Part shown: one piece after another, positions 1-64,000 of the stretch
Numbering within the stretch: the stretch's first letter is position 1
How the letters are laid out: each line of letters begins with the position of its first letter
Source: Patescibacteria group bacterium
Lineage (GTDB): Bacteria; Patescibacteriota; Patescibacteriia; Patescibacteriales; WJLG01
Direction of reading: 5' to 3'
Length of the DNA stretch: 64,000 bases
NCBI GenBank assembly: GCA_028707065.1
Contig: JAQTUZ010000003.1
Coordinates: forward strand, 2,501-66,500
Notes under the pieces: generated by a model
What the model saw: only the letters and a program-made list of their open reading frames with translations
Told to the model about the DNA's origin: nothing
Databases searched by the model: none
Translations under genes and position numbers: made by a program

Positions 1-83
1 CGTAGTATTCGCGTATAATTCGTTGTATTCGTATTATATAACGGACGGCTCGAACAAGATAATGTTCCTATAATTAATATTAT

Positions 84-146
84 CTTCGCTTGTTCGGAAA
101 TGATCTCGCCTTACGGCGGATCATTTCTCTCACTTCGCTTGATAAT
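84..146. repeat. Palindromic repeat, same family as the tandem pair at 48649-48788 (inverted orientation)
   Basis: The reverse complement reads attatcaagcgaagtgagagaaatgatcc...gagatcatttccgaacaagcgaag. This matches ttatcaagcgaagcgagcgaaataatcc...ggagattatttccgagcgagcg at 48649. There is an internal hairpin gaaatgatc/gatcatttc. Confidence 0.7.
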
Positions 147-235
147 AAAAAAAGAGCCCCGACCGGGCATTTATTCATTACTTTATTATAATACAGGAAA
201 CGGGGGAAGACGTCAAGAGAGAGAAGTAAGAAGTA

Positions 236-273
236 TGCCGACGTAATGTCGGCATCCCGAGCTTGTCTCGGGA
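236..273. repeat. Double-hairpin GC-rich repeat (gccgac..gtcggc, then cccgag..ctcggg)
   Basis: tgccgacgtaatgtcggcatcccgagcttgtctcggga has a near-identical copy at 30035-30072 (tgccgacgcgaggtcggcatcccgagcttaccccggga). Confidence 0.75.
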
Positions 274-342
274 AAAAGTAATAATTTAAAAAATGCTGAT
301 AGATTATAATAAAAATGGCTATTTAAGGGGCTTTTAAGGTTG

Positions 343-371
343 TTGACATAACAAGGATATTATGCTATACT
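343..371 (+). promoter_or_regulatory. Sigma70-type promoter TTGACA-17-TATACT
   Basis: TTGACA lies at 343-348, followed by a 17-nt spacer ending in tgc, then TATACT at 366-371. It sits about 70 nt upstream of the SD-preceded ATG at 441. Confidence 0.7.
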
Positions 372-440
372 TAAAAGTTACGATAGATTTTTATTGACCT
401 TTTGTTTTATATTCATTTCACAATTTTTCCAGGAGGAATC

Positions 441-917
441 ATGGAAAGCACAGTCAAGGCCCCGGCCGAAAGAAAACTCATTGCCACGTTTCATAACGTT
501 GCTCGTCGGGTCGACAAAGTGGTGGTGGAGCGGAATGAAACCGGTTTGCATCTCGTCGCGGCGAATGCGCAGATCGGAATCGTCGAGCACTATCAACGGG
601 GCGTCGTGGTGCAGGGCCGAATTCTGAACATGCATTTCTACGGCCTCGCCGTTGGTGATCTCGGTCGCAAGCTGAATTTCCGGATTGATGTCTATGAGAA
701 AACCGTCGGGACAAAGACTTACACCTACGTCGACCTGCATAAAGTCAATGCTGTTCCCGAGGCGGATCTCAAGATCAACATCGAGGACCCCAAACTCGGC
801 GGCGATGTCGCGATCGCGGGGACCAGCGCCTTCTTGCGGATCGAACCGCGCCCGGTAAGGACGCAAGCGGACGAGCCGCACCTCGAGGAACTCGTGGAAG
901 CTGACTCGCAGCAGTAA
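441..917 (+). CDS. Hypothetical protein (158 aa), GC-rich orphan
   Basis: The ORF track gives 402..917. I prefer the ATG at 441 because AGGAGG lies 5 nt upstream (ccaggaggaatcATG). A promoter lies upstream and a strong terminator downstream. No family recognised. Confidence 0.7.
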   Translation: MESTVKAPAERKLIATFHNVARRVDKVVVERNETGLHLVAANAQIGIVEHYQRGVVVQGRILNMHFYGLAVGDLGRKLNFRIDVYEKTVGTKTYTYVDLHKVNAVPEADLKINIEDPKLGGDVAIAGTSAFLRIEPRPVRTQADEPHLEELVEADSQQ

Positions 918-942
918 GCCGCGGACAGTCAACGCATCATAT

Positions 943-990
943 TACCCCGAACCAAGAAAAAAATTCTTGGTTTCGGGGTAATTTTTTTTG
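943..990 (+). terminator. Rho-independent terminator
   Basis: A 16-bp stem pairs taccccgaaccaagaa with ttcttggtttcggggta and is followed by a T8 run. Confidence 0.85.
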
Positions 991-1028
991 TGCCAAAAGA
1001 AGCTGGCGATCGCCATAATCGCGGGACT

Positions 1029-1057
1029 TTTCGCCTTTGCTGAAAATGTGTTATAAT
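1029..1057 (+). promoter_or_regulatory. Extended -10 promoter (TGtTATAAT)
   Basis: tgttataat ends at 1057, with TATAAT at 1052-1057. The -35 (tttcgc) is weak. It lies about 35 nt upstream of the ATG at 1092. Confidence 0.45.
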
Positions 1058-1091
1058 ATGATCAGGGTTAAATAAAAAATAAAATAAACAT

Positions 1092-1319
1092 ATGGACAAG
1101 GTTTCAACGGTAGTTAATAAAAAAATTAATCGCCTGATCCGCGTCTTGGTGATCAATGGGATTGTCTTGTTGATCCTGGCCGTGTTGATCGTCTGGACCC
1201 CATTTATGGCCCAGCTGGTGATGGGGCTGGTCGTAGTAATTATCGCTTATGTCTTTCTTTACAGCGCTTACAAGCTTTGGCATCTGAAAACCATCCTGGA
1301 TAAATATATCAAGTTCTAA
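1092..1319 (+). CDS. Small membrane protein (75 aa, two predicted TM helices)
   Basis: The ORF has two long hydrophobic stretches (LIRVLVINGIVLLILAVLIVW and LVMGLVVVIIAYVFLY). Confidence 0.6.
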   Translation: MDKVSTVVNKKINRLIRVLVINGIVLLILAVLIVWTPFMAQLVMGLVVVIIAYVFLYSAYKLWHLKTILDKYIKF

Positions 1320-1415
1320 TTAGAATAGCTTATCAGCGATTATTCTGCCGGACTTGATTTTTTATTATCAAATTGCTATATTGCTAAATTGATAATAATT
1401 TTGAAATCAAATTTT

Positions 1416-1880
1416 ATGAAAAAAATACTTTATACTTTTTGTTTTTTGTTTTTTGTTTTTCTTTTAACAGGTTGTGCCGGCAAGCCGGTGATGATGGATC
1501 AGCTTAATAAGCAGGGCTTTTATCCTTATCACAACGAGATGTTTAATTTTAATCTGTCGTTGCCTAAGGAGTTTCAATATTATCAAACGCAAAGAATGAC
1601 CTTTACCGATTACACCGATATCGATATTTTTGTGCCGACCGCTGACACGAATTATGTGGAACAAGTTCCGGGCTATGCCGAGCCGATCATTGTTCGCGTT
1701 TATGACAAGACCGCTTATGATAATTTAAGCGCCGATCTAAAAGCGCAAATGGTAAAAGTCGCGGAGAAAGGCAATAAAGTTTACAACCTCATCTTTTGGG
1801 ATCAGCCGCCGAGCGATTGGGCGGGCAAATGGACGGATGCGATGAAACAGCAGCTGATCAAAGATTTTAAATTGAAATAA
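1416..1880 (+). CDS. Putative lipoprotein
   Basis: MKKILYTFCFLFFVFLLTGCAGKP is a signal peptide with an LTGC lipobox. The internal ATG at 1416 is preferred over the track start at 1389. Confidence 0.7.
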   Translation: MKKILYTFCFLFFVFLLTGCAGKPVMMDQLNKQGFYPYHNEMFNFNLSLPKEFQYYQTQRMTFTDYTDIDIFVPTADTNYVEQVPGYAEPIIVRVYDKTAYDNLSADLKAQMVKVAEKGNKVYNLIFWDQPPSDWAGKWTDAMKQQLIKDFKLK

Positions 1881-1898
1881 ATTTCCGATTGATGAAAA

Positions 1899-1930
1899 AA
1901 CGGCGCCGATCATCCGGCGCTGTTTTTGTT
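1899..1930 (+). terminator. Rho-independent terminator
   Basis: A gcgccg/cggcgc stem with a 6-nt loop is followed by tgtttttgttt. Confidence 0.7.
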
Positions 1931-1959
1931 TCCATAGTTGTTGATATTTTTTTGCTGTC

Positions 1960-1988
1960 TTGACAAAGCAGGCATAATTACCTATACT
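1960..1988 (+). promoter_or_regulatory. Sigma70-type promoter TTGACA-17-TATACT
   Basis: TTGACA at 1960-1965, an exact 17-nt spacer, then TATACT at 1983-1988. Confidence 0.7.
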
Positions 1989-2043
1989 TTTATGATTTTT
2001 AGTCCTTTATAATTTTGTTTAACTTTAGCAAGGGAGTTGCGTC

Positions 2044-2640
2044 ATGCGTACATTTTTTACATCAATTATCATGGTTTTCGCTCTGCTCGGCGTGATGAGC
2101 AGCCCGGCTTTTGCCGGTGATAAAAACGACCTCTTAACAGAAGAAATATCCGGTATTATGAACGGGAGACAGCCCAAGGACCCTAATTACGTCTTGAAAT
2201 GGAGCTTCATTGAATTCAGTAGTTTCCCTGTCTGCGTTGAAAAGCCGAAGTATCAAAAATTTGCCGAAAAACTCCAGGCTACTAATAAGATTATCGGTGC
2301 TATGGGAGATTTTAATTCTTCGGAAGACGGGTTTTCCGCGCAGGTGTGCGTGGTTACTTATTTGGAAAGGATTTCCGACGGGGCAGAGCTTCCCAATAAG
2401 CACTTCTGGAAAATTCGCTATACCTACGATGAACGTATAGCGGCCTGGCAATATGACGCCATCGAAAGTTGTGTTACTCGCTCGAAAAATAAAGAGAACA
2501 AATTATATCTCTACAAATGCGAGTCAACGTGGGGGATGAAGTCCTTAGACATCGCAATAAGGGCTGGTGTCGCAGGAGATCTTGCCAGAGAACCTGGTTT
2601 GAAAAGGGCGTTAATCGGTGGTGCCGATGAGATGTTTTGA
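2044..2640 (+). CDS. Secreted hypothetical protein (198 aa)
   Basis: N-terminal signal peptide MRTFFTSIIMVFALLGVMSSPAFA|GD. An agggag SD-like element lies upstream. Confidence 0.7.
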   Translation: MRTFFTSIIMVFALLGVMSSPAFAGDKNDLLTEEISGIMNGRQPKDPNYVLKWSFIEFSSFPVCVEKPKYQKFAEKLQATNKIIGAMGDFNSSEDGFSAQVCVVTYLERISDGAELPNKHFWKIRYTYDERIAAWQYDAIESCVTRSKNKENKLYLYKCESTWGMKSLDIAIRAGVAGDLAREPGLKRALIGGADEMF

Positions 2641-2740
2641 TTTATGTCTCAATCTGAGAATCAAAGGGTATTATGCATTGGGTCCAATATCGGCTCGGGC
2701 AACTTCTGGGATTTCCTCACTAAATAGCTATTTTGAACAA

Positions 2741-2787
2741 AACTCCGTTAATTTCCGACTTGGGAATCGCGGAGTTTTTTTATTTTT
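2741..2787 (+). terminator. Rho-independent terminator
   Basis: An aactccg...cggagtt stem is followed by tttttttattttt. Confidence 0.65.
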
Positions 2788-2942
2788 GGCAGTTGATTTT
2801 ATCCGTAAAACAAGGTAAAATACAAGTATAAGATAAAATTAAATATCACGCAGAATAATGCCTAAAGTAGGCGGTTTTTTGATTGAAATTGAGAATTCCT
2901 TAAATTTTTAATTTATAATTTATAATTTGTAATTAATTTAAT

Positions 2943-4619
2943 ATGGTTAGTCCGCATTTAACCAAAAAGAAAAGCGAAATACTGACAGTTACTTTAGGCA
3001 CCCGAAAACTTTTCCAGACCGTTTATCGCGAACAGAGCCAGGAGGTGAAAGAAAACGAAGGCGAAGCCAAGATAAAAGTTTCGGCGCTGATCTCCAAGGT
3101 CGCTTTTTATTACGAGAAGGTCCGCAATTACGTCGATTATAATGAAGAGCATCTGCACCGCAAGTACGCGGTGGCCCGCATTTTAAAACGGCAATTGGTC
3201 ATCGAAGGCGCGGTGAAGATCACCAATAGCGAAGAAACGTCGCGCAATCTTCTGACCGAATTGATCCGCGCCGGCTATCTGCCCAATGACAAGATCCCCG
3301 AAGGCAAGATCGATGAAGTGAAAGCGATCCTGGAAAAACATTTGCGCCTGCGCGAACTGGCGATGCCGCACGGGATCACGGCTCAGATGGCCAAGCTGGT
3401 CACCAAGGAAAAAAGAGAATTGGGCGATTGGCTGATCGGTATTGCCGCTTCCGAGATCGAGTCGATTTTGGAAGTGGACAAAATCAAAGAGATGGTGATC
3501 AGCAATATGTACGAATATCTGGTCAAATTCATCAAGCTGCCGGTCAATTTCGCCGTTTACGAAAAAGATCTGCCCATTCAAATTTATTTAAGCATCTACC
3601 GCACTTATTTAAAGTTCGACCGCTCGATGCTGTCCTTCATAATTTTTAAATATTATAACGCTGACTGGTGGAACCCGACCGAAGAAACTACGGCTAAGAT
3701 CGCCGCCAATATTCTGCCCTTGCGGCAGGCGATCGAGCGGCAGCTTGATCACCCGCTGGTCAAACAATTGGATAAGATCATCAACAAATACACGGTTTTT
3801 TATTCGATCCTCACCGATATGATCAAAGAAGACCCGGCGTCGCTTTATGAGACGATCAAGAGCAAGCCGCAGGTTTTTCCCGATCTGGTGAAAAACAATT
3901 TTCAAAAAAAATTTAATGTGACCAAGGCCCGCCTTTGGCGCGCCGGCGTCAATAGCATTATTTACATCTTCTTGACCAAGACGATCTTCGCGGTCTTACT
4001 GGAAATTCCGGCGACAAAATATCTGGGCGAAGAGATCAATCCTTATTCTTTGGCGGTTAATATTTTATTCCCGCCCTTCTTATTGCTTTTAGTGATTTTG
4101 TTCACTCGAGTTTCTTCGGAAGAAAATAACAAGCGCGTGGTGGCCGGGGTGGACGAAATAACTTTTGAGGAAAAGAACCGCCGCGATCCGATCGTCTTGC
4201 GCAAACCGACCATCAGGGGTCCGGTCATCAGCTTTATTTTCAGCCTGCTTTACTCGCTGACCTTTTTGGTTTCTTTCGGCGCGGTCGTTTGGGCCTTGGA
4301 TAAGATCCACTTCACCTGGGTGAGCATCACCATCTTCTTGTTCTTCTTGGCTTTTGTCAGTTTCTTTTCGATCCGCATCCGCAAAAGCGTCCAGCAATTG
4401 ATCGTCATCGAAGAAAGGGAAAATCTGCTCGATTTTCTGCTTGATTTTTTCTTCATCCCGATCGCGGCCGTGGGCAAATGGCTGTCAAAAAAGTTCGCCA
4501 AGATCAACGTCTTTATGTTCCTGATGGATTTCGTGATCGAAGCGCCGTTCAAAGTCTTCGTCGAGATCGCCGAGCAGTGGACGAAATATGTCAGGGAAAG
4601 GAAGGAGGATATCGAATAA
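2943..4619 (+). CDS. Large hypothetical membrane protein (558 aa)
   Basis: Long ORF with a soluble helical N-terminal half and several TM helices in the C-terminal half. No family recognised with confidence. Confidence 0.75.
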   Translation: MVSPHLTKKKSEILTVTLGTRKLFQTVYREQSQEVKENEGEAKIKVSALISKVAFYYEKVRNYVDYNEEHLHRKYAVARILKRQLVIEGAVKITNSEETSRNLLTELIRAGYLPNDKIPEGKIDEVKAILEKHLRLRELAMPHGITAQMAKLVTKEKRELGDWLIGIAASEIESILEVDKIKEMVISNMYEYLVKFIKLPVNFAVYEKDLPIQIYLSIYRTYLKFDRSMLSFIIFKYYNADWWNPTEETTAKIAANILPLRQAIERQLDHPLVKQLDKIINKYTVFYSILTDMIKEDPASLYETIKSKPQVFPDLVKNNFQKKFNVTKARLWRAGVNSIIYIFLTKTIFAVLLEIPATKYLGEEINPYSLAVNILFPPFLLLLVILFTRVSSEENNKRVVAGVDEITFEEKNRRDPIVLRKPTIRGPVISFIFSLLYSLTFLVSFGAVVWALDKIHFTWVSITIFLFFLAFVSFFSIRIRKSVQQLIVIEERENLLDFLLDFFFIPIAAVGKWLSKKFAKINVFMFLMDFVIEAPFKVFVEIAEQWTKYVRERKEDIE

Positions 4620-4626
4620 TTTGAAA

Positions 4627-4722
4627 TGTAATACTAATCCACGAATACATACTAATATAACGAATAATAATTTAGAACGCATTCGTCATATTAGTATGTA
4701 TTCGTATTAAATTAGTATTACA
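4627..4722. repeat. Three-tier near-perfect hairpin built from acgaat/attcgt and actaat words
   Basis: tgtaatactaat (4627-4638) pairs with attagtattaca (4711-4722). acgaatacatactaatat (4641-4658) pairs with atattagtatgtattcgt (4688-4705). An inner acgaat/attcgt pair completes the stem. Confidence 0.85.
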
Positions 4723-4729
4723 ATAAAAT

Positions 4730-5446
4730 ATGCTTTATATAGTAGGAACGCCGATCGGCAACTTGGAAGATATCAGTATGCGCGCCATAAGAATCCTCGG
4801 CGAGGTGGATTTTATTTTGTGCGAAGACACGCGGACGTCAGGCGTTTTGCTCGAGCATTATAATATCAAGACGCCGCGCATTTCTTATCATCAGCATTCG
4901 GAAGATATCAAGGTCGATCAGATCATTAAATTATTAGAGCAGGGGAAGAATCTGGCGCTGATCACTGATGCGGGCACGCCGGGAATTTCCGATCCGGGTG
5001 GTGTTTTAGTTTCTAAAGTGATCGAGCATTTTGGCGAAGATATGAAGATCGAATCCGTGCCCGGCCCTTCGGCGGTCACGGCGGCGTTATCTATTTCCGG
5101 CATTCCGACCGACAAGTTTATTTTTATGGGTTTCCCGCCGCATAAAAAAGGCCGGCAGACATTTATTAAAAGAATTTTGGCCAGCGAATATCCTGTGGTC
5201 GTTTATGAATCCAAACACCGCATCGTCAAATTTTTGAATGAATTAAAAGCGATGAAAGAAAGCGCCAGCATTTCCGATGAAGAAGAAATTAAAAATAAGA
5301 AAAAAAATCTTGAATCAGTCGTGGTCGCGCGCGAACTTTCCAAAATGCACGAAACCGTCTATCGCGGCGATATTGATAATATAATTGCCAAAATAACCGC
5401 CACCCCGGACGACCAGCGCGGCGAATTTGTCGTAATCGTCGGCTAA
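4730..5446 (+). CDS. rsmI: 16S rRNA (cytidine1402-2'-O)-methyltransferase
   Basis: The N-terminus MLYIVGTPIGNLEDISMRAIRILGEVDFILCEDTR and DAGTPGISDPG are typical of the RsmI tetrapyrrole-methylase fold. Confidence 0.9.
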   Translation: MLYIVGTPIGNLEDISMRAIRILGEVDFILCEDTRTSGVLLEHYNIKTPRISYHQHSEDIKVDQIIKLLEQGKNLALITDAGTPGISDPGGVLVSKVIEHFGEDMKIESVPGPSAVTAALSISGIPTDKFIFMGFPPHKKGRQTFIKRILASEYPVVVYESKHRIVKFLNELKAMKESASISDEEEIKNKKKNLESVVVARELSKMHETVYRGDIDNIIAKITATPDDQRGEFVVIVG

Positions 5447-5452
5447 ACAAGT

Positions 5453-5498
5453 CCCCTCTAGAGAGGGGTGGCTCGCGCCGCGTGAGACGGGGTGTGTT
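5453..5498. repeat. GC-rich two-hairpin repeat unit (family A, forward orientation)
   Basis: cccctctagagaggggtggctcgcgccgcgtgagacggggtgtgt. Other copies lie at 6371, 9048, 10507-10662, 11055, 13284 and 35540. Confidence 0.85.
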
Positions 5499-5558
5499 AC
5501 ATAATTTAAAATAATTAACATTAAAAAAATATAAATTTTATGGCTTTCAAAGAACAAT

Positions 5559-5789
5559 TTGCCCCCCTTGGCGGCAGAAAAGGGTCCCGGTAATATTGAT
5601 GAAAAAATACTCAAAAAAACTCCAGCTCCCGGCGCCGCCGGATTGACTTGGGGCGAACTTTATGAACATGCCGCCGCGGAAAACGAGTTAAAATCAGGAG
5701 AAGATTTTTTCTCCTATGTCCGACGGTTAAAAAAACTTTGGGAAGAAGAAGACGACAAACCGAGCGCTCCGGTAAGCAAAGCCGCCTAA
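5559..5789 (+). CDS. Small hypothetical protein; start uncertain (TTG at 5559, or ATG at 5540 via a poly-C frameshift)
   Basis: ORF of 76 aa. An ATG at 5540 is in a different frame and would join this frame if the C6 run at 5562-5567 were C5. Confidence 0.3.
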   Translation: MPPLAAEKGPGNIDEKILKKTPAPGAAGLTWGELYEHAAAENELKSGEDFFSYVRRLKKLWEEEDDKPSAPVSKAA

Positions 5790-5793
5790 TATT

Positions 5794-6381
5794 ATGAATA
5801 TCGAATACGAAGCGACATTTTTAAATATAGACAAGGAAGAAGCGAGAGAGCGATTAAAAAAGGCCGGCGCCAAATTGGTCAAGCCGGAAATTTTGATGAA
5901 GCGCTGTAATTTTACTTTGCCGAAAAATAACGAGATCGCCGGCAGCTGGGTCAGGGTGCGCGACGAGGGCGATAAAATTACCATGAGCGTTAAAATAATG
6001 ACCGGCGATAAGATCGAAGATCAGAAAGAGATTTGTCTTTCGGTTGATGAAATGGAAAAAGCGATCGATTTTTTGGAAACTCTGGGTTGCCGCAAAAAAT
6101 CCTATCAGGAAACTAAGCGGGAAACTTGGGAATTGGACAGCGTAATAATCACTTTGGATACCTGGCCGTTTTTGGAGCCGTTTGCCGAAGTTGAAGGTCA
6201 GTCCGAGCAGACTGTTAAGAGTGTAAGCGAAAAGATCGGTTTTGATTATACGCAAGCGCGTTTTTGCGCCGTCGGCACTCTTTATCATGAGAAATATAAA
6301 ATCCCGCAAGACGTTATCAATAACCATACGCCGGAAATAACTTTTGCCAAAAACCCATTTATAAATAATTCCCCTCTATAA
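5794..6381 (+). CDS. CYTH-domain protein (CyaB/ThTPase-like)
   Basis: The opening IEYEATFL (ExExK-like start of the CYTH fold), the later VRVRDEG..ITMSVK and the ~190 aa size fit the family. Confidence 0.7.
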   Translation: MNIEYEATFLNIDKEEARERLKKAGAKLVKPEILMKRCNFTLPKNNEIAGSWVRVRDEGDKITMSVKIMTGDKIEDQKEICLSVDEMEKAIDFLETLGCRKKSYQETKRETWELDSVIITLDTWPFLEPFAEVEGQSEQTVKSVSEKIGFDYTQARFCAVGTLYHEKYKIPQDVINNHTPEITFAKNPFINNSPL

Positions 6382-6419
6382 AGAGGGGTGGACTCGCGCC
6401 GCGCGAGGACGGGGTGTGT
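6371..6419. repeat. GC-rich two-hairpin repeat unit (family A, forward)
   Basis: cccctctataaagaggggtggactcgcgccgcgcgaggacggggtgtgt. It overlaps the last codons and stop of the CYTH gene. Confidence 0.85.
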
Positions 6420-6425
6420 AAAAAA

Positions 6426-7415
6426 ATGAAAGCTATGAATAATTCTATCGAATTTCCCGAACAGACAAAATCTCTTTCCTATCTTGATCGCGAAGAAGAC
6501 TGGGAGCAGAAAATCAAAGAAACTATCGCATTATACGATTGGGGTATTGTTGATCTTTTGCATGAAGATGAATCTAAAAAGATTGAAAAAAAATTGGCCT
6601 TCGCGGATATTCCCGCGGCCGAGCAAGCGGCTTACGCTGAAACTGCCGGACGATTGGCGCTTGGTTTGATGAATTTTGGCGGTATGCGCGCCAGTTTGAC
6701 CGAAGAAAAGTCAAGATTTGAAATGATTATGCTCCGTGGTAAAATTTCCGGTCATAATCCCGATTTGGAGCCGTTTTTGCATATGCTCTGTCTGCATTTG
6801 GCCCGCGAGGCTGATACTAATACTACCGGAGATTCATCCCGCGTATTTTCTGAAGTCATAACCGACGCCGCCGTAAATGCGGCCCGAGCCGGCAAGCCGG
6901 AATTGCATGATTCGCTGATCAACCCGTTTCATTTGGAAACTGGCATGGAAATATTAAAATTCAACGAAAAAACCGGTGAGGCGGAGAAAATGACGATTGA
7001 AACGCTGATCGAAAACGGCGACGGCATCATTTTCTTCGGCAAAGGCGAGAATGATTATGAGGATATCATTACTTTCAACCGGAAATTATCGCTGGGCGAA
7101 TATGTGAAAAAAGATAGCGAGAATTATTTTGGCGGCGCAGGCTATCTTAAAGAAAAATTCAACTTGGATAAATTGGTACCGGGAACCGTGATAAAAATCG
7201 ATGCCAGCCATCCATTGAGCAAGGAACAGATAACCGAGGAAGTCACGGTCGTTAAAAGCAATCAGGCCGAATTGGAAGAGCAATACGGTCCGGCCTGGCT
7301 GGCTTTTCTGGATCACGCTCCCCGAAACAAAAAATTGCTTACCGTCAGTATGAGGTCGGCTACCGGGGAGATTTTTGAGGATGTTAATTTTATGACTTTG
7401 AAAATCGTCGAATAA
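6426..7415 (+). CDS. Hypothetical protein (329 aa)
   Basis: Long ORF. The ATG at 6426 is preferred to the GTG at 6414, which lies inside the repeat. No family recognised. Confidence 0.7.
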   Translation: MKAMNNSIEFPEQTKSLSYLDREEDWEQKIKETIALYDWGIVDLLHEDESKKIEKKLAFADIPAAEQAAYAETAGRLALGLMNFGGMRASLTEEKSRFEMIMLRGKISGHNPDLEPFLHMLCLHLAREADTNTTGDSSRVFSEVITDAAVNAARAGKPELHDSLINPFHLETGMEILKFNEKTGEAEKMTIETLIENGDGIIFFGKGENDYEDIITFNRKLSLGEYVKKDSENYFGGAGYLKEKFNLDKLVPGTVIKIDASHPLSKEQITEEVTVVKSNQAELEEQYGPAWLAFLDHAPRNKKLLTVSMRSATGEIFEDVNFMTLKIVE

Positions 7416-7430
7416 TTTATCTAGTTTGTC

Positions 7431-7497
7431 ATTTTCGCGAATGCGGAAATCCAAGATTGAGCGCACGGAATCTGGATCCCCGCATTCGCGGGGATGA
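7431..7497. repeat. Long GC-rich hairpin repeat (gtcat..cgcgaatgcgg / ccgcattcgcg..gatgac type)
   Basis: tcgcgaatgcgg pairs with ccgcattcgcg around a second inner stem. Confidence 0.7.
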
Positions 7498-7510
7498 CTG
7501 AATAAAATTT

Positions 7511-8038
7511 ATGACCGTCAAGGAGGCTATTCAAAAAAGACGCAGTATCCGGAAATATCAGAATAAGGAAATTCCGGCGGAAATAATTGATGAGTTGCTG
7601 GAAGCGGCGCGCTGGGCGCCGTCGGCGCGGAATGTCCAGCCCTGGGCATTTAAAGTGGTGACGGGCGCCGAAGATAAAGCCAAGCTGAAAGAGAATCATG
7701 TTTTTATGCGGGATTTTGTTTATGACGCGCCGGCGATAATCATCTGCTGCGTCACCGAGGAAGATTATCCCAAAGATAAATTTCAAGCCGGCATGCAAGC
7801 CACGTTTGATAAATGGTCAATGATCGATATCGGCCTGGCGACGGAAAATATATTATTGCAAGCCACTGAACTTGGTTTAGGCGGTTGCGTCGTCGGGATG
7901 ATCGATATGGAAAAAATAAAATCAGTTCTGAATATCCCGGAAAAATATTTTATCCCATATGTTGTTCCTATAGGCTATCCCGACGAAACCCCGGCACCGA
8001 CGCCAAGGAAAAGTTTGGAAGAAATAACCATGAATTAA
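7511..8038 (+). CDS. Nitroreductase family protein
   Basis: RRSIRKYQNKEIPAEIIDELLEAARWAPSARNVQPW is the classic nitroreductase N-terminal signature. Confidence 0.9.
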   Translation: MTVKEAIQKRRSIRKYQNKEIPAEIIDELLEAARWAPSARNVQPWAFKVVTGAEDKAKLKENHVFMRDFVYDAPAIIICCVTEEDYPKDKFQAGMQATFDKWSMIDIGLATENILLQATELGLGGCVVGMIDMEKIKSVLNIPEKYFIPYVVPIGYPDETPAPTPRKSLEEITMN

Positions 8039-8044
8039 AAGTAT

Positions 8045-8809
8045 ATGGAAAAATTCATTAAGCAGATAACAAAAGAAGCGGGCGCTGCTATTCTGAAAAA
8101 ATTTGGGAAAGTGGGCGTTACGCATACAAAAGAAAATGCAGCAGATGTCGTTACCGAAGCTGATTTATTGGCAAATAATATTATTATCAGAGCCATTAAA
8201 AAGAAATATCCATCCCACGCGATAATATCCGAAGAAACAGGCGAACATCAAAACGGCGCTGAATATTGCTGGATTATCGATCCGTTAGACGGTACGCGTA
8301 ATTTCCTTACCAGGACTCCGATGTTCGCGGTAATGATCGGCCTCGCCCATAATGGAAAGATGGAATTAGCCACTATCTATAACCCATGCACGGATGAATT
8401 ATTTTTTGCGAAAAAGGGGGAAGGTACGTTTTTAAATGGAAAAAAGGTTCGTTGCTCACAGCATAAGACATGGGAGAACAGCTGGGGACTTACAAGCGCT
8501 AGAATGTCAAAAAATAACGTAGCTAATTTGCGTAAATTATTAAAGCATTCGGAGAAGGAAGAATTTTGGATGAGCGCTTTGGGATCAGCCGGGGTTAGTG
8601 TTATGTATCAGGCAGATGGCAGAAGAGATTGGCGGGCTTCGCAAGGCGGAGGGTTGTGGGATTACGCCGCTGCTTCGCTAATTCTTGCGGAGGCGGGATG
8701 TAAAGTCACTAATTTTAAAGGCGAGCCCTGGTCTATAAAAGATAGAGAGATTTTGTCGGCGAATAAATATCTTCATTCTAAATTATTGAAGATTATGAAT
8801 TCCGAATAA
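8045..8809 (+). CDS. Inositol monophosphatase family protein
   Basis: IISEETGE and WIIDPLDGTRNF metal-binding motifs of the IMPase/SuhB family. Confidence 0.85.
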   Translation: MEKFIKQITKEAGAAILKKFGKVGVTHTKENAADVVTEADLLANNIIIRAIKKKYPSHAIISEETGEHQNGAEYCWIIDPLDGTRNFLTRTPMFAVMIGLAHNGKMELATIYNPCTDELFFAKKGEGTFLNGKKVRCSQHKTWENSWGLTSARMSKNNVANLRKLLKHSEKEEFWMSALGSAGVSVMYQADGRRDWRASQGGGLWDYAAASLILAEAGCKVTNFKGEPWSIKDREILSANKYLHSKLLKIMNSE

Positions 8810-8823
8810 TTAACGTTAATTTT

Positions 8824-8886
8824 GCCGTGCTAGAGTCCGCTTTGCCTGCCCTGAGCTTGTCGAAAGAGGCGGAGACTGCGCCGGAA
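8824..8886. repeat. GC-rich repeat (module family A2, reverse orientation)
   Basis: ...ccctgagcttgtcgaaagaggcggagactgcgccggaac is paralogous to 9125-9180. Confidence 0.65.
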
Positions 8887-9047
8887 CAAAAGTTTGCAGA
8901 AGGTCTGGTAGCTGGTATTTAGTAGTTGAGTCTTTTTGTCATCCTGAGCGCCGCGCGAAGGATCTATTAAGTAAAAATTGAATTTAGATTTAATTATCTT
9001 ATAACTGCCGTTGGTTGCATTATAAAAAATAATAATGTCAGGAATAG

Positions 9048-9093
9048 ACCCACCCCGTCTCGCGAGGCGCGAGCCACCCCTCCCAAGAGGGGA
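9048..9093. repeat. GC-rich two-hairpin repeat unit (family A, reverse)
   Basis: acccaccccgtctcgcgaggcgcgagccacccctcccaagagggga. Confidence 0.85.
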
Positions 9094-9124
9094 ATAAAAA
9101 AAGTTGAAGAAATAATTAATCTCG

Positions 9125-9180
9125 GCGCAGTTCCGACTTGTCCCGAGCTTGCCGAGGGAGGCGGAGACTGCGACGGAACC
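9125..9180. repeat. GC-rich repeat (module family A2, reverse)
   Basis: gcgcagttccgacttgtcccgagcttgccgagggaggcggagactgcgacggaacc. Its reverse complement shares ccgcctc...ggacaagtcgg with the pgk and metG inserts. Confidence 0.7.
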
Positions 9181-9303
9181 AATCTATCTCCGAGAAATAT
9201 TCTCTCAGGAATGAAATCCTATAATTAAGGCGGTAGAAATTAGGACATAAAGCGATTTATAGTCGCCGCGAGGTGCGACTTCTATGAATGACAAAATAAA
9301 ATT

Positions 9304-9750
9304 ATGAATTTTACAGAAATAATAAATGCTCGCGGAATTGTAGCAAATAAATTCGTCTCCATTGAGGGGTTGGTGGCGGTTATAATCTGCTTGCATTATT
9401 TAAAAAGAGTTGACAATAAATTTATATTAAATGTTTTAAAAAATGAGCTATCGTCCTTTGGTCTTTGTAAAAGTGTTTTAAAATTAATTATTGATAATAA
9501 AAAAAATGGCGACGAACTACAAAATTTAGAAAAATTAAATCGTATTCGTAATATTTTTAGTCATTCTGTTATTAGTGGCGATTCGGGCCAATCGAATGGT
9601 GATATTATGAATGCTAGTTTCGTTAATCATAAAGACTTGGATAAAAAAATTAATGCCGAAGAAATGCTTAAGGAATTTAATTCTTTATACGATTCAACTA
9701 TTGAGTGGTTAATGAAAATTTTCGAAGAAAAAGGAGGTAATTTTAAATAA
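9304..9750 (+). CDS. Hypothetical protein (148 aa) with an RNxxxH motif; possible minimal HEPN-like domain
   Basis: AT-rich orphan ORF. LEKLNRIRNIFSHS contains R-N-x3-H, the Rx4-6H signature of HEPN RNases. The sequence looks all-helical by eye. Confidence 0.55.
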   Translation: MNFTEIINARGIVANKFVSIEGLVAVIICLHYLKRVDNKFILNVLKNELSSFGLCKSVLKLIIDNKKNGDELQNLEKLNRIRNIFSHSVISGDSGQSNGDIMNASFVNHKDLDKKINAEEMLKEFNSLYDSTIEWLMKIFEEKGGNFK

Positions 9751-9782
9751 TTTATAATTCATAATTTATAATTTGTAATTGA

Positions 9783-11384
9783 ATGTCCAAGTTTTATATC
9801 ACCACCACCCTTCCTTACGTCAATGCCGAGCCGCATATCGGGTTTGCGGCGGAGATTATCAAGGCGGATTGTTTAGCCAGATGGCACACGTTGCTGGGCG
9901 ACGAGGTATTCTTTAATACCGGTACCGATGAGCACGGGCAGAAGATCTATGAGAAGGCCAAAGAGGCTGGCATTGATCCGCAAACTTATTGCGATGAATA
10001 TGCGGCAAAATTCCGCAGCTTGAAAGAGCTGTTGAATTTAAGCGTGACTAATTTTATCAGGACGACCGATGAAAAACATATCAAAGCGGCGCAGGCTTTT
10101 TGGAAGCTCTGCGAGGCTAACGGTGATATTTATAAAAAGGATTACAAGATTAAATATTGCGTGGGCTGCGAGCTGGAAAAAACCGATTCGGAATTGGTAA
10201 ACGGCTGCTGCCCGTTACATCCGAACAAAGCTTTGGAAGAAATAAACGAAGAAAATTATTTCTTTAAATTTTCAAAATATCAACAACCGCTTTTGGATTT
10301 GTATAAAAATAATCCTGATTTTGTGAAGCCGGAAGAACGCGCTAATGAGATCAAGTCTTTTGTGGAAAGGGGATTGCAGGATTTTTCTATCTCCCGCCTG
10401 GCCACGAAAATGCCTTGGGGGATTCCGGTGCCGGGCGATGAGACGCAAGTGATGTACGTCTGGTTTGATGCGTTGGTTAATTATATAAGTTGTCTCGGAT
10501 GGCCGGATACAAACCACCCCCAGACCCCTCCTTCGGAAGGAGGGGGGCTGACACACCCCGCCTCGCCGGGCTCGGCACCCCTCTCGAGAGGGGACTTTGA
10601 CACACCCCGCCCTTCCACCCAAGGCGGACAAGTCGGCACCCCTCTTGATAGAGGGGACTTATTTAGTGAGTATTGGCCAGGATTACAGGTTTGCGGCAAG
10701 GATAATTTAAGGCAGCAGACCGCAATGTGGCAGGCAATGTTAATGTCGGCGGGATTGCCTAATTCCAAACAGGTTTTGGTTTTTGGTTTTATTACCGTGA
10801 ACGGACAAAAAATGTCTAAGTCGTTGGGGAATGTTGTTAATCCAGCAGAGATGGTGGTGAAATACGGACTTGATGCGACAAGATATTATCTTTTGAAAGA
10901 GATCAAACCTTTCGCTGATAGTGATTTTTCCTGGGAAAAGATGAATTTACTTTATACGGCCGACTTGGCCAACGGCATTGGAAATTTAGCCGCGCGTGTT
11001 TCAACTCTGCTCGAAAAAAATCAGATCGAAACTGTTTTGCTTACACCAACCATAACACACCCCGTCCGCCCAGGGGGCGTCCACCCCTCTCAAGAGGGGA
11101 CTTTTGCCGCATTCGCGGAGAAGATGGAACAATATGCCTTTGACGAAGCTTTGGGAGTATTATGGAAAAAAATTGCCGAGTGCGACGTAACCCTCACCGA
11201 AAAAAAGCCTTGGAAAATGGAAGACAAGGCGGAAATTAAAAAAGTCCTCGAGCCGATCGCCCAGGAAATATTGAATATTGCTTATTTACTGGCGCCTTTT
11301 ATGCCGGAAACTTCGGAAAAAATTATCAAGCAATATTCGGAAACGCAAATTAAAAAAAGCGATTCGTTATTCCCCAGAATCTAA
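9783..11384 (+). CDS. metG: Methionyl-tRNA synthetase, carrying in-frame repeat insertions
   Basis: TTTLPYVNAEPHIGFA (HIGH region), KMSKSLGN (KMSKS), and the anticodon-domain tail. Confidence 0.95.
   Translation: MSKFYITTTLPYVNAEPHIGFAAEIIKADCLARWHTLLGDEVFFNTGTDEHGQKIYEKAKEAGIDPQTYCDEYAAKFRSLKELLNLSVTNFIRTTDEKHIKAAQAFWKLCEANGDIYKKDYKIKYCVGCELEKTDSELVNGCCPLHPNKALEEINEENYFFKFSKYQQPLLDLYKNNPDFVKPEERANEIKSFVERGLQDFSISRLATKMPWGIPVPGDETQVMYVWFDALVNYISCLGWPDTNHPQTPPSEGGGLTHPASPGSAPLSRGDFDTPRPSTQGGQVGTPLDRGDLFSEYWPGLQVCGKDNLRQQTAMWQAMLMSAGLPNSKQVLVFGFITVNGQKMSKSLGNVVNPAEMVVKYGLDATRYYLLKEIKPFADSDFSWEKMNLLYTADLANGIGNLAARVSTLLEKNQIETVLLTPTITHPVRPGGVHPSQEGTFAAFAEKMEQYAFDEALGVLWKKIAECDVTLTEKKPWKMEDKAEIKKVLEPIAQEILNIAYLLAPFMPETSEKIIKQYSETQIKKSDSLFPRI
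10507..10662. repeat. Three stacked family-A/A2 repeat units inside the metG reading frame
   Basis: acacaccccgcctcgccgggctcggcacccctctcgagaggggactt, then acacaccccgcccttccacccaaggcggacaagtcggcacccctcttgatagaggggactt, preceded by a partial unit. Confidence 0.85.
11055..11104. repeat. Single family-A repeat unit inside the metG reading frame
   Basis: acacaccccgtccgcccagggggcgtccacccctctcaagaggggactt. Confidence 0.85.
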
Positions 11385-11518
11385 GCGCCCCCTCCCGCCA
11401 CCCCCGGCCATTCCTCAGACAGGAGGGGAGGCTGATCATAATTGTTATTAGCCGGGATTATTGATATAATTATAAGCAGTTAAAATAAATAATTTATTCA
11501 TCTAAGTGATAAAAAAAT

Positions 11519-12745
11519 ATGAAAAAACTTTTTTTAGACGGTTTACTGGTCGCTGTTTTGGCGGTTTTTTCATTGGCGATTTGCGGCAACCGCGCTTTAG
11601 CGCAAGATAATTATGAAATAGCTTCGGCAACCACCACTCCGGCGGCTATTAATTTATACAACACGGACAATCCGGCCGTGGTGGGATGGAACGCGACAGG
11701 TACGGACAACCAAGGATTCAAGGTTGTCTGGTCAAAAAATGCCAACCCGACTTATCCCATCCGCTATGGCGATCACGTTGATAATATTCCCAGCGCCAGC
11801 GCGCATACTGATACTTTAACCGCCTTTTTGGGCAATGGAACTTATTTTGTGCGGGTTTGCAATCTGGTCAGCAATACTTGCGGAGTTTATTCCAATCAGA
11901 TCACGGTTCAATTCGGCGTGCCCGCAATCCCGGCCACTTCCACGACTCCGGTCGCCACTTCCACGCCGGTGGCGTGCAATATGATCTATGCTCCGGTTTG
12001 CGGCGCGGACGGACAGACTTATACTAACAGTTGTTTTGCCGATGCGCATAAGGTGACGGTTAAATCTAACGGCGCTTGCCCGGCCGTGGCGACGACGACG
12101 CCGGTTATTGCCACCACCACCCCGGTTTTATCGCCGGTTTCGGACATCGACAAGATCAATCAAAGCGCCGAGGATCTTTATCAAAATAAGATCGGCAATA
12201 TTTTGGGCCGGCTCGATACGGCGGTCGATCAGGCCAAGGAACAACAGGCGCAAAATAATTATTTGACCAAGCTGGAGCAGGGATTGGCCCAGCCGATCTC
12301 CGCGGCGAGCGCCAACTCGGTCACCGCTTTTATCGCTTACGGGGTTGATGCTAATACGCAACTTCTTGGCTCGGGACAGCGCGCGGCAGCGGTTTATTCT
12401 TTCAAGCAAGCTTATGGCAAATTGCCGACCGCTCAAGCTGATTTTGCCGATCTCATCAAGATCGCCAATGGCCGCTGGCCGTCAGTGACTTCCGCAACTG
12501 CCGAAGCGCTGGCCAAGGCGCAATTCAAGAAAATTTATCTGCGCGATGCCGATCTGAATAATCCGCATGACGCGGCCGCGATCGTGATAATCGCTTACGG
12601 TTTGCAGCAGCAGGCGAAAAACAGGAATCTAAAATCAGAAGCGGCGGCCCTGCATACTTTTAAAGCGATCTTCAATCGCTTGCCCTCGGGCACGGTTGAT
12701 TGGAATACTTTGGGAGCCATAACTTATTCAGGATCAACGAGATAA
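11519..12745 (+). CDS. Secreted protein with a Kazal-type domain
   Basis: Signal peptide (LLVAVLAVFSLAICGNRALA). CNMIYAPVCGADGQTYTNSCFADAHKVTVKSNGAC matches the Kazal C-x-PVCG-x-G-x-TY-x-N-x-C pattern. Confidence 0.75.
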   Translation: MKKLFLDGLLVAVLAVFSLAICGNRALAQDNYEIASATTTPAAINLYNTDNPAVVGWNATGTDNQGFKVVWSKNANPTYPIRYGDHVDNIPSASAHTDTLTAFLGNGTYFVRVCNLVSNTCGVYSNQITVQFGVPAIPATSTTPVATSTPVACNMIYAPVCGADGQTYTNSCFADAHKVTVKSNGACPAVATTTPVIATTTPVLSPVSDIDKINQSAEDLYQNKIGNILGRLDTAVDQAKEQQAQNNYLTKLEQGLAQPISAASANSVTAFIAYGVDANTQLLGSGQRAAAVYSFKQAYGKLPTAQADFADLIKIANGRWPSVTSATAEALAKAQFKKIYLRDADLNNPHDAAAIVIIAYGLQQQAKNRNLKSEAAALHTFKAIFNRLPSGTVDWNTLGAITYSGSTR

Positions 12746-12764
12746 TTTTTAATTTTAATATAGC

Positions 12765-13280
12765 ATGTCTAATTTTGACATTATTTTGATCGCGATGCTG
12801 GCCATCTGCGCTTTGCGCGGCTTGACCACCGGTCTGATCAAAGCCGTGGGCGCGTTCCTGGGGATTATCGGCGGCGCTTTTTTTGCCAGCCATTTTTATC
12901 TGGTTTTATTCGCGGCGACGCAAAAATGGTATGGCGGCTACGACAACATCGGCAAAGTCGTTTCTTTTATTATTATCTTCGTGGTCCTGGCCTGGGCGAT
13001 CCATATTCTGTTCATTGTTTTGGATAAGACTTATAATCTGCTCTCGATCATTCCGTTCATGAAATCGATCAATCGCCTGGCGGGCGGAATTCTCGGGCTA
13101 TTGGTCGGGGCGATCATCCTCGGCTTATTGATCTATGTCGTGGCGAAATACGCGCCGGCCGGAACCATGGTCGGCAACTGGCTCTTGACTTCGAAGGTGG
13201 CCCCCTGGCTCTTGGGAATAGCAAAAATTTTAATGCCGTTGCTTTCGGGAAGTTTGAAAAGTATTGAGTCGATAATTTAA
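12765..13280 (+). CDS. CvpA-family membrane protein
   Basis: The opening FDIILIAMLAICALRGLTTGLIK and four TM helices are typical of colicin V production protein homologs. Confidence 0.7.
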   Translation: MSNFDIILIAMLAICALRGLTTGLIKAVGAFLGIIGGAFFASHFYLVLFAATQKWYGGYDNIGKVVSFIIIFVVLAWAIHILFIVLDKTYNLLSIIPFMKSINRLAGGILGLLVGAIILGLLIYVVAKYAPAGTMVGNWLLTSKVAPWLLGIAKILMPLLSGSLKSIESII

Positions 13281-13283
13281 TTG

Positions 13284-13405
13284 GAAACCCACCCCGCCTC
13301 GCTCACGCTCGGCACCCCTCCCGGGGAGGGGAATAAAATGGAAACCCACCCCCAACTTCGCTCCGCCGAACGGAGCTACGATGGACAAGCCGGGGAAGGG
13401 GATAA
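13284..13405. repeat. Two tandem GC-rich repeat units (family A, then A2)
   Basis: aaacccaccccgcctcgctcacgctcggcacccctcccggggaggggaat, then aaacccacccccaacttcgctccgccgaacggagctacgatggacaagccggggaagggga. Confidence 0.8.
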
Positions 13406-13409
13406 AAAT

Positions 13410-14000
13410 GTGAAAATTATTAAAATTAATCGCCATAAAGTTTCCGCGCAAGAAATCGGCCTAATCGTCGATTTTTTGAAAAAGGGAAAAACGATCGTTT
13501 ACCCGACCGACACGATCTACGGTCTGGGTTGTTCGGCGACCGATAAAAAGGCAATTGACAAAATTCGCCGGATGAAAAAAAGGGACAAGAATAAACCGTT
13601 TTTGATTTTGATTGCCGATTTTAAAATGGTACATAAATATTTTAAAGTGGATAAAAAACAGGCAAGTTATTTGCGGAAAATTTGGCCGGGAAAAGTATCG
13701 GTAATTTTAAATAAAAAATCAGCGTTGCCCGGCTATGTTTCCGCGGGTTTGGCCAGCGCGGCGGTGCGTTTGCCAAAGAGCGAATTTCTTACTAAAATGA
13801 TTAAAGAACTAAAGCAACCGATCGTTTCCACCAGTTTGAATAAAAGCGGTCAGCTGCATCTTGTCCGAGTCGCGGATTTAACCAATTATTTTACCGTGAC
13901 CAAACCGGATTTGATCGTCGATGCCGGCACGATCAATGGCAAACCTTCGAAATTGATCGACTTAAGGGATGCGGCTAAAATAAAAGTTTTGAGAAAATAA
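13410..14000 (+). CDS. tsaC: L-threonylcarbamoyladenylate synthase (TsaC/YrdC family)
   Basis: IVYPTDTIYGLGCSATDKKAIDKIRRMKKRDKNKPFLIL is the YrdC signature. The GTG at 13410 is preferred because the in-frame upstream 129 nt (from TTG 13281) is entirely repeat sequence. Confidence 0.85.
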   Translation: MKIIKINRHKVSAQEIGLIVDFLKKGKTIVYPTDTIYGLGCSATDKKAIDKIRRMKKRDKNKPFLILIADFKMVHKYFKVDKKQASYLRKIWPGKVSVILNKKSALPGYVSAGLASAAVRLPKSEFLTKMIKELKQPIVSTSLNKSGQLHLVRVADLTNYFTVTKPDLIVDAGTINGKPSKLIDLRDAAKIKVLRK

Positions 14001-14055
14001 TCAATTAGTAAATTACGGGCGCTGATAAGTTTTTCATCAGTCCCTGACCGGATTA

Positions 14056-15396
14056 ATGTTCAATTTTTTAAAATTTTTCCAAAAAAAGCAAAGAGAAGGG
14101 GAACTGGCCGCCAGGCATCATTTTGTCCGCCAGGCGATACTGGTTGTTTTGGTTATAATTTTATTATTTGTTTCTTTCGCCGCCGGAATGTACGCCACCG
14201 GCAAGAATAAACTGATCGCCGTTTTGGCCAGCAAAGAAACCGTTTATCTGGGCAAGATCACCGGCAAATATCAGCAAGATACGGGCGGGCGCTTGTCGCA
14301 GGATATTGATTTTAATTTGTATTGGGAAGTTTGGGATGCCTTAAAAGCCAGATATGTCGATAAGGACAAGCTCAATGAAAAGGAAATGTTTTACGGTTCC
14401 TTGCGCGGCTTGGCCGCGTCATTGGGCGATCCTTATACCGTGTTTTTCGACCCTAAGGATTCGCAAACTTTTGCCAATGATCTGTCCGGAACTTTCGAAG
14501 GCATCGGCGCCGAAGTCGGCTTGCGCAATGACGCGATCACCATTATCGCGCCGCTCTCGGGAATGCCGGCGGAAAAAGCCGGCATCAAGGCCGGCGATAC
14601 GATCATTGCCATTAATGGTTCTTCAACTTTGAATATGACGATCGATCGGGCGGTGGAAAGGATCCGCGGCCCCAAGGGAACAAGGGTGACGCTGACGATT
14701 TTCCGCCAGGGATTCAAGGAAACCAAGGATATTTCGATCATCCGCGACGTCATTTATGTCAAAAGCGTGAAGACCGAATTCAGATCGGATAAAATTTTTG
14801 TCATCACTGTTTCCAATTTCAATGAAGACACCGCCGGTCTTTTTGAGAACGCCGTGCAAGAAGCGGTTAAGGACAAGCCGAAAGGCTTGGTTGTTGATTT
14901 GCGCAATAATCCCGGCGGCTTTTTGGATTCGGCGATCAGCCTGGCCTCCGAGTGGGTGCCTTCGGGCAAGCTGGTGGTGAGCGAAAAATCGACCGATCCG
15001 GCCGAGAATGGCCAATATGATTCTTCGGGCATCCAGCATTTGCGCGATTATCCCACGGTCGTTCTGGTCAACGGCGGATCGGCTTCGGCCTCGGAAATAT
15101 TAGCCGGCGCGCTTAAGGATTACGGTTTGGCTAAAGTTGTGGGCGAAAAAACTTACGGCAAAGGTTCGGTGCAGGCCCTGGAATCCTTGAGCGATGGTTC
15201 GATGATCAAGATCACCGTGGCCAAATGGTACACGCCCAACGGCTATTCGATCGATGAGCAGGGGATTACGCCTGATATCACGGCCACCACTTCCGAAGCG
15301 GCCTTTAACGCCGGTAAAGACCCGCAATTAGACACAGCGGTTAATATTTTACTGGGTAAAAGCACTTCCACGCCGGGTACGGCAACCAAAAAATAA
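14056..15396 (+). CDS. S41-family C-terminal processing peptidase with PDZ domain
   Basis: N-terminal TM segment, PDZ domain (GIKAGDTIIAINGSS), LRNNPGG, and GGSASASEILAGAL containing the catalytic Ser. Confidence 0.9.
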   Translation: MFNFLKFFQKKQREGELAARHHFVRQAILVVLVIILLFVSFAAGMYATGKNKLIAVLASKETVYLGKITGKYQQDTGGRLSQDIDFNLYWEVWDALKARYVDKDKLNEKEMFYGSLRGLAASLGDPYTVFFDPKDSQTFANDLSGTFEGIGAEVGLRNDAITIIAPLSGMPAEKAGIKAGDTIIAINGSSTLNMTIDRAVERIRGPKGTRVTLTIFRQGFKETKDISIIRDVIYVKSVKTEFRSDKIFVITVSNFNEDTAGLFENAVQEAVKDKPKGLVVDLRNNPGGFLDSAISLASEWVPSGKLVVSEKSTDPAENGQYDSSGIQHLRDYPTVVLVNGGSASASEILAGALKDYGLAKVVGEKTYGKGSVQALESLSDGSMIKITVAKWYTPNGYSIDEQGITPDITATTSEAAFNAGKDPQLDTAVNILLGKSTSTPGTATKK

Positions 15397-15397
15397 A

Positions 15398-15851
15398 TTA
15401 GTTGATTAGTTAATTGGTTAATTAGTTTTTATGGGGAGGGGCTTAGAAAAATTAAAGATATACAGACTGTCGGTTCGCTTAGAAATTTTTGTTCACCGCG
15501 TAGTTAATGAAAAATTTCCCGAGGAAGAAAAATATCGCAGCTCTGACCAATTAAAAAGATCGTCATCTTCTTCGTCTGACAATATCGCTGAAAGCTACGG
15601 CAAATTTTCTTTTGGCGCTAAAATAAATCATTTATACATTGCGAGGGGAGAAATGGCGGAAACGAAAAGCGGAATTGAAAGAGCGTATTTAAAAGGTTTC
15701 ATTTCCGAAGAATTGGCAGAATTCACGGTCAATAAATATACGGAACTAATTAAGCAAACCAATTGCTATATCAATTTTTTAAAACATAAAAAAATTAAAT
15801 AGTTGAACTGGTTTATTCTAAAACTAATTAACCAATTAACTAATTAACTAA
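15398..15851. mobile_element. Compact cassette: a four-helix-bundle gene bracketed by 30-bp inverted repeats
   Basis: IR-L at 15398-15427 is ttagttgattagttaattggttaattagtt. The reverse complement of IR-R at 15822-15851 is ttagttaattagttaattggttaattagtt (29/30 identical). The cassette starts 2 nt after the ctp stop and ends 1 nt before the pyrG ATG. Confidence 0.55.
15431..15802 (+). CDS. Four-helix-bundle protein (23S rRNA intervening-sequence protein / Avd-like family)
   Basis: LKIYRLSVRLEIFVHRV, QLKRSSSSSSDNIAESYG and YIARGEMAETKSGIERA follow the pattern of the family often annotated S23 ribosomal / four helix bundle protein. Confidence 0.8.
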   Translation: MGRGLEKLKIYRLSVRLEIFVHRVVNEKFPEEEKYRSSDQLKRSSSSSSDNIAESYGKFSFGAKINHLYIARGEMAETKSGIERAYLKGFISEELAEFTVNKYTELIKQTNCYINFLKHKKIK

Positions 15852-15852
15852 C

Positions 15853-17532
15853 ATGGTTGAGAAGATCAAAAAAGATAAAACCAAATATGTGTTTGTCGTC
15901 GGCGGCGTGATGTCCGGCGTAGGCAAGGGGATTACCACTTCGTCGATCGCCATGATTTTGCAGTCCAAGGGCTATAAGGTGAGCGCCTGCAAGATCGATC
16001 CCTATATCAACGTCGATGCCGGCACGATGAATCCGGTGGAACACGGCGAAGTTTTTGTGACCGATGACGGCGATGAAACCGACCAGGATGTCGGTAATTA
16101 TGAAAGATTTTTGAATAAAAATATCTACCGCGAGAATTATATGACCACCGGCCGGGTTTATCTTTCCGTCATCCAAAAAGAGCGGAATTTGGAATACGGC
16201 GGCAAGTGCGTGGAAGTTGTGCCGCATATTCCGCTGGAGGTGATCGGCCGCATCCATACGGCCGCGGAAAAAGCCGGCGCGGAAATCATGGTAGTGGAGA
16301 TCGGCGGCACGGTCGGCGAATATCAAAACTTGCTGTTCTTGGAAGCGGCCAGAATGATGAAACTTTATAATCCGGAAAGCGTCCAATTCGTGATGGTTTC
16401 TTTCTTGCCCATTCCCAGCAAACTTGGCGAGATGAAAACCAAGCCGACGCAATACGCGATCCATTCTTTGAACGCGGCCGGTATTCAGCCGAACTTTATC
16501 GTCGCCCGCGCCGAAGTGCCGGTCGACGAACCCAGACGCGCCAAGATCGCCATCAATTGCGGTATTGCTCCGGAAGACGTCATTTCCGCTCCTGATATTG
16601 ATTCAATTTATGATGTGCCGCTGAATTTCGAGAAAGATCATTTGGGCGACCGGATCCTCGACAAATTCGGCTTAAAGAAAAAGAAAGATGATATGAAAGA
16701 ATGGACGGCGATGGTGGCCAAAAGACGGAAAGCCAAAAAAACAGTGGAGATAGGCATTGTGGGCAAATATTTTGTCAGCGGCCATTTTTGTTTTACTGAT
16801 TCCTATGTTTCAGTCATTGAAGCTATAAAACACGCCGCAACTTTTAATAATTGCAAGGCTAATTTGCATTGGCTCGGTTCGGATGAAGTGGAAAAAAACG
16901 GCGCGTCGTTCTTGAAAAAATACGACGGCATCATTGTTCCGCAGGGCTGGGGCTCGCGCGGCGCCGAAGGTAAGATCGCCACGATCGAATATTGCCGCAA
17001 GAATAAAAAGCCGTATTTCGGCTTATGCTATGGCATGCAAATGGCGGTGATCGAATTCGCCCGCCATGTTTTGGGATTCAAGGATGCCAACTCGGCCGAA
17101 GTCAATCCGGCTACCAAGCATCCCGTCATCCATATTATGCCGGGACAGGCGGAATTGCTCGCCCAAAAACAATACGGCGGCACGATCCGTCTGGGCGGCT
17201 GGCCATGCAAAATAGTTAAAGGCACGCATTTATATCGAGCTTATCAAGTTGATAAAAATAAAGACGATATTGTGATCGAACGCCATCGTCATCGCTATGA
17301 ATATAATAACGAATACCGCGAATTAATGGAGAAAAAAGGTTTAACCGTGGCCGGTACTTCGCCGGATGGACAAATTGTCGAGGCAGTGGAAATTACTGAT
17401 CACCCTTTCTTTATCGGCACGCAATTTCATCCGGAATATATTTCCCGTCCGCTCGCGCCGCACCCGCTGTTCGTCGAATTCATCAAAGTCTGCTTGACAT
17501 TGAAGAAGAAAAAGAGTAAAAAAGATAAATAA
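15853..17532 (+). CDS. pyrG: CTP synthase
   Basis: KYVFVVGGVMSGVGKGITTSSI at the N-terminus. The C-terminal glutaminase domain has GLCYGMQ and HRHRYE. Confidence 0.95.
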   Translation: MVEKIKKDKTKYVFVVGGVMSGVGKGITTSSIAMILQSKGYKVSACKIDPYINVDAGTMNPVEHGEVFVTDDGDETDQDVGNYERFLNKNIYRENYMTTGRVYLSVIQKERNLEYGGKCVEVVPHIPLEVIGRIHTAAEKAGAEIMVVEIGGTVGEYQNLLFLEAARMMKLYNPESVQFVMVSFLPIPSKLGEMKTKPTQYAIHSLNAAGIQPNFIVARAEVPVDEPRRAKIAINCGIAPEDVISAPDIDSIYDVPLNFEKDHLGDRILDKFGLKKKKDDMKEWTAMVAKRRKAKKTVEIGIVGKYFVSGHFCFTDSYVSVIEAIKHAATFNNCKANLHWLGSDEVEKNGASFLKKYDGIIVPQGWGSRGAEGKIATIEYCRKNKKPYFGLCYGMQMAVIEFARHVLGFKDANSAEVNPATKHPVIHIMPGQAELLAQKQYGGTIRLGGWPCKIVKGTHLYRAYQVDKNKDDIVIERHRHRYEYNNEYRELMEKKGLTVAGTSPDGQIVEAVEITDHPFFIGTQFHPEYISRPLAPHPLFVEFIKVCLTLKKKKSKKDK

Positions 17533-17561
17533 TGTTCATTTCAAAATCAATCGGAGGAACA

Positions 17562-17906
17562 ATGAAATCAGTTAAAGATGCCAAGAAAAGAGTAAAGCAC
17601 GATGACGCCAGTTTGGTTAAATTTATTCATCGGATGGTAATGGCCTGCTCGATGGAAAGATATTTGGGTTTTAATCTGCCGCCCGGCAAGCACACGACTC
17701 TCCATTATAGCGCGGAAAATTCGTATGTTTTTAGGAAAAATTTTCTTAAGGAAGTGCAAGAAAACGAGGGGGAAGGCCGGAGAATTAAGCGGGCGCTCGC
17801 CGAAGAATATCGGCTGCGGGGCTTGCCTGCCAGACTGAGGAGGCAATTATGTCAGATCAATTATCACTCTTTAACCCTTAAAATGCAGCAACCCGTTGCA
17901 GTTTAG
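17562..17906 (+). CDS. Hypothetical basic protein (114 aa)
   Basis: GGAGG lies 5 nt upstream of the ATG at 17562. First gene of a three-gene SD-bearing cluster. Confidence 0.5.
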   Translation: MKSVKDAKKRVKHDDASLVKFIHRMVMACSMERYLGFNLPPGKHTTLHYSAENSYVFRKNFLKEVQENEGEGRRIKRALAEEYRLRGLPARLRRQLCQINYHSLTLKMQQPVAV

Positions 17907-17919
17907 CAAGGAGATTGTT

Positions 17920-18114
17920 ATGGCCAGAGATGTGGATTACAAGGGAACGGATGGTTGCGGCGAAGCCAGATTTTGCGACACCATGGTTTGCCGGGGAACT
18001 GATTGCCACGATTACTTCGAAACAAAACAGCATAAAAAATGGCGTGAAGTTCAGAAGCGGAAGGAAACGCGAGAAGATAAGAAGCGCGGAGTATTTGTCA
18101 GCGGCCGCGACTGA
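17920..18114 (+). CDS. Small Cys-rich protein (64 aa)
   Basis: AAGGAG is upstream of the ATG at 17920. DGCGEARFCDTMVCRGTDCH provides four Cys plus His, followed by a lysine/arginine-rich tail. Confidence 0.5.
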   Translation: MARDVDYKGTDGCGEARFCDTMVCRGTDCHDYFETKQHKKWREVQKRKETREDKKRGVFVSGRD

Positions 18115-18154
18115 CGGATAATCCGCCTAATCGGACTGGAGAAAGGAGGCCCTA

Positions 18155-18385
18155 GTGAAAGAGAGAATAAATCCTCACGAAATAAATCCGGACGAATCCG
18201 ACGATTATGATGACAAAAAAAATTCGGCGGACGAACCCGGAAGTGCCGAATTAAGCGGGCTCGAACCAGAGGAAGAGCCCGATGACGTCGATGCTCCTAA
18301 AAAAATTACCAGTGCCTTTGATGTTATTAAACAAATATTGCCTGACGGCGACGACGAAATTGACGAACTTGATTTTGATAGATAA
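18155..18385 (+). CDS. Small highly acidic protein (76 aa)
   Basis: AAGGAGG is upstream of the GTG at 18155. The sequence is dominated by D/E and is followed directly by a terminator. Confidence 0.5.
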   Translation: MKERINPHEINPDESDDYDDKKNSADEPGSAELSGLEPEEEPDDVDAPKKITSAFDVIKQILPDGDDEIDELDFDR

Positions 18386-18418
18386 AAAAACTGCCCACCT
18401 CAAGTGAGCAGTTTTTCA
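18384..18418. terminator. Bidirectional terminator hairpin
   Basis: A-run, ctgcccac/gtgagcag stem, then T-run. It lies between convergent genes (the acidic ORF and rpmA). Confidence 0.7.
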
Positions 18419-18429
18419 TTTTTCAGCGA

Positions 18430-18723
18430 TTATTTCTTTTTGGCAGCTTGCGGAATCACGTTGACGACTTTCACTCTGGCCGTGCGGTTATTATATTTCT
18501 TCATGGTTTTTTCGGTATATTTCACCAAACCGTTGCTGGTCGCGAATAAAGTGTGGTCAACGCCCATCTTGACGTTCTTGCCCGCGAAATATTGCGTGCC
18601 GCGCTGGCGGATGATGATGTTGCCGGCTTTGGCGTATTGTCCGTCGCTTAATTTTACGCCCAGGCGCTGGGAAGCTGAATCGCGGCCCAATCTGGTTACG
18701 CCGGCTGCTTTTTTATGAGCCAT
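18430..18723 (-). CDS. rpmA: 50S ribosomal protein L27
   Basis: [29 protein letters not shown]...[10 protein letters not shown] is canonical L27. Confidence 0.97.
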
Positions 18724-18946
18724 ATTTAATCACATAACACATATCACATAACACGTAACATGCAATTATTTAAAATTAATTATATTTAAAAAATTAATGT
18801 CGCCCAAGGGGTGATCAGCCTCTGGCTGAAATAATTAAAAAAGAATCACTTATTAATGATTCGTTGATGTGTTTTCAGTATAACAAGAGGGGAGTGGGCT
18901 GTCAAGACAATTTGACTTGATTTTAAAATCATATCATAATAACGTA

Positions 18947-18975
18947 TTGAGTATTTGAATTATCTATGCTATACT
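18947..18975 (+). promoter_or_regulatory. Promoter TTGAGT-17-TATACT, only 6 nt upstream of the ATG (leaderless candidate)
   Basis: TTGAGT at 18947-18952, a 17-nt spacer ending tgc, TATACT at 18970-18975, ATG at 18982. Confidence 0.6.
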
Positions 18976-18981
18976 TAGATT

Positions 18982-20211
18982 ATGATTAATCAAAAAATTA
19001 AAATATTTCTGGTAATATTATGCATTTTGGGCTTGAGCCTGAATACTTCGGCAGTGGTGCGCAGCATGACTGATGATCAGACGACCAAGGAGATTCAGCA
19101 GCTAAACCTGCGGATCAAGGATAATCAGAATAAAATGCAGGATATCGAGCGCGAGAAGGCGCAATATGCCGCCAATATCGCGGCCGCTCAGGCGCAAGCC
19201 AATACTTTGCAGGGGCAGATGGCGATTTTGGATAATCGCATTGCGGCGGCGGAGCTGGATATTGAGAGCACGCAAAATCAAATCGACCAGACCAATTTGC
19301 GGATGAAGCAGATCAATCTCGATATCAATAACAAACAAGCCTCGATCGAAAAGGAAAAAAATGATATTGCCATTACGATTAAATTAATTTATAAAGAGAA
19401 AGATGTCAGCGTCCTGGAAGCTCTATTGCTGAACAATTCGCTCGCGGATTTTCTTGATCGGATAAAATACTTGGAAGACGTGAATGAAGGAATGTCGGAA
19501 AGCTTGGATAATTTAAAAAATGACGAAGCGGACCTGGAAAAGGGCAAGGCCGAATTAACGCAAAAAAATACCGAATTGCAGACTTTAGCGGTTAGCCTCG
19601 AGCAAAATAAGCAAGCGTTGGAAAGCGACAAGCAGGATAAAGCCGGTGTCTTGGCGGAAACGCAAAATTCTCAGGCCAAATATCAAAGTTTGGTGCGGCA
19701 ATTGAAAGAACAGCAGGACCAGGCAAATACGGAAATCACTAATTTGGAAAAAACTGTCCGGGAAAAGCTTGCCAGCTTAAGCCAAAATAAATTAGAGCTT
19801 AGCCCTAGCGGTTTGATTTGGCCTGTCCCCAAAAATTATATCACCACTTATTTTCACGATCCGGAGTATCCTTTCCGCTATTTGTTCGAGCATCCGGGCG
19901 TGGATGTCCGCGCCGCGCAGGGAACGGAAGTGGTGGCGGCCGATTCGGGCTATGTGGCTCATGCCAAGATGAACGGCACGGCTTATGCCTATGTTATGAT
20001 CATTCACGGCAACGGCCTTTCCACGGTCTATGGCCATGTGGCCAAAATGTTCGTCAAGGAAGATGATTATGTGTCGCAGGGCGAGACGATCGGCTTGAGC
20101 GGCGGCACGCCGGGTACGCTTGGTTCCGGCCCGTTCACGACCGGCCCGCATCTTCATTTTGAAGTCCGCCAGGACGGCGTACCGGTCAATCCGCTCGAAT
20201 ATCTGCCGTAA
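18982..20211 (+). CDS. M23-family metallopeptidase with N-terminal coiled coil (EnvC-like)
   Basis: Signal or TM segment, a long Q/E/K/L-rich coiled coil, then HPGVDVRA...GPHLHFEVRQDGVPVNP (the HxxxD and HxH motifs). Confidence 0.9.
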   Translation: MINQKIKIFLVILCILGLSLNTSAVVRSMTDDQTTKEIQQLNLRIKDNQNKMQDIEREKAQYAANIAAAQAQANTLQGQMAILDNRIAAAELDIESTQNQIDQTNLRMKQINLDINNKQASIEKEKNDIAITIKLIYKEKDVSVLEALLLNNSLADFLDRIKYLEDVNEGMSESLDNLKNDEADLEKGKAELTQKNTELQTLAVSLEQNKQALESDKQDKAGVLAETQNSQAKYQSLVRQLKEQQDQANTEITNLEKTVREKLASLSQNKLELSPSGLIWPVPKNYITTYFHDPEYPFRYLFEHPGVDVRAAQGTEVVAADSGYVAHAKMNGTAYAYVMIIHGNGLSTVYGHVAKMFVKEDDYVSQGETIGLSGGTPGTLGSGPFTTGPHLHFEVRQDGVPVNPLEYLP

Positions 20212-20231
20212 TCAGAAATACGAAATAAAAA

Positions 20232-20260
20232 AACGGTTTACTGATTAAACCGTTTTTTCG
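20232..20260 (+). terminator. Rho-independent terminator
   Basis: A 9-bp aacggttta/taaaccgtt stem with a 5-nt loop, then ttttttcgtttt. Confidence 0.8.
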
Positions 20261-20266
20261 TTTTGT

Positions 20267-20506
20267 CTAAAAAAGATGATGATACCAGTAGGGATCCTTA
20301 ACGATTAATTTTAAAGGCGACAGCTGAATATCTATGGTGCAACAAGAGGAAATAAGAAAAATAATAATCAGAATAATGCCAATACCCAGACAAAGTTCTC
20401 CCCGAATATCCTTTTTCCCGGTATAATGGTTTGGCATCACTGAAAAAAAACCAAACACAAACAAAGGAAATCCGATTATCGCCGTGATAAAAGCTAGCGT
20501 ATTCAT
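20267..20506 (-). CDS. Small membrane protein (79 aa)
   Basis: AAGGAGG lies 4 nt upstream of the ATG on the minus strand. Two hydrophobic helices. Confidence 0.6.
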   Translation of the reverse strand: MNTLAFITAIIGFPLFVFGFFSVMPNHYTGKKDIRGELCLGIGIILIIIFLISSCCTIDIQLSPLKLIVKDPYWYHHLF

Positions 20507-20667
20507 GCCGCCTCCTTTATTAAGGTCTGCTATAAGCTAATATCATACTTCAAAGAACTGACATAATTTAAGCATTTTATTCAAAAAAAATCAATCTCGC
20601 TTGAACCTCGAGAGGGGATTAAGCGTATAAAACAAAGGATGCGTTCGTCGCGCATCCTTTTTCATGT

Positions 20668-20904
20668 TTAAGCATCCGAATGGCTTATTTTTTTTGTGCC
20701 TCGCCTGACTCTGCAGCGGAAAATCTTTACGAGCTCGATTACCAAATGAGACAGATACTGATTGAAGTTATCTGACCACCCATCAAAGATCGCCAGCAGC
20801 AATGTCATTGATACGAAGAGACAAGCAAGAATAATAAATCCGACACAGCGAAACAGATTCTTGATATAGGCGATCATCGCCCTTTTTATTCGCGCAAAAT
20901 TCAT
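20668..20904 (-). CDS. Small membrane protein (78 aa)
   Basis: ORF with one central TM segment (VGFIILACLFVSMTLLLAIF). A hairpin aggatgcg/cgcatcct lies just downstream. Confidence 0.45.
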   Translation of the reverse strand: MNFARIKRAMIAYIKNLFRCVGFIILACLFVSMTLLLAIFDGWSDNFNQYLSHLVIELVKIFRCRVRRGTKKISHSDA

Positions 20905-21034
20905 GGGAAACCCCCAGGGATATGTTAAATGTGCATATTTTGTAGTGTATTATCTTAGCAGATAAAAAACAGGAAGTCAAAGCCAGAATTTTTTTATTTT
21001 TTCAGATCTTTCCCGCCGTGCGACTGGCGGAGAA

Positions 21035-21829
21035 TTAAAATTCTAGATAGCTTTTTTCGTCAGCCGGAAATTCAAAGTGTTTGAATATGCTTGTTATTTT
21101 AATATTATCTGAAAAAATATTGGCGGACAATGATTTTCTCAAGTCATTTATTGAGAAATCATTTTTGGTTATTTCTTTGAGTCTTTTTACAATAATCTGC
21201 GCGGCCCTTTCCGTGATAGGGGAATTAAAATTCTTCTTCCTGCGCTGGTAACTGAAAAAAAGATATTGGTCGCATTTAATATTATTTTTTAAACAAAAAT
21301 TAAATATTGTTTTCAGAAGTTTTTTATTTAATATTATAATTTTACCGCCAATATTTATCCAGTCATTTTTTACGTTACCAAGTTTAATTTTTATAAGTTC
21401 CTTGGTTTTTAAGCCAGTTTCATATAGCATCATTATCAATAAATTATCTCTTTCGGCTGTTACTTTGTCGTTTTTCAAAATAATGCTCGATAAATTGTCT
21501 ATATTTTCCACTCGTTTAAAATTTTTCTTCCCTGCCCTTTCGATTGGTATATTTTTTATTTCTATTGTTACGCCCTTGGTCTCCTTTAAAAAATCGCAAT
21601 ATTTTAAAATAGCATAGATATATGAATTCTTACTTTGCTTTGATTTTCCAGTAGTATATTCGGTAATAAAATTCAAAAAGTTTTTTTCGGGAAAATTAAA
21701 ATAATTAATTTTTTCTCTTGCCAGGTAAGCCAAAAATTTATTTATTGAAATAAAATAATTCGATATAGTATTATGTTTATATCCCTTAGCCTTGAGCCAA
21801 GCAATAAATCCATCTAGTATTATTTTCAT
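21035..21829 (-). CDS. Divergent tyrosine recombinase (XerC/D-like fold, HxxR His replaced by Asn)
   Basis: N-terminal SAM-like core-binding region (FIAWLKAKGYKHNTISNYFISINKFLAYL). AERDNLLIMMLYETGLKTKEL carries the Arg-I block. INDLRKS replaces HxLRH. The tail IFKHFEFPADEKSY aligns by eye with LLGHESLDTTTRY. Very AT-rich. Confidence 0.65.
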   Translation of the reverse strand: MKIILDGFIAWLKAKGYKHNTISNYFISINKFLAYLAREKINYFNFPEKNFLNFITEYTTGKSKQSKNSYIYAILKYCDFLKETKGVTIEIKNIPIERAGKKNFKRVENIDNLSSIILKNDKVTAERDNLLIMMLYETGLKTKELIKIKLGNVKNDWINIGGKIIILNKKLLKTIFNFCLKNNIKCDQYLFFSYQRRKKNFNSPITERAAQIIVKRLKEITKNDFSINDLRKSLSANIFSDNIKITSIFKHFEFPADEKSYLEF

Positions 21830-22305
21830 AAATTAAATTCTAATAAATAATCGTCAGACGGGACAAGCATTATTTTGCAATTTTTTAAGAAAGATAAATT
21901 CAAATAAAGTTTATATAAGTTGGTAGTGCCGACTTCTATAAATACATTCTTATCGGTCCCGAGGTCGGCTCGTCCATAATATAATGCCGGTTCTTTCTCG
22001 ACTTTTATGCCATTGGTTAGAAAATATTTTTCTATGGTCGAGATAAGATCGTTATGCCAATTTCCTCCGTGTTTTTTCAAATTATCAGTATTAAGATTGT
22101 TTTTCGCCTGCCAAATAGAATTATTTAGATAAGAAATTTTTTTTAACTTCATTTTCCCTGAAACAATAAAAATGGCGATTTTTCTCAATAAGCAATATTC
22201 GCATTTTATCGGATCGTTTTGTTCGAAAGGGGATTGGGAAATATTGTTTTTAAGAAATTCAATTTCATCGGAGATCGCTTTTTCCGCTTCATTCCAATCG
22301 ATCAT
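21826..22305 (-). CDS. Hypothetical protein (159 aa) with a PD-(D/E)xK-like core
   Basis: YYGRADLGTDKNVFIEVGTT resembles the G-x-(P)D ... (D/E)-V-K-T strand pair of restriction-endonuclease-like folds, but Gly sits in the Lys position. It overlaps the downstream gene by 4 nt. Confidence 0.5.
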   Translation of the reverse strand: MIDWNEAEKAISDEIEFLKNNISQSPFEQNDPIKCEYCLLRKIAIFIVSGKMKLKKISYLNNSIWQAKNNLNTDNLKKHGGNWHNDLISTIEKYFLTNGIKVEKEPALYYGRADLGTDKNVFIEVGTTNLYKLYLNLSFLKNCKIMLVPSDDYLLEFNL

Positions 22306-22309
22306 AAAA

Positions 22310-23254
22310 TTAATTTTTTAAAGGATGAAATTTTTTTTGAACGCTTTCGGCGTAACGATCAGAGGCATGAACGTAGCGCGTCGTGGTGTCCAATGATTCG
22401 TGGCCCAAAAGAACTTGAATGGCGGCGGGGTTAGCTCCGCATTCAGCTAAATAAGTGGCAAAGCCGTGTCTTAAAGTATGAGCGGAAACAGGAAGATTGA
22501 TTCCCAAAAGCTCGCGATATCTTTTTATTCTTTCCTGAATATAGTTAGCGGAAATTTTAGCGCCCTTAATATTGTTGGCGTTCATTCCTTTGAACGGGAT
22601 GAAGACAAAGGGGGATTGCTTGCCTTTTATTTTCAAGTATTCATCCAAATGCTTCCTGGCTCTAGGCGTCAAATAAACAAATCTTTCTTTTTTTCCCTTG
22701 CCTAAAATAAAAATTCTTCCTTGAGCGTCGATTTTATCCTGCCGCAGATTAACCAACTCGGAAATTCTCATTCCCGTGGCAAACAGTACTTCCATAATAG
22801 CCCTGTTTCTTAAAGCGATTCTTTTATCGGTTTCCAGCTTCATTGGTGATTCTATTAAAGTGATCAGCTCGCTTAATTCCGGTATCTGCGGTTTCTTTTT
22901 TATTGTCTTGCTCATCTTGATCGCGTCCGGCGGCAAAGGAACAGGATAATCCATCTCAATTAGATATTTAAACAAGGAGCGAAGAGAGGATAGCATCCGA
23001 TTAGTAGAGTAGGCCGATAGATTTTTTTCGGTTTTTTGATCGGCCGGAGTCTTTCGATCAATGGAAATCAGATAAGCTTTATAATTCAAAATATCTCTTT
23101 TAGAAATTTTTTTAAATTCTAAATCCTCCTCTTCTAAAAAATTTTTAAAAACGGTCAAATCCCGTTCATAGTTATAAATCGTTTCGGGGGAGTAGCCATT
23201 AACTTTAAGATCAAGGAGAAAATCCTCTATTAATGGAAGTTCTATTGTTTTCAT
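22310..23254 (-). CDS. Tyrosine recombinase, XerC/XerD type (full catalytic set)
   Basis: LRNRAIMEVLFATGMRISEL (Arg), GKGKKERFVYL (Lys), AHTLRHGFATYL (HxxR), LLGHESLDTTTRYVH (His, Tyr). Confidence 0.9.
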   Translation of the reverse strand: MKTIELPLIEDFLLDLKVNGYSPETIYNYERDLTVFKNFLEEEDLEFKKISKRDILNYKAYLISIDRKTPADQKTEKNLSAYSTNRMLSSLRSLFKYLIEMDYPVPLPPDAIKMSKTIKKKPQIPELSELITLIESPMKLETDKRIALRNRAIMEVLFATGMRISELVNLRQDKIDAQGRIFILGKGKKERFVYLTPRARKHLDEYLKIKGKQSPFVFIPFKGMNANNIKGAKISANYIQERIKRYRELLGINLPVSAHTLRHGFATYLAECGANPAAIQVLLGHESLDTTTRYVHASDRYAESVQKKFHPLKN

Positions 23255-23640
23255 ATTATTAGACTGAGTGTAAGGGATATTATACTCAGTACTTTTATAT
23301 TATATAAAAGGGCTGATTCGTCGTCAAGCCCTTGGTTTTTAAAATCTATTTAATGTTTTAGTGTATTCACTATTGGATCCTGATGTTACAATACTACACT
23401 ACCCGTATTTCCGGATAACCATGGGTATCGAAAATATTTATTTTTTTATTATAATTTAACAATATTATATTTTGTCTTTTTAGTTCTAATTTTAGGCTAT
23501 GTTGTTAATAGCGATTCATGTATATTTTGTTAATATTAGCCATAAAATAGATACTTAGGCCCTAAAAGGCCCTATAGCGCTTGAGAACTGATTTTCAGTA
23601 TTCCACCTCATCTTTTAAGATAAATTTTATAGTCAGGCGC

Positions 23641-23829
23641 TTAATTGGTCATCATTACTCCTAAAATATGGATAGCTGGAACGAAATTCAGTAAAAATTT
23701 GATAACCAAGAGAAAGATGCCGACAACTAAGATTAAAGCAACTAAGATGGCCAGAAAGAAAACGAATTTAAATATTCTTTCCGATGATTCATTGCTCATA
23801 AAAAAATAATGCTTGGTGATTTTGAACAA
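23641..23829 (-). CDS. Possible small membrane protein (62 aa)
   Basis: ORF with one long hydrophobic helix. No SD and no clear promoter. Confidence 0.3.
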   Translation of the reverse strand: MFKITKHYFFMSNESSERIFKFVFFLAILVALILVVGIFLLVIKFLLNFVPAIHILGVMMTN

Positions 23830-23940
23830 CTTATCGATTTGGACCTGTTATCAGGTTTTTAAACCCGACGATCACGACCCAAATCTGCCTGCCTGCCGGC
23901 CGGCAGGCGAATTGTATCACAATCTCCAAATATATTATAG

Positions 23941-24798
23941 TTATTGATAATAAATTTTGTCGCCAAAGCGCAAGTCGATCATTTTTTGCTTGGCAAAATC
24001 ATCTTTCAATTTTTGATCTTTTAAAATCAATAAATTGTTCAGTTGCTTACCGACATCGTCTTTGGTGTTGAAAATTATTTTTAAACCCTCAGGCGTCAGC
24101 AATTTTATCGTGTCCAGATCATCGTCGACGATAAAATGATCGATACTGATCCCCGGCATTTGTTTGGCGAATTTATCGTAAAGCGAGGCGGTAAAATTAA
24201 GGTAGCTCGGGTCAACCGCGATTCGGTTGCCGTACATTCGTTGCGTTGATTGATTGACGATCAAGGGATATTTATTGTCTTTTAGGTCCAGAGGGCTGAT
24301 CTCTTGCACCGCGTAGCCGTCAGTATCGGCATAATAATATTTATCCCCTTCTCGCCAGATACAGGCCAAAGGCTTATTGACAATATCGATTGAGAGCGAA
24401 TCCGGCCATTCTTTTTCAACATCGATCTTTTGAAAGTGATATTTTTTTTGCAAGGTGGCCTCGAATTTATTTTTACTGAAGAAAAGCAGATTGCTTTGCG
24501 GAAACAGCAGAAAATGATTGGCGCGCATTTGCTCGCTGATCAAGCCGCGCACATCGGCATCGGACATTTGATCGACGCCGGAGATGGAAATTTTTTTGAT
24601 CCCCCAGAAATGCGAAATAAAAACGAACCAAATAATGAAAATCAAAACCAGGACGATGAAACCGATAATTAACTTGCCTTTGACGCCGGCAAATGACATT
24701 ATCCTTTCCCGCCTTCTATAAAAAGGATTTTCCAGCTTTTTTTCGTGGTAGTCGATCGGCAGATGCCTTCTGGCTGGATAATTGCCGAATAGAGACAT
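23941..24798 (-). CDS. ftsQ: Cell division protein FtsQ-type (POTRA domain)
   Basis: Cytoplasmic tail, a single TM segment (LIIGFIVLVLIFIIWFVFI), then IKKISISGVDQMSDADV, a POTRA-like start. Confidence 0.75.
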   Translation of the reverse strand: MSLFGNYPARRHLPIDYHEKKLENPFYRRRERIMSFAGVKGKLIIGFIVLVLIFIIWFVFISHFWGIKKISISGVDQMSDADVRGLISEQMRANHFLLFPQSNLLFFSKNKFEATLQKKYHFQKIDVEKEWPDSLSIDIVNKPLACIWREGDKYYYADTDGYAVQEISPLDLKDNKYPLIVNQSTQRMYGNRIAVDPSYLNFTASLYDKFAKQMPGISIDHFIVDDDLDTIKLLTPEGLKIIFNTKDDVGKQLNNLLILKDQKLKDDFAKQKMIDLRFGDKIYYQ

Positions 24799-24899
24799 AG
24801 TTATAATTTTTCGGAACGCGATATTTTACTTTCCGATGGACAAGTTGATTGAGCCGGACGGCAGAATATTCCGTTCCGACGCGAATAAGGGCGGTAATT

Positions 24900-26210
24900 T
24901 TATTTGTGCTGAATAATTTTGAGGCCGCCCGGCATATATTTTTGTAAAATTTCCGGTATCTTAACGCTACCGTCCGCCTGCTGATAATTTTCAATAATGG
25001 CGATCAAGATGCGGCCAATGGCGAAGGCCGTGGCATCGTTCATGTGGACAAATTCCTTTTTGCCCGCGGCGGTTTTGTATTTGATATTCAAGCGGCGGGC
25101 CTGATAATCGGTCATATAATCGGAAGTATGGGTTTCGCGATATTTTCCCTGCCCGGGCATATAGCACTCAATATCAATTTGCCGATAATCGGGCTTGCCC
25201 ATGTCGCCGGTGCAGACGGAAACGACTTGATAGGGAATTTTCAACGCGCTAACCAAATATTCCTGGACGCCGACGATAAAATCCTGTTCCTGCTGTCCCC
25301 CATCGGCCGTGGAAAAAATTTCCATTTCCAATTTATCAAACTGGTGGCGCCTTAAGATTCCCGTGGTGTCCTTGCCATAAGATCCGGCTTCGCGGCGAAA
25401 AGAAGTCGAATAGCCGATATATCTCTTGGGCAAATCTTTGGCATCAAATATTTCATCCATATGGATCGGGCCCAGGCTGTGTTCAGCGCTGCCGATCAGC
25501 AAAAGATCGTCTTCTTTAATGTAATATTTGTCTTCCAGAGGCTCGAAACGGTCCATCTTCTTCATTATTTCTGATTTGACCATATCCGGGACGATTACCG
25601 GCACAAATGGCTTAACTGAAGGATTGCCGGTTTTCTTGGCTATCTCCCCGATCGTTTTTTCATTAGTAAGCGTATCCATCACAAAATTGATCAAAGCAAA
25701 TTGCAACAAAGCCGCGCCGCCAAAAAGATAATCGAAACGCGACCCGGAAATTATGGCCGCTTTTTCCGTGTCGATTATTCCTAAGGCCGTGCCTAGTTCC
25801 ATATGATCCTTGGCCTTAAAATCAAAAACAACCGGCTCCCCTACTCTCCTTGAAACCACGTTGCCTGATTCGTCCGGGCCGATCGGCGTATCATCAGCGG
25901 CGACATTAGGAATTAAATATAAAGTTTTAAGATATTCATCCTCAATGATTGCTAAAGCTTCTTCTTGCGCGGCGATATCTTCTTTTAATTTCTTTCCCTC
26001 CTCGATTTTTTCCGGCGATGGCTTGCCGTCTTTCTTGCCTGCCTCGGCCAGTTCATTCCTTTTGGCCCGGTTAACATCGATTTGTCCCAAAAGCTCCCTT
26101 CTTTTGTCGTCAAGCGCCAATAAATCGTCAAGATTCACTTCCGCTCTTTTATTTTTTATCGCCTCCGCAACTTTTTCCTTGTTTTCACGGATAAATTTAA
26201 TATCCAACAT
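24900..26210 (-). CDS. serS: Seryl-tRNA synthetase
   Basis: MLDIKFIRENKEKV at the N-terminus, a coiled-coil arm, and class II motifs (FRREAGS, GRILIAIIEN). Confidence 0.95.
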   Translation of the reverse strand: MLDIKFIRENKEKVAEAIKNKRAEVNLDDLLALDDKRRELLGQIDVNRAKRNELAEAGKKDGKPSPEKIEEGKKLKEDIAAQEEALAIIEDEYLKTLYLIPNVAADDTPIGPDESGNVVSRRVGEPVVFDFKAKDHMELGTALGIIDTEKAAIISGSRFDYLFGGAALLQFALINFVMDTLTNEKTIGEIAKKTGNPSVKPFVPVIVPDMVKSEIMKKMDRFEPLEDKYYIKEDDLLLIGSAEHSLGPIHMDEIFDAKDLPKRYIGYSTSFRREAGSYGKDTTGILRRHQFDKLEMEIFSTADGGQQEQDFIVGVQEYLVSALKIPYQVVSVCTGDMGKPDYRQIDIECYMPGQGKYRETHTSDYMTDYQARRLNIKYKTAAGKKEFVHMNDATAFAIGRILIAIIENYQQADGSVKIPEILQKYMPGGLKIIQHK

Positions 26211-26252
26211 AACTTCAATTTAAAATTATAAATTATAAATGAAAAATATTTT

Positions 26253-26696
26253 CTAGATAATTTTTTTCAGATCGCCATTAATAATTATCGGAAACATACC
26301 GAGAATTTCTTCTTTATAGGAAATTTCCGGCAGAGGCTGAAGCAGGTAAATCGGTTTGTTCTGATAAAAAGCCAAGCCCATTTCCATTAAAGTATTACCA
26401 CCGATATAATTCGCTATTCCTTTCTTGTCGTAATTAAGAACTATTATCGCTTCACACCAATCAATCTTGTCAAAATGTTCTCTGATACCCTGTTTTTTTA
26501 TTTCCCAAATCCACTTCGCCTCATCTTTCGCCGCGTGACGGATGTTATAAAATTCCTGTGAGGAAATTATTCCGCCATCTCCGTTTGGTCTGTTGCCCGG
26601 CGGAATTTTAATTTCATGCCCCATGGCTTCCAATTCTTTTTGCACCGCCAGCATCTGATCATAAAAAGCAATGCTGCCACAAAGAGTTATCTTCAT
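26253..26696 (-). CDS. Nucleoside 2-deoxyribosyltransferase-like protein
   Basis: The MKITLCGSIAF start and GGNTLMEMGLAFYQNKPIYLL resemble the NDT-like superfamily. Weak by-eye call. Confidence 0.5.
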   Translation of the reverse strand: MKITLCGSIAFYDQMLAVQKELEAMGHEIKIPPGNRPNGDGGIISSQEFYNIRHAAKDEAKWIWEIKKQGIREHFDKIDWCEAIIVLNYDKKGIANYIGGNTLMEMGLAFYQNKPIYLLQPLPEISYKEEILGMFPIIINGDLKKII

Positions 26697-27088
26697 AAAT
26701 AGCCTAATTTTTTAAACCAATATTTATAAGCTTCCTCAAGTTTCAACTTTTTTAATTCCGAAATCGCTACCCAATTGATATTTTTTACTTCGGATTCTTC
26801 TTTTTTGAGTTTTCCCGTCCATTCCGACACTTCATATAAGAACCAATTATGGCCGACCACTCCCCTGCTGCATTCATTCCAATCCAAAAATTCATTGAAA
26901 AGCAGGCGGCTTTTTCGTACCTTTAATCCAGTTTCCTCAAAAATTTCCCGCTTCATCCCCTGCTCCGGATTTTCGCCTTCTTCGATATGTCCGGAAGGGC
27001 AAGACCAGCCGAAAGGAAAAATAGCCCGCTCGATCAAAAGGATCTCTCCTTGATTATTTTTAATTACGGCGCCGGCGGATTGATGCAT
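26693..27088 (-). CDS. NUDIX hydrolase
   Basis: Nudix box GHIEEGENPEQGMKREIFEETGL. Confidence 0.9.
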   Translation of the reverse strand: MHQSAGAVIKNNQGEILLIERAIFPFGWSCPSGHIEEGENPEQGMKREIFEETGLKVRKSRLLFNEFLDWNECSRGVVGHNWFLYEVSEWTGKLKKEESEVKNINWVAISELKKLKLEEAYKYWFKKLGYL

Positions 27089-27101
27089 GTTTATATTGGC
27101 G

Positions 27102-28592
27102 TTATGTGTTATGCGATTTCGGTTTCATCAGCGGAAATAACTGGCATTCGCGGATCGGTTTATCGACCAGAAAGGCGAATAAGCGTTCGCCAAAACCAAA
27201 CCCGCAGGTAGGCGGCATGCCATGTTCGAGCATCTCCACGAATTCCCAATCCGGCATCATCGCTTCCTTGTCGCCGCGGTCGATCAATTTTTGCTGTTCC
27301 TCAAAGCGCTGGCGCTGTTCCAGCGGATCATTCAATTCCGAATAGCCATTGCCAATTTCCGAACCGGCGATAATGACCTGAAAACGCTCGGTCAGCTCGG
27401 GATTACCGGGCAGTGATTTAGCCAGCGGCGAAACAAGCTTGGGATGATTGACCGCAAAAGCCGGGCCAACGATCTTTTTCCGGCAGAATTTCCAAAGCGT
27501 GTCAATCAGGCGTTCCTTGCTATCGCCTTCATATTTAACATTCAACTCGGCTAATTTGTTTTTAATCTTTTCCACGTCCGCGTCCAAAACATCAATTCCC
27601 GTCTCATCTTTGATCTTGGCGCAATAATCAATTCTGGGCCAATCCCCTTTTAAATCGTATTCCTGATCCTTGGTTTTAAATTCGGTGGTGTTGAAAACAT
27701 CTTTGGCGATTTTTTGATAAAGCTCCTGGACAATCTTCATCCCGTCTTCATAGTTCGCATACGCCCAATAAAATTCCAGATTGGTGAATTCCTGAACGTG
27801 ATCGGGAGAAGATCCTTCATTGCGGAAAACCCGGCCGATTTCGAAAGTCTTTTCAAAGCCGCCGGCCATCAATCTTTTTTGCCAGAGCTCGCCGACAGAA
27901 ATTCTTAAATAAAGATCAAGATTAAAATCATCATGATGGGTGCGGAACGGATTGGCTTCGGCGCCGCCGGTAGTATTTTCCAAGCTGGGAGTTTCCACTT
28001 CCAAAAATCCTTTTTCCTGCATAAAACCGCGCACCGTGTTCCAAAATTTTGCTTTCTTGACGAAGAGATCGCGAACTTCCGGATCGGTCAGGAGATCCAA
28101 ATATCTGAGGCGAAATCGTTCATCTTCGTTTTCCAAACCATGCCATTTTTCCGGCAAAGGCAGAAGAGCTTTGGCTAAAATTTTCCAGCTCGAAACCATC
28201 AAGCTTTTTTCGCCTTTGTGGGTGACAAAACAAGTGCCGGCCGCCTCGATAAAATCGCCCATATCGATCAGCTTGGTAAATTTTTTGAATTCTTCGAGGC
28301 CGATGTCTTTTTTGGAAAATGCTAATTGCATCTTGCCGGTGCCGTCAAAAAGTTCGATAAAAGTCAGATTGCCAAATTCCCTTTTGATCATTATTCTTCC
28401 CGCGAGAACAATTGTTTCTTTGGCGGCTTCCAGATCGGAAAAATCCGTCAAAGCGGCAAGGATCGAATGAGTTCGGGGTGATTTATCCGGAAAAGGATTG
28501 CTGCCGGATTTTTTTAGTTCCTCAAGTTTTTTCAAGCGGTCTTCTCTCTCGCCAGGAGTATGTTCAGCGCCATTTTGTTTTTCGTTTGACAT
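27102..28592 (-). CDS. lysS: Lysyl-tRNA synthetase (class II)
   Basis: OB-fold anticodon domain (VLAGRIMIKREFGNLTFIELFDGTGKMQL). Class II motifs FRNEGSSPDHVQEFT and GFGFGERL. Confidence 0.95.
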   Translation of the reverse strand: MSNEKQNGAEHTPGEREDRLKKLEELKKSGSNPFPDKSPRTHSILAALTDFSDLEAAKETIVLAGRIMIKREFGNLTFIELFDGTGKMQLAFSKKDIGLEEFKKFTKLIDMGDFIEAAGTCFVTHKGEKSLMVSSWKILAKALLPLPEKWHGLENEDERFRLRYLDLLTDPEVRDLFVKKAKFWNTVRGFMQEKGFLEVETPSLENTTGGAEANPFRTHHDDFNLDLYLRISVGELWQKRLMAGGFEKTFEIGRVFRNEGSSPDHVQEFTNLEFYWAYANYEDGMKIVQELYQKIAKDVFNTTEFKTKDQEYDLKGDWPRIDYCAKIKDETGIDVLDADVEKIKNKLAELNVKYEGDSKERLIDTLWKFCRKKIVGPAFAVNHPKLVSPLAKSLPGNPELTERFQVIIAGSEIGNGYSELNDPLEQRQRFEEQQKLIDRGDKEAMMPDWEFVEMLEHGMPPTCGFGFGERLFAFLVDKPIRECQLFPLMKPKSHNT

Positions 28593-28650
28593 ATAAACAA
28601 AAAATCTTTCCCCTCCCGTAAGAAAGGAAATTGCTAATATTTATGTAGTT

Positions 28651-28679
28651 ATTTTAATTCATTTTAAGTTTGTTGTCAA
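28651..28679 (-). promoter_or_regulatory. Promoter TTGACA-17-TAAAAT for lysS
   Basis: On the minus strand, TTGACA (28679-28674), a 17-nt spacer, then TAAAAT (28656-28651). It lies about 55 nt upstream of the lysS ATG. Confidence 0.55.
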
Positions 28680-28808
28680 AATAACATGACGCGAATCTAC
28701 GGATTGTTCGCGAATACTACAAATTATTTATCGAATTGTTAAAGTATAATTTGTTAATCTGTTCGCAGTATTCGCATTATATTTTGTATTTCAAATTTTG
28801 ATTTTAGC

Positions 28809-28845
28809 TAAAAAAAGCCCTCGGAAAAAAAATAGGGCCGAGGGC
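28809..28845 (-). terminator. Rho-independent terminator (minus strand)
   Basis: gccctcgg (28817-28824) pairs with ccgagggc (28838-28845). On the minus strand the hairpin is followed by T7. Confidence 0.75.
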
Positions 28846-29026
28846 AAGATGCGAGTGGAAAGAAAGGAAGGAACGGGGTGGGAAGATAGAGAGAAGGAGC
28901 GAAAAAAAATTGATTGAAAAAGGGGGAAAGGAAGAGAAAAGAGAGAAGAGAGAGAAAAAAAGTTAAAAGGGTCGGGGAAGGAGGTTGAGCGGGAGGGGGG
29001 GTAAATGGGCTTGGGAATGGGGTGAT
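28846..29026. repeat. Polypurine/polypyrimidine tract (~180 bp, about 85% purine on the plus strand by hand count)
   Basis: ggaaagaaaggaaggaacggggtgggaagatagagagaaggagcg...gggggaaaggaagagaaaagagagaagagagagaaaaaaag...ggggaaggaggttgagcgggaggggggg. I counted only about six C on the plus strand. Confidence 0.85.
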
Positions 29027-29143
29027 ATCAATCAATTTAATTTAAAGGTGCGGGAGATTTTTTGTTTTTGGTGTTTTGCTTTTGGTGTTTTTTGCGGGGG
29101 TGATTAAGAACTGTTTTTTATTCTGGCGGTTCAGGCGCCAGCT

Positions 29144-29185
29144 AAAAGAAAAACAGGTGAGGTCGGCCGCTTTCGCGGCCACCTG
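29144..29185 (-). terminator. Rho-independent terminator (minus strand) with GAAA tetraloop
   Basis: Minus strand: caggtggccgc-gaaa-gcggccgacctcacctg followed by tttttctttt. Confidence 0.7.
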
Positions 29186-29252
29186 CTTCCCCGCCCCCCG
29201 ATCAAAATCGGGGGTTGGCGGTTTTCCCCGACCCATCCTTTACAGTGAAGCA

Positions 29253-29336
29253 TCATACGCATAAAATGCGTATTATAATTGCCTCTAGGAAGGGCCAAGC
29301 AAGAATGACCGTTGTCGCGATGAAAATAACTTTCAT
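29253..29336 (-). CDS. 27-aa hydrophobic peptide MKVIFIATTVILAWPFLEAIIIRILCV
   Basis: Too short for the ORF track (shorter than any ORF it lists). AGGAGG (29347-29342) lies 5 nt upstream of the ATG. A terminator sits about 70 nt downstream, and the flanks are GC-rich and structured. Confidence 0.45.
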   Translation of the reverse strand: MKVIFIATTVILAWPFLEAIIIRILCV

Positions 29337-29465
29337 GCTCCCCTCCTTTCAAGGAAGACTTTTACAGCACAAGGGCATAGAAGCACTATACCCGCCCCCT
29401 TTTTATCATAGTCCTAAAAATGTGTCAATATTGACAAAACAATGAATATTAATCATTCTTGGGCA

Positions 29466-29498
29466 ACAAAAAAAGACGGAACATCGCCGTCTTTTTTG
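29466..29498. terminator. Bidirectional terminator downstream of greA
   Basis: A-run, aagacgg/ccgtctt stem, then T6. Confidence 0.8.
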
Positions 29499-29542
29499 AA
29501 TATTTTAAAGTATAAATTTATTTAACTAATTGGCCAATCAAC

Positions 29543-30016
29543 TTATTCAATCCCCAATATTTTATATTTCATCTCCCCTTTTGGTGTTTCCACTATTACT
29601 TCGTCCCCTTTCTTGCGCCCCAGGAAAGCCATGCCCAGCGGCGATTCGTTGGAGATCTTGCCTTCGCCCGGAGCCGCTTCGTTAAAACTGACGATCGAGA
29701 AATTCTTTTCTTCGCCGGTTTTCACGTTTTGCGCCTTGATCTTCGAACCCATGGCCGCTTTGCCATTGCCATTGCCATGACCGTCGCTTTCCACGACAGT
29801 TAAATTTTTTAACAGATTCGAGAGCTCGATGATCCGGCCGTCATTAAAGGCTTGCGCGTCTTTGGCTTCATGATATTCGGCGTTCTCGCTTAAATCGCCC
29901 AACTCTTTGGCTTTCTCGATCCGATCAGCGATCTCTTTTCTCTTGACGTTAACCGCGAGATCCAACTCTTCCTGCAATTTATTAAACCCTTCTTGAGAAA
30001 TGATTTGATCGGGCAT
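29543..30016 (-). CDS. greA: Transcription elongation factor GreA
   Basis: GFNKLQEELD...ELGDLSENAEYHEAKDAQAFNDGRIIEL is canonical GreA. A Gly/Asn-rich insert lies between the two domains. Confidence 0.93.
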   Translation of the reverse strand: MPDQIISQEGFNKLQEELDLAVNVKRKEIADRIEKAKELGDLSENAEYHEAKDAQAFNDGRIIELSNLLKNLTVVESDGHGNGNGKAAMGSKIKAQNVKTGEEKNFSIVSFNEAAPGEGKISNESPLGMAFLGRKKGDEVIVETPKGEMKYKILGIE

Positions 30017-30034
30017 AGCTAAAATTATAAATTA

Positions 30035-30072
30035 TGCCGACGCGAGGTCGGCATCCCGAGCTTACCCCGGGA
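30035..30072. repeat. Double-hairpin GC-rich repeat (second copy of 236-273)
   Basis: tgccgacgcgaggtcggcatcccgagcttaccccggga. Confidence 0.75.
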
Positions 30073-30166
30073 TAAATGATGAATGCTAAAATAATCCCGA
30101 TTGATAAATTTATCAACCATCAACTAACGTTTTTTTAATTTTTTATAGTCTTAAATATAGTACAAA

Positions 30167-31723
30167 CTAGGAACAAGCGCAAGCCCCCCTCCGCTCATGA
30201 TAAATCGCGGCCGCGGCCAGCAATAAAAAGCCGATTCCCAAAGGATGATTAGTGTAAGGGCTGAAGAAGCTGACAATAGTTATCAACAAGAGGCCGGCGC
30301 TTAATCCCCAGGCGAGCCAAGTTTTAATTTTCCAGGCATCCTTAATGACTTTACCGATCAGTAATAAATAAGCGAGCAGGCCGAACAAGCCAAGCTTCAA
30401 CCAGATATCCAGCCAGCCCCATTCGAAAGCATAGGTGGTGTAGGTTCCGCCCGGGCTGGCAGCCAAAATGCGCGGATCGCTGGCGCGGTAAGTGATCGTC
30501 GTACCAAAACCATCGCCCCAAACCGGATCATTGCTGATTTTTTGCCATAAAGGCGGCAACAAGGAATAGCGCGAAGCCAGAGCGGCTTCATTGGAAATTT
30601 TCCCGGCGCGATCGGCCAGGGCCCGGGTAATGTCAAAATCGATGCTTGGTTGGGGAAAAGGAAAACGGGCCACGGCAAAAATAAGCGCGAGGCTCGCGAT
30701 CAAGGAAATAAAAAGAAGCGAGATCAGGGAAAAAAGTTTTTTCCAGCCATAATTTTTAGCGGTCAGCCAGGCGTAGAAAATGAAAACGGCCGCGGCGCCG
30801 ACCCAAAAACTGCGGGAAAAACTGATCGCCAATGTTCCGATCATCGCCGTTCCGGCGGCGGCGGCGAAGATAATCTTGCGCCGGCTTTTCTTGATTTCTT
30901 CCCAAAAATGGTTGACGGCGAACAAACCGAGAAACAGCGAGAGCAGAACATAGATCTGCGACTGCATAAAAATTCGCACAAAGCCGTTGGGCATCACTGT
31001 TATTTCTCCGACCAGCGTGTCCCTCACCCATTGATATATCCGATCGGTTAAAAGCCAATGCCAAATGCTCGAATCGGGAAAAGCATGAGTGAAAAAGAAA
31101 AACAATAAAAAAGTTTTAAAACAAATCCAGGCCGTGCCGGCGGCCAGCAGGCGCCAAACCGGCGCAAAGGGCCGGTCGCCGGCGATCGCCGGATTGAAGA
31201 AAGTTTCATAAAAAGGAAAGATCAAAAGGAAAAACAGCCAGCCGTTGGCGTCAAAAAAAATATTTTGCCAGTCATTACCGCGGAAATATCCGATCAGGAC
31301 GCCCAAGACGAGAAAAAAACCAAGGATCAGAAAATAAGAAAAATTAGCCGTCTTGAAAAAATTAGTCTGCAAGAATATCGAATGCTGTTTTTTTTGTTTG
31401 TCCAGCAAAGCGAATAAAAAATCTTTGCTCCAAACCGAAATTACCACCAGCCATAAAGCGATGCGCAAAGATATTTTTACCGTCCCAAGATCAAGATGCA
31501 GAAGATAGCCTTGCGAGCCGATGAACAATTCTAACAAAATTATCCAAACGCCGTATTTGATATTAACGAGCGACAAGATCAAGGTCAACAAAACTACCAA
31601 AGCAAAAACCCAATGATCGATATCTAAAAAAAGATGCCCGAAAAAGGACATTAATTCGACAATTGCGATTACCAAAATGATAAAATAAAACGCGGGATTG
31701 AAAATTTTTTTTAAATCTTCCAT
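30167..31723 (-). CDS. O-antigen ligase-like polytopic membrane protein
   Basis: More than 10 TM helices, a central loop block LAISFSRSFWVGAAAVFIF typical of Wzy_C/O-antigen ligase, and a glycan-gene neighbourhood. Confidence 0.6.
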   Translation of the reverse strand: MEDLKKIFNPAFYFIILVIAIVELMSFFGHLFLDIDHWVFALVVLLTLILSLVNIKYGVWIILLELFIGSQGYLLHLDLGTVKISLRIALWLVVISVWSKDFLFALLDKQKKQHSIFLQTNFFKTANFSYFLILGFFLVLGVLIGYFRGNDWQNIFFDANGWLFFLLIFPFYETFFNPAIAGDRPFAPVWRLLAAGTAWICFKTFLLFFFFTHAFPDSSIWHWLLTDRIYQWVRDTLVGEITVMPNGFVRIFMQSQIYVLLSLFLGLFAVNHFWEEIKKSRRKIIFAAAAGTAMIGTLAISFSRSFWVGAAAVFIFYAWLTAKNYGWKKLFSLISLLFISLIASLALIFAVARFPFPQPSIDFDITRALADRAGKISNEAALASRYSLLPPLWQKISNDPVWGDGFGTTITYRASDPRILAASPGGTYTTYAFEWGWLDIWLKLGLFGLLAYLLLIGKVIKDAWKIKTWLAWGLSAGLLLITIVSFFSPYTNHPLGIGFLLLAAAAIYHERRGACACS

Positions 31724-31740
31724 ATAATATATAATCCGAA

Positions 31741-31890
31741 TACTACAAACTGTATCCGAGTACTACGAACTCTACAAAACGAACAGGATGTTCGAAAAAA
31801 ATGTTCGTAGTATTCGGACACATTATAACTAATTCGGATGAGCCGCATTCGTAGTGCGGCGGACGAATCACGTAGGTTCGGATTATATTT
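31741..31890. repeat. acgaac/gttcgt word hairpins
   Basis: ccgagtactacgaac pairs with gttcgtagtattcgg (one mismatch). A second hairpin is ccgca-ttcgtag-tgcgg. Confidence 0.7.
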
Positions 31891-31896
31891 TTAACA

Positions 31897-32622
31897 TTAT
31901 TTCTTTTCTTTTTTCGGCAACAGCAAACCGTGTTTTTCTTTGACGATCCGCACCGCCAGATTGTATTTTTTAACTGTTGGCAAAAATGGCAAAAATTTAT
32001 AGGCGACCGACGGCAGCCAGCTGGACATGGTCCCGCCGGTGCAAGCGGAAAAAAGCGGCTTGTCGATCCAAATCCCCTTGTCACCCTGTTCGCTGATGGT
32101 CAGCCATAGATCCCAGTCTTGAAATTTCTTCAGATTTTCGTCCCAGCCGGTGATCGGAAAATTTTTCGCGCGGATCATCGACATCGTGGAAATATAAGGC
32201 ATCTGCCTTAATTTTTTCGCGTCAAAGTCTTGCAGTTTGAAAAGTTTATCGCCCCACTTGAAAGAACAATAAACAAAGGCGGCTTCGGGATGATTCTTCA
32301 GAGCGTTGATCATCTCCCAAAAGCAATTGCGGTCTAAAACAACATCGGCGTCGCAAAAAAATAAGTAATCCCCTTTTGAAGCCTGAAAACCGTGATTGCG
32401 GGCATTGGGCGCGCCCTTATTCGCTTGTTCGATCGATCGATAGCTGATTTCCGCCAATTTAAATTTATCCTTAAACGAATCAATGACCTCGGCGGTATTA
32501 TCGGTCGAGCCGTCGTTAACCGCGATAACTTCAAAATCTTTATAACTTTGCACTAAAACGCTGTAAAGGCAGCACCTTAATTTTTCACCCTGATTATAGG
32601 CGGGAATGATGACACTGATCAT
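31897..32622 (-). CDS. Glycosyltransferase family 2
   Basis: ISVIIPAYNQGEKL...VIAVNDGSTDNT and a DAD motif (FFCDADVV). Confidence 0.9.
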   Translation of the reverse strand: MISVIIPAYNQGEKLRCCLYSVLVQSYKDFEVIAVNDGSTDNTAEVIDSFKDKFKLAEISYRSIEQANKGAPNARNHGFQASKGDYLFFCDADVVLDRNCFWEMINALKNHPEAAFVYCSFKWGDKLFKLQDFDAKKLRQMPYISTMSMIRAKNFPITGWDENLKKFQDWDLWLTISEQGDKGIWIDKPLFSACTGGTMSSWLPSVAYKFLPFLPTVKKYNLAVRIVKEKHGLLLPKKEKK

Positions 32623-32727
32623 AAATTGGTTGATTAGTTGATTGGTTAATTAGTTGTTGAACAGTCGGCTTCGTTCAACGAGAAATTGGTTGTAATAAAA
32701 CCAATTAACTAATTAACCGATTAACTA
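32623..32727. repeat. Cargo-less long hairpin of the ttaattagtt/aactaattaa word family
   Basis: ggttaattagtt (32644-32655) pairs with aactaattaacc (32708-32719). There is a central gttgaac/gttcaac stem. The right arm encodes the last six codons and stop of the GT4 gene. Confidence 0.75.
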
Positions 32728-33844
32728 TTTTTTCTACCATTTTTTTAGCACTAAAATTTTCCACAACGCGCCTTTTGCCTTGCTCGCCCAATGACTGCCT
32801 TAATTTGGGATCGGCCGCCAGTTTGATGACCGCTTGGGCGATTTCTTCCGGTTTTTCCGGATCAATCAGCAAGCCGTTGATATCGTGGATTACCGCGTCG
32901 CGCACTCCCCCGCTGTCTCCGGCAATCACCGGCTTGCCGGCCAAGTTCGCTTCCAGATAAACCGTGCCGAAACCTTCATAATCGCCGGCGATATTCCGGG
33001 AGGGCATTATAAATATATCACATAACTCAAGCCATGCCCACCGGTCGGCGTCGGAAATCTGCCCCAAAAAAATAATTTTATTATTAATCTCCGCCGGCAA
33101 GCCCGCAGCCATTTTTTTAAAAGTATCGGCATCCGGTCCGGCGCCGGCAATCACATAAACCGTAGCAGGGGCTGATTTAAGTATCGCGCTCATCGCTTCG
33201 ATCACTTTATCAAAGCCTTTGCGCCGCACCAATCGGCCCAAACCCAGCAAGACTGTTTTATTTTCCTGGCCATATTGCCGTAGCAGGTCCTGGACGCGGC
33301 GCGGGTTTCTGACAAAGCTCGGTTCGATGCCCGGATTGACCAGGCCCATTTTTTCGGCAAAACTGCCATTGAAAACTTTGACCGAATTAGCCGTATAGCT
33401 GTTGGAACAAATGATCTTGTCCGCCCCGCGCAAAATTTTTTCAGTGATTCGCCTCTTTCTTTTGGTGGCGGTAGCTAAGGAAAAATCCAGGCCATGAAGC
33501 AGTACGGTATATTTGAATTTGATGAATTTGGATAAATAATAAGCGACAATGCCCAGCGGAAGTATTTGCCCCACGATCACCCGTACTTCTCCGCCCAGAT
33601 CATTGATCGCCGAGCGCAACTGGAAAAAAGCCGGTAACCAGCGCGGCCGGATCTTAGCGGATAACAACCGGCGATATTTTATCGGCTCGCGGTCTTTTAC
33701 TCCCAAGGCGTCATCAGCTAAAACAAACAAACTGCCTGCCGGCCAATATTCGGCATAATTTTCGTAGAGCGTCGCTACGCCGCCCTTTTGCGGCGGAAAT
33801 TCCAAAGTGACTAATAAATATTTTTTTTCGGCCAATGGTTTCAT
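32705..33844 (-). CDS. Glycosyltransferase family 4 (GT-B, group 1)
   Basis: EGFGTVYLEANLAGKPVIAGDSGGVRDAV is the E-x7-E region typical of GT4. Confidence 0.9.
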   Translation of the reverse strand: MKPLAEKKYLLVTLEFPPQKGGVATLYENYAEYWPAGSLFVLADDALGVKDREPIKYRRLLSAKIRPRWLPAFFQLRSAINDLGGEVRVIVGQILPLGIVAYYLSKFIKFKYTVLLHGLDFSLATATKRKRRITEKILRGADKIICSNSYTANSVKVFNGSFAEKMGLVNPGIEPSFVRNPRRVQDLLRQYGQENKTVLLGLGRLVRRKGFDKVIEAMSAILKSAPATVYVIAGAGPDADTFKKMAAGLPAEINNKIIFLGQISDADRWAWLELCDIFIMPSRNIAGDYEGFGTVYLEANLAGKPVIAGDSGGVRDAVIHDINGLLIDPEKPEEIAQAVIKLAADPKLRQSLGEQGKRRVVENFSAKKMVEKIVNRLIS

Positions 33845-35331
33845 GTTGATTTTTTTTTCGTAAACGATCGCCAGACATAGGCGATCTCCTCTGTTTTAAC
33901 GGTTTTGAACAACAAGATCAAGACAAGATAGAGTATCGCCGAGCCGGGCACGACGATCAAGATATTTAATTTCGTTTTAAGATAAAAGGCAAACAAAGCC
34001 ATGATGATTGCCGCGGCCAAAATTTTTCCCAAAGCCACGATGATTTTTCGCTGATCGATCTTGATGATTTTTTTCGCCCAATAGAATCCCAGCAAGGTCA
34101 TCAGAAAATTAGTGATCAGCACCGTCACGCTCGCCCCCACGGCTTTATAATGCGGGATTAGCAGGAAATTAAGCGCCACGCTGATGACGGTGACGATGAT
34201 CATATTGAACGTATTGTTTTTTTGCCGGTCGCAGGCGTTAAGCAATGATCCGATCGGATAATTGATAAAAATAAAAATGGCGGCCAGGATGGTGATTTGC
34301 ATCGGGAAGACCGCTTCGGCATAGCCGGTTTTAAATAATAAAATGATCTTGTCGGCCAGCGCGAACACGCCGGCGGAAATAGGCAGCGAAATGATGGCCA
34401 GATAAATAATGGCCTTTTCAAAAGAAACGGCCAATTGCGCCCGATTGCTGACCCAGTAGCGGCTCATGGCCGGATAAAGCGAAGCGATAAACGCGCCCGG
34501 CAAGAATTGCAGGGCGAAGATTATCCGGAAGGAAATCTGATAATAGCCGACGAATTTGTTTCCGGCAAAATGTTCCAGCAAGACCGAGTCCAGATAGGTG
34601 TAAACGCGCTGAAAGATCGCGTAAATGCCGAACGGTACGGCGATCAAAACAATTTTTTTCAGCAATTCCTTATCCCAGTAAAACCCGATCTTGACGCCGA
34701 TCTTGCGCCGCAGAACCGCGTAGGAATAAATAAAATTAAAGGCGCTGGCGATGGTCAAAGAGGCAAAAATGAACGGCAAGGAAAACCCGTAATACATAAA
34801 AAATAAACCGCCGATCATCACGATTATTTGGAAAATAACCGAGGAAATGCTTTCGAAAAATAAATTATGGAAGCCGCGAATGACGCTGTAAAAAGTTACG
34901 GTAAAAGAATCAAACGCCGCCGCGATCGCCGCCAGATAAATAAGGATTTTGATCTCATCGCCATAGCCGGCGATCTGCGCCGCGACGAAAATAAAAAAAA
35001 GAGCCAGCAGCGTCAGCGGCAATTTGATCGCCATGACCGTGCCGAGCAAATTCTTAGCCTCCAGATTCTTTTTGGCCACTTCTCTGGTCAAAACCCCGAC
35101 CAAACCCAGATCCATGATGATGGAAAAGATCGTGGTAAAAGAAATGGCAAAATAGTATTTGCCTAAATTTTCCGGTCCCAGGTTCCGCGCCAGTAAAGTA
35201 AAATAAGTGAACGAAATCACCTTTTGCAAGATCAAGGCAAAAGTGAAATAAGAAGTGTTGCGCGTCACGCTGCCGTCGATTTTCATCACGTCTTCCGCTT
35301 CCCGTTCGATTTCCAATTCGTCATTTTCCAT
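33841..35331 (-). CDS. Polysaccharide flippase (Wzx/MOP superfamily)
   Basis: About 14 TM helices, a typical opening (SYFTFALILQKVISFTYFTLLARNLGPENLGKY), and a 4-nt overlap with the GT4 gene. Confidence 0.8.
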   Translation of the reverse strand: MENDELEIEREAEDVMKIDGSVTRNTSYFTFALILQKVISFTYFTLLARNLGPENLGKYYFAISFTTIFSIIMDLGLVGVLTREVAKKNLEAKNLLGTVMAIKLPLTLLALFFIFVAAQIAGYGDEIKILIYLAAIAAAFDSFTVTFYSVIRGFHNLFFESISSVIFQIIVMIGGLFFMYYGFSLPFIFASLTIASAFNFIYSYAVLRRKIGVKIGFYWDKELLKKIVLIAVPFGIYAIFQRVYTYLDSVLLEHFAGNKFVGYYQISFRIIFALQFLPGAFIASLYPAMSRYWVSNRAQLAVSFEKAIIYLAIISLPISAGVFALADKIILLFKTGYAEAVFPMQITILAAIFIFINYPIGSLLNACDRQKNNTFNMIIVTVISVALNFLLIPHYKAVGASVTVLITNFLMTLLGFYWAKKIIKIDQRKIIVALGKILAAAIIMALFAFYLKTKLNILIVVPGSAILYLVLILLFKTVKTEEIAYVWRSFTKKKST

Positions 35332-35539
35332 GGAAAATTAATTTAGCCGATATTGTTAATATTATAGCACATCTTTATCATGGTCAACGCCGATAAGCTA
35401 TTATTTTTTTGTCTTAAAATTGGCCAAAATAATTTCTCTTGCCTATTTTAATCTTTTATGTTAACATTTAATCATTATTTATAGCATCAGCAAATGCTAT
35501 TTTATTTACTTAAATAATTTATTCGCGGTATTCGTAATT

Positions 35540-35582
35540 CCCCTCTCGGGAGGGGTGGCGCCGCCTCGGCGACGGGGTGGGT
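35540..35582. repeat. GC-rich two-hairpin repeat unit (family A, forward)
   Basis: cccctctcgggaggggtggcgccgcctcggcgacggggtgggt. Confidence 0.85.
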
Positions 35583-35607
35583 TATCGCGAAATTAGCCTT
35601 ATATTTT

Positions 35608-35898
35608 ATGAAAAAGGATATTCATCCGAAATATTATGAGAACGCCAAGGTGACTTGCGCCTGCGGCAATGTTTTCACCACCGGCTCGACTAAGCCGGAA
35701 TTAAGAGTCGATTTATGCTCGGCTTGCCATCCTTTTTATACCGGAAAACAGAAGTTAGTCGATACGGCAAGGCGCGTGGAAAAATTCCAGGCCAGACTTG
35801 AAGCATCCGGTAAAATGGCCGGCAAAAGAGTGAGCAAGAAGGAAAAATTGACGGCTAAAGCCGTTAAACGCGCGGCCAAGAGAGTCGAAAAGGAATAA
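35608..35898 (+). CDS. rpmE: 50S ribosomal protein L31
   Basis: [28 protein letters not shown]...[13 protein letters not shown]. Confidence 0.97.
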
Positions 35899-35905
35899 TG
35901 CCACT

Positions 35906-35976
35906 AACGGCTATTCTTTTTTGCGTGCTATAATATAGTTTGTAGCATGCAGGGAAGAATAGCCGTTTTAATTTTT
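35906..35976 (+). terminator. Long-stem terminator after rpmE
   Basis: aacggctattctt (35906-35918) pairs with aagaatagccgtt (35955-35967), followed by ttaattttt. Confidence 0.7.
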
Positions 35977-36079
35977 GTAATTTCTAATTTTTAAATTTTT
36001 AAATAATTTTTAATGTTCAATTTTTAAAAATTAAAAATTAAGCCTTATTTAAAAATTATAAAATTTAAAAATTTCCGCT

Positions 36080-37141
36080 ATGTACGAAGACATAAAAAAA
36101 CAATTTTCTGACCTGGAGGCGCGATTGATGGATCCGGCCATTGCCACTGACCCTGCCAAAATGGCTTCCCTGGGAAAAAAGCACGCCAATCTTAAAGATT
36201 TAATGGCGAATATTTTGGAATTGGAAAAAAATGAAAAAATTATTATTCAGAGCCAAGAATTGATTAATATCGAAAAAGATCCGGAGATGAAAGCCATGGC
36301 GCAAACAGAATTGGCCGAGGCGGAAATGAAAGTCGCTGTTTTAAAAAAACAGATCGACGAAGAATTGCATCCGGCCGATCCGAACGACAAAAAGGACGTG
36401 ATTATCGAGATTCGCGCCGGCGCCGGCGGGGACGAGTCGGCTTTGTTCGCGGCCGAGCTTTTTCGGATGTATTCCCGGTTTGCCGAACGCCATCATTGGC
36501 AAGTCGAAATTTTTGAATCCAGCTTAACCGGCATCGGCGGTTTTAAAGAAATCGTTTTTGGCGTCAAGGGCAAGAATGCTTATGGTAATTTGAAATTTGA
36601 GGGCGGAACTCACCGGGTGCAGCGCGTGCCCGAAACGGAAAAACAAGGCCGCGTGCATACTTCCACGGCCACGGTGGCTGTCGTTCCGGAAGCGGAAGAC
36701 GTTGACCTGGTCATTGACGCGAAAGACCTGCGCATTGATACTTATTGCTCTTCCGGACCGGGCGGCCAGAAGGTCAACAAGACTTCTTCGGCGATCAGGA
36801 TCACCCATTTGCCGACCAATGTCGTGGTGCAATGCCAGGATGAAAAATCCCAGCACCAAAACAAAGACAAAGCGATGATGATTCTGCGTTCGCGCTTGCT
36901 GCAAAAGATGGAAGATGAAAAAAGAGCCAAGGATGACGCGGCGCGCAAAAAGCAGATCGGCACCGGCGATCGCAGCGAAAAAATTCGAACTTATAACTTT
37001 CCCCAGGACCGGATCACTGATCATCGGATCAAGCAATCCTGGAGCAATATCACGGTGACGATGGAAAACAATCTGGAAGACATAGTCCAAGCTCTCAAAG
37101 AAGCTGAAAAAAATCTCAATAAAGGCGGTGAATTAAAATAA
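36080..37141 (+). CDS. prfA: Peptide chain release factor 1
   Basis: GGQ motif (SGPGGQKVNKTSSAIRITHLPT) and RVPETEKQGRVHTSTATVAVVPE, the P-x-T tripeptide region of RF1. Confidence 0.95.
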   Translation: MYEDIKKQFSDLEARLMDPAIATDPAKMASLGKKHANLKDLMANILELEKNEKIIIQSQELINIEKDPEMKAMAQTELAEAEMKVAVLKKQIDEELHPADPNDKKDVIIEIRAGAGGDESALFAAELFRMYSRFAERHHWQVEIFESSLTGIGGFKEIVFGVKGKNAYGNLKFEGGTHRVQRVPETEKQGRVHTSTATVAVVPEAEDVDLVIDAKDLRIDTYCSSGPGGQKVNKTSSAIRITHLPTNVVVQCQDEKSQHQNKDKAMMILRSRLLQKMEDEKRAKDDAARKKQIGTGDRSEKIRTYNFPQDRITDHRIKQSWSNITVTMENNLEDIVQALKEAEKNLNKGGELK

Positions 37142-37144
37142 AAA

Positions 37145-37175
37145 GCGGCCAAACAAGGAATTCCTCGTTGGCCGC
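37145..37175 (-). terminator. Hairpin acting as a minus-strand terminator (and probably the prfA 3' end hairpin)
   Basis: gcggccaa/ttggccgc stem. On the minus strand it is followed by ttttatttta; there is no T-run on the plus side. Confidence 0.5.
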
Positions 37176-37581
37176 GAAATCTGCCCGCGCTGCCTACCGG
37201 TACGGCATCCTGAAGATAAAAACAACTTATTGGGACCCTGTTTTGGGTGCGGGTCCTTCGGACAGAACAGGCTGAAGGATTAAATTTATGCATCCATCTT
37301 TTATTCCCCGCTTTTCGAATTGATCGGAAAATAATGAAGATGACACCAGCCATTAGCATGACTAATGTGAGCCAGGGAAAAATCCTTCGTTATAACCATT
37401 GGCTCAATGTATATTAGCACTCTATAAGATTTGAATTTTGCAGTCAAGCATCACTTCGTTATCCCGCCCCGATTTTAATAAAATAATAAGGTTTTAGATA
37501 TAAAATTAAACACGATAAATTCATCATCCAATCTATTTTCCGGCAAAACTGGAGCGGGATTGTCTCAAGCGGTTTCCGCAT

Positions 37582-37605
37582 AAAAAAACCGGAGTACGCT
37601 CCGAT
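37582..37605 (-). terminator. Rho-independent terminator (minus strand)
   Basis: Minus strand: cggag-cgta-ctccg followed by gttttttta. Confidence 0.55.
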
Positions 37606-37885
37606 AAACAGAGGTGCTCCGGGTAGTACAGAGGGAAAGCCACAGCGCTTCCACTGCTCTGCTTTACCGCGCCTATGGGTAACGCGGTATATTGTCAAAC
37701 GAGGCGGCCGATGCCCCAAAAGGATATTGACGGATCACGTTTCCGGGGAAATGACGGATTCTAATCCGCGCAAATGCACGCCGGACAGATCCATGCCCAC
37801 CCTTTTTTCCTCTGAAGGAAGGGCTTCTCGGCCGCGATTGATCGAATCTTACCGTTAAACCGTGGCATCACCGGTTTGGGGTGAA

Positions 37886-37981
37886 TCAAATCGCTGGATC
37901 ACCTCCCTTCGCGTGATCGTCTGCGATCTTAAAGATCCGTTTAACGGTCTTGACGCCCTGCTTAAGGAGCTGGAACGGCAT
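37886..37981 (-). CDS. 31-aa peptide MPFQLLKQGVKTVKRIFKIADDHAKGGDPAI
   Basis: Internal start of track ORF 37886..38068. AAGGAGG (37992-37986) lies 4 nt upstream of the ATG. The peptide looks amphipathic and basic. Confidence 0.35.
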   Translation of the reverse strand: MPFQLLKQGVKTVKRIFKIADDHAKGGDPAI

Positions 37982-38177
37982 GCTTCCTCCTTGTTGCTGG
38001 TGATGATTGATTATACGCGTCCGAATTCGGTTCAAGCTAGCTCGACTAATCTTTTTAGTTCTGCGCAATAACTTTTGGTTTTATTTGCGCAGCTGGTTAT
38101 CCGCCAAGCTTACCTCTTTCGGCTTTCAGCTCTTTATGATTTAAGATTATCAAATTTTAATATTTTGTCAATATTTT

Positions 38178-39080
38178 ATGAACATTCGAGCGGCGCTGGT
38201 ATTCGGCGTCAAAGAAACTGAAGTTAAAAATATCGATCAGCCGGAAATTGAAGCGGAAGAAATTTTGTCATTTGTTTTGAAGAAAAATAGAGAATTTTTG
38301 TTTACTTATCCGGAAAAAAAATTAAATTTTTGCCAAAGCGCCAGATATAAATATCTGATCAAGCGCCGAGTCCGCGGCGCGCCTTTAGCGTATCTTACCG
38401 GGCACCGGGAGTTCTATGGTTTGGATTTTAAAGTCAATAGGAATGTCTTGATCCCCCGCCCCGAAACCGAATTGATGGTCGATGAAATTCTAAAGCGATT
38501 TAAAAACGCCCGCCAGGGAATGATCAGCACCTGGCAAAAAAAATCAGCCATCAGGAATATTATCGATCTGGGCACCGGTTCCGGCTGCATCATCATTTCC
38601 TTGGCTAAAAATTGGCGCGGTAATAAAATTAAATATTGGGGTTTGGATATTTCCCGGAAGGCGCTCGCGGTCGCCCGCCGGAATGCCAGACTAAATGGCT
38701 TAAAAGGCCGTATAAATTTTTTATACAGCGATTTGCTTAATAATATTGATAAAAAAATTTTTAAAGAGCCGCTGATCATCGCGGCCAATCTCCCTTATTT
38801 GACCGCGGCTCAAGTAAAAGATTCGCCAACTATCCAAAGAGAGCCAAAAATCGCCTTGCTGGCCGGAGTCGATGGCCTTGATCATTATCGGCGGTTATTT
38901 CGGCAGATCAAGGATCGCGCCAGATTGTTAAAAAATAAAATATTTGTTTTTTGCGAGATCGATGATGCCCAAAGAAATCCCCTGGAAACGTTGGTTAAAC
39001 AAAATTTTTCCAATTCCGAATTATCTCTCATCAAGGATCTGGGCGGCCATGATCGTTTGGCGATCATTGAACTGCATTAA
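38178..39080 (+). CDS. prmC: Release factor glutamine N5-methyltransferase (PrmC/HemK)
   Basis: IIDLGTGSGCIIISLA (SAM motif I), AANLPYL (an NPPY-type motif) and PLAYLTGHREFYG. Confidence 0.9.
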   Translation: MNIRAALVFGVKETEVKNIDQPEIEAEEILSFVLKKNREFLFTYPEKKLNFCQSARYKYLIKRRVRGAPLAYLTGHREFYGLDFKVNRNVLIPRPETELMVDEILKRFKNARQGMISTWQKKSAIRNIIDLGTGSGCIIISLAKNWRGNKIKYWGLDISRKALAVARRNARLNGLKGRINFLYSDLLNNIDKKIFKEPLIIAANLPYLTAAQVKDSPTIQREPKIALLAGVDGLDHYRRLFRQIKDRARLLKNKIFVFCEIDDAQRNPLETLVKQNFSNSELSLIKDLGGHDRLAIIELH

Positions 39081-39094
39081 GATTTTTGAATCAT

Positions 39095-39121
39095 AAAACC
39101 CCGGCTGCTCACCGGGGTTTT
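39095..39121. terminator. Bidirectional terminator
   Basis: aaaaccccgg/ccggggtttt perfect 10-bp stem between convergent genes. Confidence 0.85.
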
Positions 39122-39147
39122 ATGATATTTAAAGGGACTGGCGGCGG

Positions 39148-40227
39148 CTAATTCGGGCGCATAACTTCGATCCAAGTCGTGCCGGCATTGAATTTAACTT
39201 CTTCGCCGTTAGCATAGTTGAATCTGGTTCGAGACGCGGAATCTTCCTTGACCCACCGTCCGGCTTGGCAGGCGCCATCAAGACAGATCGTGGCATCGCC
39301 CGAACCGACATTCTGCATTTTTAAGCGCAATACAGCGTCGATAACCGCGGCCGGCACGATTTGAATGATGATATTTTTGGCAATGATCAAGTTATTGTCA
39401 GCGGTCAATTCCGGCCCGTTCTCGAAATAACGGATATAATCATTATCGGTTTTATCATAGACCCATTTTGCCCGAAAACTAGGCGCGCGGTAGTTGATCG
39501 AAATTTCAGCGGTGGTGGAAGAGTTCGTTGTCGGCGCGTCCTCTTTGAATTGCCAGGATGAATAATCAGAGGGCAAAATATTTTTGTCAATCAAGAACTT
39601 GTTAAAATTATCCGAAGAAATATAAATATTGTGGGGAGCGGCGCGATTGGTCGCTCGCCAAAAATATTGGCCGCTGTAAAATTCGTTCAGATCGACCAAG
39701 CCCTTTTGCTCGATATCAACCAAAGCTTCGGGACTGCCGCCGCAATGGCCGTAAACCGCGCCAAGTTCGTCAGCCCAATCAACAAAATAGGGGCGGGCGG
39801 AACGAAGCGGGCCGATCTTCTCAACCTTCTCGTCTGTCGCAAAAACAGCCATCAGCCGGGTGTAATACCCTTCCACCTCGGCTTCGTACACTAAATTAGC
39901 CTTTTCCAGGCCGGCTTGCGGCCGGGCGTCGGGGTGATTGTCGATCATGATGGCCGCTGGCGCCAAATTGGCCACGGCGGTTTTGACGTAAACGCCGTCG
40001 ATCCGGCGCCTAGCGCAATCAACGCATTTTGAAGTCCCGTCGATTTTTTGGCCAGAATTGCCGTTCTCTTTTGCCGCGCCGGTTGCCGAATTTTCCGATC
40101 CGGAATGAAAGGCGAATGCCCAAAGTAAAAAAGCGATCAGCGCCATAAACAAAACTATGGAAATAATCATGATATTTTTCCATAGTTTTGGACGGTTTTG
40201 AAGATAATTTTGGATATTGGCGAGCAT
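39148..40227 (-). CDS. DUF3048-type secreted/membrane-anchored protein
   Basis: MIDNHPDARPQAGLEKANLVYEAEVEGYYTRLMAVF and GPLRSARPYF are typical of DUF3048. The internal ATG at 40227 is used because the track start at 40458 overlaps rplY by about 185 nt. Confidence 0.75.
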   Translation of the reverse strand: MLANIQNYLQNRPKLWKNIMIISIVLFMALIAFLLWAFAFHSGSENSATGAAKENGNSGQKIDGTSKCVDCARRRIDGVYVKTAVANLAPAAIMIDNHPDARPQAGLEKANLVYEAEVEGYYTRLMAVFATDEKVEKIGPLRSARPYFVDWADELGAVYGHCGGSPEALVDIEQKGLVDLNEFYSGQYFWRATNRAAPHNIYISSDNFNKFLIDKNILPSDYSSWQFKEDAPTTNSSTTAEISINYRAPSFRAKWVYDKTDNDYIRYFENGPELTADNNLIIAKNIIIQIVPAAVIDAVLRLKMQNVGSGDATICLDGACQAGRWVKEDSASRTRFNYANGEEVKFNAGTTWIEVMRPN

Positions 40228-40273
40228 TCCCCTTGTTCGTTTCTTTAAAATAATGCCAAAGTAAAGAAGATGA

Positions 40274-40972
40274 TTATTTTTTGCCTTCCGTTTTAGCTTC
40301 GGGCTTGGTTTCGGTTTTTGCTTCGCCCTCAACCGCGGCTTCTTCGCCGGCGACGCCGGTTTCCACTGCCGCGACTTCCGCGCTTTCGGCCGGAGCGGTT
40401 TCAAACACTTCTTCCGCTTTCGGTTCGGCAACGGTCGCCACCACATCATCGGTTTCACGGAGCAACTTGATTCCTTTGGGTAATTTCAAGTCGTGAATTT
40501 TAATGACATCATCAAAAGTATTAAGCGGTGAAATGTCCACGTCAAGATGATTGACCAAGTCTGACGGCAAGCATCTGACTTCGATTTCGTTAATGCTTCT
40601 GATCAATACGCCGGATAATTCTTTGACCGCCTTGGACTCGCCGATAAAGTGCAGCGGAATTTCGGCATGGATCTCTTTGCTCATATCGACTTCATAAAAA
40701 TCAACGTGGATCAAAGTATCCTTGACCGGATCGCGCTGCTCCTCTTTGATTAAAACCTTTCCCTCCGCTTTGCCCGCCACGATCAGATCGATCAGGGTCG
40801 ATTCGCCGGCGGCGGCGACGAGTTTGCGCAGATCATTAACCGAGGCCTTGATCAGCTTGTTGGTTTTAAGATGCGGGCCATAAACAACCGCCGGAATAAA
40901 TCCGGACTTAATCATTTCTTTAACGTTTTCTTTTTTGTCTCTTTTTTGCGCTATTAACTTCAGACCGTCCAT
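40274..40972 (-). CDS. rplY: 50S ribosomal protein L25 (Ctc form)
   Basis: LKLIAQKRDKK...GFIPAVVYGP, the two-domain Ctc length, and an acidic/Ala-rich tail. Confidence 0.9.
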   Translation of the reverse strand: MDGLKLIAQKRDKKENVKEMIKSGFIPAVVYGPHLKTNKLIKASVNDLRKLVAAAGESTLIDLIVAGKAEGKVLIKEEQRDPVKDTLIHVDFYEVDMSKEIHAEIPLHFIGESKAVKELSGVLIRSINEIEVRCLPSDLVNHLDVDISPLNTFDDVIKIHDLKLPKGIKLLRETDDVVATVAEPKAEEVFETAPAESAEVAAVETGVAGEEAAVEGEAKTETKPEAKTEGKK

Positions 40973-41023
40973 ATTTAATTTGTTTCTAGTTAACCGTTGG
41001 CGATAACCAAACAGACTAATTAG

Positions 41024-42127
41024 CTAATAATTTATTTTAGATTTTATAATGATATTTTCAATTATCCCGATCATGATCAGGCTGGAAATAATAGAGCTGC
41101 CGCCGTAGCTCAAAAATGGCAAAGCGATCCCCACGATCGGCATAATGCCGATATTCATACTAATATTAACGAACATTTCCAGAAAAATCAAGCCCACCCC
41201 GCACAAGATAATAAAAATGCCGAAATCATTGTTGATTTTACGGGCGACCGAGAGACAGCGATAAAAAATTATGCCAAAAAACAGGAAAATCAGCCCCACT
41301 CCCAAAAACCCCAGTTCTTCGCAAATAACCGCGAAAATAAAGTCAGTTTGGGCTTCGGGAAGAAACTTCAATTGCGATTGGGAGCCAAAACCCACCCCGC
41401 GGCCGATCAAGCCTCCTGAACCGACCGCGATCATCGCCTGCGAGGCGTTATAACCGCGATTCAGGCTATCGGAATGCGGATTGATAAAAGTTAAAATTCG
41501 CTGTTTTTGATAATCCTTAAAAGAAAAAAACCAAAGACTGGCGCCTCCCAATAAGATGATAATCAGCAAAATAATAAAAAATTTTTTATTGAATCCGGCG
41601 ATCGCCAGCATCATCAGCCAGATTAAAAATAAAATCATCGTCGAACCGAAATCCGGCTGGATAAAGGTTAAAAACGCCAAAGGCAAAAGCAATAAACCGG
41701 AGATGATCAGCTGTTTCGTTGATCTGATCTTGATCGCCCGCGAAGAAAAAAAATACGCCAGCAGAATAATTAAAATTATTTTAACAAATTCTACCGGCTG
41801 CAGGCTCAATCCCATGATATCAAACCAGCCCTTGGTGCCGTTGATCGTTTTACCAAACAATAAAACAGCGCCCAAAAAGGCGACAGCCAGAACATATAAA
41901 TACTTGATGGATAATTTTAAATAATTAAAATCCAAAAAGGAGAAACCGAACAGGAAAAAAATGCCTAAAATGACGAACAATATTTGTTTTTTGAAGTTCA
42001 ACAAGTCAGCCGTCCCCCGCCCTAAAGCGATGCTGTAAATTTCGACCAAGCCGAAGCAAACCAGCAAGACCACGGCAAAAAAAAGGACCCAGTCGAAATT
42101 TTTTAAATAGATGATCAGCTTGTTCAT
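41024..42127 (-). CDS. FtsW/RodA/SpoVE-family SEDS glycosyltransferase
   Basis: 10 TM helices; GSQSQLKFLPEAQTDFIFAVICEELGFLG is the SEDS signature. Confidence 0.9.
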   Translation of the reverse strand: MNKLIIYLKNFDWVLFFAVVLLVCFGLVEIYSIALGRGTADLLNFKKQILFVILGIFFLFGFSFLDFNYLKLSIKYLYVLAVAFLGAVLLFGKTINGTKGWFDIMGLSLQPVEFVKIILIILLAYFFSSRAIKIRSTKQLIISGLLLLPLAFLTFIQPDFGSTMILFLIWLMMLAIAGFNKKFFIILLIIILLGGASLWFFSFKDYQKQRILTFINPHSDSLNRGYNASQAMIAVGSGGLIGRGVGFGSQSQLKFLPEAQTDFIFAVICEELGFLGVGLIFLFFGIIFYRCLSVARKINNDFGIFIILCGVGLIFLEMFVNISMNIGIMPIVGIALPFLSYGGSSIISSLIMIGIIENIIIKSKINY

Positions 42128-43050
42128 TGCGGTTGCCGATAGGCTCCTTGATCTAAAATATTCAAATCCGGCGTGATATTGATGCCGGTAACGTCGCTGA
42201 TCGTCCCTGGCCAGGTTATTTCCGCCCGGCGTTTTTCCCGGGAAATAAAATTGCTGATCGTGTATCGATCAAGATAAACGATTCGATTGCCGCTGGTCAA
42301 AATTATCGTCAAAGGAACTTCATAAAAACTATAAGCGCTATTATTGGCCAGCTTGAAAGTTAAAGTGTTGAGGGCGATTTTTTCCGATACCGCGTTGCTT
42401 TTAGCCGGAGTAAAAAGCTGGTCTTCCACGGCAATATTAAGGTGATCCGCCTGATATTGAGGCCAATTGCTGATCACGTGATTATTGATTTTTTGCCAAA
42501 CAATATCGGTTAAAGCAAACTTTAAGTCGTTGGGGCTGGCATTAAAGGATTGATTTAAAGATAAAATATATTTTTTTTCGCCGGGGAGAAGGAAGTCTTT
42601 TCCGCAGATTTTTTCGCCGGCCGATCTGGTGAAACAATAATCAAAGGCCGCCCACCACCGCGCGTTAGGGTTGGTAGCTTGAAGATAAAGATCATATTTG
42701 CCGTCAAGGGCGAGATATCCGACCGGAGATAAAATTAAATTTTTCGCCTTGAGCTGATCAAGATAAGCTTGGCCGACCATCGTTGATTGCGCTAAATTTT
42801 TAACCATTTGCTCGTCGGCATTCATTCCCACTAGGAGATAATAACCATAACCGTAAAGAGTATAGCCCCAGCTCAAAATTGAAACCGATAATAAAAAAAT
42901 AATCAGGATATTTTTTAAAATCCCGCGATTTTTTGTCCACCACAAACCGGCTTCCAGGGTTTTCATCGATACGCCCGTGACGTCGGTTTCGTAGCGGTTC
43001 AAATTAACGCCGGTTTTTTTATTGGCGTCGAGTTTTTGTTTGTCAGCCAT
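42124..43050 (-). CDS. Hypothetical membrane-anchored protein, translationally coupled to the SEDS gene
   Basis: One TM segment near residue 50 and a large extracytoplasmic domain. It overlaps the downstream gene by 4 nt. Confidence 0.65.
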   Translation of the reverse strand: MADKQKLDANKKTGVNLNRYETDVTGVSMKTLEAGLWWTKNRGILKNILIIFLLSVSILSWGYTLYGYGYYLLVGMNADEQMVKNLAQSTMVGQAYLDQLKAKNLILSPVGYLALDGKYDLYLQATNPNARWWAAFDYCFTRSAGEKICGKDFLLPGEKKYILSLNQSFNASPNDLKFALTDIVWQKINNHVISNWPQYQADHLNIAVEDQLFTPAKSNAVSEKIALNTLTFKLANNSAYSFYEVPLTIILTSGNRIVYLDRYTISNFISREKRRAEITWPGTISDVTGINITPDLNILDQGAYRQPQ

Positions 43051-43366
43051 AAAATATGTTTATGTTCTTAATTTTAACACATCCATGGAAAATTATAAAC
43101 GCGATGGCCGGTTTTGTCCATTTTTACGTCACAATTTTTTAACGATTTTGTAAAGGTTTTATCATCATTTTTTAGCGCCTAAAATTCTTGCTTATCGGTT
43201 CTTTTTTTGCTATAATTATAGCAGACAAAGCAATAAACCTGTGTTAATAAATCAAGTAGCTTGAGTGTTGTTTATGGGGCTAATATTAAGTGATTAATTC
43301 GACTGGATGACTAGCCAAATTAATTTTATTTAATCAACTTTTCCCCAATCAACCAATTAACCAAAT

Positions 43367-45403
<2,037 letters not shown>

Positions 45404-45577
45404 AGAAAATTCCAAAATTCTAAGCTCAAAATCCAAAACAAGCACGAAATTAAAAATCCAAAATTAAAAAAATTCGAGTTTTGGTCATTTGAATTTTAAA
45501 TTTATTTTGGATTTCGGATTTTGTGCTTCGGATTTAAATATAAAATATAGCGATAAATTTAAATTTATATAACCTTT

Positions 45578-46009
45578 ATGCAATATTTGCTCTTGCCGCT
45601 GATTGCCGCGATTATCGCCCAGACGGCGAAATTTTTCATCAAGTCCAATCACGAAAAAGCGTCCTGGAAAAGCATTACCGCTTATTCCGGCATGCCTTCG
45701 GGCCATAGCGCGCTCATCGTCTCTTTGGCGACAATCGTCTTTTTGAAGGACGGCTGGCAATCCCCTCTCTTCGCCATTAGTTTGATTTTTGCCGTTATCG
45801 TCATCAGGGACGCGGTCGGAATCCGGCGTTATCTGGGCGAGCACGGACGGATGCTTAATGAATTGGTAAAAGACTTAAAAGAAGAGCCGGACCAGCCCTT
45901 AGACCAGAATTATCCGCATCTCTTGGAAAAGATCGGCCATACGCCGGCGCAAGCGGCTATCGGCGCCCTGATCGGCTTGGCGGTCAGCCTGATCGGATTC
46001 TGGTTGTAA
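45578..46009 (+). CDS. Divergent PAP2 / DUF212 family membrane protein
   Basis: GMPSGHSALIVSLAT and RDAVGIRR are signatures of the acid-phosphatase/vanadium-haloperoxidase-related DUF212 family. Confidence 0.8.
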   Translation: MQYLLLPLIAAIIAQTAKFFIKSNHEKASWKSITAYSGMPSGHSALIVSLATIVFLKDGWQSPLFAISLIFAVIVIRDAVGIRRYLGEHGRMLNELVKDLKEEPDQPLDQNYPHLLEKIGHTPAQAAIGALIGLAVSLIGFWL

Positions 46010-46011
46010 AT

Positions 46012-46108
46012 CTATACGAACTACGAATCTTTACGAATATACGAATCAACGAATTAATCCATGAATTTTAGAATTCGTATATTCGTAATTATTCGTAGTT
46101 CGTAGAGT
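46012..46108. repeat. Two-tier hairpin of tacgaat/attcgta words
   Basis: tacgaatatacgaat (46032-46046) pairs perfectly with attcgtatattcgta (46073-46087). The outer arm ctatacgaactacgaat pairs with attcgtagttcgtagag (one mismatch). Confidence 0.85.
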
Positions 46109-46117
46109 ATAAATAAA

Positions 46118-46145
46118 AAAGCGGCCATAGGCCGTTATTTTTATT
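46118..46145. terminator. Bidirectional terminator
   Basis: A-run, cggcc-ata-ggccg hairpin, then a T-rich run, between convergent genes. Confidence 0.6.
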
Positions 46146-46156
46146 GTCTGGTAATA

Positions 46157-47035
46157 TTAGATTAACGCTTTGCCATCCAAATCATCGGGAAGCGGTAAGT
46201 TCATGATTTTTAAAATCGTCGGCGTTACATCCAGCAGGCTCCCGGCCGGAGCGACCAAGGCCAAATCGCCGCCCGGCGCTTCCATAAAGCCAAAGGATTT
46301 GCCTTCAAATTGCTTGCCGACAATAATGAACGGCACGGGATTGACCGTGTCTTTTTTATTTTTCAATTCGGTTTTCATTTCGATCGCTTCCTCGGCATTA
46401 CCGTGAGTGGAGCTGATCAATAACACTCCGGAATTATCCAAAACGGTTTTAACTATGCCGTTTAAGGCGCGATCCATGACTTGGGCGGCCTCGACCGTAG
46501 CGGAAAAATTTCCCCGATGCGCCACCAGGTCAAGATTAGCCATGATCGCCAAGATAAAATCAAATTTCCGGCTCTTAATTTTTTTAAGCAATTCAGCGGC
46601 CAATAATTCAGCGGCCATGGCCGGCGTTTCGGAATAATCATCGGTAGGGCCGCTGGAAATGATCTGAAAATTTTCCTCCTTCACCTTTCGCTTATTATTG
46701 ATAAAAAAAAGGCCATAGGCCATTTTTTCCGGTTCAGTGATCACTGTCCAGTCTAATCCAGCCCGATCAAGATAGCCGAAAAGACTCAAGTTGGCCTGGG
46801 ATAATTTTTGTTTTCCCGTGCCCAGGGCCAGGTAGTTATCAGCGATCTTGGTTTTTTTGCGAATAATTCCCGGCCGGGAAGAGTTTAAAATAGTGGCCGG
46901 ATATTTCACGATCAGTTCTCGGAAATTCGGCGTTTTGGCCCGTGAAACCGCGTTGCCGTCGCTTCCGGCGGCGATCCCCCAGCCGTCCAGAACCAACAAT
47001 ACCACCGGTCCTAAATTTTCATTTTTTCCGTTCAT
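46157..47035 (-). CDS. Truncated iPGM-like protein (phosphatase-domain-only paralog)
   Basis: The N-terminus VVLLVLDGWG and the C-terminal part LDLVAHRGN...STHGNAEE...NPVPFI align by eye with the iPGM next door. The roughly 240-aa transferase domain and the GNSE catalytic Ser motif are absent. Confidence 0.7.
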   Translation of the reverse strand: MNGKNENLGPVVLLVLDGWGIAAGSDGNAVSRAKTPNFRELIVKYPATILNSSRPGIIRKKTKIADNYLALGTGKQKLSQANLSLFGYLDRAGLDWTVITEPEKMAYGLFFINNKRKVKEENFQIISSGPTDDYSETPAMAAELLAAELLKKIKSRKFDFILAIMANLDLVAHRGNFSATVEAAQVMDRALNGIVKTVLDNSGVLLISSTHGNAEEAIEMKTELKNKKDTVNPVPFIIVGKQFEGKSFGFMEAPGGDLALVAPAGSLLDVTPTILKIMNLPLPDDLDGKALI

Positions 47036-47050
47036 GATCGGGGAGATTAT

Positions 47051-48637
47051 TTAAATTAATAAGCTGGTGCCGCTCATGATGGAGGGTTTTTTCTTGTTGA
47101 TAATATCCAAGATGGTCGGTGAAATATCGCAAAGCGAACCCCTGGTTTTTAATTTTTTAGCTTTAAGTTTATTATTCACCAGAATAAACGGCACCGGATA
47201 GATTGAATGTTCCGTATCAACCTCTCCGGTTTTCAAATTGATCATTTCTTCGATATTGCCGTGATCGGCGGTAATGATTACCGTGCCGTGTTTTTTCAAG
47301 TAAGCATCGGAAATTTTTTTAACGCACTTATCCAATATTTCGCAGCACTTAACGGCCGCTTTTAGGTTGCCGGTATGGGCCACCATGTCCGAAGCGGCAA
47401 AATTCAACACGGTAAAATCATATTTTCTCCGCGACAAATTGAGCAAAATTTTTCTCGTCAGTTCGATCGATCTCATCTGCGGGGTTTTATCATAAGACGA
47501 AACCGAGGGCGAAGGGATCATAAAATGGTCTTCGCCATTGATCATGCCGGCATAACCGCCATTGAAAAAGTAAGTGACATGGGCGAATTTTTCCGATTCG
47601 GCGATATAAAGCTGGGAAATATCGCTTAAAATAATAGGCAAGGTGCTGCAAATATCAACACTGGGGTAAGCCGAAAGAATGTTGTCCAAATCCGGACCGA
47701 AATCGGTCATGGTCACGAACAGCAAGTTTTCCAAATTCTTCTTTCTGATAAAAGATCCTTTGTTTCTTTTGGCAAAATTCTTTTGCACGAAAACTTTGGC
47801 TAATTGGCGGGCGCGGTCAGAGCGCAAATTGAAAAAAATCACCGAGTCATTGTCGCCGATCAAGCCTTGGCGGTTAATGACATAGGGTTTGATAAATTCA
47901 TCAGTTTCGTTGCGATTGTAGCTTTCAATGATCGCTTTTTCCGCGTCTGGCGCGTTCAAACCTTTGCCCAAAACCATGCAATTATAAGCAGCTTGGGTGC
48001 GGCTCCACTCTTTTTTTCTGTCCATCGCGTAAAATCTGCCTATCAAAGTGGCGATTTTAACATGATTTTTGACGTTCTTTTTTAAATTTTCCACGATGCG
48101 CAAGGCTTCGTGCTGGGGCGAATCGCGGCCATCGGTGAATAAATGCAAATAAACTTTCTTTACTTTGTTTTCTCGGGCGAGCCTGATCAGCGCCTCGAGA
48201 TGGCTTAAGTCGCTATGCGGACTCATGCCATTGGAAAGCATGCCCATTAAATGCAGCTTGGATCGTTTTTTTATGGCGTTTCGGCAAGCTTCCTTAAAAG
48301 CCGAGTTCTTAAAAAAAGTGCCATCCCTGATGCTGCGATTGATTTTTACCGCGTCTTGCTCTACCACTCTTCCCGCTCCGATATTCATATGGCCGGCTTC
48401 GCTATTGCCGACTTGATGCGGCGGCAAACCCACATAATGGCCGTGCGCGTGCAGCTTGGTATACGGATAAGTCCTGCTTAGGTAATTCAAGGCTGGTGTT
48501 TTAGCCAGATAGATAGCATTGCCGCGGCTAGACTTGGCAATTCCCCATCCATCCAGGATCACTAAAATCATCGGCAAGCCGCCCCACCTTTTATCCTGAA
48601 TCTTTTTTTTGCCTGATTTTTTTGATTTTTTTACCAT
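47051..48637 (-). CDS. gpmI: 2,3-bisphosphoglycerate-independent phosphoglycerate mutase
   Basis: ILDGWGIA, VGNSEAGHMNIGAGR (catalytic Ser) and TADHGNIEEM. The ATG at 48637 is preferred to the TTG at 48655, which lies in the repeat. Confidence 0.93.
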   Translation of the reverse strand: MVKKSKKSGKKKIQDKRWGGLPMILVILDGWGIAKSSRGNAIYLAKTPALNYLSRTYPYTKLHAHGHYVGLPPHQVGNSEAGHMNIGAGRVVEQDAVKINRSIRDGTFFKNSAFKEACRNAIKKRSKLHLMGMLSNGMSPHSDLSHLEALIRLARENKVKKVYLHLFTDGRDSPQHEALRIVENLKKNVKNHVKIATLIGRFYAMDRKKEWSRTQAAYNCMVLGKGLNAPDAEKAIIESYNRNETDEFIKPYVINRQGLIGDNDSVIFFNLRSDRARQLAKVFVQKNFAKRNKGSFIRKKNLENLLFVTMTDFGPDLDNILSAYPSVDICSTLPIILSDISQLYIAESEKFAHVTYFFNGGYAGMINGEDHFMIPSPSVSSYDKTPQMRSIELTRKILLNLSRRKYDFTVLNFAASDMVAHTGNLKAAVKCCEILDKCVKKISDAYLKKHGTVIITADHGNIEEMINLKTGEVDTEHSIYPVPFILVNNKLKAKKLKTRGSLCDISPTILDIINKKKPSIMSGTSLLI

Positions 48638-48648
48638 AATTATTTTTA

Positions 48649-48788
48649 TTATCAAGCGAAGCGAGCGAAATAATCCCGCGCCGCGCGGAGATTATTTCCG
48701 AGCGAGCGATGATAAGATTGGTTATCAAGCGAAGCGAGCGAAATAATCCCGCGCCGCGCGGAGATTATTTCCGAGCGAGCGATGATAA
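48649..48788. repeat. Tandem duplication (2 x 67 bp identical, period 73 bp) of a palindromic element
   Basis: ttatcaagcgaagcgagcgaaataatcccgcgccgcgcggagattatttccgagcgagcgatgataa occurs at 48649-48715 and again at 48722-48788. Each unit folds via gaaataatc/gattatttc. Confidence 0.9.
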
Positions 48789-48862
48789 ATACCCCGTCCG
48801 CTTGCGGCGAGGATACCTTTTAAAAAAGATGGGCGCAGGGTTTGCTCTGCGGTTGATACCAT

Positions 48863-50119
48863 TCATTGGATAATTGCTTCAATTTCCATTAGACGATTAT
48901 ATTTGGCCAGCCGTTCTCCCCGCGAGAGCGAACCGGCCTTGATAAAATTCGCTCCCGCCGCCACCGCCAGATCGGCAATAAAATCATCGTTGGTTTCGCC
49001 GGAGCGGTGCGATACCATTATTTTATAATTATATTTTTGGGCCAATTTGACGCATTCCATGGTCTCGCTTAAGGTGCCGACTTGATTCGGCTTGATCAAG
49101 ATGGCGTTGGCGGCTTTTTCTTTCAGCCCTTTGCGGAAGCGATTGATATTTGTGGAGAATAAATCATCGCCGATCAGCATTATCTTGTCGCCCAATTCCG
49201 CGGTTAATTTTTTCCAACCCGGCCAATCATCTTCGCCCAAACCGTCTTCGATGGAAATGAGGGGAAATTCATGCAGCCATTCCTCGTATAAACCGATTAA
49301 GTTCTCGCTGGCATAGAAAGCATTGTCCAATTTAAAAACATATTTTCCGCTTTCCTCGTTATAAAGCTCCGAAGAGCCGACATCGATGCCCAATCCGATA
49401 TCAACCCCGGGCTTATATCCGGCATTGATGACGGCGGTAACGATGAATTCGATCGCCTGCACCGAGGAAACGATATCGGGAGCATAACCTCCTTCGGCGC
49501 CGACATCGGTATCAAAACCTCCCTTTTTAAGAACATTCCCCAGCTCATGAAAAATTTCCGCTCCCATTCTGACCTTTTCGCGAAAGGAAATTTTGGCGAG
49601 CGGCAAGATCATAAATTCCTGAAAATCCAAATTAGTATCCGCGTGCTTGCCGCCGTTAAAAATATTAAAAGACGGCGTGGGCAGAGAAAATTTATTTTGG
49701 AAGCCGTAGATCTCTCTCAAATACTCGAATAATTCCTGTTTTCTTGATAGCGCGCCGGTTCGGGCGGCGGCCAAGGAGACGGAAAGAATGGCATTGGCGC
49801 CCAAATTCTTTTTATTATCAGTGCCGTCAAGCTTGATCATTTTTTCATCGATTTCCGACTGCTTGATGATATCCGCTCCGACTAATTCAGGGGCGATTAT
49901 CTCATTGACGTTTTTAACCGCCGTTAACACGCCCAAGCCGCCGTATCTTTTCTTGTCGCCATCGCGCAATTCGTGCGCTTCGTGAATTCCGGTCGAAGCG
50001 CCGGACGGCACGCTCGCTTTGCCGACCGTCCCGTCATCTAAAATAATCTTTGTTTCCACGGTCGGATTGCCCCGGCTATCCAGAATTTCCCGAGCTTTTA
50101 TTTCTTTTATTTTAGGCAT
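48863..50119 (-). CDS. eno: Enolase
   Basis: IKEIKAREILDSRGNPTVE, SGETNDDFIADLAV and IKPNQVGTLSET. Confidence 0.97.
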   Translation of the reverse strand: MPKIKEIKAREILDSRGNPTVETKIILDDGTVGKASVPSGASTGIHEAHELRDGDKKRYGGLGVLTAVKNVNEIIAPELVGADIIKQSEIDEKMIKLDGTDNKKNLGANAILSVSLAAARTGALSRKQELFEYLREIYGFQNKFSLPTPSFNIFNGGKHADTNLDFQEFMILPLAKISFREKVRMGAEIFHELGNVLKKGGFDTDVGAEGGYAPDIVSSVQAIEFIVTAVINAGYKPGVDIGLGIDVGSSELYNEESGKYVFKLDNAFYASENLIGLYEEWLHEFPLISIEDGLGEDDWPGWKKLTAELGDKIMLIGDDLFSTNINRFRKGLKEKAANAILIKPNQVGTLSETMECVKLAQKYNYKIMVSHRSGETNDDFIADLAVAAGANFIKAGSLSRGERLAKYNRLMEIEAIIQ

Positions 50120-50200
50120 AAAGATTAAATTTACAATTTACAATTTTAAATTTTCAAATAATTTTCAAATGTTTAAATTCTTAAAAAATGCATTCAAACA

Positions 50201-50229
50201 TTGACAAAAAAATATTTTTATGCTAATCT
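50201..50229 (+). promoter_or_regulatory. Promoter TTGACA-17-TAATCT
   Basis: TTGACA at 50201-50206, a 17-nt spacer ending tgc, then TAATCT at 50224-50229. Confidence 0.55.
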
Positions 50230-50278
50230 CTCTCTATAAGATTTTAACACATTGCTCTATATTACAAGGAGGATAAAA

Positions 50279-50536
50279 ATGAATCAGAGAAGTACTAATG
50301 TTTCTGCGTTTGGTCTTCTTGTGAACGCGCTGACTAAAAAAAGCGACGATGGCGATACTGGGGAAATCTTCCCCCTATCTGACGCTAAAGATTTAGAATG
50401 CGGCGCTCAAATGATCCCCAGAAAAGTTACCGATGCCAGGCGTGCCGGTAAAAAGGTTATTTTTTCCACAAAAGGCGAACAACATCAATGGTATTGGTTA
50501 ATGCCAGATGGTTCTAAAATTTATAACGAAGTTTAA
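50279..50536 (+). CDS. Small hypothetical protein (85 aa)
   Basis: AAGGAGGA is upstream of the ATG at 50279. The gene has its own promoter and terminator and is inserted between eno and pgk on the opposite strand. Confidence 0.6.
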   Translation: MNQRSTNVSAFGLLVNALTKKSDDGDTGEIFPLSDAKDLECGAQMIPRKVTDARRAGKKVIFSTKGEQHQWYWLMPDGSKIYNEV

Positions 50537-50565
50537 AGAACCTTTTAACATGCAAATCCTTGATA

Positions 50566-50600
50566 GCCCTTGTGCTTTCGTGCAAGGGTTTTTTATTTTT
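50566..50600 (+). terminator. Rho-independent terminator
   Basis: A cccttg...caaggg stem followed by ttttttattttt. Confidence 0.7.
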
Positions 50601-50677
50601 AAAAATTTATAAATTAAAAAATTATTTCCCTGGCCGCGTCCCGCATCCGCGGGCAGGCAAAATTGAAAATTTAAAAT

Positions 50678-51898
50678 TTATTCTAACCCGGGCATCCTCT
50701 CTCCGCCCAAATACGCGAGCATCGCTCCCCCGCCGGTGGAAATCCAATCGACATATCCTTCCATCTTGGTCATCTTTAAAGCCTCCAGGGTTTCACCGCC
50801 GCCAACCACGCCAAAAGTTTTGCCGCGGGATCGGGCCGCGATCAATTCTCCCAAGGCCATAGTTCCGTAGCGGTAATGTCTTTGTTCAAACGCGCCCAGC
50901 GGACCGTTCCAGACGATGGTTTTGGCTTTTTTGATCAAGGTCGAAAAAAGCATGATCGTCCGCGGTCCGATATCAAAAACAATGTCTTTGGCGCCGATAT
51001 CGTCGATCAACTTCACCAGCGCGGAACCGCGGTGGTTTACCACCACGTCCAAAGGCAAAACGATCTTTTTATCGCTCAATAATTTCTGGGCGATCGCCAC
51101 GCTTTCCTTATCCACTAAAGATCTGCCGACGTTCATCCCCATCGCTTTGAAGAAATTATTCGCCAAAGCCCCGCCGATCAATATTTTCGCCGCCTTATCC
51201 TGCAAATTCTTGATTAGTTTGATTTTAGTTTTGATCTTGGCTCCGCCCATCAGGATAATCAAGGGTTTGACGGGCTTTTTTATCTGGTCCAAATTAAAAA
51301 TTTCTTTTTCCAAAAGCAAGCCGGCAAAGGACGGCAAGAACCGCCGGATGGCGCTGACCGAAGCGTGGGCGCGATGACAGACCGAAAAGGCTTCATTGAC
51401 GTAAATATCGGCCGACCGTGATAATTCCCGGGCAAACGCCCGGTCGTTTTTTTCCTCGCCTCGGTTAAAACGCAGATTTTCCAGAAAGATTATTTTTCCG
51501 GGCTTAAGCGCTTTGATCGCCTGATCCGCTTCCTTGCCCACCGCGGCCGCGACGAATTTGACGCGATTGCCGCCCAAAATTTGATTTAATCGTTTAGCTA
51601 AAAATTTACAAGACAGTTGGGGAATTTTTTTCCCTTCCGGCTTGCCCGCCGACTTGTCCGCCGTAACCTTGGCAGAGGCGGAAGCTGTGCGAAGGCTGGG
51701 TTCGCCCAGGTGGGTCGCCAAGATCACCCGGCAGCGATAGCGCAATAAAAAACGGATGGTCGGCAAAGCGGCTAAAATTTTCGTCTCATCTTTAATCTTG
51801 GTCTTAACCCGCGGCACATTAAAATCCACTCGCAAAAAAACAGTCTTGCCTTTAATTTGTTGAATATCGTTGATAACTTTTAATTTCATAGCTGGCAA
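50678..51898 (-). CDS. pgk: Phosphoglycerate kinase (with an in-frame repeat-derived insert)
   Basis: GKTVFLRVDFNVP, ILATHLG, GGGETL and STGGGAMLAYL. Confidence 0.95.
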   Translation of the reverse strand: MPAMKLKVINDIQQIKGKTVFLRVDFNVPRVKTKIKDETKILAALPTIRFLLRYRCRVILATHLGEPSLRTASASAKVTADKSAGKPEGKKIPQLSCKFLAKRLNQILGGNRVKFVAAAVGKEADQAIKALKPGKIIFLENLRFNRGEEKNDRAFARELSRSADIYVNEAFSVCHRAHASVSAIRRFLPSFAGLLLEKEIFNLDQIKKPVKPLIILMGGAKIKTKIKLIKNLQDKAAKILIGGALANNFFKAMGMNVGRSLVDKESVAIAQKLLSDKKIVLPLDVVVNHRGSALVKLIDDIGAKDIVFDIGPRTIMLFSTLIKKAKTIVWNGPLGAFEQRHYRYGTMALGELIAARSRGKTFGVVGGGETLEALKMTKMEGYVDWISTGGGAMLAYLGGERMPGLE

Positions 51899-51928
51899 TA
51901 TTAATTGATTATTTCCCGCCGTGCTATT

Positions 51929-53125
51929 TTATTTGAGCGCTTGTAATTTTACCATTACCGAGTTTTCCACGCCGTTACGGCGATAGATCAGGTTGATTTC
52001 ATCCTGGGCTGAATATTTTTCCAGGATATTATCCAGATCATGCAAAGCATCGATCTTGGTATTGTCCACCGAGATAATAATATCGCCGGCTTGCAAACCG
52101 GCCACTGCCGCCGCGCTGCCGGCTTTTATTGCCGGCGTTTTGCTATCGGAATAGATCAGCGCGCCCTGATCGTAACCCGCGGCCTTAATGGCGTAATCCC
52201 GCAAATTGACATAACTAACGCCCAGCGAGGCGCGCTGGCTTTCCTTGCCTTGCAATAATCCTTTGATCAGAGGTTGAAAATTATAAAGCGGGACCGGCCC
52301 GTTTATTTTGTCAAAATAACCGATCACCTTGCCGTCCAGGCTGAAAATAAAAGCATTGTCGAAATAATCGCCCAAGTTATTGGCAAAAATAATATCTTGC
52401 GAGCCGTTATCACTGTCGGCAACCGGTTGGTTGCTGGCTACTTTATCAACGATTGAAGTCAAATAGCTCTCCCCCAGCCAATTCAAAGCTACCAGCGATT
52501 GGCTGTTCGTCAGATCCATCTTGCTGACGAAACTTTTAACCGGTAAATTTTTGGCGTTGGCCAGATGGACAAAAATATATGAATCAATTCCGGTTTGGCT
52601 GATCTTATCGATATTGTAAATGTCTTTTGTTTTCGTAATAACAACAAAGTTTTTCAAGATTGAGCTTTCCGGAGTATTTTTGGTAAAATCCGAGGTCAAA
52701 ATCCACCCGTCGCTGGTAACTACGATCCCTTCGCCGATCGCGTCACTCAGCTTATAATAATCGGCGATAGCAAAAGCTTTCCCCGCGGCTGGCGGCGAAC
52801 CGGTGGCCGTGATCTGGTTTTTTTTAAAAACGCCGACCAGGCTGTTTTGACCGGAATTGATAGTGTCATTGATCTTATTTTCTTGGCCGGCAATGATTTT
52901 TTTGGCATTTTCAATGATTGAATTGGCCTGGCGCAAACTCTCCTGGGCCGCAGTATCGGTTTGATTGGTTAATGTCGTCGGGCTGACATTTTGCCCTAAA
53001 TAAGGCCGCAGAATGATCAAAGCGGCCGCTCCGCCACCCCAGCCGAATATTATAGCCAAAACAATGACCCCTAATAAAAAAAGGTTACCTCGCTTTTTTT
53101 TCAATGTAGAATTGATTTCTTTCAT
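51929..53125 (-). CDS. HtrA-like PDZ protein lacking recognisable catalytic triad motifs
   Basis: N-terminal TM segment, trypsin-like core (GEGIVVTSDGWILTS) and a C-terminal PDZ domain (AGLQAGDIIISVDNTKI). TNAHV is replaced by TSDFT, and I could find no GNSGG. Confidence 0.65.
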   Translation of the reverse strand: MKEINSTLKKKRGNLFLLGVIVLAIIFGWGGGAAALIILRPYLGQNVSPTTLTNQTDTAAQESLRQANSIIENAKKIIAGQENKINDTINSGQNSLVGVFKKNQITATGSPPAAGKAFAIADYYKLSDAIGEGIVVTSDGWILTSDFTKNTPESSILKNFVVITKTKDIYNIDKISQTGIDSYIFVHLANAKNLPVKSFVSKMDLTNSQSLVALNWLGESYLTSIVDKVASNQPVADSDNGSQDIIFANNLGDYFDNAFIFSLDGKVIGYFDKINGPVPLYNFQPLIKGLLQGKESQRASLGVSYVNLRDYAIKAAGYDQGALIYSDSKTPAIKAGSAAAVAGLQAGDIIISVDNTKIDALHDLDNILEKYSAQDEINLIYRRNGVENSVMVKLQALK

Positions 53126-53149
53126 ATGATCAGAAAAAAAATTGATGGG

Positions 53150-53887
53150 TTATGCCCATTTTGTCGTTAAGAAGATCAAGACCAATGAAATAGATCCCGA
53201 ACTTAAGTATAATTTAATACTGCGGCTGGTTAATTTATCCGCTAACGATAATTTGATAAAACCGCTCAATAGATAGAAGGCAACAGTGGCGATCAACCCC
53301 AGGGTGTTATAATTAAAAGGCAGAAAATAAATAGCCCAGGCCAACTGAACCAGTAAAAGTCCGGCGAGAAAAACATAAGCCAAGGCGTTTCTCGCCGTAA
53401 TCCCGTTAGCCCAAAGAATTTGATAAATCACCAAGATAACCAGCGCTGCCGAACATAAGATCAGCAGCCAGATCGGCCAACCAAGGAAAGATTCCTGGGC
53501 ATAAATGACCGCGAAGGAAAAAAAGACAGTTAGCAGATTTCCGTAAGAAGAAATATTTTCCAAGAAATCCCGTTGCCCGCCTTGATAAATATTTTTTAAA
53601 TAATAGTAGCTAAGGCCGAAATTCAATAGGTATAAAAAATGAATAACGTATTGATTGACCGCGAACAGCGAGTAAAAGGCCAGAGAACTGGAAAGAAGCA
53701 ACGGCAGAATTGAAAAATTCCAAAACTCTTGGCTAATTATTTTTTTTCCGGTGATCAGGCGCACGGCAATCAGCAGCAGCAGATTGGAGGCGATCAAAGC
53801 CGGATAAAACAAATTAGCCTTAAGAAAGAAGGCTTCAAAAAGAATAAAATTTACCAATGGCGTGGCAATGACAAAAAGGTAAACCAT
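53150..53887 (-). CDS. Polytopic membrane protein, hypothetical
   Basis: 245-aa ORF with about 8 hydrophobic helices. Confidence 0.65.
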   Translation of the reverse strand: MVYLFVIATPLVNFILFEAFFLKANLFYPALIASNLLLLIAVRLITGKKIISQEFWNFSILPLLLSSSLAFYSLFAVNQYVIHFLYLLNFGLSYYYLKNIYQGGQRDFLENISSYGNLLTVFFSFAVIYAQESFLGWPIWLLILCSAALVILVIYQILWANGITARNALAYVFLAGLLLVQLAWAIYFLPFNYNTLGLIATVAFYLLSGFIKLSLADKLTSRSIKLYLSSGSISLVLIFLTTKWA

Positions 53888-53919
53888 GATTTTAAAAATT
53901 CACCGGCTGATAATAATCA

Positions 53920-54261
53920 TCAAAGTGTTTCCGGAATGCTAAATTTCTCCGCGTTGACTTCGACCCAATCGCTATCGCTCTCTTCCCATTTATAAACTTT
54001 GAGGCGAGAACTCTTTTCCGTCGGACTATAAAGATACTCCACTCCCGTATCTGACCCGCCGCGGTGGGAATAAATGGTTTTTTTATCCAAAACAATCGGT
54101 TTTTCCACAAATTCCAGCCTGGTTTTCCCTAGCGGGCTCTCGAATTCCACAAAATCAACATCAACGCCGCCTTCTTCCTCAAAATGCTCCTGGCCCTTAT
54201 CGATTATCTCAAACGCATCCAGGACTTTTCCCTTGATCGCTTCCCATTTTTCGCGGGTCAT
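53920..54261 (-). CDS. Hypothetical cytoplasmic protein (113 aa)
   Basis: ORF. The ATG at 54261 is preferred because the upstream in-frame codons lie in a word repeat. Confidence 0.55.
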   Translation of the reverse strand: MTREKWEAIKGKVLDAFEIIDKGQEHFEEEGGVDVDFVEFESPLGKTRLEFVEKPIVLDKKTIYSHRGGSDTGVEYLYSPTEKSSRLKVYKWEESDSDWVEVNAEKFSIPETL

Positions 54262-54300
54262 ATATTCACGTAGCACATAGCACGCAACACATAACAAGCG
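54262..54300. repeat. cacataac word repeat (left arm of an inverted pair)
   Basis: cacgtagcacatagcacgcaacacataaca. The reverse complement of 54484-54517 is gcacatagcataaagcacgtaacacataacac. Confidence 0.7.
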
Positions 54301-54480
54301 CGCAAAAGCTGCTTTTTATAAAAAAATTATCTCAATGCAATTATACCATTTTTTTAATAAAAATCAATTAAGCCGCGGCCTCATGCCAGGTAATCAACTG
54401 CAATGTTAATTTTATAAAATTATCGCAAAATAAGGTATTTTATATTTTCTGTCTCTTTCTAAATCCGGTAAATTTTATAT

Positions 54481-55416
54481 TTATGTGTTATGTGTTACGT
54501 GCTTTATGCTATGTGCAGAAAATTCGCAGCCGCAATATTTCTGCCGATAAAATCTAAATTTTCGGGAAAGCAATAATGAGCGCTGCCAGCCGTTATTTTC
54601 CTTAAAATCCTGATCCAGAAATTTTTGGCCGGTTATTTCGGCAATGGCTAAGCCGGCTTTATTGACGAGGTAAGAATTTTTATGCGGGCTGACCGTCAAG
54701 GTCGTAGCGTAATAAGGAATATTTTGCCGGCTGGCAAGTTGCGCCGCCTCCCGCAAGCGATGGGCAAAACACAATTCGCATCTCGATCCGCCTTCGGGTT
54801 GATCTTCACGGCCTTTGATCGCCGCCAGCCAATCTTGATGATCGTAATTTCCGATCCGTAATTTTATCCCGAAATTCCTGGCCAATTTTTTAACTTCGGC
54901 CAGGCGTTTTCGATATTCTCTTTCCGGGTGGATGTTGGGATTAAAAAAATATAATTCCAATTTAAAGCCTGACGACAAGATTTCCGCCACCGCCGAGGCG
55001 CAAGGCGCGCAACAGACGTGCAAAAGAAGTTTTTGCCGCGGCGAATGATGGATCATATAGGCGATGGGAATGGCGAGCGAAGCTCCGACCACGCCGGCCA
55101 AAAAATCCAGATAAGAAGGGATTCTGCCGGGTATATAAGCTTGCACGAATTCACCAAGAACATTGATCAAGGCAACGAAAACAAAAGAAAAAAAGGCGAC
55201 CTGGCGGAAAGTAAATTTATCCCAGGCAATGACCGCCGCCATAACCAAATAAGCCATCACCCCGAAAAAGACCAAGTGAGCCGCTTTGTCATAAAAAGTG
55301 ACGCGGGAAAAATCGGTCGGCAGATAGATCAGCGGATACCAAAGCAATGACAAAACAGCGGCCAGCCAACAAAGCAAAACAAAAATCAATAAATATTTTT
55401 TCATCGATAAAGTCAA
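54481..55416 (-). CDS. queH: Fusion of a VanZ-like membrane domain with epoxyqueuosine reductase QueH (DUF208)
   Basis: The N-terminal ~130 aa have four TM helices with FYDKAAHLVFFG (VanZ-like). The C-terminal part has LLLHVCCAPCA...YFFNPNIHP...CELCF...YCGCEFS (QueH Cys motifs). Confidence 0.8.
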   Translation of the reverse strand: MTLSMKKYLLIFVLLCWLAAVLSLLWYPLIYLPTDFSRVTFYDKAAHLVFFGVMAYLVMAAVIAWDKFTFRQVAFFSFVFVALINVLGEFVQAYIPGRIPSYLDFLAGVVGASLAIPIAYMIHHSPRQKLLLHVCCAPCASAVAEILSSGFKLELYFFNPNIHPEREYRKRLAEVKKLARNFGIKLRIGNYDHQDWLAAIKGREDQPEGGSRCELCFAHRLREAAQLASRQNIPYYATTLTVSPHKNSYLVNKAGLAIAEITGQKFLDQDFKENNGWQRSLLLSRKFRFYRQKYCGCEFSAHSIKHVTHNT

Positions 55417-56450
55417 TTATTTTTTTTAAATTTCGACTTTTCCACCCAAGCAAAGCCCATGATCAGACAAACCATGATCGCGAACAGGACTCCGACCGCC
55501 AATAATTTACCCAGGCTTTGCAAAAAAAGCGCGCCCAAACCGAATAACAGGGAAAAACAATAAAAGATCAAAACCGTTTGGCGCTGTCCGATTCCCAAAT
55601 CAAGCAGCCGATAATGCAGATGCGCCCGATCAGCCGTCTTGAAAGGATTTTTGCCGGTAGCGAGGCGGCGGATGATCGTCCAGACAAAATCCAAAAGCGG
55701 CAAACCTAAAACCAAAAGGGCGATAGCGATTTTTCCTCCGGAAATAATGGCTAATACTCCCAAAATATAGCCAATGAGCAGAGAGCCTCCTTCGCCTAAA
55801 AAAATCCTGGCCGGATACCAGTTAAAAACCAGAAAACCAAGACAGGCGGCGGCAAAGACAAGCGCCGCAAAAGCGATATCCGGCTGAAAATATTTAGTCG
55901 TGATGGTAAAAAGAAAAATGATCAAACCGCCGATGCCGCCAAGTCCGGTCACTAAACCATCCACGCCGTCCAAAAGTTTGGTGGCGTACATCATCGCCAA
56001 TAACCAAATAACCGTGAACAAGACGGAAGCGATCCCGCTGAAATATAAAAAACCGCCCAGCGGATTAGTGATTTTACCGATACCGATCTGGCCGAGAAGA
56101 ACGCAGGCGATCGCCAAGATCGGCCAAATAATTTGCTTGCTCGGTTTTAAATTATATTTATCATCAAGAAATCCGCCGATCATCAAGCAACAAGCGCCGC
56201 CAAAAAACCACCACCAATGCCGATAGGTCAGGATGCCCAAGACCAGCCGATCGTGAAATAAAAATAAGATTAAAAAAAATGCCGCAAAGACCGCCAGACC
56301 GCCAAGCAATGGGATTGGTTTCTCGTGAAATTTTCTTTGCCCATCAGGCCGGTCGATGACTCTTAATTTAATGGCTAACCTAACGGCTATAATGGTAAAA
56401 ATCAAAGAAAAAACAAAGGCGAATACGGCGGGAATAAGGTAAGGCACCAT
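55413..56450 (-). CDS. Polyprenyl-phosphate N-acetylhexosamine-1-phosphate transferase (MraY/WecA family)
   Basis: GFLDDKYNLKP, NLLDGVDGL-type block (TKLLDGVDGLVTG) and about 10 TM helices. Confidence 0.85.
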   Translation of the reverse strand: MVPYLIPAVFAFVFSLIFTIIAVRLAIKLRVIDRPDGQRKFHEKPIPLLGGLAVFAAFFLILFLFHDRLVLGILTYRHWWWFFGGACCLMIGGFLDDKYNLKPSKQIIWPILAIACVLLGQIGIGKITNPLGGFLYFSGIASVLFTVIWLLAMMYATKLLDGVDGLVTGLGGIGGLIIFLFTITTKYFQPDIAFAALVFAAACLGFLVFNWYPARIFLGEGGSLLIGYILGVLAIISGGKIAIALLVLGLPLLDFVWTIIRRLATGKNPFKTADRAHLHYRLLDLGIGQRQTVLIFYCFSLLFGLGALFLQSLGKLLAVGVLFAIMVCLIMGFAWVEKSKFKKNN

Positions 56451-56477
56451 TGACTTTGGTTAAAATATATTTATAAT
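56450..56477 (+). promoter_or_regulatory. Promoter TTGACT-16-TATAAT
   Basis: TTGACT at 56450-56455, a 16-nt spacer, then TATAAT at 56472-56477. Confidence 0.55.
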
Positions 56478-56530
56478 TTAAATACAGGGGGTTCTTTCGC
56501 AAACCGTTTACCGTCAGAAGGAGGTGAATT

Positions 56531-56761
56531 ATGAACAGTCAAAAGATCAAATCGATCAGGTCAGGCAGACGGTATCGAAGCGCTCTGATTTTTTCTTCAG
56601 GTCCGCCGGAGCGGAAAAATCATCGGCCGGCTTTGGATGTTTATGCTAAAGTTGCCGAGGAAATCGCCGCTCAAGAAGGCAACAAAAATGTGTTGTCCGA
56701 ACAAGCCCAAAGATTTTTGCGAATTTTGCAAAAAAATCTTTTGGGCGGCTTGCGCACTTAA
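56531..56761 (+). CDS. Small basic hypothetical protein (76 aa)
   Basis: GAAGGAGGTG lies 5 nt upstream of the ATG. The gene has its own promoter and terminator. Confidence 0.6.
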   Translation: MNSQKIKSIRSGRRYRSALIFSSGPPERKNHRPALDVYAKVAEEIAAQEGNKNVLSEQAQRFLRILQKNLLGGLRT

Positions 56762-56793
56762 CCTGGAGGAACAATGACCAGAGCAACAATCTT

Positions 56794-56848
56794 AGGACGC
56801 GACTCTTTTTTAATAATTTTAAAAAAGATGCGCGTCCTTTGTCTTTTT
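56794..56848. terminator. Bidirectional terminator
   Basis: aggacgcg (56794-56801) pairs with cgcgtcct (56831-56838), followed by ttgtcttttt. Confidence 0.6.
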
Positions 56849-56860
56849 ATGACAGAAACA

Positions 56861-59608
56861 TCATAACACTCTGCCCTTGATGATCTCAATATCGGCGTTG
56901 TCGTTGATCACCACCGTATCTCTTCTTTGCAATTCATTGCCCAGGATCTTTTTGGCAATATTGTCTTCGATCTTATCTTGGATCAAGCGGCGCAAGGGAC
57001 GGGCGCCGAATTTAGGATCAAAGCCCAGATGAGCCAGCGTCAATAATCCGCCATCGCTTATTTCCAATCCCATTCCCTTGCTTTTCAGCATTTCGGCCAC
57101 ATCCGAGAGCATTAAACGGGCGATAGCGACGATATCATCTTCGGAGAGCGGCTTAAAGACGATAATGCCGTCGAAACGATTGATCAATTCCGGCCGCATC
57201 ACTTGGCTTAACTGCTCGTTGATCAAAGAATTTTTGATATTCTCAAGCGGCGCGCCTTTATTCATTTCATCTTGGATGAATTGCGAACCGGCATTGGAAG
57301 TGGCGATGATAATGCTGCTGGTGAAATCGATGGTTTGGCCTTGGCCATCGGTCAGGCGCCCGTCGTCCATCACCTGCAAGAACAGATTGAAAATTTTGGG
57401 ATTGGCTTTCTCGAATTCATCCAGCAAAATAAGCGAAAACGGTTTTTGCCTGACCGCTTCGGTCAGATAACCCTTAGTACCGTCGGTATCGCCGATCATT
57501 TTCTTGATGCTCGCCTCTTCCTGATATTCGCTCATATCCAATCTGACCAGCAGATCTTTTTTATGAAAATAAACCCGGGCGATAGTTTTCGCCAATTCGG
57601 TTTTTCCCACGCCGGTCGGCCCCATAAAAAGAAAACTGGCGATCGGCCGCTTGCCTTCGCGCATTTCCGTGCGGGCGCGGCGCAAGCTATTAGCCACCAT
57701 ATCGACTGCTTCCTTCTGGTCGATCATATATTTATGGATCTCTTCTTCCAAATTCAATAATTTCGCGCTTTCCTCGCCGCCCAGATCCTGCACGGGAATT
57801 TCCGTGAGCTGATTAATGGTCAGGGCAATATCGTTCTTGTCGCAAATATATTTTTTTCCCTTATGTTCGCCGGCGACTCTGACGGCGGTTTTTTCCAAAA
57901 TTTGAATCGCCTTTTCCGGCAAAGATATTTCATGGATATATTTTCCGGCCAGCTCGACAGCCGCTTCGATCGCGTTGTAGGAAAAGAAAATATTATTGCG
58001 CGCTTCCAAATAGCCGATCTTGCTCTCCAGAATCTGGATCGCCTGATCGTTATCCGGCTCGGCAATTTTCAAGCGGGTCATCACCCGGCCGATCGCCGCT
58101 CTTTCCACGAACTGGACATAATTTTGGTCGTCAGCCGTGGCCAAACAGCGGATAAAGCCTTTTTCCAATTGCGTCGCCAGCACTTCGGAAAGTTCCAAAC
58201 TGCCTTCGGCTCCGGCGGTGATGCCGATCAAATTTTCCAAATTATCGATAAAAAGAATAATGTTGCCGGCGCGATTTATTTCGTCGATGATCGCCAACAA
58301 GCGGGCTTCGGCATCCGCGGCCGTGGCTCCCGAAACCAACCGGGCGATATCCAGTTCGATCAACCGCTTATCGCGCATAAACTCCGGTACTTTTTCTTCA
58401 GTAACCATTTCCCGGGCAATGCCCTCGATGATCGTCTTTTTTCCCACCCCTTTCGGGCCAGTCAGTAAAACGCCATTTGATCCGGTTTTGAAAGCATCAA
58501 AAACCGCGGCGATTTCTTTGGCTCTGGCCACGCAAAGCTGCAATCTTCCCCATTTGGCGGCTAAAGTAAGGTCGTAGCCGTAATTATTCAAGATTGGAGT
58601 TGCTACGGCGGTATACGCCCGATCCATCACTGTTTTAGGCTTGAAAACCGCCAATTTCCGGTATAATTTATAATTAGCCACTTGCTGTTCGTTGATGCGA
58701 AACCAGGCAATGGCATTTTTAATTTTATTGGTATCGATTTTTAAATCCAAGAGAATTTCCTCGAGAGTCGGACTACTGGCAACACAAGGTAAGAGCAAAT
58801 TCAGCACCGTGGTGTTGTCTTCCTTGAATTCATAAGCCTCGACAAAACCTTGCATGAGAATTTCCTTAACTTCGTTAGAGATCACCAGATCCGCTTCCTT
58901 TTTAAGCGTTTGAGGCAGCGTTTTGAGCTGGCTGCTCAATCTTTTCACTAAATCATGCCCGCTGACATTAAGACGGCTCATCAGGATAGATATTTTTACG
59001 GAACCCAGCATGGCATAAAATAAATGCAACGAAGTAAGTTCCGGATTTTTTAATCTCAGGGCTACTTGATAAGCATCCTCGATGATCGCCAATGTTTTAT
59101 CGCGAAAGGTCAGGGAAACGTCCAGCCGTTTTTTATAATGGCGCAATTCATTCCAATTGTTGGGATAAATTTTTAACTCAACTAATTTAAATTCTTTGAT
59201 CCGGGCTTCGTCATCGCGTGCTTTATCGGCCCGATAGATCAGAAACATCAGCCCCAGGAACCCGATCCAAAAAAATAAAATAAAAATATTTTTTTCCCGC
59301 CAGAAATATAATATTTTATTGACCAGATCAGCCTGCTGATTCTGCCAAACCCAAAAAACGAGCGAACCTAAGCCGCCGATAAACAAGAGCAGGGCCATTA
59401 GATCCAGCAATAAATCCAGAAAACGCCGGACTTGGCGCAAAAAAATCATCGCGCGGTTGATCCGCAACCCCCAATATAAAAAATTGCCCTGATAAAAAAG
59501 GCCTTCGCCTAAGCCGGCGCAATTAGGGCAAGAAAAATTCTTGTCATTAACGCCCGATCCTTGGCAAGTGGGGCAAGTAATAAAAGATATGTTATTATTT
59601 TCCGCCAT
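56861..59608 (-). CDS. Clp/Hsp100-type double AAA+ ATPase with N-terminal DnaJ-type zinc finger and TM segments
   Basis: CPTCQGSG and CPNCAGLG (CxxCxGxG twice), two to three TM helices, Clp-N-like repeats, a D1 P-loop GPKGVGKKT with Walker B LFIDNL, and D2 GPTGVGKTELAK with LLDEFEKA. Confidence 0.85.
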   Translation of the reverse strand: MAENNNISFITCPTCQGSGVNDKNFSCPNCAGLGEGLFYQGNFLYWGLRINRAMIFLRQVRRFLDLLLDLMALLLFIGGLGSLVFWVWQNQQADLVNKILYFWREKNIFILFFWIGFLGLMFLIYRADKARDDEARIKEFKLVELKIYPNNWNELRHYKKRLDVSLTFRDKTLAIIEDAYQVALRLKNPELTSLHLFYAMLGSVKISILMSRLNVSGHDLVKRLSSQLKTLPQTLKKEADLVISNEVKEILMQGFVEAYEFKEDNTTVLNLLLPCVASSPTLEEILLDLKIDTNKIKNAIAWFRINEQQVANYKLYRKLAVFKPKTVMDRAYTAVATPILNNYGYDLTLAAKWGRLQLCVARAKEIAAVFDAFKTGSNGVLLTGPKGVGKKTIIEGIAREMVTEEKVPEFMRDKRLIELDIARLVSGATAADAEARLLAIIDEINRAGNIILFIDNLENLIGITAGAEGSLELSEVLATQLEKGFIRCLATADDQNYVQFVERAAIGRVMTRLKIAEPDNDQAIQILESKIGYLEARNNIFFSYNAIEAAVELAGKYIHEISLPEKAIQILEKTAVRVAGEHKGKKYICDKNDIALTINQLTEIPVQDLGGEESAKLLNLEEEIHKYMIDQKEAVDMVANSLRRARTEMREGKRPIASFLFMGPTGVGKTELAKTIARVYFHKKDLLVRLDMSEYQEEASIKKMIGDTDGTKGYLTEAVRQKPFSLILLDEFEKANPKIFNLFLQVMDDGRLTDGQGQTIDFTSSIIIATSNAGSQFIQDEMNKGAPLENIKNSLINEQLSQVMRPELINRFDGIIVFKPLSEDDIVAIARLMLSDVAEMLKSKGMGLEISDGGLLTLAHLGFDPKFGARPLRRLIQDKIEDNIAKKILGNELQRRDTVVINDNADIEIIKGRVL

Positions 59609-59633
59609 ATATTAAAAATATTCGGTTTGCCGA

Positions 59634-60539
59634 TCAATTTACTAAATTAATCGGTTTCTTTTTGATCCAAGCTTCCACGTTGTCGATCATGATATCATTA
59701 GCCGTCCGGCAGGTCATATCGGTATGGAAAGCGATGTGCGGAGTTACGATAATCTTTGGCGATTGCCGGAGTTTTGAATAAATATCATTTTTCGTGTTAA
59801 AGATTCCTACTCCTGCCGGGTCAATAGCCGCGCCTTTCAGCCGGCCAGAGTCAATTGCTCCAATCAAAGCGTCAACATTATAGATATCGGTGTCGGTAAT
59901 ACTGACAAAGAAAGCACCTTCTTTCAGAGATTCAAAAAACTTTTTATCCAGCAAATTCTTTGTCTCCGGATTATTCGCCAAACAATTAACCACGAAATCA
60001 GCTTGCTTGATCAAATTGATAAGATCGCCGCCCCTCTTGAAATACGAAACTTCCATGTCAAATACTTCGCAGATTTTTCCGACTCTGATGCCGACATTAC
60101 CCTTGCCCAAGATAACAACTTTTTTTCCGGCCAAGCCAGGCATGTGTTCCAATACATCTTTTTCGCCAACTTCCTCAATATTGATATATTTCAAAAGTTT
60201 GCGCGAAAGAATAATCATCATTCCGACAATCCACTCGGCAACCGCCGATTTATTGCAGCCTGGCGCGTTTGCCACTTTAACATTATTATGTGCCAATTTT
60301 TTCAAATCAAGCCAACCGACGCCGACAAAAGGCAGTGAAATAAATTTATTCTTCAAATCATAGATAATGTCCGCAATCGGCACGCTCTCGGCGCAAATAA
60401 TATCGGCTTCAGATAATTTTCTTAAGCGTTCTTCCTTTGATCTTCCTTCTCCTTGCAAAAAATCAATTTCTCCGAGAGACTTTAACCTGCCTATCTGATC
60501 TTCGGCTAATTTCAAATTATCAGTAATGACAATCTTCAT
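59634..60539 (-). CDS. D-isomer-specific 2-hydroxyacid dehydrogenase family protein
   Basis: NAD-binding VVILGKGNVGIRVG and catalytic-His region VTPHIAFHT. The ATG at 60539 (MKIVITDN) avoids overlap with the upstream gene. Confidence 0.8.
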   Translation of the reverse strand: MKIVITDNLKLAEDQIGRLKSLGEIDFLQGEGRSKEERLRKLSEADIICAESVPIADIIYDLKNKFISLPFVGVGWLDLKKLAHNNVKVANAPGCNKSAVAEWIVGMMIILSRKLLKYINIEEVGEKDVLEHMPGLAGKKVVILGKGNVGIRVGKICEVFDMEVSYFKRGGDLINLIKQADFVVNCLANNPETKNLLDKKFFESLKEGAFFVSITDTDIYNVDALIGAIDSGRLKGAAIDPAGVGIFNTKNDIYSKLRQSPKIIVTPHIAFHTDMTCRTANDIMIDNVEAWIKKKPINLVN

Positions 60540-60556
60540 ATCAAATAAAATTATTC

Positions 60557-60931
60557 CTATTTCGCCGTAATCTGCCACACGATCATATAAATTATCAAAA
60601 TCGGCGCCAAGAACCAGATCCAAAAAACGATCAGGGCGATGATGATCCAGAAAATCAAAATTACGCTGCGGAAAATAATTTGGGCCAGCCGGATAAAAAA
60701 ACTGATGATCGCGCCCTGGATATCGCGCTGGCCATACATCGGCACGAAGATGTTTTTTATCCAGACTAGCAATGCCAGCGATTTTTCTTTATCAGCGACG
60801 AAATTCGCCAAATTTTTGATAATCTTAAAAAGACCAAGGGAATACCACCAGAACGGAAAGAAAAAAATATCCATCAGAATACTAAAAAAAATGCCGCCTA
60901 AAGTTAAATTTGAGCTTTTTGAAGAAATCAT
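60557..60931 (-). CDS. Small membrane protein (124 aa)
   Basis: ORF with three to four hydrophobic helices. Confidence 0.55.
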   Translation of the reverse strand: MISSKSSNLTLGGIFFSILMDIFFFPFWWYSLGLFKIIKNLANFVADKEKSLALLVWIKNIFVPMYGQRDIQGAIISFFIRLAQIIFRSVILIFWIIIALIVFWIWFLAPILIIYMIVWQITAK

Positions 60932-60939
60932 TTTTGTAT

Positions 60940-61010
60940 CATGTATAATGTATTATGTATAATGTGCCAGATACAAGATCCTTAATACATTATACATAAT
61001 ACTTAATACT
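60940..61010. repeat. tacataat word hairpin
   Basis: gtattatgtataatgt pairs with acattatacataatac (16 bp). Confidence 0.7.
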
Positions 61011-61080
61011 ATTATACCATTTTTACCCAAATAAAAAAGCCCCCGATAATTGTCATGGGAGCTTATCCGCAAAAGAAATC

Positions 61081-61431
61081 TTAGTCGTTTAAAGACAGGT
61101 TTGAAAACGGGCTGAACCGGATAAACTCAGCTATCCGTTGGTTGAAATCACTGCCCGGGATTAAATGGTCAACGATCTCTTTCCCGGCTAACGGCAGAAA
61201 GAACCGATATCTGGCCCGCGGGAGATAGATGTAACAAAAAAAAGTGCCTATCTCGAGTATTGGCCGACGGTTTTCCAGGGCGTCGCTATCACCGGTATAG
61301 ATAAAAAATTCGCCAAGATACATAACCGGATACCAGCAATCGAGGTCATTCCTTAACCGCTCCAGAACGATCTCAAGAACGGCGTGCCTGTTTCTTAAAT
61401 ACCGGAAAAACCGGCAAATTGTTTTAATCAT
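61081..61431 (-). CDS. Hypothetical protein (116 aa)
   Basis: AAGGAGG lies 5 nt upstream of the ATG at 61431 on the minus strand. No family recognised. Confidence 0.55.
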   Translation of the reverse strand: MIKTICRFFRYLRNRHAVLEIVLERLRNDLDCWYPVMYLGEFFIYTGDSDALENRRPILEIGTFFCYIYLPRARYRFFLPLAGKEIVDHLIPGSDFNQRIAEFIRFSPFSNLSLND

Positions 61432-61459
61432 CACAACCTCCTTATCTTAGGCTAAATGG

Positions 61460-61939
61460 CTAAATCAAGAAAATAAGTTCATAATAAATTGTTTGTAAAT
61501 GAGCAACGCTGCCTCGCTTATATTCTTTGAAACCATATTTCTCATAAAGCCGCCTGGCAGCCGCTTGATTAGTGTTAGTGTCAAGAATGATTTTTTCATA
61601 GCCCAATTCGCGAGCCCGATCAATCAAACGATCCAGGATTGTGGAACCGATTCCTTGCCTTTGATATTTTAGGTCAACTCGCATCCGTTTGATTTCCGCC
61701 GTCTGCTCATTAATTTTTCTTAAAGCGCCCATGCCAATTATTTCATCATTGAGCATTGCCATTAAAAATTCGCCCCGGTTATTCAAATAAATTTCTTTGA
61801 TGTTGGAAAAATCCTGATTATACTTCGGGTCATCAAGAAAACTTTCGGTTTGTTTCAAGCCCTCGACATGCAAACGTAAAACAGTATCTTGATCCGAAGT
61901 CCGATATCGTCTTAGTTTTATTTTGCTCATGTTTTTCAA
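61460..61939 (-). CDS. GNAT-family N-acetyltransferase
   Basis: RMRVDLKYQRQGIGSTILDRLIDRARELGYEKIILDT is GNAT motif A (Q/R-x-x-G-x-G/A). Confidence 0.88.
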   Translation of the reverse strand: MKNMSKIKLRRYRTSDQDTVLRLHVEGLKQTESFLDDPKYNQDFSNIKEIYLNNRGEFLMAMLNDEIIGMGALRKINEQTAEIKRMRVDLKYQRQGIGSTILDRLIDRARELGYEKIILDTNTNQAAARRLYEKYGFKEYKRGSVAHLQTIYYELIFLI

Positions 61940-61951
61940 TCGCTCCCTTCC

Positions 61952-63466
61952 TTAAAGTTTTGCGATCGCCTTCTTTATTTTATCGATGGTTTCGGACTTG
62001 CCTAAAACATCGGCCATCTCAAACGGCGAAGGGCTGGCTTTTTCGCCGGTTAGCGCCACGCGCATCGGCCAGAGATAATCCCCCACCCCTTTATTATTAT
62101 CTTTGATATATTTAACCACGATCTCCTCTATTTTTTCCGTTTCCCAATCGGCATCAACGATTGCCTCCAAAATTTTCAATAAATCTTCCAACGAAGCGCG
62201 CGCGCTTTCGGGCGTTGATTTTTTCCAAACCAGCATCGCTTTATCGTATGACAGATTGTCCACAAAAAAGAATTTGGTATGCTCCCCTATTTCGGACAAT
62301 TTTTTCAGCCGTTCGCGTTCCAAGGCGATGACCTTGCCGACGAATTGATCGGATTTTTTATGTTCATTAGAGGTTAATTTAAGATTCTCTTCCAGATACG
62401 GTTTGCACAAAGCGATCAATTCCGGCAATTCCTTCTTGCGGATATAGATTCCGTTCAGATAATCCAGCTTTTCCGCGCTGAAAACCGCCGGGCTAGTCCC
62501 GATATCCTGATATTTGAATTCCGCGATTGCCTCATCCATGGAAAAAATTTCCTTCTCGCCGGCAGGATGCCAGCCCAAAAGCGCGTTGTAATTCAGCAAA
62601 GCTTCCGGCAGATAACCCTTGGCGCGGAAATCTTCCACGGCAACATCATTATTGCGCTTGCTCAATTTTCCGCCGTTCTTATCCAAAACCAAAGGCAAGT
62701 GGATGAATTTCGGCGCTTCCCAGCCGAAAGATTTGTAAAGCAAAATATTTTTCGGCAAAGACGATATCCATTCATCGGCGCGGACGACATGGCTTGTTTC
62801 CATCAGATGATCATCGACAACCACGGCGAATTGATAAACCGGTATGCCGTTCGATTTTATCAAAACATAATCATCCAGATCAACCAGATTGAATTTTATA
62901 TCGCCGCGCAATTCGTCATGCACGGTAATTTCTCCGGCAACGGGCAATTTGTGGCGGATGACATATTTTTCTCCGGCCGCGATCCTTTTAGCAACTTCTT
63001 CTTTGCTCAAGTCCCGGCAAGCGCGATCATAGCGCGGCGGTTTTTTCATCGCTTCGGCATCGGCGCGCATCTTAATCAATCTTTCTTCGGTGCAAAAACA
63101 AGGATAAGCCTCGCCCTTGGCCAATAATTCTTGAGTGTATTTTTTATAGATATCCAAACGCCGTGATTGAATGTATGGGCCGTAATCTCCAACATCCTTA
63201 TTCTCATTCGGATGGGCGGCATTCGTAGTGCCGCGGATAGATCCTGGACCTTCATCGAATTTTATCCCGACCCAGTCCAAAATCTCAATCAATTTTTCAA
63301 CAGCGCCCTCCACCTCTCTTTTTGAATCAGTATCTTCGATGCGCAAAAATAAAATTCCGCCCAACGATTTGGCGATCAGATAATTATAAAGCACGGTGCG
63401 CAAACTGCCGATATGCAGAAAACCGGTCGGCGACGGGGCGAATCTTAATCTGATTTTGTCGGACAT
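61952..63466 (-). CDS. gltX: Glutamyl-tRNA synthetase
   Basis: IRLRFAPSPTGFLHIGSLRT (HIGH) and KLSKRN (KMSKS). Confidence 0.95.
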   Translation of the reverse strand: MSDKIRLRFAPSPTGFLHIGSLRTVLYNYLIAKSLGGILFLRIEDTDSKREVEGAVEKLIEILDWVGIKFDEGPGSIRGTTNAAHPNENKDVGDYGPYIQSRRLDIYKKYTQELLAKGEAYPCFCTEERLIKMRADAEAMKKPPRYDRACRDLSKEEVAKRIAAGEKYVIRHKLPVAGEITVHDELRGDIKFNLVDLDDYVLIKSNGIPVYQFAVVVDDHLMETSHVVRADEWISSLPKNILLYKSFGWEAPKFIHLPLVLDKNGGKLSKRNNDVAVEDFRAKGYLPEALLNYNALLGWHPAGEKEIFSMDEAIAEFKYQDIGTSPAVFSAEKLDYLNGIYIRKKELPELIALCKPYLEENLKLTSNEHKKSDQFVGKVIALERERLKKLSEIGEHTKFFFVDNLSYDKAMLVWKKSTPESARASLEDLLKILEAIVDADWETEKIEEIVVKYIKDNNKGVGDYLWPMRVALTGEKASPSPFEMADVLGKSETIDKIKKAIAKL

Positions 63467-63550
63467 AATATCGAAAAAGGTGATAAATTATGTTTTTATC
63501 TTACCATAATTTGCAGAAAAATAAAGGGCGAGGATTAGAAAAAATTTGTA

Positions 63551-63579
63551 TTGACAAAATATTATTTAAATGCTATGAT
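63551..63579 (+). promoter_or_regulatory. Promoter TTGACA-17-TATGAT
   Basis: TTGACA at 63551-63556, a 17-nt spacer ending tgc, then TATGAT at 63574-63579. Confidence 0.6.
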
Positions 63580-63644
63580 GTTTTTTTAATTTCATCGCAC
63601 CTTATCATTTCAAGTCCAATAAAACATTTTTTAGGGGAGGTTCC

Positions 63645-63911
63645 ATGTCTTCATTTTTCCTCATCTTAGGCCTGTTTCTCGTCGCTTTTGCTGTTTTGGG
63701 ATACTTTACCGAAGGCAAGGCGTATTTCGCCAGAATCAAAAATTTGCAAAAACGGCGCGCAAAAAGTTCCAACTCGGGCATACCGCCATCGGAAGTCCAG
63801 AATGAAGCGATTTGCGCTTCGATATTCGTGACGATGATATTAGTCGTTGCGATTGTCGGACTAGCGATGTCGATAATTTCCCTGGACTGCAAAGTTCATT
63901 TCATTTCCTAA
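63645..63911 (+). CDS. Small membrane protein (88 aa, two TM)
   Basis: AGGGGAGG is upstream of the ATG. Hydrophobic N- and C-terminal helices flank a basic loop. Confidence 0.6.
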   Translation: MSSFFLILGLFLVAFAVLGYFTEGKAYFARIKNLQKRRAKSSNSGIPPSEVQNEAICASIFVTMILVVAIVGLAMSIISLDCKVHFIS

Positions 63912-63925
63912 CCCGCAAGGGCAGC

Positions 63926-63958
63926 AAAAAAGCGCTATCAATGACGATGGCGCTTTTT
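63926..63958. terminator. Terminator hairpin
   Basis: aaaaagcgc/gcgcttttt stem with a 14-nt loop. Confidence 0.65.
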
Positions 63959-64000
63959 CATATCCTTTAATTACTATAAAAAGCCGTTATTTCTGTTTGA

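Follow-up and report, generated by a model that had tools for sequence, protein, structure and literature searches.

A structured RNA element carrying a small hydrophobic ORF between greA and lysS of Falkowbacteria-like Patescibacteria: a candidate bifunctional RNA

The greA–lysS locus and distribution of the element

The element described here comes from an uncultured Falkowbacteria-like bacterium (Patescibacteria), where it occupies the minus strand of the greA–lysS intergenic region. It was examined within a stretch of 64,000 nucleotides, hereafter the window. The original prediction for this site, made from the letters alone, was a gene for a 27-aa hydrophobic peptide with the layout of a type I toxin. 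The following features, all on the minus strand, were recognized:

29469–29497, minus strand: greA terminator (sequence)
29400–29437, minus strand: promoter with −35 TTGACA, 17-nt spacer and extended −10 (sequence)
29373–29393, minus strand: P1, the 5'-end hairpin GGGUAUAG-UGCUU-CUAUGCCC (fold and alignment)
29364–29372, minus strand: single-stranded linker UUGUGCUGU (conservation)
29342–29357, minus strand: hairpin sequestering the Shine–Dalgarno (SD) sequence, CUUCCU (29357–29352), UGAA loop (29351–29348) and AGGAGG (29347–29342) (sequence and fold)
29253–29336, minus strand: ORF of 27 codons plus stop, encoding MKVIFIATTVILAWPFLEAIIIRILCV (translation; homologs in relatives)
29320–29336, minus strand: start-codon hairpin AUGAAA-GUUAU-UUUCAU (fold; pairing probability of AUG 0.99)
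29230–29296, minus strand: nested stems P3/P4a/P4b (independent MFE folds)
29296–29287 with 29239–29230, minus strand: P3, GGCCCU-UCCU with AGGA-U-GGGUC (fold)
29285–29280 with 29252–29247, minus strand: P4a, GAGGCA with UGCUUC (fold)
29272–29256, minus strand: P4b, UACGCAU-UUU-AUGCGUA (fold)
29195–29214, minus strand: P5, GC-rich hairpin CCCCCGAU-UUUG-AUCGGGGG (folds; covariation counted as helix 1)
29183–29194, minus strand: conserved purine box GCGGGGAAGCAG, complementary to the anti-SD CUUCCU(U)
29144–29185, minus strand: P6, GGCCGC-GAAA-GCGGCC (29180–29165) with outer CAGGUG/CACCUG stem and U-run (29153–29144) (folds and covariation)
29113–29141, minus strand: P7, CUGGCG-CCUGAAC-CGCCAG (29141–29123) with A-run (29120–29113) (folds and covariation)
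28850–29110, minus strand: G-depleted tail, A/C-rich and then C/U-rich (0–4 G per 40 nt versus ~9 expected)
28810–28844, minus strand: canonical intrinsic terminator, CCCUCGG-(13-nt loop)-CCGAGGG-C-U7, immediately preceding the lysS −35
28651–28679, minus strand: lysS promoter (11/12 consensus match)

Fourteen distinct copies of the element were revealed among related Patescibacteria, every one of them between greA and lysS. The spacing of the two genes is 750–950 nt in loci L001–L004 and in the window. The genes are adjacent in about 70 Patescibacteria loci from more distant relatives, with a raw match-to-match gap of 65–180 nt that includes ~87 nt of uncovered lysS coding sequence, and the close relative L092 (GreA identity 86%) lacks the element. 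The block of 750–950 nt is therefore a lineage-specific insertion, and three allele types occur at one chromosomal site: ORF-plus, ORF-minus, and element-minus. A covariance model of the 3' domain recovered exactly the 14 copies, including six non-seed ones (E-values from 2e-9 to 3e-3), and gave no significant match in 78 other loci or the rest of the window. The search for paralogous loci, proposed along with the original prediction, returned none in the window or the related loci with either nhmmer or the covariance model; the element was seen once per locus, at a fixed site. A mobile or viral origin was rejected, as the promoter and 3'-domain patterns had no match in viral contigs.

The −35 box TTGACA (29428–29423) falls within a perfect 14-bp palindrome, TGTCAATATTGACA (29436–29423), and is followed after 17 nt by the extended −10 element TGATAAAAA (29408–29400). 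The pattern TTGTCAATATTGAC-N15(16)-TGRTAAAAA is identical in 11 of the 14 copies, and transcription would start at about 29399–29393. The palindrome of two divergent TTGACA boxes, already noticed in the original prediction, is present at 29423–29436 and is the only one in the window at up to one mismatch. It is retained in all 10 ORF-bearing copies versus two of the four ORF-less ones, and probably represents an operator or a bidirectional promoter. A divergent membrane ORF begins across the palindrome from the element in L082 and L086. A divergent small RNA transcribed from the palindromic −35 was considered and rejected: in the window, the −10 facing that way is a poor one, and the greA terminator lies only ~45 nt away.

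At the other end, a hairpin with a U-run precedes the lysS promoter in every copy that reaches that far, with different stem sequences in L089, L003, L094, L093, L004, and L095. In the window, the longest transcript, of ~580 nt, probably ends at the terminator at 28844–28810. By consensus matches alone, the element has a promoter and a terminator of its own.

Conserved RNA scaffold

The RNA of 261 nt folds at −107.8 kcal/mol (z = −4.8), and none of 200 dinucleotide shuffles was as stable. This agrees with the stable, highly structured mRNA that had been proposed. In P1, compensatory changes of AG/CU to GA/UC can be read from the alignment in L003, L094, L090, and L093. No other sequence block of the family is as conserved as the linker together with the 3' arm of P1, and CCCTTGTGCT is invariant in most copies, including the ORF-less ones. 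The nested P3/P4 architecture appeared in 13 of 14 independent MFE folds, again with ORF-less copies included, even with quite different P4b sequences.

P5, P6, and P7 were recovered in all 14 independent folds. The GC-rich stem expected after the ORF was found at 29214–29195 and corresponds to P5. In P6 (helix 2), both sides are changed in four of nine pairs, and the loop is of the GNRA type in nine of the 14 copies. The hairpin and U-run at 29185–29144, earlier read as a GAAA-capped terminator, do exist, but not as a canonical terminator: the terminator scan was silent here. The distance from the inner stem to the U-run is 11 nt, and the conserved structure extends beyond. At P6, transcription may terminate early or leakily. 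One pair of P7 (helix 3) is A-U in six copies, G-C in four, and G-U in three, and the A-run pairs with the preceding U-run in the MFE structure of most copies.

Covariation in the 3' domain was counted on a model-based alignment, fitted to the model, of 14 sequences from one clade. Paired cells made up 93.2% of the total versus 82.8% in shuffles; nine of 20 pairs were changed on both sides, a number reached by none of 500 shuffles; and the covariation score was 0.300 versus at most 0.08 in slid controls. These counts were cross-checked by the independent per-sequence folds. With P5–P7 covarying and P3/P4 present in 13 of 14 copies, the structure is conserved beyond the needs of coding. RNAalifold additionally pairs the purine box with the anti-SD (columns 84–88/286–290), a pairing with many G.U pairs and weak support.

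ACCUCCUU and multiple CUUCC/UCCUU motifs occur in the tail, and a conserved box rich in A and T lies near 29047–29021. Its composition pattern is shared by most copies; in L004 it takes the form of (AACAACAAAAC)n followed by (CUUCC)n. The CU-rich, anti-SD-like motifs are at most suggestive of a regulatory activity through base pairing or protein binding.

Several known RNAs came into consideration because of the strong promoter, the GNRA loops, and a GGAAGCAG box. Rfam gave no matches at the gathering score in the whole window and, at E-values up to 10, nothing relevant in the intergenic region or the ORF-less L001 copy, while ARAGORN detected no tmRNA or tRNA. On these results, SRP RNA, 6S RNA, tmRNA, RNase P RNA, T-boxes, and riboswitches were rejected; for SRP RNA, the order of motifs also does not fit SRP helix 8. 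A literature search returned no paper joining Patescibacteria and type I toxins, and a broad search for non-coding RNAs of CPR bacteria gave nothing relevant.

The short ORF, its predicted locks and its loss

The window peptide of 27 aa is a hydrophobic, single-helix one (GRAVY 2.04). Homologous ORFs of 18–30 aa, with GRAVY values of about 1.4–2.0, were found in nine other copies. The SD, the ATG, and the reading frame are kept in 10 of the 14 copies, and indels are in-frame, that is, multiples of three. In these 10 copies (GreA identity 74–93%), a start codon that opens a hydrophobic frame lies 5–7 nt after AAAGGAGGG. Both the nature of the peptide and the conservation of its frame in relatives, on which the original prediction depended, were thus borne out. 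Searches of Pfam, NCBIfam, and PADLOC with five to six of the peptides gave no match at E-values up to 1–10. The membrane would be the target of such a peptide.

The SD AGGAGG at 29347–29342, the ATG at 29336, the spacing of 5 nt between them, and the anti-SD at 29357–29352 were all placed correctly at the outset. Averaged over the six SD bases, the pairing probability is 0.94 in the full RNA, with exactly the upstream CUUCCU as partner, and the stem is present in both the MFE and the centroid fold. The claim of six base pairs across the UGAA loop needs one amendment: five are Watson–Crick pairs and one is G.U. An equivalent hairpin occurs in nine of the 10 ORF-bearing copies, and the SD is paired with a probability of 0.80–1.00 in nine of 10. 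The start-codon hairpin is a feature that the first reading missed. AUG is paired with a probability of at least 0.83 in seven of the 10 ORF-bearing copies, and the hairpin covaries (GGUUAUGAG/CUCAUAGCC in L003 and L094; GGUAAUGAAGA/UCUUUAUUACC in L093). In most copies, the mRNA fold is therefore predicted to block ribosome binding through the paired SD and AUG. This layout is more than chance, since ORF, start codon, and SD/anti-SD hairpin all recur in 10 of 14 copies.

Four copies (L001, L088, L089, and L095) have no ORF and keep the promoter and all helices. In L001, L088, and L089, the SD, the AUG, and ~12 codons are absent, with the break exactly after CUUCCUUGA. The nearest RNA relatives of L001 carry the ORF (L085, 70%; window, 69%), and so does the nearest relative of L088 (L002, 78%), which implies at least two independent events of ORF loss. 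That the scaffold and the promoter survive loss of the SD and AUG is unexpected if the RNA served only to express and restrain a toxin. The ORF-less copies could also be young remnants rather than selected forms.

Selection on the frame differs between subgroups. In the L003 clade, pN/pS is 0.39 in frame versus 0.77 and 1.91 out of frame, codon-position diversity is 0.28/0.15/0.46, and synonymous changes such as TTG to CTC (Leu) and AGG to AGA (Arg) are seen. The subclade of the window has a pN/pS of 0.93 and is without a coding signature. All these ratios come from small counts (~19 synonymous sites per pair) in an ORF overlapped by RNA helices. The last 14 codons and the stop codon sit inside the P3/P4 stems, the ORF length (18–30 aa) varies with P4b, and the N-terminal F-I-A motif and the P-F/L-L motif are explained equally well by the AUG hairpin and helix P3. 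SD sequences are also rare in this genome (two of 53 long ORFs in a rough count), so that GGAGG could be mainly a structural strand.

These features would suit a purely non-coding RNA, in which the SD, AUG, and ORF are by-products of purine- or pyrimidine-rich helix strands and no peptide is made; the scaffold conserved without the ORF in four of 14 copies and the nearly constant pairing of SD and AUG point the same way. Such a reading has to account, however, for AAAGGAGGG, start codon, and hydrophobic frame being kept together across 10 copies of that GreA divergence, for the indels in multiples of three, and for the frame-specific synonymous excess in the L003 clade. Moreover, the remaining AAGGAGG-plus-start sites in the window each precede an ORF. 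We consider it unlikely.

Possible functions and relation to known RNA systems

The element is best described as an independently transcribed, clade-specific structured RNA gene that is probably bifunctional and contains a translation-locked, toxin-like peptide; we give this description roughly even chances. Within the Falkowbacteria-like Patescibacteria, one subgroup carries the gene as an insertion between greA and lysS, where it would be transcribed from the near-consensus promoter whose −35 lies in the 14-bp palindrome. The predicted RNA consists of a core of ~290 nt, with a 5'-terminal hairpin and six further conserved helices, and a G-poor, presumably unstructured tail of ~250 nt that ends at the canonical terminator. 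In the window, the core carries the ORF of 27 codons, and two local hairpins, at the SD and the AUG, would hold off its translation. An in-ORF element, CCCUUCCU, and the downstream GGGGAAG box can potentially compete for the strands of these locks. With SD and AUG buried and competing elements at hand, ribosomes would gain access to their binding site only after refolding by such alternative pairing, after processing, or through a bound factor. Because the scaffold is conserved and covarying, and persists where the SD and AUG have been lost, the RNA most likely has a function of its own. This role may be regulatory or protein-binding, with the toxin-like peptide as an optional cargo. Judged from sequence, the most likely identity is a bifunctional RNA comparable to RNAIII/delta-hemolysin or SR1/SR1P, equipped with a type I-style translational lock.

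Dual-function small RNAs include RNAIII/delta-hemolysin of S. aureus, SR1/SR1P of B. subtilis, SgrS/SgrT of E. coli, and psm-mec. Like these, the element combines a conserved multi-helix RNA and a very short peptide ORF on one predicted transcript, and some lineages do without the peptide. The order of parts also recalls RNAIII: the ORF occupies the 5' portion, followed on its 3' side by C-containing, pyrimidine-rich motifs that can base-pair with SD sequences. The differences are that the peptide is a transmembrane-type helix, not an amphipathic one, and that the CU-rich motifs are located in an unstructured tail, not in hairpin loops. The tail taken by itself resembles protein-sponge RNAs with CrcZ-type AANAANAA repeats and the C-rich, G-poor rut sites used for Rho loading. 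This resemblance is compositional only: ~250 nt are unstructured and G-depleted, and L004 has a literal (AACAACAAAAC)n.

A more far-reaching variant, which we put forward tentatively, is that the copies represent an undescribed CPR family of bifunctional RNAs. The long, anti-SD-rich, G-free tail of a conserved multi-helix regulatory RNA would titrate ribosomes, mRNAs, or an RNA-binding protein. Most lineages would also host a translation-locked membrane peptide of toxin-like character, under the control of a palindromic operator and of SD/anti-SD pairings that compete with each other.

The type I toxin layout was the central claim of the original prediction. Type I toxin mRNAs (fst/RNAI, txpA, bsrG, hok, tisB, ibs, shoB, dinQ, zorO) are known from Gram-positive and enteric bacteria. 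The element shares with them lineage-restricted presence and absence, a strong promoter, and a hydrophobic single-helix peptide of less than 60 aa (here 18–30) whose Met is followed by a basic residue; the SD is likewise buried in a long, folded 5' UTR, and the 3' region is structured. Of the proposed layout, the hydrophobic ORF, the sequestered SD, and the structured, independently promoted RNA are supported, and the AUG is sequestered as well; an antitoxin and a match to a known toxin family were looked for and not found. The only sigma70-like antisense promoter in the window (TTTACA-17-TAAAAT, 29239–29267) is private to it: at a threshold of at least 10/12 matches, an equivalent was absent from all 14 related loci scanned, and an antisense antitoxin from this site was rejected for that reason. 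Elsewhere in the 64 kb, no complementarity to the element's RNA was found beyond chance, and none of 15 nt or more. Within the scope of the sigma70-like scan and the 64-kb window, no antisense or trans-acting RNA antitoxin was thus detected at or near the locus. The peptide is unrelated in sequence to the catalogued toxins and belongs to no described family (Hok/Gef, Ldr/Fst, TisB, Ibs, ShoB, TxpA/BsrG, and others). The element also differs from type I toxin mRNAs in that its scaffold outlasts the ORF and still covaries, and in the G-depleted tail of 250 nt behind the core.

In a classical type I toxin–antitoxin system, the folded mRNA would be an inert store for a membrane-damaging peptide, neutralized by an undetected antisense or trans-encoded RNA, and the ORF-less copies would be inactivated remnants. 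The basic N-terminus, the two buried signals, and the polymorphic insertion are all in line with this, as is the antisense promoter-like site of the window. Repeated deletion of the SD/AUG segment alone, as though the peptide were costly, and the palindromic operator kept in 10/10 ORF-bearing but 2/4 ORF-less copies further argue for it. Against it stand, besides the antitoxin and family searches, the single-copy, fixed site without paralogs and the pN/pS of 0.93 in the window subclade. The scaffold, moreover, outlives the ORF in four relatives, with promoter, all helices, and compensatory changes retained. We regard a classical system of this type as unlikely.

Finally, we regard it as highly improbable that the element is not a separate gene but belongs in cis to a neighbor, either as a leader, attenuator, or insulator of lysS or as a 3' element of greA. 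In favor of this, it always lies between these genes on the same strand, with a terminator-rich, G-poor (Rho-loading-like) stretch ahead of lysS. Against it, the element is served by a strong promoter of its own, greA ends at a separate terminator, and lysS has its own promoter beyond the canonical terminator; most relatives, L092 included, have greA–lysS without the element, and no T-box or other Rfam leader was detected. A Lys-sensing leader peptide was rejected, since the ORF has no run of Lys codons.

Members of the CPR/Patescibacteria have tiny genomes, and, to our knowledge, almost nothing is known about their regulatory RNAs and small proteins. The family is definable by the promoter pattern and the covariance model, which makes comparative analysis already feasible. 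For the organization of translation initiation in this phylum, both the scarcity of SD sequences and the G-depleted tail are relevant. If the reading as a bifunctional family is true, the phylum would have its first reported module resembling type I toxins or RNAIII, and one that lacks an antitoxin. Should the peptide be a toxin that has no RNA antitoxin, the definition of type I-like modules would widen to include control by purely intramolecular locks. If the RNA is bifunctional, even minimal symbiotic bacteria would invest in control at the RNA level.

Anatomy and predicted structure of the element

In the window, greA is followed by its own terminator and lysS has its own promoter; the element therefore lies inside the 950-nt spacer between them. 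The locus includes the following features:

29543-30016, minus: greA, flanking gene, same strand as the element
29497-29469: terminator following greA
29436-29423: palindrome TGTCAATATTGACA, 14 bp, perfect, overlapping the element -35
29357-29352, minus: anti-SD (upstream of the Shine-Dalgarno sequence, SD) CTTCCT, then a TGAA loop and the SD
29347-29342, minus: SD AGGAGG
29336-29253, minus: ORF, product MKVIFIATTVILAWPFLEAIIIRILCV
29214-29195, minus: GC-rich hairpin (P5)
29180-29165, minus: GAAA-capped hairpin (P6), U-run at 29153-29144
28844-28810, minus: canonical terminator (hairpin and U7), abutting the lysS -35
28679-28651, minus: lysS promoter, 11/12 match
27102-28592, minus: lysS, flanking gene, same strand as the element

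The greA terminator is readable on both strands (A-run and U-run flanks), and the scan flags the plus strand.

The minus-strand sequence around the SD reads ...aagtCTTCCTtgaaAGGAGGggagcATGaaagtt..., with AGGAGG 5 nt before the ATG (29336) that opens a small hydrophobic ORF. This arrangement, the two hairpins, the U-run, and the palindrome were all located where the original prediction had placed them. RNAfold gave -107.8 kcal/mol for 29400-29140 (z = -4.8; 0/200 shuffles as stable), and the proposed locking of the SD by CUUCCU was recovered as a hairpin in both the MFE and centroid structures. With the full RNA folded, the mean pairing probability over the SD hexamer is 0.94, with exactly the upstream CUUCCU as partner. 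The SD hairpin of the predicted locked start region thus stands, but a second lock had been overlooked: the start codon also sits in a hairpin, AUGAAA-GUUAU-UUUCAU (minus strand; predicted paired, P 0.99). Among ten ORF-bearing copies, the SD is predicted to be paired at 0.80 at least in nine and the AUG at 0.83 at least in seven. The AUG hairpin covaries (GGUUAUGAG/CUCAUAGCC and GGUAAUGAAGA/UCUUUAUUACC), and its 3' arm coincides with the conserved N-terminal residues F/L-I/M-A/T. Alternative pairings include an in-ORF SD partner, CCCUUCCU, in the MFE of the related locus L085, and an RNAalifold pairing of the upstream CUUCC with a conserved GGGGAAG box, which is weak and contains many G.U pairs.

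Folded one by one, the 3' domains form the same three hairpins in 14/14 copies. Namely, P5 is GC-rich, P6 carries a tetraloop (GNRA in 9/14), and P7 is usually lengthened by pairing of a preceding U-run with a following A-run. In the model-based alignment, which had been fitted to the covariance model, 93.2% of cells in this domain are paired (shuffles: 82.8%), and 9 of 20 pairs vary at both positions (reached by 0/500 shuffles). The alignment scores 0.300 for covariation, whereas shuffles score 0.127 and slid controls no more than 0.08. The middle domain folds into nested stems P3/P4a/P4b in 13/14 copies, with very different P4b sequences. The 5'-terminal hairpin P1 displays AG/CU to GA/UC exchanges and is directly followed by the invariant linker CCCUUGUGCU. 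No Rfam family matched the element RNA.

Family copies, distribution and predicted transcript ends

The spacers of the related loci L001-L003 align with that of the window. Family copies share the promoter pattern TTTGTCAATATTGAC-N15-TGRTAAAAA, in which 17 nt separate a -35 TTGACA from an extended -10. Scanning metagenomes for this pattern yielded five loci, and contigs encoding close GreA homologs gave further copies, 14 distinct ones in total (alignment A2). When 8 copies were used to build a covariance model of the 3' domain, the model recovered the remaining 6 (E 2e-9 to 3e-3). The search for paralogous loci came back empty: neither 78 other loci nor the rest of the window gave a significant match to this model, and nhmmer agrees.

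LysS-anchored loci of GTDB genomes place the organism within the Patescibacteria, as Candidatus Falkowbacteria-like. Among these loci, greA and lysS are adjacent in ~70, while the long spacer occurs only in L001-L004; by sequence comparison, this indicates that the spacer was inserted, in one lineage, into a gene pair that is otherwise widely conserved. Locus L092 (86% GreA identity) lacks the element and keeps the lysS promoter, so presence is polymorphic inside the clade. Two scans of viral contigs gave no matches. The element is restricted to a small clade.

The GAAA-capped hairpin had been taken for the terminator. Hairpin and U-run are present, but the terminator scan does not flag them as canonical and conserved structure extends past them. 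An equivalent of the canonical terminator at 28844-28810, with different stem sequences, occurs in every copy reaching lysS. The longest transcript would be ~580 nt; if transcription stopped early, at the U-run that follows P6, the RNA would be ~245 nt long. Between P7 and the canonical terminator lies a tail of ~250 nt (28850-29110, minus) with 0-4 G per 40 nt (~9 expected), A/C-rich and then C/U-rich, bearing anti-SD-like CUUCC/UCCUU/ACCUCCUU motifs. This G-poor pattern is common to most copies (noted in L001, L002, L004, L085, L086, and L089); L004 has literal (AACAACAAAAC)n repeats followed by (CUUCC)n. Possible roles for the tail are Rho loading, sponging of a protein, or pairing with SD sequences. 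At the border of its two parts (~29021-29047, minus), a conserved AT-rich box, TTTAAATTAAATTGATTGATATCACC, common to L001 and L085/L087, contains a TTGACA-like hexamer with no -10 after it.

Between the lysS promoter and its ATG (28592), just upstream of the latter, the leader hairpin UUUCCUUUCU-UACG-GGAGGGGAAA precedes a U7 run (28608-28630, minus). Comparable hairpins with U-runs occur in L001-L003, L087, and L094; this may be a transcription attenuator.

The predicted peptide and the search for an antitoxin

The peptide frame is kept in related genomes: 10 copies retain AAAGGAGGG with a start codon 5-7 nt on (a TTG in the case of L086) and an uninterrupted reading frame of 18-30 aa. All 10 peptides are strongly hydrophobic (GRAVY 1.4-2.0), and ORF indels are multiples of three.

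Peptides encoded by the related loci
L085: MRVIFIAAAFILVRPFLEIIIISVLDAIH
L086: MKIIIAIAILFYGSPILGAIIDFL
L003: MRILIATMLVLFMPLLDTILNLRIVIK
L094: MRILIATMLILFMPLLDIILNIRIIFH
L090: MKLFTATMLILFMPFLDALLNLRIVIK
L093: MKKFFITTMLIVFMPLLDVILSLRLTIIFK
L004: MKYAIVVIFLMPTFLAILNLLKLPF
L002: MKYCFMATAIFLLIHAFL
L082: MNYISFIAAVFILLLHACPWAK

Pfam, NCBIfam, and PADLOC gave no family match for the tested peptides. A plus-strand TTTACA-17-TAAAAT at 29239-29267 would drive a transcript antisense to the beginning of the ORF; a scan of 14 related loci gave no antisense promoter site of at least 10/12 matches, and the rest of the 64-kb window contains no stretch complementary to the element RNA beyond chance.

The palindrome is intact in 10/10 ORF-bearing and 2/4 ORF-less copies, a weak trend (hypergeometric p ~0.07, own arithmetic); with this retention, it may be an operator. 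Homologous membrane ORFs of 176-179 aa (28% identity, E 5e-9) diverge from it in two loci:

L082 1295-1834, minus: multi-pass membrane ORF between greA and the element
L086 2512-3042, minus: multi-pass membrane ORF between greA and the element

Thus, the palindrome is probably a bidirectional -35 or operator and not evidence for an antitoxin. The contig of P0003 holds a 146-aa homolog, and this membrane ORF (146-179 aa, in some relatives) matched no known family. In L090, the same position holds an IS200/IS605-type Y1 transposase gene (2569-2889, minus) and another membrane ORF; the window has neither a divergent membrane ORF nor a transposase there. Insertions appear to have struck this site repeatedly. 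A partial palindrome copy, TTTTGTCAATATT, lies at 38160-38178, upstream of a plus-strand gene starting at 38178.

Of the type I toxin-like layout originally proposed, the buried SD stands; a buried AUG and competing pyrimidine/purine strands further recall a type I toxin mRNA. However, the element cannot be classed as a type I toxin-antitoxin system, because no antitoxin and no known toxin family were found; a classical system with an unseen antitoxin is an unlikely explanation. A literature search found nothing on type I toxins in Patescibacteria.

ORF-plus and ORF-minus alleles of a conserved RNA

The subclade of L003, L094, L090, and L093 displays a coding signature, with codon-position diversity of 0.28/0.15/0.46 and pN/pS of 0.39 in frame vs 0.77 and 1.91 out of frame. 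No such signature is seen in the window, L085, and L086 (0.46/0.33/0.39; pN/pS 0.93). The last 14 codons and the stop codon lie inside P3/P4, which explains why the C-terminus and peptide length vary with P4b.

In L001, L088, and L089, a gap that begins exactly after CUUCCUUGA spans the SD, the AUG, and ~12 codons; L095 is likewise ORF-less. The -10 box and every helix are kept in 4/4. By RNA identity computed outside the indel, the nearest relatives of L001 (L085, 70%; window, 69%) and of L088 (L002, 78%) are ORF-bearing. Therefore, at least two losses (or gains) of the ORF took place on a scaffold that persisted. This persistence is the chief reason to think that the RNA probably does something independent of the peptide. 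A purely non-coding RNA would fit these alleles and the window subclade, but the coding signature of the L003 subclade speaks against it; we consider a purely non-coding RNA unlikely. A cis-element of lysS or greA, the flanking genes with their own promoter and terminator, is highly improbable.

By a rough count based on first-ATG starts, GGAGG or AGGAG occurs at -20 to -4 in only 2/53 long ATG-ORFs of the window, and greA has neither; the element SD is therefore exceptional for this genome. AAGGAGG with a start codon occurs at 8 sites, all before short ORFs of 27-116 aa (starts at 18155+, 50279+, 56531+, 61431-, 37981-, 29336-, 20506-, and 10517-). The element SD may be the hallmark of a distinct group of small genes; alternatively, its main role may be that of a helix strand. 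The SD-led ORF at 20506 (minus) encodes a 79-aa membrane protein within a low-GC region (20001-24000; 0.35 vs ~0.44 elsewhere), which may be a foreign island.

Our preferred reading, held with middling confidence and drawn from sequence comparison, is that of a structured RNA, specific to the clade and transcribed on its own, that is probably bifunctional. The RNA would have a role of its own and, in most lineages including the window, would also carry a translation-locked, toxin-like membrane peptide. Its short ORF, conserved RNA, and 3' C/U-rich motifs resemble dual-function sRNAs such as RNAIII. The element matches neither an Rfam family nor a protein family, and it is real, conserved, and unusual: it combines natural ORF-plus and ORF-minus alleles with a nearly G-free tail in an SD-poor host.

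Follow-up and report, generated by a model that had tools for sequence, protein, structure and literature searches.

Among described repeats, the closest to the element reported here are intragenic REPs and the RPEs of Rickettsia. Some copies of the GTAG- and CGTC-tagged REPs (Di Nocera et al. 2013) lie wholly inside ORFs, tRNA synthetase genes included, and more than half of these intragenic inserts are dimers or groups encoding 20 to 30 amino acids (PMC3733652). Some REPs are inserted inside other palindromes, some REP families have been called species-specific, and the neutrality proposed for intragenic copies rests on their location in loops and linkers (PMC3733652). The RPEs (Ogata et al. 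2000) are given in the cited passages as about 105 to 146 nt long and as described in Rickettsia (PMC3184786, PMC3733652). REPIN populations, according to the cited part of a preprint, are for the most part passed on vertically within a lineage, and single-copy RAYT transposases do the copying (bioRxiv 10.1101/2022.05.22.493013). MITEs are marked by terminal inverted repeats as well as target-site duplications; their length is given as 70 to 300 bp (PMC3733652) or up to about 400 bp (PMC3184786). An insertion has also been described in phosphoglycerate kinase (PGK) itself: trypanosomatid PGKA has one of about 80 residues, and its deletion from the T. cruzi enzyme leaves catalytic activity unchanged (PMC7729029).

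Here we describe an insert in the pgk gene of a Patescibacteria group bacterium. We refer to the whole 64-kb stretch of DNA that was analysed as the window. The 20 extra residues of this Pgk are very probably encoded by a small, non-autonomous hairpin repeat of the REP/RPE kind that inserted in frame. In its behavior it resembles intragenic REPs and the RPEs of Rickettsia, a known phenomenon.

A 60-nt in-frame insert in pgk

The host gene was identified as pgk by full-length similarity and by its domain record. A public protein 100% identical to the window Pgk, likewise from a Patescibacteria group bacterium, is annotated as phosphoglycerate kinase and has PF00162 recorded, and the T. maritima (1VPE) and B. 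stearothermophilus (1PHP) enzymes match residues 2-402 at E = 1e-84 to 1e-85. The ORF list starts the gene at a TTG at 51898, and the public annotation uses the ATG at 51889. In an alignment of 30 homologues, 73 columns are invariant, and these are kept in the window Pgk by definition, as it is the first sequence of that alignment. The exception to the textbook motifs is HLG(E/D)P in the window Pgk clade, compared with HLGRP in others. The gene and the parts of the insert are as follows.

50678 to 51889, minus strand: pgk (phosphoglycerate kinase), the host gene, 403 aa from the ATG (ORF and public annotation)
51638 to 51697, minus strand: the whole in-frame insert, SLRTASASAKVTADKSAGKP, a two-unit copy of the hairpin repeat (filled versus empty sites, L002 and L001)
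51681 to 51697, minus strand: outer left half-unit, AGCCTTCGCACAGCTTC (16/17 identical to the 30-nt insert of L001)
51648 to 51685, minus strand: inner unit, the conserved family core, GCTTCCGCCTCTGCCAAGGTTACGGCGGACAAGTCGGC (nhmmer, copies from other genomes)
51638 to 51650, minus strand: outer right half-unit, GGCGGGCAAGCCG (identities with L001 and L062)
51626 to 51637, minus strand: original target-side codons, GAAGGGAAAAAA (EGKK; GGCGGCAAAAAG in relatives)

The extent of the insert was set by comparison with the closest relative, the locus L002, which has an empty site reading GAACCC followed directly by GGCGGCAAAAAG. Against this site, the window copy has gained exactly 60 nt, or 20 codons, in frame and right after HLGEP, and the protein reads ...ATHLGEP-SLRTASASAKVTADKSAGKP-EGKKIPQLSC. 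The preliminary description had placed about 20 extra residues directly after the THLG motif, and the empty site makes them exactly 20. Its span of 51632 to 51700 does contain the insert, at 51638 to 51697, while the remainder of those 69 nt consists of 3 and 6 flanking bases at the two ends.

The insert has a G+C content of 67%, compared with 49% for the pgk gene, and encodes a hydrophilic peptide of Ser, Ala, Thr, Lys and Asp. Because it comprises a whole number of codons and the pgk frame runs through it with zero stop codons, it is presumably translated with the rest of Pgk. An intein, an intron and translational bypass seem unlikely: there was no sequence sign of any of them in this short, in-frame, stop-free segment.

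The units of the insert run in the order left, left, loop, right, right, and the copy consists of an outer left and an outer right half-unit around an inner left-loop-right unit, the family core. The stem of the inner unit is intact in the window copy (CTT-CCGCC paired with GGCGG-ac-AAG, around a loop of 14 nt). Within the outer right half-unit, GGCGGGCAAG is identical in L001, and a 12-nt stretch, GGCGGGCAAGCC, agrees at 12 of 12 positions with the outer right unit of L062, an Acidobacterium copy.

Empty and filled sites among relatives

Among the matches listed, the 14 closest full-length homologues (69-81% identical) are all 383 aa long and lack the insert, and alignment with 1VPE and 1PHP leaves a clean 20-residue gap after HLGRP. 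The listed orthologues and both structures thus have no equivalent of the loop, in agreement with the earlier observation that the usual Pgk is without it. In a neighbor-joining tree, the window Pgk is sister to a protein without the insert (P0002), and all other members of the clade likewise lack it. L001, whose protein (P0016) falls outside the window Pgk clade in a non-sister lineage, carries a 30-nt, one-unit insert at the same site where the window carries 60 nt, and the two have a common left junction, CCC followed by AGCCTTCGC. The one-unit form of L001 matches family variants in L079 and L080.

We infer from this distribution that pgk was hit twice independently. Alternatively, the insert could be ancestral to a wider clade, with precise losses in the lineages between and a later gain of 30 nt within the hairpin loop of the window copy. 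The codon position and left junction common to the window and L001 lineages are as expected from ancestry, as is the make-up of the window insert, which consists of the L001 insert with 30 nt added internally. Palindromes are readily deleted, and this general property would also ease the losses. However, the tree would need about five of these, independent and exactly in frame, and no flanking direct repeat lies at the junctions to favor precise excision. In addition, the shared parts of the two inserts are identical at 26 of 27 positions, compared with 68% for the whole genes and 46% for their third positions (P = 4e-4), which fits a recent common source or constraint on the element better than old ancestry. 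We therefore regard ancestry as unlikely. Same-site insertion in the two lineages could also have come about through recombination.

Movement of the repeat is also indicated at a second gene, gltX, where a close relative whose pgk site is empty has a copy and the window has none. This copy is about 80% identical over 46 nt and is in the same frame. The pgk and gltX target sites both resemble CCY followed by GSCGGCRRRAAG, and, judging from these two sites, the target-side sequence, GGCGGCAAAAAG at pgk, may resemble the right half-unit of the element. When the same two junction pairs were inspected by eye, neither a terminal inverted repeat nor a target-site duplication was obvious.

Related sequences within the window

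The window contains one clear copy of the repeat, that in pgk, together with one degenerate copy and fragments.

10623 to 10637, plus strand: right half-unit fragment GGCGGACAAGTCGGC in metG (exact 15-mer; nhmmer E = 0.0046)
45130 to 45168, plus strand: probable degenerate copy in the C-terminal linker of gyrB, with a 9-nt internal insertion (nhmmer E = 4.3e-4)
13356 to 13391, plus strand: diverged intergenic relative CTTCGCTCCGCCGAACGGAGCTACGATGGACAAGCC, nested in a local repeat copy (nhmmer E = 0.1, weak)

The exact 15-mer of the insert recurs once, in metG (blastn-short E = 0.007), and at up to 2 mismatches it has three matches in the window, with 0.1 expected. One of these, at 43694 in gyrB with 2 mismatches, looks like chance. 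The probable gyrB copy has two collinear 12-mers in common with the pgk insert, and the corresponding linker in relatives is 7 aa shorter than that of the window.

The preliminary description had pointed to sequence common to the insert, metG and intergenic copies. The exact 15-mer in metG stands, but it amounts to a 15-nt 3' half-unit (E = 0.005) that lies within the variable hairpin of a copy of another local repeat. No intergenic copy with the 15-mer was found in the window; the one intergenic relative is the diverged sequence at 13356-13391 (GCTACGATGGACAAGCC). Because only the metG 15-mer and the two gyrB 12-mers were found there, support from within the window is too weak alone. We also considered whether the insert belongs to the abundant local repeat of the window (ACACACCCCG...CACCCCTCnnnnGAGGGGA) and rejected this, as both hallmark blocks of that repeat are absent from it.

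A hairpin family found across phyla

The hairpin motif is spread over many phyla, and the family becomes visible only by search outside the window. Its core reads CTTCCGCCTTCGCCAAGGCTACGGCGGACAAGTC, and the pattern GCNAAGGYTACGGNGGACAAGTC was found in at least 120 reference-genome stretches, with about 2 expected by chance. The matches listed come from Acidobacteriota, Verrucomicrobiota, Planctomycetota, Patescibacteria, Bradyrhizobium isolates and others, and among the copies listed the 34-nt core is nearly identical across distant phyla. Eleven positions beyond the search pattern are also conserved (CTTCCgCCTTC), of which the pgk insert matches 9.

A profile of copies from other genomes (core CTTCCNCCTTCGCCAAGGCTACGGNGGACAAGTC) found the pgk inner unit by nhmmer at E = 1.8e-11 and 4.1e-12, with 35 of 38 bases identical to the consensus; these E-values are partly circular, since the window and L002 had supplied the search pattern. 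Support independent of this circularity comes from the conserved flanks, from the genome-scan count and from a negative control, for which we used 274 kb of 80 other pgk loci taken from a metagenome scan for closer pgk relatives (none above 62% identity). These loci contained nothing better than E = 0.17. The earlier view that the insert is repeat-derived is borne out by the profile of other-genome copies (E = 4e-12 in the window), with the support lying outside the window. The pattern CCTTCGCACRGCTTCN{0,30}GGCGGGCAAG, which describes the outer units and occurs in the window insert itself, had 0 matches in the reference genomes, among which the source genome is absent.

These comparisons bear on whether the insert could have arisen in place, by replication slippage that expanded low-complexity Ser/Ala/Lys codons, with a likeness to other sequences that is merely compositional. 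Slippage has in its favor the internal near-repeats TCCGCC/TCTGCC and ACGGCGGACAAG/TCGGCGGGCAAG, as well as the tandem growth of half-units in the copies L008, L084 and L096. It does not account for the match of 35 of 38 bases to a consensus from unrelated genomes, nor for the two-unit copies in Acidobacteriota and other phyla (L062, L041, L090, L118, L121 and L068), with which all 60 nt of the insert are collinear. As nothing comparable was found in the other pgk loci, slippage is effectively refuted, and we assign it a very small probability.

We assign a still slighter probability to an assembly or binning artefact in this metagenome-assembled genome. The exact protein is recorded from one contig only, as an artefact would be. 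Against this, the insert is in frame with seamless junctions on a long syntenic contig, a related insert occupies this pgk site in an independent JGI assembly, and copies of the motif occur in cultured isolates (Bradyrhizobium, Geomonas).

The stem of the hairpin is supported by covariation. The variable bases of CCNCC/GGNGG pair in 85 of 118 copies, compared with 62.7 +/- 3.0 in shuffles, and where the 3' variable base is not C, 23 of 25 copies pair. The window copy has both the CCNCC/GGNGG and the CTT/AAG pairings, and in the family it is the N:N pair that covaries. The predicted fold of the consensus has an energy of -16.9 kcal/mol (z = -1.9 against shuffles), and the predicted hairpin of the pgk copy gains no stability over shuffled sequence (z = -0.8). 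As the pgk copy is no better than shuffles, it is covariation, not energy, that supports the hairpin structure.

We found no candidate vehicle or enzyme beside the motif. There were no matches in phages, three weak 23-nt matches in plasmids and 2 matches in IMG/VR viral contigs; as the motif is nearly absent from plasmids and phages, these are not its likely vehicle. Clustering of neighboring ORFs at about 120 loci of up to 8 kb each revealed no recurrent transposase or other gene: the largest cluster comprised 7 loci, and the six members inspected by eye looked metabolic or housekeeping. Ten motif loci searched against Rfam 15 gave only tRNAs at the gathering threshold and only low-scoring chance matches, with no family, at E up to 10, and a full-text literature search with the motif DNA and peptide strings returned no paper. 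The hairpin family appears to be undescribed.

Comparison with described repeats

Like REPs, the motif is a short GC-rich palindrome that lies mostly between genes and in some cases inside ORFs, and on its reverse strand GTAG is followed by a small palindrome, CCTTGGCGAAGG. In REPs, however, GTAG is an unpaired terminal tag, whereas here it lies inside the loop of a covarying hairpin; its invariance among the copies (as CTAC on the motif strand) is fixed by the search pattern. An alternative 4-bp mini-hairpin, CCTT-GGCG-AAGG, is the only one for which GTAG would be terminal. The dimensions also differ: REPs are palindromes of 20-40 bp with stems mostly of 6-9 bp and loops mostly very short, whereas in the motif a 2-nt bulge interrupts the stem of 5 + 3 bp, and the loop is a conserved 14 nt. 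The core of the motif is nearly identical across phyla, whereas repeats of the REP type are often confined to a lineage. The motif is thus REP-like in kind but not in dimensions. No RAYT (Y1 HUH) gene was seen beside copies in about 120 loci, although RAYTs are single-copy and may lie elsewhere, and peptide strings derived from the motif had no match in the supplementary files of the REP survey (PMC3733652).

The likeness to RPEs, as far as the cited descriptions go, is that of a palindromic repeat in frame in genes that probably still encode working proteins. In-frame insertions into ORFs of this type were found in pgk and gltX and, elsewhere, in genes for SMC, TsaD, a Xer-type recombinase and a ThiI/QueC-like ATPase. 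The units here are 30 to 60 nt long and occur in Patescibacteria and many other phyla, and on the basis of those descriptions they differ from the RPE family. REPINs, which are non-autonomous, consist of two short units in inverted orientation that together make a longer hairpin, and the architecture of the two-unit copies is similar. Unlike REPINs as the cited part of the preprint presents them, the repeat has a core common across phyla, lineage-specific flanks and no transposase among its neighbors. MITEs (such as Correia/NEMIS and Nezha) are likewise small non-autonomous elements that can fuse with ORFs, but they are usually longer, and the inverted repeats and duplications that mark them were not obvious by eye at the pgk and gltX junctions.

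PGKA offers a parallel of another kind: its insertion, too, is specific to a lineage and lies in the N-terminal half of a PGK that works. This insertion differs in being eukaryotic and much longer, and it is not known to derive from a repeat. PARCELs, which are 25-residue tandem protein repeats, were considered as well and are a different thing (PMC2996958).

Tolerance of the insert and its possible spread

In the AlphaFold model of Pgk (AF2, mean pLDDT 89.8), only residues 68-84 fall below 50: the PGK fold is predicted to be intact and the insert alone unstructured, a disordered surface loop. In the alignment of Patescibacteria Pgk homologues, the spacing across this loop varies from 12 to 38 residues, with 18 usual. 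The preliminary description had held that tolerance at this site is not trivial, which these observations show to be overstated. We infer that the insert is a tolerated passenger and not a functional module, its peptide being presumably expressed and neutral.

The insert might instead have been kept for a function, as an mRNA hairpin that affects translation or stability, as a binding site for a factor or as a peptide that alters Pgk near its 3-phosphoglycerate site. The conservation of the core across phyla and the covarying stem suggest that something recognizes the core, and the start of the insert lies two residues beyond the position of Arg65, the residue that in PGK binds the phosphate of the substrate (PMC7729029). 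In the window Pgk clade, Glu or Asp takes the place of this Arg. A function for the insert is harder to reconcile with its absence from the closest relatives, with copies in unrelated genes and intergenic DNA and in both orientations, with the predicted disorder of the peptide and with the absence of an Rfam match. We consider it quite improbable that the insert was kept for a function.

A tolerated hairpin repeat would have inserted between the codons for HLGEP and those for GGKK, in a loop already variable in length in Patescibacteria. Its copying could depend on a trans-acting enzyme that acts on single-stranded hairpin DNA, or on template switching primed by the likeness of the target to the 3' arm of the element.

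A wider reading, which we hold as tentative and somewhat doubtful, would join these features in one undescribed, conserved hairpin module of about 35 nt that nests in loops, grows by half-units and colonizes genes in frame. The module may be almost unchanged in Acidobacteriota, Verrucomicrobiota, Planctomycetota, Proteobacteria and Patescibacteria and may sit in the loops of lineage-specific palindromes, among them possibly the GTAG REPs of Vicinamibacterales, Bradyrhizobium repeats, the local repeat of the window and the module itself. Growth may proceed by an 18-nt left and a 12-nt right half-unit, both multiples of three. In the reduced genomes of Patescibacteria, the module may have colonized essential genes in frame, at the same pgk codon boundary twice, and this boundary may adjoin sequence that resembles the 3' arm of the module. 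If this wider reading is true, either a broadly conserved trans-acting factor or copying guided by structure or homology spreads one short sequence across phyla.

The hairpin-repeat origin of the insert would add pgk, a central glycolytic enzyme gene of a reduced Patescibacteria genome, to those whose proteins contain translated selfish repeats, and would explain one odd insertion in the proteins of this group without a new function. If the family holds up, its sequence offers a concrete starting point for finding out what recognizes and copies hairpins of this kind and how often protein loops are remodeled by them. In annotation, the motif gives rise to spurious small "hypothetical proteins" and, in marker-gene alignments, to unexplained indels. 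A search with the translated motif returned 14 proteins of 34-73 aa, 13 of them without a recorded Pfam domain, and these are probably ORFs called in error where the repeat has a copy.

An in-frame insertion in pgk

The window is part of a Patescibacteria genome: its Pgk matches, at 100% identity, a public protein from "Patescibacteria group bacterium" whose annotation is phosphoglycerate kinase. Its sequence runs ATHLGEP, then 20 extra residues (SLRTASASAKVTADKSAGKP), then EGKKIPQLSC, and the 60 nt encoding these residues have a G+C content of 67%, versus 49% for the gene.

pgk and its insert
50678-51889, minus strand, pgk
51638-51697, minus strand, pgk insert; coding strand AGCCTTCGCACAGCTTCCGCCTCTGCCAAGGTTACGGCGGACAAGTCGGCGGGCAAGCCG

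The preliminary description had proposed a repeat-derived insertion after the THLG motif of this gene, and the insertion itself was confirmed. The 14 full-length sequences closest to it among the best 120 homologues, each of 383 amino acids and 69-81% identical, have no matching residues in the ortholog alignment and read THLG(E/D)P-GGKK, with normal spacing up to the next helix. The PGKs 1VPE (T. maritima) and 1PHP (B. stearothermophilus) give a clean 20-residue alignment gap at this point, and in the syntenic locus L002, from the closest relative (77% pgk nucleotide identity), the site is empty (GAACCC/GGCGGCAAAAAG, with the slash marking the junction). A more distant locus, L001 (70% protein identity), carries a 30-nt insert at the same junction, CCC/AGCCTTCGCACGGCTTCGGCGGGCAAGACT/GGCGGC, that encodes SLRTASAGKT; the window insert equals this insert with 30 extra central bases, CGCCTCTGCCAAGGTTACGGCGGACAAGTC. 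Together, these comparisons identify the extra residues as an insertion.

The insert is a copy of a widespread hairpin repeat

The proposed repeat origin was also supported, although in corrected form: on sequence comparison, a hairpin repeat of wide distribution accounts for the insert, which is one of its two-unit copies. The sharing with metG described earlier was found (15-mer GGCGGACAAGTCGGC, with one further occurrence in the window, in metG at 10623; E = 0.007), and two collinear 12-mers are common to the insert and gyrB 45130-45168, but within-window support as a whole is thin. In L002, gltX contains an in-frame insert, YAKASTFAKATEDKSGDAASGMS; at the DNA level it shares ~80% identity with the pgk insert across 46 nt, and both are read in the same frame.

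gltX in the two genomes
L002 445-520, insert after GWSP; ~57 nt, YAKASTFAKATEDKSGDAA...; in frame; hairpin-motif family
Window 61952-63466, minus strand, gltX without insert

The two related genomes thus show opposite patterns, the window with a copy at pgk but not at gltX, and L002 with one at gltX but not at pgk. Scanning one genome per species with the pattern common to both inserts, GCNAAGGYTACGGNGGACAAGTC, returned at least 120 DNA stretches, versus ~2 estimated by chance. The matches listed include Acidobacteriota, Verrucomicrobiota, Planctomycetota, Cyanobacteriota, several Proteobacteria, and, from the Patescibacteria, Doudna-, Harrison-, and Saccharibacteria and WWE3; cultured strains among them are Bradyrhizobium and Geomonas. 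When the copies were aligned on the pattern, eleven upstream positions outside it were also conserved, resulting in the family core CTTCC[G/A/T]CCTTC-GCCAAGGCTACGG[C/A/T]GGACAAGTC-G.

A profile of the 118 copies with sufficient flanking sequence matched the pgk insert (E = 1.8e-11) and the L002 gltX insert (E = 6.5e-13), and a broader profile run on the window matched the pgk insert at E = 4.1e-12, with 35/38 bases equal to the consensus; these E-values are partly circular because the scan pattern was derived from the two inserts themselves. Independent of that derivation are the surplus of genome-scan matches over chance, the agreement of the window insert with the conserved upstream flank at 9/11 positions, and the identity of its outer right unit to that of an Acidobacterium copy, L062 (12/12). 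As an independent control, a profile search of 80 other pgk loci (274 kb) gave a best E value no better than 0.17.

Structure of the repeat

The core is a hairpin: its CTT-CCNCC arm pairs with GGNGG-(ac)-AAG, the loop between them, TTCGCCAAGGCTAC, is 14 nt long and conserved, and the two stem N positions covary. These positions pair in 85/118 copies (G-C 62, T-A 12, A-T 5, G-T 4, C-G 2), compared to 62.7 +/- 3.0 after shuffling, while the non-pairs are A.C (24) and others (9); where the 3' N base is other than C, 23/25 copies are paired. Many copies (e.g., L062, L041, L090, L118, L121, and L068) have a two-unit form, with an additional left half-unit, CCNCCTTCGCCGAGG, upstream and an additional right half-unit, GGNGGrCAAG, downstream. 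The pgk insert is built this way over its full 60 nt; the L001 insert (30 nt) has the one-unit form and matches the variants CCTCCTTCGCCAAGGCTTCGGCGGGCAAGCC (L079) and CCTCCTTCGCTAAAGCTTCGGCGGGCAAGCC (L080). At some loci, such as L008, L084, and L096, units occur in tandem, the left ones 18 nt and the right ones 12 nt long.

The flanks of the core are lineage dependent and often form an additional stem. The core occupies the loop of GTAG-type palindromes in Vicinamibacterales (L007, L043, L095, L122), the loop of repeats in Bradyrhizobium (L021, L025, L053), and that of other palindromes (L024, L028), which suggests insertion into hairpin loops or a common "cargo loop." The arrangement is GTAGGGGCCGCC[core]AGGCGGCCC in the first four loci, from Vicinamibacterales and other MAGs, and GGATTGC[core]GCnGCGCTCGCAATGAC in the Bradyrhizobium-type loci L021, L025, L053, L092, and L097 (isolates in at least three), the core replacing the palindrome loop in each case. 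The reverse strand of the core, TTGGCGAAGGCGG, contains the 12-mer TGGCGAAGGCGG, which may match a stretch of conserved 16S rRNA (around E. coli position 720), possibly by coincidence.

Location of the copies

At low-GC loci, the majority of motif copies lie outside any long ORF, and the translated motif as query retrieved almost exclusively tiny "hypothetical proteins." Several copies in low-GC genomes are in frame within real genes.

In-frame copies within genes
L074, SMC, reverse orientation, reads DLSAVALAEAEK
L117, TsaD, reads DLSTVALAKAD
L103, Xer-type recombinase, reads SSSAKATEDKS
L071, ThiI/QueC-like ATPase, reads SSFAKATADKS

Five of the six core reading frames are open, and the small sample of in-gene copies found uses the two that encode hydrophilic Ala/Ser/Lys/Asp peptides. 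Searches of plasmids, phages, and viral contigs for the motif gave almost no matches, and the genes next to motif copies included no recurrent neighbor.

History and target of the insertion at pgk

In an NJ tree, the window Pgk is sister to P0002, a homologue without the insert, and the pair is nested in a clade otherwise entirely without it; P0016, the protein of L001, falls outside that clade. It is possible that the insert was ancestral and later lost in other lineages, but with this placement a single ancient gain would need ~5 precise losses. The insert parts common to the window and L001 are, moreover, 26/27 identical, whereas for the genes as a whole identity is 68%, falling to 46% at third codon positions (P = 4e-4). 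Near-identical inserts in such diverged genes argue against ancestral gain and favor two insertions into pgk at one site or import of the segment. At both available empty sites, pgk CCC/GGCGGCAAAAAG and gltX CCT/GCCGGCGAGAAG, the directly downstream sequence is similar to the right half-unit of the element, GGCGGACAAG; these two cases hint at similarity-based targeting.

Effect on the Pgk protein

The insert begins two residues past the equivalent of Arg65, which together with His62 binds the phosphate end of 3-phosphoglycerate in PGK (PMC7729029), bearing out the earlier suggestion of a site near the substrate. In an AlphaFold2 model (30 homologues; mean pLDDT 89.8, pTM 0.86), the sole segment with a pLDDT below 50 is residues 68-84, within the insert, which would be translated as a disordered loop. 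Three points argue that an insertion here is tolerable: loop length at this site varies widely among Patescibacteria Pgk sequences; the rest of the protein keeps all columns invariant in the 30-homologue alignment (by definition, as the window sequence is included); and trypanosomatid PGKA has an ~80-residue insertion within the N-terminal half, whose deletion leaves the T. cruzi enzyme catalytically unchanged (PMC7729029). The putative insert peptide is probably made and harmless.

The homologues point to this loop as a hotspot for changes in length. Unrelated expansions of ~4 to 18 residues, mostly Lys-rich, are seen in other Patescibacteria Pgk sequences, namely P0048, P0058, P0061, P0064, P0070, P0092, and others; the P0061 loop reads PPCPPLSGG and could also be of repeat origin. 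HLG(E/D)P takes the place of the usual PGK HLGRP in the window (51698-51712, codons THLGE) and in most of the closest homologues, to about P0046, so that these proteins have an acidic residue at the equivalent of Arg65, the phosphate binder that also takes part in a salt bridge when the enzyme is closed. In many Patescibacteria Pgk sequences, Lys stands at the Arg38-equivalent position.

Relation to known repeats

In-frame repeat insertion as such is already known, with the RPEs of Rickettsia and the GTAG/CGTC REPs found within genes as established examples (PMC3184786, PMC3733652). More than half of the intragenic inserts are dimers or groups coding for 20-30 residues, tRNA synthetase genes are among their hosts, and REPs lying inside other palindromes also occur (PMC3733652). 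The pgk insert is likewise an in-frame intragenic repeat. However, at 30-60 nt and in other hosts, its element lies outside the RPE families (105-146 nt; PMC3184786). It also falls outside the formal REP definition in having GTAG within a loop that is long and conserved, and neither a RAYT nor a high copy number was observed. Unusually, its 34-nt core is near-identical across phyla, whereas some REP families are called species-specific (PMC3733652). An Rfam search with the motif found no family, and a literature text search with motif strings (n = 6) found no match, although description under another name or in other papers is possible. Both the hairpin family and its conservation across phyla appear new.

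Other repeats in the window

Separate from the cross-phylum motif, the window has a family of local GC-rich repeats, ACaCACCCCG-[variable hairpin]-CACCCCTCnnnnGAGGGGAcTT.

Further repeat features of the window
10513-10660 and 11050-11102, local repeat copies in metG (9783-11384, plus strand)
5449-5499, 6373-6421, 9044-9094, 13282-13335, 13340-13405, and 35533-35592, further local repeat copies
45127-45168, gyrB linker (gyrB 43367-45403, plus strand), motif profile E = 4e-4

In metG, three tandem local copies and one more are in frame (...THPASPGSAPLSRGDFDTPRPSTQGGQVGTPLDRGDL... and ...THPVRPGGVHPSQEGTF...). Fragments of the cross-phylum motif lie in the variable hairpin of two local copies, metG 10601-10660 and intergenic 13340-13405. 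The gyrB linker, which precedes a conserved block, is 7 residues longer in the window than in two relatives (LSAEEADDDKS); their shorter linker is also motif-like (CTTTCCGCCGAAGAAGCT...GACAAATCC), and the window segment may therefore be an old, decayed motif copy.

A 73-nt unit (...TTATCAAGCGAAGCGAGCGAAATAATCCCGCGCCGCGCGGAGATTATTTCCGAGCGAGCG) forms two tandem copies, 92% identical, at 48636-48781, upstream of eno, and the 5' end of an ORF (47051-48655) overlaps them; an inverted partial copy (reverse-complement arm) lies near the window start, at 118-151. A short two-hairpin repeat, ATGCCGACGnnnnGTCGGCATCCCGAGCTTnnCnCGGGA, is found at 224-292 and 30023-30091 (74% identical), with a related piece at 9131-9160.

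Follow-up and report, generated by a model that had tools for sequence, protein, structure and literature searches.

An Hsp100-family variant of Patescibacteria with a putative zinc knuckle, a predicted membrane anchor and a degenerate first ATPase ring

The window, meaning the whole 64-kb stretch of DNA that was analysed, carries on its minus strand a gene for an Hsp100-type protein (hereafter, the Clp protein) and three neighboring genes relevant to its interpretation:

55413..56450, minus strand: WecA-like family-4 glycosyltransferase (GT4) gene, assigned with Pfam Glycos_transf_4 (E 3.5e-30)
56861..59608, minus strand: ZnF-TM-Clp gene, 915 aa from the ATG, with Zn knuckle, TM hairpin, Clp N-domain, degenerate D1 and predicted active D2
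59634..60539, minus strand: D-2-hydroxyacid dehydrogenase gene, between the partner and Clp genes (Pfam 2-Hacid_dh, NCBIfam)
60557..60931, minus strand: small membrane partner gene, 124 aa, with FPFWWY and PMYGQRDxQG motifs (locus survey)

Within the Clp gene, the following parts were delimited:

59507..59575, minus strand: Zn knuckle, residues 12-34, CPTCQGSG-x7-CPNCAGLG (Cys4 conservation, profile matches)
59345..59422, minus strand: predicted TM helix 1, residues ~63-88 (Kyte-Doolittle maximum 2.31; AlphaFold helix 52-89)
59291..59344, minus strand: predicted short external loop, residues 89-106, with a conserved FW motif (K+R 2.2)
59237..59290, minus strand: predicted TM helix 2, residues ~107-124 (Kyte-Doolittle maximum 2.24; AlphaFold helix 108-134)
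58646..59119, minus strand: probable Clp N-domain, residues ~164-321 (homologue annotation, ClpA-model alignment, AlphaFold)
57866..58591, minus strand: D1 AAA+ module, residues ~340-581 (motif statistics, n=116)
58433..58459, minus strand: D1 P-loop GPKGVGKKT, residues 384-392
58241..58258, minus strand: D1 Walker B ILFIDN, residues 451-456, with Asn for the catalytic Glu
56879..57850, minus strand: D2 AAA+ module and C-terminal small domain, residues ~587-910 (AAA_2, ClpB_D2-small)
57467..57493, minus strand: D2 pore loop GDTDGTKGY, residues 706-714, shortened and non-aromatic

The 915-aa protein has an identical entry in NCBI, from a Patescibacteria MAG, and the protein database search returned more than 100 full-length homologues with 50-84% identity and ~100% coverage. 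Motif statistics were based on 116 full-length homologues from Patescibacteria, which are very small and uncultured; another 48 members, with identities as low as 37%, showed the same pattern when the motif check was extended to them, and the canonical paralogues of the same genomes served as an internal control. All the motifs listed in the earlier note on this DNA were present and conserved among the 116 homologues. The possibility that the N-terminal extension is an artefact, either of a wrong start codon or of a two-gene fusion through an assembly or sequencing error, is negligible and is already refuted by the conservation data. It could draw on the lack of a clear Shine-Dalgarno sequence before the ATG, but the alignments cover the whole N-terminus, from upstream of the Cys motifs, and the extension is collinear and conserved in more than 100 independent assemblies with its cysteines invariant; the profile of the N-terminal module matched at least 334 clusters at 50% identity, and the stop codon of the upstream gene lies 25 nt from the ATG.

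Behind the N-terminal extension lies the two-ring ClpC/ClpB-like body that had been proposed from the letters alone, and both domain and fold comparisons bear it out. Pfam domains were found for AAA (380-483), AAA_lid_9 (520-590), AAA_2 (654-813, E 2e-51) and ClpB_D2-small (821-901, E 4e-22), and the AlphaFold model of the 915-aa protein (pLDDT 82) matched ClpC/ClpC1/ClpB protomers with a target TM of ~0.85. The best sequence matches were B. subtilis ClpC (E 4e-119, the best in PDB) and E. coli ClpB (E 3e-118). The Clp N-domain reached 13-15 bits in the query against a Clp_N cutoff of 20.7; nearly all homologues carry a Clp_N annotation, the alignment to the ClpA model starts at residue 174, and residues 164-321 are modelled as all-helical with a pLDDT of 85-93. 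All NCBIfam Clp equivalogs scored the protein far under their own cutoffs: ClpB (TIGR03346) gave 527 bits against 1232, with the alignment in two stretches, and ClpA (TIGR02639) gave 444 against 993, in a single stretch over residues 174-901. According to our analysis, the Clp protein represents a real variant within the Hsp100 family, and one that has yet to be characterised.

The extension begins with two CxxCxGxG-type repeats, CPTCQGSG (residues 12-19) and CPNCAGLG (residues 27-34), modelled within short beta elements at residues 8-45. The four Cys of the repeats are kept without exception (116/116 full-length homologues), and the Gly positions reach 93-98% conservation. From these invariant Cys and the likeness to Zn-binding motifs, the Cys4 knuckle would be expected to bind zinc. 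The assignment to a DnaJ-type zinc finger holds only in part, since the repeat type and the Cys4 arrangement are of this kind, but there are two repeats rather than four and the scores stay below the Pfam cutoffs. The Pfam model DnaJ_CXXCXGXG (PF00684) gave 16.6-21 bits against a cutoff of 32.7, with profile positions 1-25 of 65 matched, and Anti-TRAP (PF15777), which fits in repeat count and spacing, gave 17-21 bits for the query against 32. At E<0.01, the two models matched 19/38 and 14/38 members, always under the gathering cutoffs. Searched against PDB, the family profile found Anti-TRAP (3lcz, E 2e-4; 2bx9, E 1e-3) ahead of E. coli DnaJ (1exk, E 6e-3). Thus, whereas the Cys-rich domain of DnaJ has four repeats and two Zn centres, the knuckle of the Clp protein is half a DnaJ unit, with two repeats and one predicted Zn site, as in Anti-TRAP, to which it is closest. 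No J-domain or other part of DnaJ is present, and, in contrast to both DnaJ and Anti-TRAP, the knuckle is fused directly onto a TM hairpin. A substrate-binding role of the knuckle, also supposed earlier, is something that we infer as a possibility.

A two-ring Hsp100 that carries a four-Cys Zn centre at its N-terminus is described in ClpE of Firmicutes, where the Cys4 domain targets misfolded substrates and the D1 pore loop is non-aromatic (I194; PMC13125188). The Clp protein shares with ClpE the four-Cys centre (predicted to bind Zn) and the non-aromatic D1 pore loop (PMC13125188). ClpE differs in being soluble, without Clp_N, and in having an M-domain, a VGF ClpP motif, a D2 pore loop that is aromatic (Y526) and activity in both rings; its Cys are spaced as C3, C6, C29 and C32, and are not reported there to be of the CxxCxGxG repeat type (PMC13125188).

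The knuckle is followed by a predicted membrane anchor. Two hydrophobic TM-like segments occur in 108/116 members, which supports the proposed membrane tethering, while the third helix allowed for in the estimate of two to three had to be rejected. The topology was derived from hydropathy and the positive-inside rule. Because the loop is low in K+R (2.2) compared with the flanks (4.5 in the basic stretch before TM helix 1, and 5.9), an N-in/C-in hairpin is predicted; the loop residues F102 and W103 are at least 90% conserved. In this predicted topology the knuckle is cytoplasmic, and the hairpin holds the N-domain/D1 face against the inner membrane face.

The first ring is degenerate throughout the family, as had been read from GPKGVGKKT and from Asn in place of Glu. 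The D1 Walker A Lys is kept in 116/116 and followed by K, N or R, never T. At the Walker B Glu position 99 of the 116 homologues have N and 15 have D, with no Glu in any; the Arg-finger position is occupied by V, A or I, with Arg in 0 of 116. The D1 pore loop, SGATAADAE in the query and SGA[TS][PA][AS]xA in the family, contains no Tyr or other aromatic residue. The same losses were found in members of 37-48% identity. D1 should in principle bind nucleotide, with the residues for hydrolysis and threading missing, and these motif losses support the view that it is unable to hydrolyse ATP by the normal mechanism across the family.

In D2, by contrast with D1, the catalytic apparatus is complete: GPTGVGKT (663-670) and LILLDEFEKA (726-735) are present, and the Walker A, the Walker B DE, the sensor-1 N, the Arg finger R811 and the sensor-2 GARPLRR are invariant in 116/116. 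Together with the D1 losses, this pattern supports the suggestion of a single hydrolytic ring. The description of D2 as canonical is correct for these motifs but not for the pore loop, which is shortened and never aromatic. Aligned with GSPPGYVGY of ClpC, the loop shows a 5-residue deletion, so that GYVGY plus five residues is reduced to GTKGY, and the pore Tyr position is variable (T41/A22/V17/S10/I8/N6; aromatic in 0/116). AlphaFold models an 8-residue turn, then a helix from Y714. Directly after the shortened loop, 112/116 members keep this Tyr; the sequence of the Magasanikbacteria branch is GQPGKKGTG[ILV], with I, L or V at that position. The Tyr or aliphatic residue after the loop could act as a re-registered paddle.

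Neither of the elements that couple Hsp100 proteins to ClpP or mark ClpB was found. A ClpP-docking tripeptide ([LIVM]G[FLM], IGF/LGF-type) after the D2 sensor-1 is present in 0/116 homologues, whereas a second, fully canonical Hsp100 encoded in the same genomes has an IGF tripeptide. A ClpB-type M-domain is likewise absent: the D1-D2 linker is short, with 97-104 residues from LPxKAI to the D2 Walker A against ~221 in the canonical same-genome paralogue, and the model has no inter-ring coiled coil or helical insertion at 581-587. An approximate ClpP query and a search for a second Clp gene found neither within the 64-kb window, a weak negative that applies to the window alone. Database names for the homologues, "ATP-dependent Clp protease ATP-binding subunit ClpC/ClpA," imply an ordinary ClpC/ClpA-type subunit that feeds ClpP and is membrane-anchored by chance, and the best PDB match, B. 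subtilis ClpC, would agree with it. Such a role is highly improbable given the missing tripeptide next to an IGF-bearing paralogue, the NCBIfam scores far under cutoff, the dead D1, the non-aromatic pore loops and the missing M-domain. The name "Clp protease ATP-binding subunit" is a mis-annotation and is misleading for the family.

Overall, the Clp protein shares with ClpC and ClpB AAA_lid_9, AAA_2, ClpB_D2-small, identical D2 catalytic motifs and, probably, the Clp N-domain. It differs from them in lacking the M-domain (linker ~99 against ~221 residues in the same-genome paralogue) and the VGF/IGF loop, in a D1 without catalytic Glu, Arg finger and pore Tyr, in the short non-aromatic D2 loop, and in the addition of the N-terminal Zn knuckle, the TM hairpin and a dedicated small membrane partner gene. 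ClpC has a short M-domain and an active D1 (Walker B DE and Arg finger), neither of which is found here. With ClpA it shares the N-D1-D2 order without a middle domain, but it lacks the IGL ClpP loop and the pore tyrosines, has a dead D1, adds the anchor and the knuckle, and is nearer to ClpC/ClpB in sequence. In the literature searched, whose coverage was incomplete, so that this is absence of evidence only, no membrane-anchored Hsp100 of such a type was described, in agreement with the initial impression that the architecture is not known from characterised Clp/Hsp100 proteins.

FtsH, Msp1 and Bcs1 are hexameric or heptameric AAA+ machines anchored by N-terminal TM helices. The earlier note regarded the Clp protein as a membrane-tethered unfoldase, and this reading can be likened to FtsH or Msp1 without a protease: a hexamer would pull membrane or membrane-proximal proteins through its channel from the N/D1 side, powered by D2 alone, with the knuckle and the N-domain binding clients. 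The entry face formed by the N-domain and D1 is the membrane-tethered one, the Clp N-domain is probably retained, D2 appears fully catalytic and Y714 is kept beside the shortened loop in 112/116; an N-domain and entry face turned toward the membrane would fit a membrane-protein extractase. In ClpE, the Cys4 domain targets misfolded substrates and the D1 pore loop is aliphatic (I194), which shows that a non-aromatic pore loop is compatible with threading (PMC13125188). Nevertheless, the unfoldase role is doubtful, because the aromatic pore-loop residue of threading Hsp100s is absent from both rings; the D2 loop is five residues shorter and variable, never aromatic at the canonical Tyr position, Y714 is replaced by I/L/V in the Magasanikbacteria branch, and the D1 loop is Ser-Gly-Ala-rich. 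The D2-less variants described below, which keep the N-terminal module and the GT4 neighbor, also imply that part of the function is motor-free. We therefore consider the unfoldase or dislocase rather unlikely, but a serious alternative. The known anchored machines differ as well: FtsH combines a pair of N-terminal TM helices with a single AAA module, whose pore loop is aromatic, and a C-terminal M41 metallopeptidase, and Msp1 has aromatic pore loops, whereas the Clp protein has two Hsp100-type AAA modules and no peptidase domain by Pfam or NCBIfam.

Another parallel in working principle is offered by Torsin, which is related to the D2 of Hsp100, lacks aromatic pore loops, is membrane-associated and needs transmembrane cofactors (PMC5425593). 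Torsin, with its LAP1/LULL1 cofactors, and the Clp protein have in common the missing aromatic pore loops and the membrane association, which is predicted for the latter. Torsin, however, is a luminal protein with a single AAA+ module and no Arg finger of its own, while the Clp protein has an invariant Arg finger and a dead D1 ring. The likeness to Torsin, FtsH, Msp1 and Bcs1 is an analogy of working principle, with no homology beyond the AAA+ fold.

The locus survey was keyed on the small partner protein, the N-terminal Clp alignment having no stretch conserved enough for scanning. The Clp gene and the strongly conserved partner gene form a tight operon: in 56/59 species-level loci of this partner-side survey, and in 6/6 picks made from the Clp side, a partner homologue immediately precedes the Clp gene; the median intergenic distance is 8 nt, with 4 overlaps. 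The partner family comprises 207 clusters, all annotated as hypothetical, and the partner protein of the window has no Pfam or NCBIfam match. Its AlphaFold model (pLDDT 91) is a long helical hairpin with a basic central segment and uncharged tails; no structural analogue was found in PDB (best Foldseek E-value 3.4). The dehydrogenase gene between partner and Clp was seen only in the genome of the window: the two closest relatives lack it here, none of the 59 loci was found to have it, and it does not belong to the conserved module. A promoter/terminator scan revealed no clear terminator or promoter dividing it from the Clp gene and was uninformative.

Downstream, the GT4 gene is scored by NCBIfam as WecA (118 bits) rather than MraY (61), both below cutoff. 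In all 43 matches (43/43) it lies downstream of the Clp gene on the same strand, and it is present in 33/34 loci of at least 15 kb. Genes for GltX, QueH, PGK and PDZ are also partly syntenic at the loci. The gene order could mirror slow rearrangement within one lineage rather than function. Rfam and tRNA searches of positions 54000-61500 of the window, which cover the operon and the recurrent ~450-560 nt Clp-GT4 gap, found no RNA genes. Antisense ORFs in this gap were rejected as a conserved partner, being lineage-specific.

A recurrent class of ~600-aa proteins retains the Zn knuckle, the hairpin, the N-domain and the degenerate D1 but has no D2. That these are split genes was rejected: no D2 ORF follows, and the GT4 gene, directly downstream, starts after 183 nt. 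One member also lacks the Walker A Lys. The continued position of this class directly upstream of a Glycos_transf_4 gene, and the 43/43 GT4 linkage, could be taken to mean that the Clp protein is mainly a scaffold or regulatory pseudo-enzyme, whose Zn knuckle, hairpin, N-domain and dead D1 would organise or regulate an envelope-biosynthesis complex, e.g., around the WecA-like transferase, with D2 as a nucleotide-dependent assembly/disassembly switch only. We regard this as quite unlikely, since the invariance of every D2 catalytic residue over the 116 homologues argues for real, selected ATP turnover; furthermore, no small partner gene was found beside the D2-less genes, on contigs that are short, and the GT4 link may be inherited synteny.

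The reading that we favor, with some reserve, is a membrane-anchored, D2-driven remodelling machine that works with the small partner and clamps or reshapes its client rather than threading it. D1 would serve as a nucleotide-binding, non-hydrolysing assembly ring and D2 as the only motor, presumably working in a ring or spiral, because an Arg finger is useful only in an oligomer. The small protein would be a stoichiometric membrane partner, whose basic cytoplasmic stalk and invariant PMYGQRDxQG tip may reach the Zn knuckle, the N-domain or the D1 region. The complex would thus be a membrane-bound remodelling machine independent of ClpP and DnaK, in which the ATP cycle may be spent on a membrane-embedded partner or client, clamping, releasing or reshaping it as Torsin or Bcs1 would, and not on processive threading. 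Clamping or reshaping appears the likeliest mode because the aromatic paddle is absent from both rings and the loop of D2, besides being short, varies in sequence. The likeliest client would belong to the envelope glycoconjugate pathway begun by the neighboring WecA-like enzyme.

A bolder and less probable proposal, on which we would place little weight, is that the two genes form an Hsp100-derived, non-threading membrane machine in which a single live ring, assembled on a dead one, changes the conformation of a membrane complex. This work could be the control or assembly of the WecA-like first step of envelope glycopolymer synthesis; alternatively, non-protein or folded cargo could be moved through a widened polar channel. 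If true, Patescibacteria would possess an envelope system specific to their lineage, in which the Torsin-cofactor or Bcs1 principle has its bacterial equivalent.

In conclusion, the Clp protein probably does a job unlike that of any studied Clp protein. Hsp100 proteins are textbook soluble threading motors, and here a family of at least 334 clusters keeps the fold and alters almost every feature that defines the mechanism, with an anchor, a dead first ring, non-aromatic loops, no Hsp70- or ClpP-coupling element and its own membrane partner, from a family that is nameless in annotation. The canonical copy in the same genomes provides a natural control for an Hsp100 ring without paddles. For Patescibacteria, whose poorly understood cell-surface biology is central to their lifestyle, the module suggests a membrane or envelope function specific to the lineage.

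Fold and domain content place the anchored Clp clearly in the Hsp100 superfamily, and it is without the defining features of ClpA, ClpB, ClpC and ClpE. Its gene and that of its small membrane partner are placed in the window as follows:

56861–59608, minus strand: anchored Clp, 915 aa from ATG
60557–60931, minus strand: partner, 124 aa, with invariant FPxWWY and PMYGQRDxQG motifs

The ATG of the Clp gene lies 25 nt beyond the stop of the upstream gene, and an identical protein from a Patescibacteria MAG is on deposit (P0001). The motifs named in the earlier note were all found: CPTCQGSG (residues 12–19) and CPNCAGLG (27–34), the D1 P-loop GPKGVGKKT (384–392) and Walker B ILFIDN (451–456), and GPTGVGKT (663–670) and LILLDEFEKA (726–735) in D2. 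Pfam recognized AAA, AAA_lid_9, AAA_2 (E 2e-51) and ClpB_D2-small (E 4e-22), whereas all NCBIfam Clp equivalogs scored well under cutoff (ClpB 527 vs 1232, ClpA 444 vs 993), the ClpA model aligning in a single stretch to residues 174–901. On superposition, the body of the AlphaFold model matches the protomers of ClpC, ClpC1 and ClpB (target TM ~0.85, rmsd ~4 Å).

Layout of the anchored Clp in the AlphaFold model (pLDDT 82)
Residues 8–45: short beta elements
Residues 52–89 and 108–134: long helices
Residues 164–321: helical N-domain
To residue 581: D1
From residue 587: D2, no insertion separating it from D1

More than 120 clusters resemble the protein at 50–84% identity over ~100% of its length, the named matches coming from Patescibacteria, Parcubacteria or Falkowbacteria; this full-length conservation rules out a one-off or a start-codon artefact. 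Such sequences are already public, but are mis-named “ClpC/ClpA,” and our literature searches found the architecture nowhere described.

Two hydrophobic transmembrane (TM) segments are present in 108 of the 116 full-length Patescibacteria members, so that of the two to three helices proposed earlier, two are upheld and the third is not. The K+R content (4.5 before TM1, 2.2 in the loop and 5.9 after TM2; 116 members) points to an N-in/C-in hairpin, which would place both the Zn knuckle and the AAA+ body in the cytoplasm. The external loop joining the helices comprises ~18 residues and carries a conserved FW motif. Within the knuckle, the four Cys are invariant and the Gly positions of CxxCxGxG are 93–98% conserved (116 members). 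The isolated N-terminus matched the Pfam models DnaJ_CXXCXGXG and Anti-TRAP at E ~4e-4, both under cutoff (21 bits vs 32–33); among 38 members, matches at E<0.01 were obtained for 19 with the DnaJ model and 14 with Anti-TRAP. The best solved relatives of the family N-terminus profile were Anti-TRAP structures (3lcz, E 2e-4; 2bx9, E 1e-3), followed by the Cys-rich domain of E. coli DnaJ (1exk, E 6e-3). The knuckle can be assigned from its sequence to the DnaJ/Anti-TRAP CxxCxGxG type. The earlier reading of a DnaJ-type zinc finger is correct as to this type, but not as to a full DnaJ unit, which has twice the repeats; with two repeats and one putative metal site, the knuckle equals Anti-TRAP in repeat count.

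A subclade of 879–892 aa has lost both CxxC pairs (loci from other genomes: L034 8592–11255, L038 10352–13024, L039, L040, L041, L042, L049 and L051). Its TM hairpin and the aromatic hairpin FQGRFLYW are retained, as is the partner gene upstream, and the Zn knuckle is therefore an accessory and not the core of the system.

The partner protein matches no Pfam or NCBIfam family, and each of its 207 clusters is labelled “hypothetical.” A scan of species-representative genomes recovered 59 partner loci in Falkowbacteria, Magasanikbacteria, Buchananbacteria and unclassified Patescibacteria, in 56 of which the anchored Clp gene comes next in the same orientation. Of the three remaining loci, two end at a contig edge; in L029, the 2,288 nt searched downstream of the partner contain no Clp ORF. 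The intergenic distance has a median of 8 nt and is at most 30 nt in 42 of the 56 loci, with four pairs overlapping. Sampling from the Clp side, the partner was found directly upstream in 6/6 members (HMM E 1e-48 to 1e-53). The two proteins are probably co-translated. In this genome only, a D-2-hydroxyacid dehydrogenase gene (59634–60539, minus strand) is located between the two; it is absent from that position in L005 and L006 (83–84% Clp identity), and none turned up in the 59 loci.

In the AlphaFold prediction (pLDDT 91) the partner forms a hairpin whose two very long helices (11–52 and 71–122) have hydrophobic outer halves; no solved structure resembles it. K+R averages 8.3 in the central segment and almost zero in the tails. 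On this charge pattern the tails would face out, with a basic stalk reaching into the cytoplasm and the invariant motif at its tip.

This Patescibacteria-specific operon also occurs in many TPA MAG records labelled “uncultured Gammaproteobacteria bacterium” (L007, L009, L012, L022, L025–L027, L029, L036, L039, L043, L044, L049–L053, L061 and L062), and that label is almost certainly wrong.

On the other side of the Clp gene lie the following features:

56531–56761, plus strand: 76-aa ORF, antisense within the 410-nt gap between Clp and GT4
55413–56450: WecA-like family-4 glycosyltransferase (GT4) gene, WecA 118 bits vs MraY 61, both below cutoff
54481–55416, minus strand: VanZ-like membrane domain fused to epoxyqueuosine reductase QueH

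In 43/43 cases GT4 follows the Clp gene in the same orientation, at distances from 3 nt up to 4.1 kb, and of the 34 loci that span at least 15 kb, 33 contain it; other neighbours are far less constant (QueH 18/34, PDZ 11/34, PGK 10/34, DUF5656 10/34, GltX 6/34). The VanZ–QueH fusion recurs in L003, L069 has separate adjacent VanZ and QueH genes, and L001 and L002 have QueH alone. The antisense ORF has its sole match in the close relative L005 (62% identity over 39 aa); unrelated small antisense ORFs occupy the gap in other lineages, and Rfam and tRNA searches of it gave no match. The GC content drops to 0.35 at 20001–24000, against 0.42–0.48 in the rest of the window.

The N-terminal profile also retrieves a recurring class of about 583–631 aa in which D2 is missing while the knuckle, the hairpin, the N-domain and a degenerate D1 are kept (proteins P0126, P0127, P0130 and P0136, 583–607 aa; loci L064–L066). 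P0127 also lacks the Walker A Lys. A Glycos_transf_4 gene starts 183 nt beyond the end of a D2-less gene. A split gene was rejected, as no D2 ORF follows, and no partner gene was found beside these genes on the available short contigs.

ClpA, ClpC and ClpX dock on ClpP through a tripeptide in a D2 loop. At this site, the tripeptide [LIVM]G[FLM] occurs in none of the 116 members. A ClpB-type M-domain is likewise lacking, the D1-to-D2 linker measuring 97–104 residues vs ~221 in a canonical paralogue, a second Hsp100 gene transcribed divergently in nine related loci.

Canonical Hsp100 paralogue (locus coordinates, minus strand)
L007: 2721–5444
L009: 2602–5250
L034: 5226–7880
L036: 2151–4820
L038: 7217–9844
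Also in L039, L041, L049 and L051

The paralogue carries GE[AP]GTGKT, KFRGEFE, ILFIDELH, ALERRFQ, GY[VI]G and an IGF loop. With ~400 residues between its Walker A motifs (ClpB-length) and ~221 separating LPDKAI from the D2 P-loop, it is a natural “BAP-like” mix of a long M-domain and the IGF ClpP-docking tripeptide. Its presence implies that the anchored Clp is a specialized extra copy, which, judging by its motifs, is not the general disaggregase or ClpP partner of the lineage. Neither a second Clp gene nor ClpP was found in the 64-kb window, which is a weak negative.

The degenerate first ATPase site recognized earlier is a family trait, the D1 catalytic Glu and Arg finger being absent in all 116 members.

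D1 positions (canonical state; state in the 116 members)
Walker A Lys: K; K in 116/116
Residue after the Walker A Lys (Mg-binding): T/S; K38/N32/R30, never T
Walker B catalytic Glu: E; N99/D15, never E
Residue preceding the Walker B Glu position: D; E/D/N/K/Q
Arg finger (ClpC ALERRFQ): R; V/A/I, 0 Arg
Pore loop: KYRGEFE; SGA[TS][PA][AS]xAE, aromatic residue absent

D1 is predicted to be dead for hydrolysis throughout the family; some distant members have a normal GKT. By analogy with other type-II AAA+ proteins in which one ring is inactive, it probably acts as a nucleotide-binding assembly ring. D2, described earlier as canonical, deserves the term for its catalytic motifs (Walker A, Walker B DE, sensor-1 Asn, Arg finger R811 and sensor-2 GARPLRR, invariant in 116/116), but not for its pore loop, which is shortened and never aromatic. 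ClpC GSPPGYVGY-DEGGQ aligns with GDTDGTKGY, followed by a five-residue deletion (posterior probability 0.7–0.9), and the Tyr position is occupied by T41/A22/V17/S10/I8/N6, with no aromatic residue among the 116. In the Magasanikbacteria branch the stretch reads GQPGKKGTG[ILV]. In the AlphaFold model the loop is an eight-residue turn (706–713) running directly into a helix from Y714.

We propose that six anchored Clp subunits would assemble through the nucleotide-binding D1 ring, with D2 as the only motor, and that the hexamer would be pinned with its N-domain/D1 face to the membrane, beside six Zn knuckles and the partner stalks, working independently of ClpP and of a DnaK-coupling M-domain. 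This geometry, with the entry face directed at the membrane, favors the main rival, a membrane dislocase in line with the membrane-tethered unfoldase of the earlier note, as does ClpE, whose Cys4 N-domain targets misfolded clients and whose non-aromatic D1 loop is compatible with threading, yet the D2 of ClpE retains its Tyr (PMC13125188). We consider the dislocase less likely than a non-threading machine. The lack of an aromatic paddle in either ring, together with the short and variable D2 loop, favors a machine that uses ATP to clamp or remodel a membrane complex rather than one that threads processively, and we tentatively lean toward this reading, at somewhat short of an even chance. Torsin offers a precedent, being an Hsp100-related membrane-associated ATPase that has no aromatic pore loops and needs transmembrane cofactors (PMC5425593). 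The linkage to GT4 suggests a client in an envelope glycoconjugate pathway. Overall, the interest of the anchored Clp lies in the joint alteration of many defining working parts of an Hsp100 protein, together with a dedicated, uncharacterized partner.
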